From assembly GCA_038858525.1 (NCBI GenBank), contig JAWCFL010000049.1, forward strand, positions 1 through 11,534: a DNA stretch of 11,534 nt, given 5' to 3'. Shown here one piece after another: positions 1 through 11,534 of this stretch (positions are counted from its first letter, which is position 1; the number at the start of each line of letters is the position of its first letter). Origin of the DNA: Candidatus Jordarchaeales archaeon. Its GTDB lineage: Archaea > Asgardarchaeota > Jordiarchaeia > Jordiarchaeales > Freyrarchaeaceae. The notes beneath the pieces were generated by a model. It was not told the origin of the DNA, made no database searches, and saw nothing but the letters and a program-made list of their open reading frames with translations. The position numbers and the translations under genes were made by a program.

Positions 1-20
1 GTGGATTTGAGGGAGTTTTT

Positions 21-279
21 GAAACAAAACAAGTCCCGATGAAAAGGGAACGGCAACAATTATGTGCGGGGGAAATATGAGCCCCCGCTCATGAGAAACA
101 AAACAAGTCCCGATGAAAAGGGAACGGCAACCACAGCCCATACGTGGGTGATGGATGCGCTTTGTGAGGGAAACAAAACAAGTCCCGATGAAAAGGGAAC
201 GGCAATCTATGGCATTCCCAGTAAACCGCACTATTCTAGTCAGAAACAAAATGAGTCTGATGAAAAAGGTAATGGCGAC
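21..279 (+). CRISPR. CRISPR array: 4 repeats (21-57, 95-131, 170-206, degenerate 243-279), 3 spacers (58-94, 132-169, 207-242)
   Basis: Consensus GAAACAAAACAAGTCCCGATGAAAAGGGAACGGCAAC (37 bp) is exact in repeats 1-2, has a terminal C>T in repeat 3, and has 6 substitutions plus 2 indels in repeat 4. Hairpin TCCC-GATGAAAA-GGGA is followed by exactly 8 nt (ACGGCAAC), the expected Cas6-generated 5' tag. This and the degenerate last repeat indicate + strand transcription. The array may continue upstream of the window. Confidence 0.96.
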
Positions 280-299
280 GTGAACGATGCTTTTTTGTT

Positions 300-1140
300 T
301 TTGGGGAGGTGATAGAGTGGTGGGTGGATTTTTTGTGTGTTGTGTGATGGGTGTTTTATTTTGGTTTGTTGGGTTTTTGAGTTGTGGGCTTTGTCTTTGT
401 TGAGTAGGGTGTGTTTTTAGTTGTGGGTGTGTTTTGATGGGTTGGTGGGGGAGGGTGGTTGTGTGGGCTGAGGGTTTGTGTTGTTTGTGGGGGGTGGGAG
501 GGTGATTGTGGTTTTGTCTTGGTGAGTTTTTGTTTTGGGGTGGGTGTGTTGTAACTGTTTTTGTGGTTTTGGGTGTGTTGGGAGATAATTTGGGGGTTAT
601 TTGCATGCTTAGAGTTGGTTTTGATTGGCCGGTTTTCTTTTTTTGGGGTTTTGCGTTGGTGGTGTTAGTTTGTGAGTGTTGCTGGTTAGTGTTGGATTGG
701 TGGGTTTAGTGGCGTTGGGGTGATGGTTTCGTCGTGTGATGGAGGGCGTGCTTAGTCTGGTGGAGGGCGGCGTATCATTGAAAATGTTGGGTGGTGGGGT
801 GGGTTGGCGTCGTCGGTGCAACCTGTCATGGAGGCGTTTTGAGTGTTTACTTATGGGTAATGGGGGGTGTTAGTGGATGTAGAGGGTGGTTGGATTCTGT
901 TCCTTTGCTTTTAGTTTTGGGAGCTCTGGATATTGGTGGTGTCTTTCTGGGGGTGCGTGGTGGTGCTTGTTGGTTTTTCTTTGGCTTTGGGCGGTTCTGG
1001 GGGTGGCGGTTTGCTTTTCGTATTTATTTTTGGTTTTGTGTTTTTGCATTTATTTTTGGTAAAGTTTTTATTTGTGTATTTATTTTTGTTTTTTGGGGTG
1101 GTTGGTTGCGTTTTTTGAGGGTTTTTTGTTCTGGTGGCGG
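300..1140. other. Low-complexity G/T-rich non-coding region between array and Argonaute genes
   Basis: 301-360 has 53/60 G+T and no C. The ORFs here translate to V/G/F/W/L-dominated strings with no recognisable motif. Confidence 0.75.
1058..1077 (+). promoter_or_regulatory. Candidate archaeal BRE/TATA promoter for the Argonaute genes
   Basis: GGTAAAGTTTTTATTTGTGT, about 70 nt upstream of the likely GTG start; resembles the clearer cas10 promoter. Confidence 0.45.
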
Positions 1141-1147
1141 TGTGGGT

Positions 1148-2386
1148 GTGAGTGTTGATTGGAGCAGGGTTGAGGGGGTTTTTGGTGGTGTTGCTGGAAG
1201 GGTTGCTGAGGTTTTGGTTGAGCTTGTTAGGAGGAGGTGCTTTGAGGAGCTGGGGGTTTTTGACGTTAGGGTTTCTGATAGGGGTGGGGTAACTACTTTG
1301 TGGGCGAGGGTTGGAGGTGATTTGTGGGGTAGGGTTTTTAGGGAGGCTGAGGCTGTTGAGGGTTTGCTTCTTGAGAGGTTTAGGCCTGATTTGAGGCATG
1401 TGCTTGGTTTTTTCGTGTCTAGGCGTCCTTTGGAGCCTGTTGTGGTGGCTCGCTACTCGTGCCTTTTGGGCGTTGAGGGAGCTGAGAGGTATCGTGTTTT
1501 GAGCTTGGCTTGCAGGAGGCTTGAGGAGGAGCTTGGTGTTTTGGCTGAGAGGATGGGTTATTCTTCTATAGGTCTCGTCGTTATCGGCGGGGAGGAGGTT
1601 CCAGAGGAGTTGTCGCTGAGTGTTGGTGGTGTGAGTGTTCGGCTTAGGCGTGAAATGTTTGGTGTTGTTGATTGGGGTGAGGTTTGGGGTAGGGATGTTG
1701 TTAAGCGCGCTGTTGGGAGAGCTGTTAAAAGGGCTTTGAGGGGGGCTGGGTTCCACGTTGAGGGGCTTTCTGCCTTTGAGGGGAGGAGTGTGGTTGAAGA
1801 TGAGAGGGTTTCTGTTTATCCCGGGTTTTCCTTCAGCGTCGAGGTGTTGGAGGACGGGCATGTTGCGCTCTCCATTAATCCGAGGCATAGGGTTGTCTCG
1901 CGCCTGACCTTGTGGGAGGAGTTTGGGAGGAGCGCTGATAGGCTACGTTCAGCGTCGGAGCTGTTTTCCGGGCGTAGGGCTGTTTTCCGTGAAAGGACGT
2001 GCGTTGTGGGGGGAGTTGACGAGGCTAGGCTTGTCTCGGACAGGTTGGAGGAGCTTGGCGGCGTCTCTCTTCTCGAGCATTGCAGGCGTTTTGACCCTGG
2101 ATTGGTTGAGGGGGTTGATGAGGGTGAGCCGCTTGTCCATGTATATGTTAAGGGTGAGAGGCTCTACTGCCCTCCTTCCCTTCTGCGCATGATTTACACC
2201 CTTGAGGACTTAAAGGCTATTGGGCTCAGTAGGAGGGTTCAGAAGGCTGCCCAGATGAGCCCGGATGAGCAGGCTAAGGCGAGCTTGAATTACCTTTCCG
2301 TTGTTAGGCGGGTTGACTTTGGGGGGCAAGTTGTAGAGTTTGCTCCGGAAATGGTTGAGCTGGAGGGTGGATGGGTTGAGGGTTAG
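1148..2386 (+). CDS. Split prokaryotic Argonaute, N-terminal half (extra N-terminal segment + N-L1-PAZ-L2), ~412 aa
   Basis: L1-like VYPGFSFSVEVLEDGHVALSINPRHRVVSRLTLWE, PAZ-like SLLEH...DEGEPLVHV...LYCPPSLLR, L2-like QMSPDE...VEFAPEMVEL. Lies directly upstream of a MID-PIWI gene. The ORF track start (791) is in low-complexity sequence; GTG at 1148 (or 1142) is the likely start, which is uncertain. Confidence 0.82.
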   Translation: MSVDWSRVEGVFGGVAGRVAEVLVELVRRRCFEELGVFDVRVSDRGGVTTLWARVGGDLWGRVFREAEAVEGLLLERFRPDLRHVLGFFVSRRPLEPVVVARYSCLLGVEGAERYRVLSLACRRLEEELGVLAERMGYSSIGLVVIGGEEVPEELSLSVGGVSVRLRREMFGVVDWGEVWGRDVVKRAVGRAVKRALRGAGFHVEGLSAFEGRSVVEDERVSVYPGFSFSVEVLEDGHVALSINPRHRVVSRLTLWEEFGRSADRLRSASELFSGRRAVFRERTCVVGGVDEARLVSDRLEELGGVSLLEHCRRFDPGLVEGVDEGEPLVHVYVKGERLYCPPSLLRMIYTLEDLKAIGLSRRVQKAAQMSPDEQAKASLNYLSVVRRVDFGGQVVEFAPEMVELEGGWVEG

Positions 2387-3593
2387 GCGGCTTCCGAGGG
2401 CTGTGTTGAGGTTTAGGGGTGGAACGGCGCCGACGCCTTATGAAGGCTTCAAGCATGGGTTTAAGCCTGTTAGTGGACCATCAAAGCTTAGAGTTTGCGT
2501 CATGTTCGAGCCTGACGTCAAGAGAGAGGCCGAGGAGTTCTGCTACAACCTTGAGCGGGGAGTTAGGGGGTTCGGTGGCTTAGGAGACTGGTTCATGGTT
2601 GAACCAGAGTGGATTTGGGTTCGCGTAGGGGAGGACGGGTTTGAGGAAGCCGCTAACTGTGTAGAAGAGCTAAACCCGGACCTCGCGCTGGCTTTCATAC
2701 CGGACTCCATGGTTGTGAGTTACGAGGACGATCCCTACATGCCTTTGAAGAGGAAGCTTTCAGCGGTGGGGTTGCCGAGCCAGATGGTTGAGCGGTCAAC
2801 GCTTGAAAACTTGAGGGGGAGCGAGTACGTGCTGTTTAACGTGGCTCTTAGCATCTATGCGAAGGCTGGCGGAGTTCCTTGGACTCTGGACGACGCCTTA
2901 ACGCACCACCTAACGGTGGGGATCAACGTTTCAGAAAGAAAACACGGCGCCGTGGCTGCGTGCTACACGCATGGTTCGGGTGAATCCATGAAGTTTGACT
3001 GGGCTACTGCTCCAGCCAGCCTAGACATGCTAGGCGAGGCGGTCTTTCAAGTAGTTGGCTGGGCCGCCGAAAACTACATCGATTCATTGGGGGGCCCGCC
3101 TTCATCGGTCGCCATACACGTTGACGCGGCATCACCCATACTAGAAGCTGGCTTCGGCGCTGCGATTCAGCGCCTTGAAAGCGAAGGCTTGCTTAAAGAA
3201 AAAGCGGTGTACAGCGTGGTATCCATAAACAAGTCAGGGCCGCCGAGGGTTTACGTTAAGATGGGTGACACATTCATGATGCCCGATAAGGGTGCCTGCA
3301 CTGTCCTAGACTATGAGAGGGGGGTGGTCTGCACCTCAGGTTACCCTGAGCAGCCCGCCCTCTCACCTTTGGGGGTGGTGAAGCCTTTAATGGTGGAAGT
3401 CGTCGAGTCAAACTATGAACACAGCATAACAGAAATAATGAGGGACGTTTACTGGCTGAGCGAGATACACTGGGCGTCTGGTTTCAGGACTCCAAGGCTT
3501 CCTGTGACGCTACTTTACCCTGGCAGGATGTGTTCCTTTTTCAGGGCGGGTGTAAAGCCAACATCGCTGAGGGGAACAGCATGGTTCCTCTAG
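2376..3593 (+). CDS. ago: Split prokaryotic Argonaute, MID-PIWI half, predicted nuclease-inactive, ~405 aa
   Basis: Leading LPRAVLRFRGG strand. MID 5'-phosphate pocket Y133-K137-Q148-N167-K175 (numbering of the 2340 ORF; DPYMPLKRK, LPSQMV, NVALSIYAKAGGVPW). PIWI strands VGINVS, AIHVDA and LPVTLLYPG, and a C-terminal WFL. Start is TTG 2376 (GGAGG at 2362-2366) or GTG 2367. Confidence 0.92.
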   Translation: MRVRRLPRAVLRFRGGTAPTPYEGFKHGFKPVSGPSKLRVCVMFEPDVKREAEEFCYNLERGVRGFGGLGDWFMVEPEWIWVRVGEDGFEEAANCVEELNPDLALAFIPDSMVVSYEDDPYMPLKRKLSAVGLPSQMVERSTLENLRGSEYVLFNVALSIYAKAGGVPWTLDDALTHHLTVGINVSERKHGAVAACYTHGSGESMKFDWATAPASLDMLGEAVFQVVGWAAENYIDSLGGPPSSVAIHVDAASPILEAGFGAAIQRLESEGLLKEKAVYSVVSINKSGPPRVYVKMGDTFMMPDKGACTVLDYERGVVCTSGYPEQPALSPLGVVKPLMVEVVESNYEHSITEIMRDVYWLSEIHWASGFRTPRLPVTLLYPGRMCSFFRAGVKPTSLRGTAWFL

Positions 3594-3693
3594 TAGCTCT
3601 AGTGGGTGCTGCCGGCTGGCTGCACGGGGCGCTACGGGCGACTAGTCGTGGATCAATTTCTGGTTAGAGCCTTTACATCTGAAAGTGCTGTGG

Positions 3694-3716
3694 TTCTTTT
3701 TTTCTGTGTTGTCTTT
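3694..3716 (+). terminator. Candidate archaeal oligo-T terminator for the Argonaute transcript
   Basis: TTCTTTTTTTCTGTGTTGTCTTT (T7 run at 3697-3703) in the 124-bp gap between convergent genes. Confidence 0.4.
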
Positions 3717-3717
3717 G

Positions 3718-3999
3718 TCACAGCTTTCTTTTTGGTAGTTCGTTTTTCCATTTTTCTTTAAGTTTCCTTGCCGCTTTCTCGTGGAGGTAAAACTCCTCAG
3801 CGTCGCCCTCCATAACGAGGTATTCGTCTCCCTCTTTAAGCCAAGTTATTCTTTTACCGTTCTTGACCGCTACACCGGCAACTCCCACGCTGGACGTAAC
3901 TTCCTTCGCTATGTTCTCCGCGAGCTCTTCGTCCACTGTTACTATAATCTCCGAGCCACCAATTAATTTTAGGAGCTCACTCGCATGCATTCTACTCAT
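3718..3999 (-). CDS. Hypothetical 93-aa protein, last gene of the type III operon
   Basis: Its ATG overlaps the preceding TGA (ATGA at 3996-3999), with GAGG upstream. Charged E/K-rich protein-like composition. No family recognised. Confidence 0.8.
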   Translation of the reverse strand: MSRMHASELLKLIGGSEIIVTVDEELAENIAKEVTSSVGVAGVAVKNGKRITWLKEGDEYLVMEGDAEEFYLHEKAARKLKEKWKNELPKRKL

Positions 4000-4949
4000 C
4001 GGTTAACCTCCACGGCTTCGTCTAGGTCTCTCAGCTTAAACTTTGACTTGGCCTCGTCTACAGCCTTTGTGATTATCCTCGCGTCCTCTCTTTTTCTTAC
4101 AGGTATTCCTCCTCTGTAATTGTAAGTGTAGGCTTCGAGCAGGCTCATCTTCACTCTGCCTAGAGCTGAAAGTTGATCATTCACTTTCCTCTTAGCGTAC
4201 TTGAAGCGCCCTATCAGCATTGGCTTCCCTTCATGGAGCCGCATCCCCATTAAGAGCAGCCCAAGCTGCTCCCAGGTGAGGTTTATGAATGAAACGGTGA
4301 ACTTGAAAACCGAGCCGGGATCGACGAGAACGTAATTTCCTTTGTTGTGGCCGAAACTCATCGTCCTAACTTCGTATCCCCCTCTCTCCATGAGGGCGTC
4401 CGAGAAGTTAACCTTCGACCCCAAGCTTAACGCTCCAAACATGTCGCAGACCACGCAGACCTCCTCGGGAGGGGAGCAGTGCCCTCTTTCAGGAATAGTT
4501 CCGCCGTACTTCGGGTAACCGTACACCTTCAAGTGACGCCTGTTAAACCTGTTCTGACTCACTCTTCCTCTTACCTTGGAGACGGAGTAGCATGCTTCTA
4601 TAGTGTTGTCGTGCGGCATGAAGAGGTGCTCTATTCTGCTTCTGACCGATCCTTTCAATGTGGATCCGGGAATCACCGGTTCCCCATTTATGTTGGCGTT
4701 TTCCTCAACTAGCTCGCCAAGAGCATTTATTTCAGTTACTTTCTCCACGTCTACTGACGATATTTTTGGTAGTGGATTGGCGAAGAACTTTCTTCCTGTT
4801 CCGATAAATAGGAAGCTGTTTACAACGTCAGCCCTAATCACAAGTCCCCCTGAGACCAACTCGGGGATCAGCCTGTCCCTGCTTCTTTCGTTCCTGCTCC
4901 CGTATGAAGCTACCTTTAGTGGTTGTGTTCTATCTGTGTGCCTCTGCAA
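3996..4949 (-). CDS. csm5: Cas7-group RAMP, large terminal Csm5-like subunit, 317 aa
   Basis: FLFIGTG first strand, PVIPGSTLKGSVRSRIE, CVVCDMFG...VNFSDA, and a degenerate G-loop (IGRFKYAK..LGRV). Terminal position among the RAMPs. TTG start uncertain. Confidence 0.72.
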   Translation of the reverse strand: MQRHTDRTQPLKVASYGSRNERSRDRLIPELVSGGLVIRADVVNSFLFIGTGRKFFANPLPKISSVDVEKVTEINALGELVEENANINGEPVIPGSTLKGSVRSRIEHLFMPHDNTIEACYSVSKVRGRVSQNRFNRRHLKVYGYPKYGGTIPERGHCSPPEEVCVVCDMFGALSLGSKVNFSDALMERGGYEVRTMSFGHNKGNYVLVDPGSVFKFTVSFINLTWEQLGLLLMGMRLHEGKPMLIGRFKYAKRKVNDQLSALGRVKMSLLEAYTYNYRGGIPVRKREDARIITKAVDEAKSKFKLRDLDEAVEVNR

Positions 4950-5799
4950 ATTTTATCCAAGCCTCCTCAAACGCGTTAAGTAGCTTTTCCGTGTAGTCCC
5001 CTTCCGGTTGGAGCACAACTGGGTAGTCGTCTTCTCCGAGCGCCTTGATGGTGTCCGGAATTTGTTTACAGTCAAGCGTCGCTTCCCTCACGGTGATTTT
5101 CGCCCTCCCGAATCCCCTGCTCTTCATTCCCCCAACATGGATCCTTCCGTCATTTATTCCTTTGATCGCCGCTGCAACCAGCCCAACCTGGTAGTTTGGC
5201 ATGTTCTTCATTACAAGCTCGAAGTCGAACTCGCTACCCGGGTTTAGGAACTCCACGGTGTAAAGTGCACGCTTAGCCACTGCCCCCGTCCTCCTGTCTA
5301 TAGCCACCCCCCTCCTCGTCCCGAAGCTATAGGACCCATCGATCCCATAGCAGTCCTTCACGGCCACGTGGCTCATGATGCCTGTGGCGCCGAAAATTCT
5401 GCATGCTAAACAGTAGTTCTTCTCCACGAAGTCGAGCAGCCTACTTATCGCCTCCTCGACGTCTTCGCTCCTCTTAACTTCCTCTTGGAGACGCATCAGT
5501 TTGTTTCCATACCTCTTAGCACAGCTGGAGTCCAAGTATGGGTAGCACGCGTTCAGGTTGTTGCCTTTGAGTCTCGCAGTCCTTATTATGCCCTCAGCAG
5601 CTGACCTGAGAACACCCTTAAGGGACGATCCCGGAATATAGGGAATAAGCCTGTCGCCGATCGTTACTTTTATGCATGAGAGATCTATGAGGTCGGTTAT
5701 CTTGTGTCCCTGCCCCGCCCCAACTCTGAGCGGGGAGACCGCCGTGAGTTTGCCTCTAAACACCACTTCTCTCTTGTTCACGTTGAATCCCAGCATCAC
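4930..5799 (-). CDS. csm3: Cas7-group RAMP (Csm3-like), 289 aa
   Basis: SPLRVGAG, YIPGSSLKGVLRS, CLACRIFG, GVAIDRRTG, VGGMKSRGFG. Start is GTG 5799 or ATG 5796 after GGAGG. Confidence 0.9.
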   Translation of the reverse strand: MMLGFNVNKREVVFRGKLTAVSPLRVGAGQGHKITDLIDLSCIKVTIGDRLIPYIPGSSLKGVLRSAAEGIIRTARLKGNNLNACYPYLDSSCAKRYGNKLMRLQEEVKRSEDVEEAISRLLDFVEKNYCLACRIFGATGIMSHVAVKDCYGIDGSYSFGTRRGVAIDRRTGAVAKRALYTVEFLNPGSEFDFELVMKNMPNYQVGLVAAAIKGINDGRIHVGGMKSRGFGRAKITVREATLDCKQIPDTIKALGEDDYPVVLQPEGDYTEKLLNAFEEAWIKFAEAHR

Positions 5800-6491
5800 G
5801 CCCCCTCCAAGACCTTTACTTCTACACCTTTTCCTCCACTCAACAGGTCGTTGACGCTGATTTTCTTAATGGTCATATTTTCCAGCCTGACAGCGCCCAT
5901 CCCGGTCGACTTTTTTCCTCCGATCTGTATGTTTCCATCGACGAGCTCCTTCAAGATGGCTTTGAGGAGCTTTGCCTCTTCACTGTTCCCCTCTAAGTCT
6001 ATGTTTTCGATGACCATCCTGAACTTGAAGCGGGTGCCCCTTGATACCGCCTCGACGTTGTAGAGGTGCCCGGGGAAGACGGAGCCCAAAACCCTGTCTA
6101 TCGCTACTCCAGGCTTAACTAGTGTTGAAACGTTCTCCTCTAGAGGAAGGGCATCGGATATCCTAACGTGGGCAGCCAAGCTCTTACTTCCAAAGAGGCG
6201 GCACACGACGCACGCCTCTTTTTCACAGACCTTCACGGGCGGGAGACAGACACTTAAACCGCTGCCTCTAGCGATTCTTTCAGCTTCAGCCCTCAGCGAC
6301 CCCTTCAACGATGAACCAGGAATATACGGGACATCCCTACCGTCAACTTTTACCCTGATGACAGGGTTGTCCAGGGTCGATGAAGTCGCCTCCGCCGCTC
6401 CAATGTGAAGCAACGAGTCGCAGACGAGCTCCCCTTCAACAAGGTACCTTATCTTCAACCTGTCAAAGTCCGCATTCACTTCCCCACTCAT
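5796..6491 (-). CDS. csm3: Csm3 (Cas7) backbone RNase, 231 aa
   Basis: LLHIGA, catalytic-loop LDNPV, YIPGSSLKGSLR, CVVCRLFGS, GVAIDR, IGGKKSTGMG. ATGA overlap with the upstream gene. Confidence 0.93.
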   Translation of the reverse strand: MSGEVNADFDRLKIRYLVEGELVCDSLLHIGAAEATSSTLDNPVIRVKVDGRDVPYIPGSSLKGSLRAEAERIARGSGLSVCLPPVKVCEKEACVVCRLFGSKSLAAHVRISDALPLEENVSTLVKPGVAIDRVLGSVFPGHLYNVEAVSRGTRFKFRMVIENIDLEGNSEEAKLLKAILKELVDGNIQIGGKKSTGMGAVRLENMTIKKISVNDLLSGGKGVEVKVLEGA

Positions 6492-6940
6492 TTCTTTATC
6501 CTCCCCGAGTTGGCCCGCGTTCTCTCAAAGTATTTTTCCGGGTTAAGGAACATCTCTTTAAGGTGATCAAACCCACCAGACTTGAACTTCTCCGCATCCA
6601 CCTTTACGCTATCCTCTCTCTTGAGTTCCTTGATTATCTCGTAGGACCATTTGAACATGCCTAGAAACTCTTTAAGCTTCTTCGCATCGTTGTTCAATTC
6701 CTTGCAGACACAGATTATCTCGTCAGCTACCTTTTTAGGAGATATGAGCTTGCGCTCCGCCTGCCTCATCAGAAAAATCAAAAAGTAAATCACTGCTTCA
6801 CTGTTCTCTGGCCTCTCATTAATGACTTCTAGAAGGTTTTCTATCTGGTTTTTTTCTGTATCATTGCTGGCCAGCGCCGCCACGTAGACAGCCCTATCCA
6901 TCATTTCCTTGAAACTCATTTTTTTAGAGCTTTCGGACAT
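6488..6940 (-). CDS. csm2: Probable small subunit Cas11 (Csm2-like), 150 aa
   Basis: Small, predicted all-helical protein with FLIFLMRQAER and LKEFLGMFKW segments, located between csx10 and cas7 as in type III-D. Strong GGAGGTGA Shine-Dalgarno. Confidence 0.68.
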   Translation of the reverse strand: MSESSKKMSFKEMMDRAVYVAALASNDTEKNQIENLLEVINERPENSEAVIYFLIFLMRQAERKLISPKKVADEIICVCKELNNDAKKLKEFLGMFKWSYEIIKELKREDSVKVDAEKFKSGGFDHLKEMFLNPEKYFERTRANSGRIKK

Positions 6941-6942
6941 GT

Positions 6943-8103
6943 TTAATCACCTCCCATCCACAATTTGAATCTTCCAAACCCCATGTGGGTGAAGCCACCA
7001 ACACCTTTAACTTCGAGCAGAAGGAGGGGTTCAGCTAGATCCTTCATGTCGCTAGTTCTAAAGTAGAGGACTGACCCGGGGCTTAAAGCGTGTATCACAG
7101 GCCGCCTTTGGTCGTACTTAAGGTTCCACCCGGAGACGGACACCGTTCCGCCCTGTGAGCACAGGTAATCGGCTTTCGCGCTCACCCTGCGGCCAAGCAG
7201 GTCCTCGTAGCTCCTTAAAGCCTCCACGACTACTTCTTCTCTTAGAACAGTCGACTTCAAACCTTTGTCAAGCACAAGCTTGAAAGCTGGTGAAAGGCAC
7301 TCCAAGCAGAAGTACTCCGCGTGCTTCACGCTCTTCACCATTCTCGAAAGCCAGTCTCTGAGATTCTCCCTGGAGACGGATTCAACCATGGTTACGCCGA
7401 ACCCCCTGCTCTTAGCCCCCCCAACCCTCAGCTCTCCGCCTTTCATCTTCTCAAGGTAATCCGTCAGCCGGCTTGAGGGCGACAGCACCGTGAAGGCATA
7501 CCTCTGACCCGGCCTTACGGTGTCTATGGAGAACAGCATGCCTTCCTCAGCGATCCCCCTAGCCCTATTGATGGCCGTCATAGCCACCCTCAATGACTCG
7601 ACGGGTACACTCTCGCCGCATTTGGGGCAGAGCCAGCCTTCAGCCGGCTCCAACGAGACGAGACCACACCTTTGTTCCTGCATCATTGGACACGCTATAT
7701 TAGCTCTCCATAATTCCTTCCCGCTCTTAAGGGCGTCGATGAACTTATCGAGCAGCGAGCCATGCCAGCCGCACTTCTTACACTTAAATGCGAAGCTTGG
7801 AGCTGGCACCGCTGCCACTCCGCACTCTTCATGTATCGGGGTTGCATCGCTGAATACGGGATTGGTCCTGGAAAACTCGTTGTACAGGCAGCCGTCAGCC
7901 TTATGGCAGCTGCTGCACGTCACCTCCCTATCCTTCCCTTCAAGGAAGTCGCAGAACTCTGAGAGGATAGCTGCCCCGACAGCTCCTCTAACCATCCACG
8001 ACGGTAGGTGGTTTCTCGAGTAGTGCACCCCCCTTCTAACCTTTCCGAGGCCGATGAACAGCGGAGAGCCGGCCTTTACGACGACGGAAACCAGGTCCAA
8101 CAT
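6943..8103 (-). CDS. csx10: Csx10 (Cas5-group two-RAMP subunit of type III-D), 386 aa
   Basis: SPLFIG, HLPSWMVRGAVG, FSDATP, TAINRARGIAEEGMLF and VGGAKSRGFG, then a second RAMP with PGSVLYF and GVGGFTHMGFGRF. GAGGTG Shine-Dalgarno. Confidence 0.85.
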   Translation of the reverse strand: MLDLVSVVVKAGSPLFIGLGKVRRGVHYSRNHLPSWMVRGAVGAAILSEFCDFLEGKDREVTCSSCHKADGCLYNEFSRTNPVFSDATPIHEECGVAAVPAPSFAFKCKKCGWHGSLLDKFIDALKSGKELWRANIACPMMQEQRCGLVSLEPAEGWLCPKCGESVPVESLRVAMTAINRARGIAEEGMLFSIDTVRPGQRYAFTVLSPSSRLTDYLEKMKGGELRVGGAKSRGFGVTMVESVSRENLRDWLSRMVKSVKHAEYFCLECLSPAFKLVLDKGLKSTVLREEVVVEALRSYEDLLGRRVSAKADYLCSQGGTVSVSGWNLKYDQRRPVIHALSPGSVLYFRTSDMKDLAEPLLLLEVKGVGGFTHMGFGRFKLWMGGD

Positions 8104-8104
8104 C

Positions 8105-8752
8105 TCACCTCATCAAGGACAGGAGCCTTCTCACCTTCTCGTCTCCCGGGACTTCGCCCTCCACGCTTCTGACATTCACCCTTACCAGCCCCTTCTTTCC
8201 ACCCAGCCCCCTGAACTCCAGCTCTCTCAATGACGCCAACAGGAGAACCCACTCTTCGACGTCGAGGTCGCGCAGCAGTATCTTTGAGCGGAAAACCGTT
8301 TTTGGGGGGAGAAACTCGTAAGTGTAGAGGAAGCCCTCCTTTACCGTTCCGGTCTCCCTATCTATAGCTATTCCGACCCCAGTCTGGGGGGTTACGTCAT
8401 CCGCTAGTGCATCGTAAAAGACGGCTTTCCCCTCAACTTCCGGTCCGCCGAACACGTCGCAGGAAAGACACTTCCCTTCGAGTCCAGCGTGCTCTTCAAC
8501 CATCTCCTCTGGGCGAGGAGACGTGCAGCTTCTCCTCCTATCCGAGTTCGCCAAAGCCGTAAAATAAGCTCTCAGGGCGCCCTTGAGCGTCGATGCTGGA
8601 ATAATGAACCTAGCGCTTCCTCTACTGTAAACCATTCTTCTGACTGGATTGTCTATGTGGCGGAACTCCGAGGGCTGCCCAGTTCCCACGTGCAGCTTGC
8701 TTAGGACTTCGAGCTCAATGTTGAGTGTAGCCGCACGGCTAAACTTTCTCAG
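8105..8752 (-). CDS. csm3: Cas7-group RAMP (Csm3-like), ~215 aa, probable CTG start
   Basis: LHVGTG, HIDNPV, IIPASTLKGALR, CLSCDVFG, IAIDRETG, GLGGKKG. The first RAMP strand (TLNIELEVLSKLH) lies upstream of the ORF-track GTG at 8689, so the start must be earlier. CTG at 8752 follows AGGAGGAGG. Confidence 0.88.
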   Translation of the reverse strand: MRKFSRAATLNIELEVLSKLHVGTGQPSEFRHIDNPVRRMVYSRGSARFIIPASTLKGALRAYFTALANSDRRRSCTSPRPEEMVEEHAGLEGKCLSCDVFGGPEVEGKAVFYDALADDVTPQTGVGIAIDRETGTVKEGFLYTYEFLPPKTVFRSKILLRDLDVEEWVLLLASLRELEFRGLGGKKGLVRVNVRSVEGEVPGDEKVRRLLSLMR

Positions 8753-11237
8753 GGCTTATCCCTCCTCCTAGGACCTTGACCAGGTCTAACATGTCTGAAA
8801 GGCGAATAGACACACTTGAGCTGTGAGGATTAAGGAGCATGAACACTTTTTGCAGAAGGTTAGGGCTCCTTCCTCCCCTAAACGTCTCCCTCATCACGTA
8901 TAGCATAGCTAAAGCCTTCTCCTTGCTCGCCTCTCTCCCGGCGCTCTTGAACATGTTCAAAATCCTGACGCTCCACCTAGCCAAGCTCCTGAGCTCCTTG
9001 AACCACTCATCGTCCACTTTAAAGTTCCCATTTCCCCTGATGGACTCCCAGAACTTGTCGAATGACAGGAGGCAGCGCAGAAGCTGTGTGAAGTCCCTTT
9101 CTAGAGCAGCTTCAGAGAGATGGGCGCCGTCCTTCGGAACAAAGTAAGGCTTACATGTTAGCCCCCAGCTCTCGATTGTTGCTCTCAAGCTCTCCATACC
9201 GTCCCGCCCAGGGGACCCCGCGGTCAGCCACTCGAAATCAATATATCCCTTAGCGCACTGCTCAACGTCGCTGTAACTCTGCATGTAGAGCTTCTTAGCG
9301 TTCTTCAAGAGCCACTCGGCAACCTCCATCATGCTGTAAACGGGACGCCTCGCGTTCGAATTCACGACGGCAACGGAAAGCGTCAAGACCCCACCAGTAA
9401 GCTCATAGAACTTCGAAATGAGAACCAAGGCTACAGGGATACCGAGGTAGCCTGGAACGAACCACAACAAGTCGTCCCCACCCATATAAATCTCGCCGAA
9501 CATGAGCCTAGCCTCGTCAAACTCACGGCCACACCTTTTAGCATAGTCATAAACACAACTCCTCACCTCACCCATAACCTTATCCAAGAGAATGTTTTTC
9601 TCCACCAGCTCAGTTATACTCAAACTCCTAGCTAGAAACTCCGAGGCACGGTTACCATCCGCCTTAACAACGGAGACGTCAGGAACCTCCAACTCCCCCC
9701 TAGTGACATCCGCTATTTTTTCAGGGTGACACCCGGCGATAAAATCCATCACGTTAAGGACAACGTCACTCAGCCTGACGCCGCTCAACTTCCCAGACCT
9801 AATACACTCATCAAACACCCTCGCCAGCCCCCTCTCACTCTTTCCGACATCATACTTGTTCATGCACGCCTCACAGTAGTGAAGCTCCCTCTCGGAAACA
9901 TAGTGCTTTGCCGGGCGTTCACCGCACGCCTCACACATCTTAACGCTGCCCAAGTAGACCTCTCCTCCACCACCAACCACCCTCTTCCTGTAGGCAAGCT
10001 TCCTCATGGCTAACGTCCTCACAGCCCCAAAACTATGAGTCTTCATAGTTCCGACGCCGAAACGCAAGTAGTCCACCGTGAAGCCGCAACCACCCTTAAC
10101 GTGCCCCACGAAAGCGTCAAGCATGCGGCAAGCCACATCATCAGCAAGATCAGCCGGGCATATTAGCATAATGTTCCCCCCGCCACTAAACAACACGCAC
10201 TCAGGGGGGAGCACATCCAGAACAGCCCCATAAACAGCCTCGTCGAAAGCCTCCTCCACCAGTATGCTTCCACCCTTAATCTCGTAAAGACTGTTCCCCC
10301 CATCAACGAAGCGCTTAATACCCCTAGCGTCACCCACCACCATCGCCAACTCCCCCTCCTCCCCCAAAACATAGCCTCCCCTTCCACCCAGCTCATTGAG
10401 AAGCCACCTCGAAGCATACTCGCCACTCCTCTCACCGAAAACCTGCGTCATCCTCTTAACGTCATCATCACCAATAGACTCCCAAAACCTCCACTCACCA
10501 AAACGCTCCTCATCCACATCGAAGCCAGAACCCCTCAAAACCTCAACCGCAAAACGCAACACCCTATCACTACTAGCAGTCGCAACATCAGCCTCACTCA
10601 CCAGCTGAGCAAGCCACCTAGCTTTCGCAGGAGCAGAATCAGGAAAATGATGAAAACGGACAGCACTACACAAAAGATCAACCAAGCCATCATCCAAAAC
10701 ACCTCCAAGCAACTCTCTAACCTTATGCTCCCCCCTCTCGTTGTGGTTACGCCAATCAACAGGCTTACCTAAATCATGAAGCAAACCAGCAAGGCGAGCA
10801 ACCTGCGCCTTATCATCACCCATCCTCCTATTAACAGCCAAACAATAAGCAACAGCACCAGTCTCACGCAAATGAACATAAAGCGAAGAAAAATTCAAGC
10901 CAGGACGAGTATCGGCAGGAAGCCTCAAGAAAAAACCAACCTTCCCCCAACACTCTCCAAGCTTCCCAAGAACATCCCCCCCAAACTTCCTCCCAACAAG
11001 CAACCTAACATGACGCCTCCTCCTTTCAGACGGAAGACCACCCTCAAAGAAAGAAAAAAAGCAATCCGCAACACCCTCAACACCAAGACCACCCATCCCA
11101 GCAACAAAATCCAAAAAATCCCTAAACAAACGATAAGACTCATCAGCAACACGACCAACACAATCATTATCCAAAACATCAACATAACAAGGAACACCAC
11201 CATCCAAACGAGGAACAAAAAACCCCCTAACAACCAT
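8739..11237 (-). CDS. cas10: Cas10 large subunit with HD nuclease and Palm/cyclase domains, 832 aa
   Basis: HD domain (HLRETG...LLHDLGKP...FHH...EADVATASSDR), Palm1 (VVGDARGIKRF, FSGGGN), Zn finger (CEAC...CEAC), Palm2 (KADGN...YMGGDDL). ATG at 11237 is preceded by GGAGGGTG. Confidence 0.96.
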   Translation of the reverse strand: MVVRGFFVPRLDGGVPCYVDVLDNDCVGRVADESYRLFRDFLDFVAGMGGLGVEGVADCFFSFFEGGLPSERRRRHVRLLVGRKFGGDVLGKLGECWGKVGFFLRLPADTRPGLNFSSLYVHLRETGAVAYCLAVNRRMGDDKAQVARLAGLLHDLGKPVDWRNHNERGEHKVRELLGGVLDDGLVDLLCSAVRFHHFPDSAPAKARWLAQLVSEADVATASSDRVLRFAVEVLRGSGFDVDEERFGEWRFWESIGDDDVKRMTQVFGERSGEYASRWLLNELGGRGGYVLGEEGELAMVVGDARGIKRFVDGGNSLYEIKGGSILVEEAFDEAVYGAVLDVLPPECVLFSGGGNIMLICPADLADDVACRMLDAFVGHVKGGCGFTVDYLRFGVGTMKTHSFGAVRTLAMRKLAYRKRVVGGGGEVYLGSVKMCEACGERPAKHYVSERELHYCEACMNKYDVGKSERGLARVFDECIRSGKLSGVRLSDVVLNVMDFIAGCHPEKIADVTRGELEVPDVSVVKADGNRASEFLARSLSITELVEKNILLDKVMGEVRSCVYDYAKRCGREFDEARLMFGEIYMGGDDLLWFVPGYLGIPVALVLISKFYELTGGVLTLSVAVVNSNARRPVYSMMEVAEWLLKNAKKLYMQSYSDVEQCAKGYIDFEWLTAGSPGRDGMESLRATIESWGLTCKPYFVPKDGAHLSEAALERDFTQLLRCLLSFDKFWESIRGNGNFKVDDEWFKELRSLARWSVRILNMFKSAGREASKEKALAMLYVMRETFRGGRSPNLLQKVFMLLNPHSSSVSIRLSDMLDLVKVLGGGISPEKV

Positions 11238-11239
11238 CA

Positions 11240-11534
11240 AAACACCCTCCAACCAACCAAACACACAAAACAACATTAAAAACTCAACACATATAAATTT
11301 TTACCCAAAATCTCTACACAAAAACAAAATAAAAAAACGAAAACCACAAACCAACACCACAAAACCCCCAACAACAAACACAAAAACACACCACACCATC
11401 ACAACCGCACCAACAACGCAACACCCACCCACCCACAAAACCCCCACCCAACAACCACACAAAGAAAAACAAAAAACCACCCAACCAATCAAAAAATTCT
11501 CCACCCCAGAAAACCACACAACAACAAGCACAAC
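11240..11534. other. Low-complexity A/C-rich (minus strand G/T-rich) non-coding region upstream of cas10
   Basis: 11401-11460 has 58/60 A+C and no T; mirror image of 300-1140. Confidence 0.75.
11287..11306 (-). promoter_or_regulatory. Archaeal BRE/TATA promoter of the cas10 operon
   Basis: Minus strand GGGTAAAAA-TTTATAT-GTGT; the TATA box is ~54 nt upstream of the cas10 ATG. Confidence 0.72.

Follow-up and report, generated by a model that had tools for sequence, protein, structure and literature searches.

The function of CRISPR-associated prokaryotic Argonautes (pAgos) has been an open question since the cases of Marinitoga piezophila (MpAgo) and Methanopyrus were noticed. The Asgard archaeon considered here hosts a pAgo with a dead catalytic tetrad and no obvious effector. 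The window (the whole stretch of DNA analysed, 11,534 nt of contig JAWCFL010000049.1, hereafter C49, from the Candidatus Jordarchaeales archaeon assembly GCA_038858525.1) contains a pair of pAgo genes on the + strand, with a four-repeat CRISPR array on one side and, on the other, a type III-D operon that converges on the pair. A sequence-only reading of this DNA had taken the pair as one split, nuclease-dead long pAgo and proposed the type III-D genes as its possible partner. As described below, the architecture and placement proposed for the pAgo were borne out, and the partnership was not.

A two-gene Argonaute beside a CRISPR array

The window is laid out as follows, with the genes of the operon given further below.

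21..279, + strand: CRISPR array, 4 repeats of 37 nt and 3 spacers
280..1105, no strand: G+T-rich non-coding stretch (+ strand G+T 91% at 401-600)
1015..1096, + strand: three tandem ~26-nt copies, each with TATTTATTTTTG, just 5' of the N-half start
1106..2386, + strand: pAgo N-half gene, 426 aa, TTG start
2376..3593, + strand: pAgo MID-PIWI gene, ~405-417 aa, possible starts 2340, 2367 and 2376
3718-11276, - strand: type III-D operon, convergent with the pAgo pair
11277..11534, - strand: region 5' of cas10 up to the contig end, 88% A+C on the + strand, mirroring the skew at the left end

The repeat shape (a stem, then an 8-nt tail) suggests that the array is oriented on the + strand, and its fourth repeat is degenerate, with changes that are mostly C>T and A>G. 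The ~830 nt that separate the array from the N-half are G+T-rich and contain no gene that we could recognise, and the ORFs listed within 280..1105 are compositional artefacts. In a search for a Cas2 remnant in this stretch, tblastn with nine Cas2 proteins returned no match on C49. Purine/pyrimidine-space scans and alignments for a possible hypermutated array or cas4 relic scored no higher than shuffles. The tandem TATTTATTTTTG copies are candidate promoter (TATA-like) elements. An Rfam search of the whole window matched no family, and no effector-type gene accompanies the pAgo pair in the window. Two apparent arrays reported by a crude repeat finder on contigs C25 and C48 are really coding repeats and not CRISPR.

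Together, the two overlapping genes encode the parts of one long pAgo (N-L1-PAZ-L2 plus MID-PIWI). The PIWI domain of the second is recognised by Pfam PF02171 (3.1e-13, 50 bits against a cut-off of 28.9). The N-half has no match in Pfam or NCBIfam, and was assigned from its AlphaFold model (pLDDT 84.8), in which residues 1-99 form a clade-specific alpha/beta domain and residues 100-426 correspond to N-L1-PAZ-L2, with Z scores of 18-20 to long pAgos: 17.9 over 303 aligned residues for CbAgo (6qzk, residues 6..339), 18.2 for CpAgo and 19.8 for PliAgo. The alignment spans residues 6-342 of CbAgo/CpAgo-type pAgos and includes a PAZ-sized region, and the N-half sequence profile also matches the N-terminal ~340 residues of proteins of 716-902 aa. 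The extra N-terminal domain is modelled with a pLDDT of 91; a Foldseek search of the PDB gave no match at E <= 0.001, and its best structural Z of 7.0, to ACT/ferredoxin-like folds, lies within the noise range and reflects generic alpha/beta matches only. The N-half had been taken to start at 1148, which is 14 codons late: the homologous start is the TTG at 1106, at the position where the orthologue from the related locus L088 has its ATG in the alignment. The two genes overlap by 11-47 nt up to the N-half stop codon (2384-2386), the exact length being set by the MID-PIWI start.

A frameshifted single gene was ruled out as the origin of this arrangement, since the MID-PIWI relatives are all ~400 aa long, each with a separate N-half of ~420 aa (two genes in 19 of 19 lineages), and the halves are unlinked in several loci. 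The two chains are predicted to assemble as a long-pAgo-like heterodimer. The model reached an ipSAE of 0.86, against 0.34 for the best control, and the runs had at least 85% of contacts in common, with a partner pLDDT of at least 84. Of 80 solved complexes, 58 attained this ipSAE mark, as did 2 of 110 mismatched pairs; that our model passes it may reflect memory of solved single-chain Argonautes.

The MID pocket for the guide 5' end is intact (Y133-K137-Q148-N167-K175), and YKQNK is invariant in 18 clade sequences. The catalytic tetrad reads N-?-D-G: the first Asp is replaced by Asn (GINVS), the third position is kept (IHVDA) and the fourth is Gly, so that the Jordarchaeales copy does not carry the DEDX tetrad of long-A pAgos and is nuclease-dead by this measure, as had been supposed. 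The Glu finger at the second position could not be assigned in this copy, and residual activity is thus formally possible. Within the clade, the tetrad is DEDH/DEDD in 8 of 18 sequences and degenerate in the Asgard subclade. Because the tetrad is broken, the Asgard copy is most likely a protein that binds guide and target but does not cut, and any output would have to come from a partner.

Relationship to known Argonautes

Split pAgos of this kind were found in 19 lineages of Thermoproteota, Nezhaarchaeota, Baldrarchaeia and Jordarchaeia, all from uncultured thermophiles. In a tree built without named references for long-A or long-B, they make up a single clade (99/98 support) adjacent to single-chain long pAgos of haloarchaea and cyanobacteria, the haloarchaeal ones being 747-892 aa long; L077, from Archaeoglobaceae, is placed in the opposite half. 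When the MID-PIWI family profile was compared with Argonautes in the PDB, the best matches were CbAgo (1.4e-55) and CpAgo (5e-55), followed by AaAgo (4e-32), AfAgo (9e-24), TtAgo (2e-19), short pAgos (1e-15 to 1e-17), RsAgo (1e-12) and MpAgo (5.8e-6). Judged by these matches, the clade is nearest to the long-A pAgos (CbAgo), while MpAgo and the split long-B pAgos described in the literature are more distant.

CbAgo and CpAgo (from C. butyricum and C. perfringens; 6qzk and 9jh7) are thus the best relatives by sequence as well as by fold, and have the YK-type 5'-phosphate pocket in common with the clade. However, they are single chains of ~750 aa, as is characteristic of long-A pAgos, and active DNA-guided nucleases that are not CRISPR-linked, whereas the clade has two genes, the additional N-terminal domain of ~100 aa and a position in CRISPR loci, and this copy has a dead tetrad.

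A two-gene Argonaute is known from Archaeoglobus, where an upstream N-terminal gene (AfAgo-N) and a MID-PIWI gene (AfAgo) give the heterodimer fAfAgo (Manakova et al. 2024, PMC10954474). The present pair resembles it in forming a predicted heterodimer and, in this copy, in having an inactive PIWI domain. In split long-B pAgos, PAZ is absent or reduced and a downstream effector gene is conserved, and CRISPR does not feature in PMC10954474. In contrast, the clade falls with long-A-like pAgos, retains a region of PAZ size and lies among cas adaptation genes; what follows downstream is not a conserved effector but the convergent III-D operon here and a varied gene in relatives (wHTH, Cas1, Cas4 or CARF-like, several relatives having a weak CARF-like gene at this place). 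The distinction from AfAgo-type split pAgos drawn by the sequence-only reading therefore stands.

So does its distinction from MpAgo. The MpAgo group (M. piezophila and Thermotoga profunda) occurs in Cas1-Cas2-Cas6-pAgo-Cmr loci (PMC6299218, PMC5995195), and its members are catalytically active single chains with a MID-OH pocket, lacking the YK motif, for 5'-OH guides (PMC6299218); the Ago of Methanopyrus kandleri also adjoins cas1/cas2 (PMC6299218, PMC5995195). The clade is like these proteins in being placed inside a CRISPR locus (array and III-D genes here, adaptation genes in other lineages), and for M. kandleri the comparison covers locus position. Unlike MpAgo, the pAgo is split, has the canonical YK-Q-N-K pocket and matches MpAgo weakly by profile.

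Short pAgos (SPARTA, SPARSA and SPARDA) likewise combine a ~400-aa MID-PIWI chain having an inactive tetrad with a partner that replaces the N-terminal lobe. Their partner is an APAZ protein without PAZ, fused to or paired with TIR, SIR2 or nuclease effectors, whereas the N-half of the clade carries no effector domain but does include a PAZ-sized region. We found no published description of the clade in the searchable literature, the coverage of which is incomplete; as far as that literature shows, this is the first split long-A-type pAgo with a PAZ-sized region.

Linkage to CRISPR adaptation genes

Genes for Cas1, Cas1', Cas2 or Cas4 lie on the same contig as the pAgo in 14 of the 18 other lineages, and the contigs of the remaining four are at most 4.2 kb long; these counts come from lineages of common descent, and many of the related contigs are short. 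The module consists of Cas1, a degenerate second Cas1 (Cas1'), one or two Cas2 and Cas4. Gene order is permuted among the related loci, the pAgo halves being parted by cas1/cas2 in several arrangements, and a distinct Cas2 paralogue is divergent from the N-half in at least seven lineages. As the related lineages share one ancestor, the conserved neighbourhood could partly be inheritance.

In the window itself, we found no cas1, cas2 or cas4. However, contig C50 of the same genome carries Cas2, Cas1', Cas1 and then, at the contig end, a Cas4 that is 53% identical to the L088 Cas4, which is encoded upstream of the L088 N-half. Since a cas4 orthologue lies directly 5' of the N-half in the closest relative, C50 and C49 are probably neighbours in the genome; the contig ends themselves have no common repeat or overlap. 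Taken over all loci, the gene neighbourhoods indicate that the conserved partner of the clade is the adaptation module and not a given effector type. The near-constant placement among spacer-recording genes suggests that Argonaute and CRISPR immunity may cooperate.

Our best explanation, to which we give an even chance of being right as a whole, is that the two-chain pAgo descends from single-chain long-A-type pAgos and has become a CRISPR-locus accessory associated with the genes for spacer acquisition (Cas1, Cas1', one or two Cas2, and Cas4). The heterodimer would take a 5'-phosphorylated guide in its MID pocket, recognise invader nucleic acid and then direct or supply DNA to the Cas1-Cas2 integrase. 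Where the tetrad is intact, the pAgo may produce the fragments itself, and dead members may only target or recruit. We thus infer a role of the pAgo in spacer acquisition, and a hand-over from Ago to Cas1-Cas2 in this process has already been proposed in print (PMC5995195). A bolder version, possible but in our view doubtful, is an archaeal spacer-acquisition machine composed of Cas1, a catalytically degenerate Cas1', a dedicated Cas2 paralogue, Cas4 and a two-chain Ago that chooses the DNA to be memorised. If true, this would amount to Argonaute-driven primed adaptation, with the dead-tetrad members as a pure targeting subunit. The clade sharpens the approach to Ago function, since its link to adaptation genes spans four archaeal lineages despite repeated gene shuffling and it offers both tetrad-intact and tetrad-dead members, a degenerate second Cas1 and a dedicated Cas2.

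Alternatively, the pAgo could be an independent defence module that is merely sited in a defence/CRISPR island, where it works by guide-dependent binding on its own or relies on an effector from another locus. Clustering of defence genes is well known, C49 lacks adaptation genes, and the distribution is patchy: at the class level, the Jordarchaeales genome is the only one of 11 with the pAgo, and genomes of the same genus have neither the pAgo nor the III-D RAMP of C49. Nevertheless, we consider this reading unlikely, because linkage to cas adaptation genes is near-universal over four archaeal phyla or classes, has outlasted many rearrangements (including those that interleave the halves with cas1/cas2) and involves the distinct Cas2 paralogue.

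The type III-D operon and the remaining alternatives

The operon that converges on the pAgo pair encodes the following proteins.

3718..3999, - strand: 93-aa protein, family not matched; last gene of the operon, 4-nt overlap with the upstream RAMP gene
3996..4949, - strand: RAMP protein, 317 aa, Csx7/Csm5-like
4930..5799, - strand: Csx7 (Cas7-type RAMP), TIGR02581, 155 bits, above the NCBIfam cut-off
5796..6491, - strand: Csx7 (Cas7-type RAMP), TIGR02581, 140 bits, above the NCBIfam cut-off
6488..6940, - strand: 150-aa protein, no family match; small-subunit position, putatively Cas11-like
6943..8103, - strand: Csx10-like (Cas5-type) RAMP, TIGR02674, 1.4e-15, full-length, 57 bits against a cut-off of 177
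8105..8689, - strand: Csx7-like RAMP, 194 aa
8739..11276, - strand: Cas10, 845 aa, HD motif at residue 167 and GGDD at residue 599

The type III-D signature is present (Cas10 with HD and a GGDD palm, Csx10, several Csx7 RAMPs), with Cas10 supported by palm2 and HD domain matches and Csx10 scoring below its curated cut-off. The sequence-only reading had suggested an Ago-type III-D hybrid, in which the dead pAgo could take up fragments produced by Csm3/Cas10-HD, feed or prime the complex, or give its output through Cas10 signalling or the 93-aa protein. The pAgo does directly adjoin an operon whose Cas10 keeps both motifs, one related locus (L106) also has Csx7-like RAMPs, and CARF-family genes (Csx1, Cas_APE2256 type and a weak CARF-like type of ~525 aa) recur near the homologues, which may reflect a looser tie of the clade to type III signalling. 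However, type III RAMP or Cas10 genes were found in the retrieved flanks of only 1 of the 18 other lineages, so that the homologues occur mostly without type III genes, and the convergent orientation precludes a common transcript. The 93-aa protein fares no better as an output of the pAgo: it closes the III-D operon, as its overlap with the RAMP gene indicates, has no Pfam or NCBIfam match and no usable atlas match, and has no homologue in any related pAgo locus. Moreover, MID pockets for a 5'-phosphate, such as the one seen here, do not suit crRNA-type guides with a 5'-OH. We consider the hybrid improbable; most likely, the III-D operon simply serves this CRISPR locus as its local effector module.

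A decaying remnant, no longer catalytic and wearing away under the local C>T mutation pressure, would account for the lost tetrad residues, for the excess of C>T changes against the orthologue (108 to 8 in the N-half) and for a TTG start where the orthologue has ATG, but is very improbable, given that both ORFs are intact, that every family-invariant residue is retained along with the MID pocket, that the whole Asgard subclade is tetrad-degenerate yet persists and that the pair is under purifying selection, judging from dN/dS values against the L088 orthologue of 0.12 for the N-half and 0.14 for PIWI (about 0.13 overall).

As a separate observation on base composition, the 5' half of cas10 is G+T-rich on its sense strand. 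Transcription of each gene by itself was rejected as the full cause of the strand skew, being contradicted by the cas4 gene of C50, the sense strand of which is A+C-rich. We note that the G+T skew is extreme at both ends of the contig and is part of a genome-wide gradient along genes.

A two-chain Argonaute beside a type III-D operon

The contig (11.5 kb; referred to as C49) comes from an Asgard (Jordarchaeia-type) MAG of 2.09 Mb in 63 contigs, fills the window and carries the following features.

21-279: CRISPR array, four 37-nt repeats, the last degenerate
between array and first pAgo gene: G+T-rich stretch of about 830 nt, no recognisable gene
1106-2386, + strand: first pAgo gene (N-half, 426 aa)
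about 2376-3593, + strand: second pAgo gene (MID-PIWI, or PIWI), overlapping the first
11276 down to 3718, - strand: type III-D operon, convergent to the pAgo genes

We conclude that the two overlapping genes encode a single Argonaute in two chains, in agreement with the sequence-only reading, which had described one long pAgo composed of N-L1-PAZ-L2 and MID-PIWI halves. The second gene contains a Piwi domain (3e-13); family profile searches gave no match for the N-half. In an AlphaFold model of the N-half built with eight homologues (pLDDT 84.8), residues 100-426 superposed on the N-L1-PAZ-L2 half of long Argonautes, with 303 residues aligned to residues 6-339 of CbAgo (Z 17.9), and with matches to CpAgo (Z 18.2), PliAgo (Z 19.8) and TtAgo (3e-16, Foldseek). 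A search of 1.84 billion proteins with an N-half profile returned some 30 relatives that stand alone (350-465 aa) and, as weaker matches, the first ~340 residues of proteins of 716-902 aa. Residues 1-99 (window 1106-1402) are predicted to form a beta-beta-alpha-beta-beta-alpha domain (pLDDT 91) that is specific to the clade, precedes the Argonaute N domain and touches PIWI in the predicted complex; long pAgos have no equivalent domain, and comparison of its model with solved structures gave no clear match. The gene itself had been recognised before, but its start had been set at 1148, whereas the homologous start is a TTG at 1106. We note that the stretch at 1015-1096, 10-90 nt upstream of this start, contains three tandem copies of a unit of about 26 nt that includes TATTTATTTTTG; these could be repeated TATA-like promoter elements.

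The model of the N-half with PIWI supports a heterodimer, with an ipSAE of 0.86 (best control, 0.34), partner pLDDT of at least 84 and at least 85% of contacts agreeing between runs. Among solved complexes, 58 of 80 attain the ipSAE mark applied, against 2 of 110 among mismatched pairs; because single-chain Argonautes have already been solved, however, a pass here reflects likeness and not binding.

Phylogeny, guide pocket and catalytic tetrad of the split clade

Close MID-PIWI relatives are all about 400 aa long, and scans of genomes and metagenomes yielded 19 split-pAgo lineages (each <85% identical to the others) in Thermoproteota, Nezhaarchaeota, Baldrarchaeia and a Jordarchaeia/Freyarchaeota pair that includes the window. 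The N-half gene in related loci lies upstream of PIWI, usually with a 4-nt overlap, or elsewhere in the same locus. In a maximum-likelihood tree, 18 split sequences formed a single clade (99/98) beside single-chain haloarchaeal pAgos (747-892 aa) and a cyanobacterial one (775 aa); judged from these sequences, the split is ancestral to the clade. The split-family profile was nearest CbAgo and CpAgo (1e-55) and distant from AfAgo (9e-24), RsAgo (1e-12) and MpAgo (6e-6). Its position in profile and tree therefore indicates a split derivative of long-A-like pAgos, unlike the split long-B pAgos in the literature, in which a full PAZ is missing and an effector lies downstream.

The MID pocket, Y-K-Q-N-K in 18/18 clade sequences, is of the canonical 5'-phosphate type, whereas MpAgo is of the MID-OH type. 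Eight of the 18 sequences have a DEDH or DEDD tetrad; the Asgard subclade has a degenerate one, in which the third residue is Glu or Gln in Baldrarchaeia-type sequences. The tetrad reads D-?-E-N in the closest relative (locus L088) and N-?-D-G in the window, so that the label 'nuclease-dead' given previously to the window copy seems reasonable, although no residue could be assigned as the Glu finger.

In a subgroup of five related loci the PIWI ORF seems shortened, to about 298 aa (L011, L104 and L106), 354 aa (L105) or 241 aa (L112), which could be explained by gene breakage, by a start codon that was missed or by an additional split. Here PIWI is preceded not by an N-half but by an AAA ATPase and a 167-169-aa gene without a known family; in L106 an N-half lies about 5 kb from PIWI, adjoining Cas2, Cas1 and a second, degenerate Cas1 (Cas1').

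Split Argonautes reside inside CRISPR adaptation modules

Cas1, Cas1', Cas2 or Cas4 shares the pAgo contig in 14 of the 18 other lineages; the remaining four have contigs of at most 4.2 kb, three of which carry a weak CARF-like gene. Gene order varies: Cas2 divergent from N-half-PIWI-wHTH-Cas1-Cas1' (apparently a single operon); N-half-Cas1, then Cas2 and Cas1' on the opposite strand, then PIWI; or PIWI, Cas4, CARF, Cas1', Cas2, Cas1, N-half, Cas2. A linkage that persists through so much reordering points to a functional connection with spacer acquisition, and two more features fit this. First, the Cas2 adjoining the N-half, divergent from it, is a distinct paralogue with an IQYSAF/IQYSVF motif; Cas1' pairs with the other Cas2 of the module, which is of EYSVY type (LQLSVY in L003). 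Second, Cas1' stands beside a normal Cas1 in most pAgo-linked modules; all 14 of its copies are missing a conserved acidic residue, and 9 of the 14 also the conserved His.

Examples of both genes (L, related loci; C50, another contig of the same genome)
Cas2 paralogue beside the N-half: L008:1829-2107, L013:1674-1940, L003:8436-8702, L004:4088-4369
Cas1': L008:6429-7196, L102:2651-3601, C50:8345-9322

C50 carries Cas2, Cas1', Cas1 and, at its very end, a Cas4 with 53% identity to the Cas4 directly preceding the L088 N-half; because of this match, C50 and C49 are probably neighbours across an assembly break. Their ends had no common sequence.

We conclude that the Argonaute encoded in the window consists of two chains, binds guides, probably does not cut and is under selection, and that it belongs to a clade residing inside CRISPR adaptation modules. 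Participation of this pAgo in spacer acquisition, to which we give about an even chance, would consist in marking invader DNA for Cas1-Cas2 or supplying fragments to it; tetrad-intact members may produce the fragments and dead members may be the targeting part. An Ago to Cas1-Cas2 hand-over has already been proposed for MpAgo and Methanopyrus kandleri Ago (PMC6299218, PMC5995195). CRISPR-linked and split pAgos are each known separately; what was not found in the searchable literature is the combination present here, in which a split pAgo of long-A-like kind has a PAZ-sized region, carries an additional N-terminal domain and is embedded among Cas1-Cas1'-Cas2-Cas4.

Plain co-location in a defence island is a rival to a role in acquisition, and has the persistent linkage to explain. 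The locus is accessory DNA: ten other genomes of the class lack the pAgo, and the four closest that were checked (three of the same genus, one of the same family) lack the III-D RAMP. A second rival ties the pAgo to type III signalling. The convergent operon, 124 nt from the pAgo pair, has by sequence a type III-D gene content: alongside Cas10, whose HD and GGDD motifs stand at residues 167 and 599, it encodes Csx7-type RAMPs, a Csx10-like protein, a small protein of 150 aa and, from its tail gene, one of 93 aa. The proposed partnership with type III-D finds little support among the relatives, as type III RAMP genes flank the pAgo in only 1 of the 18 other lineages, and the 93-aa product, suggested as the pAgo's output, has no homologue in any related locus. 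Decay of the pAgo, a third rival, is contradicted by dN/dS values against L088 of 0.12 (N-half) and 0.14 (PIWI), from which both genes appear to be under selection.

Strand skew at the contig ends

Both ends of C49 show extreme, mirror-image strand skew (280-2800 on the + strand, 9300-11534 on the - strand). At the left end, + strand G+T is 91% at 401-600 and falls smoothly, through the N-half, to about 55% by 2800; at the right end, A+C is 88% at 11201-11400 and falls smoothly into cas10. The N-half sense strand differs from its L088 orthologue by 108 C>T and 8 T>C changes. The genome has 30 skewed regions, in which G+T or A+C makes up at least 72% of 300 nt (e.g. C1:191901-194250, C33:1651-3400 and C50:9801-11200). 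Many sit at divergent gene starts, and the set includes stretches flanking both cas1 loci on the 5' side as well as the 5' ends of the EF-1alpha, aIF2-gamma and Csx1 genes and of a class II tRNA synthetase gene. In 1276 long ORFs taken together, T/(C+T) at third positions starts at 0.57 and declines to about 0.43 over the first 1.2 kb. This looks like a strong mutational asymmetry near transcription starts, and resembles non-template strand deamination there, at unusual strength. The deamination account is not fully consistent, since the skew of the C50 cas4 runs counter to the sense strand of that gene. On C33, two CRISPR arrays whose repeats differ (30 nt in one, about 32 nt in the other) lie back to back at 1028-1800, the second with one G+T-rich spacer; the skewed zone begins directly behind the final repeat, itself slightly degenerate, and extends into cas1.
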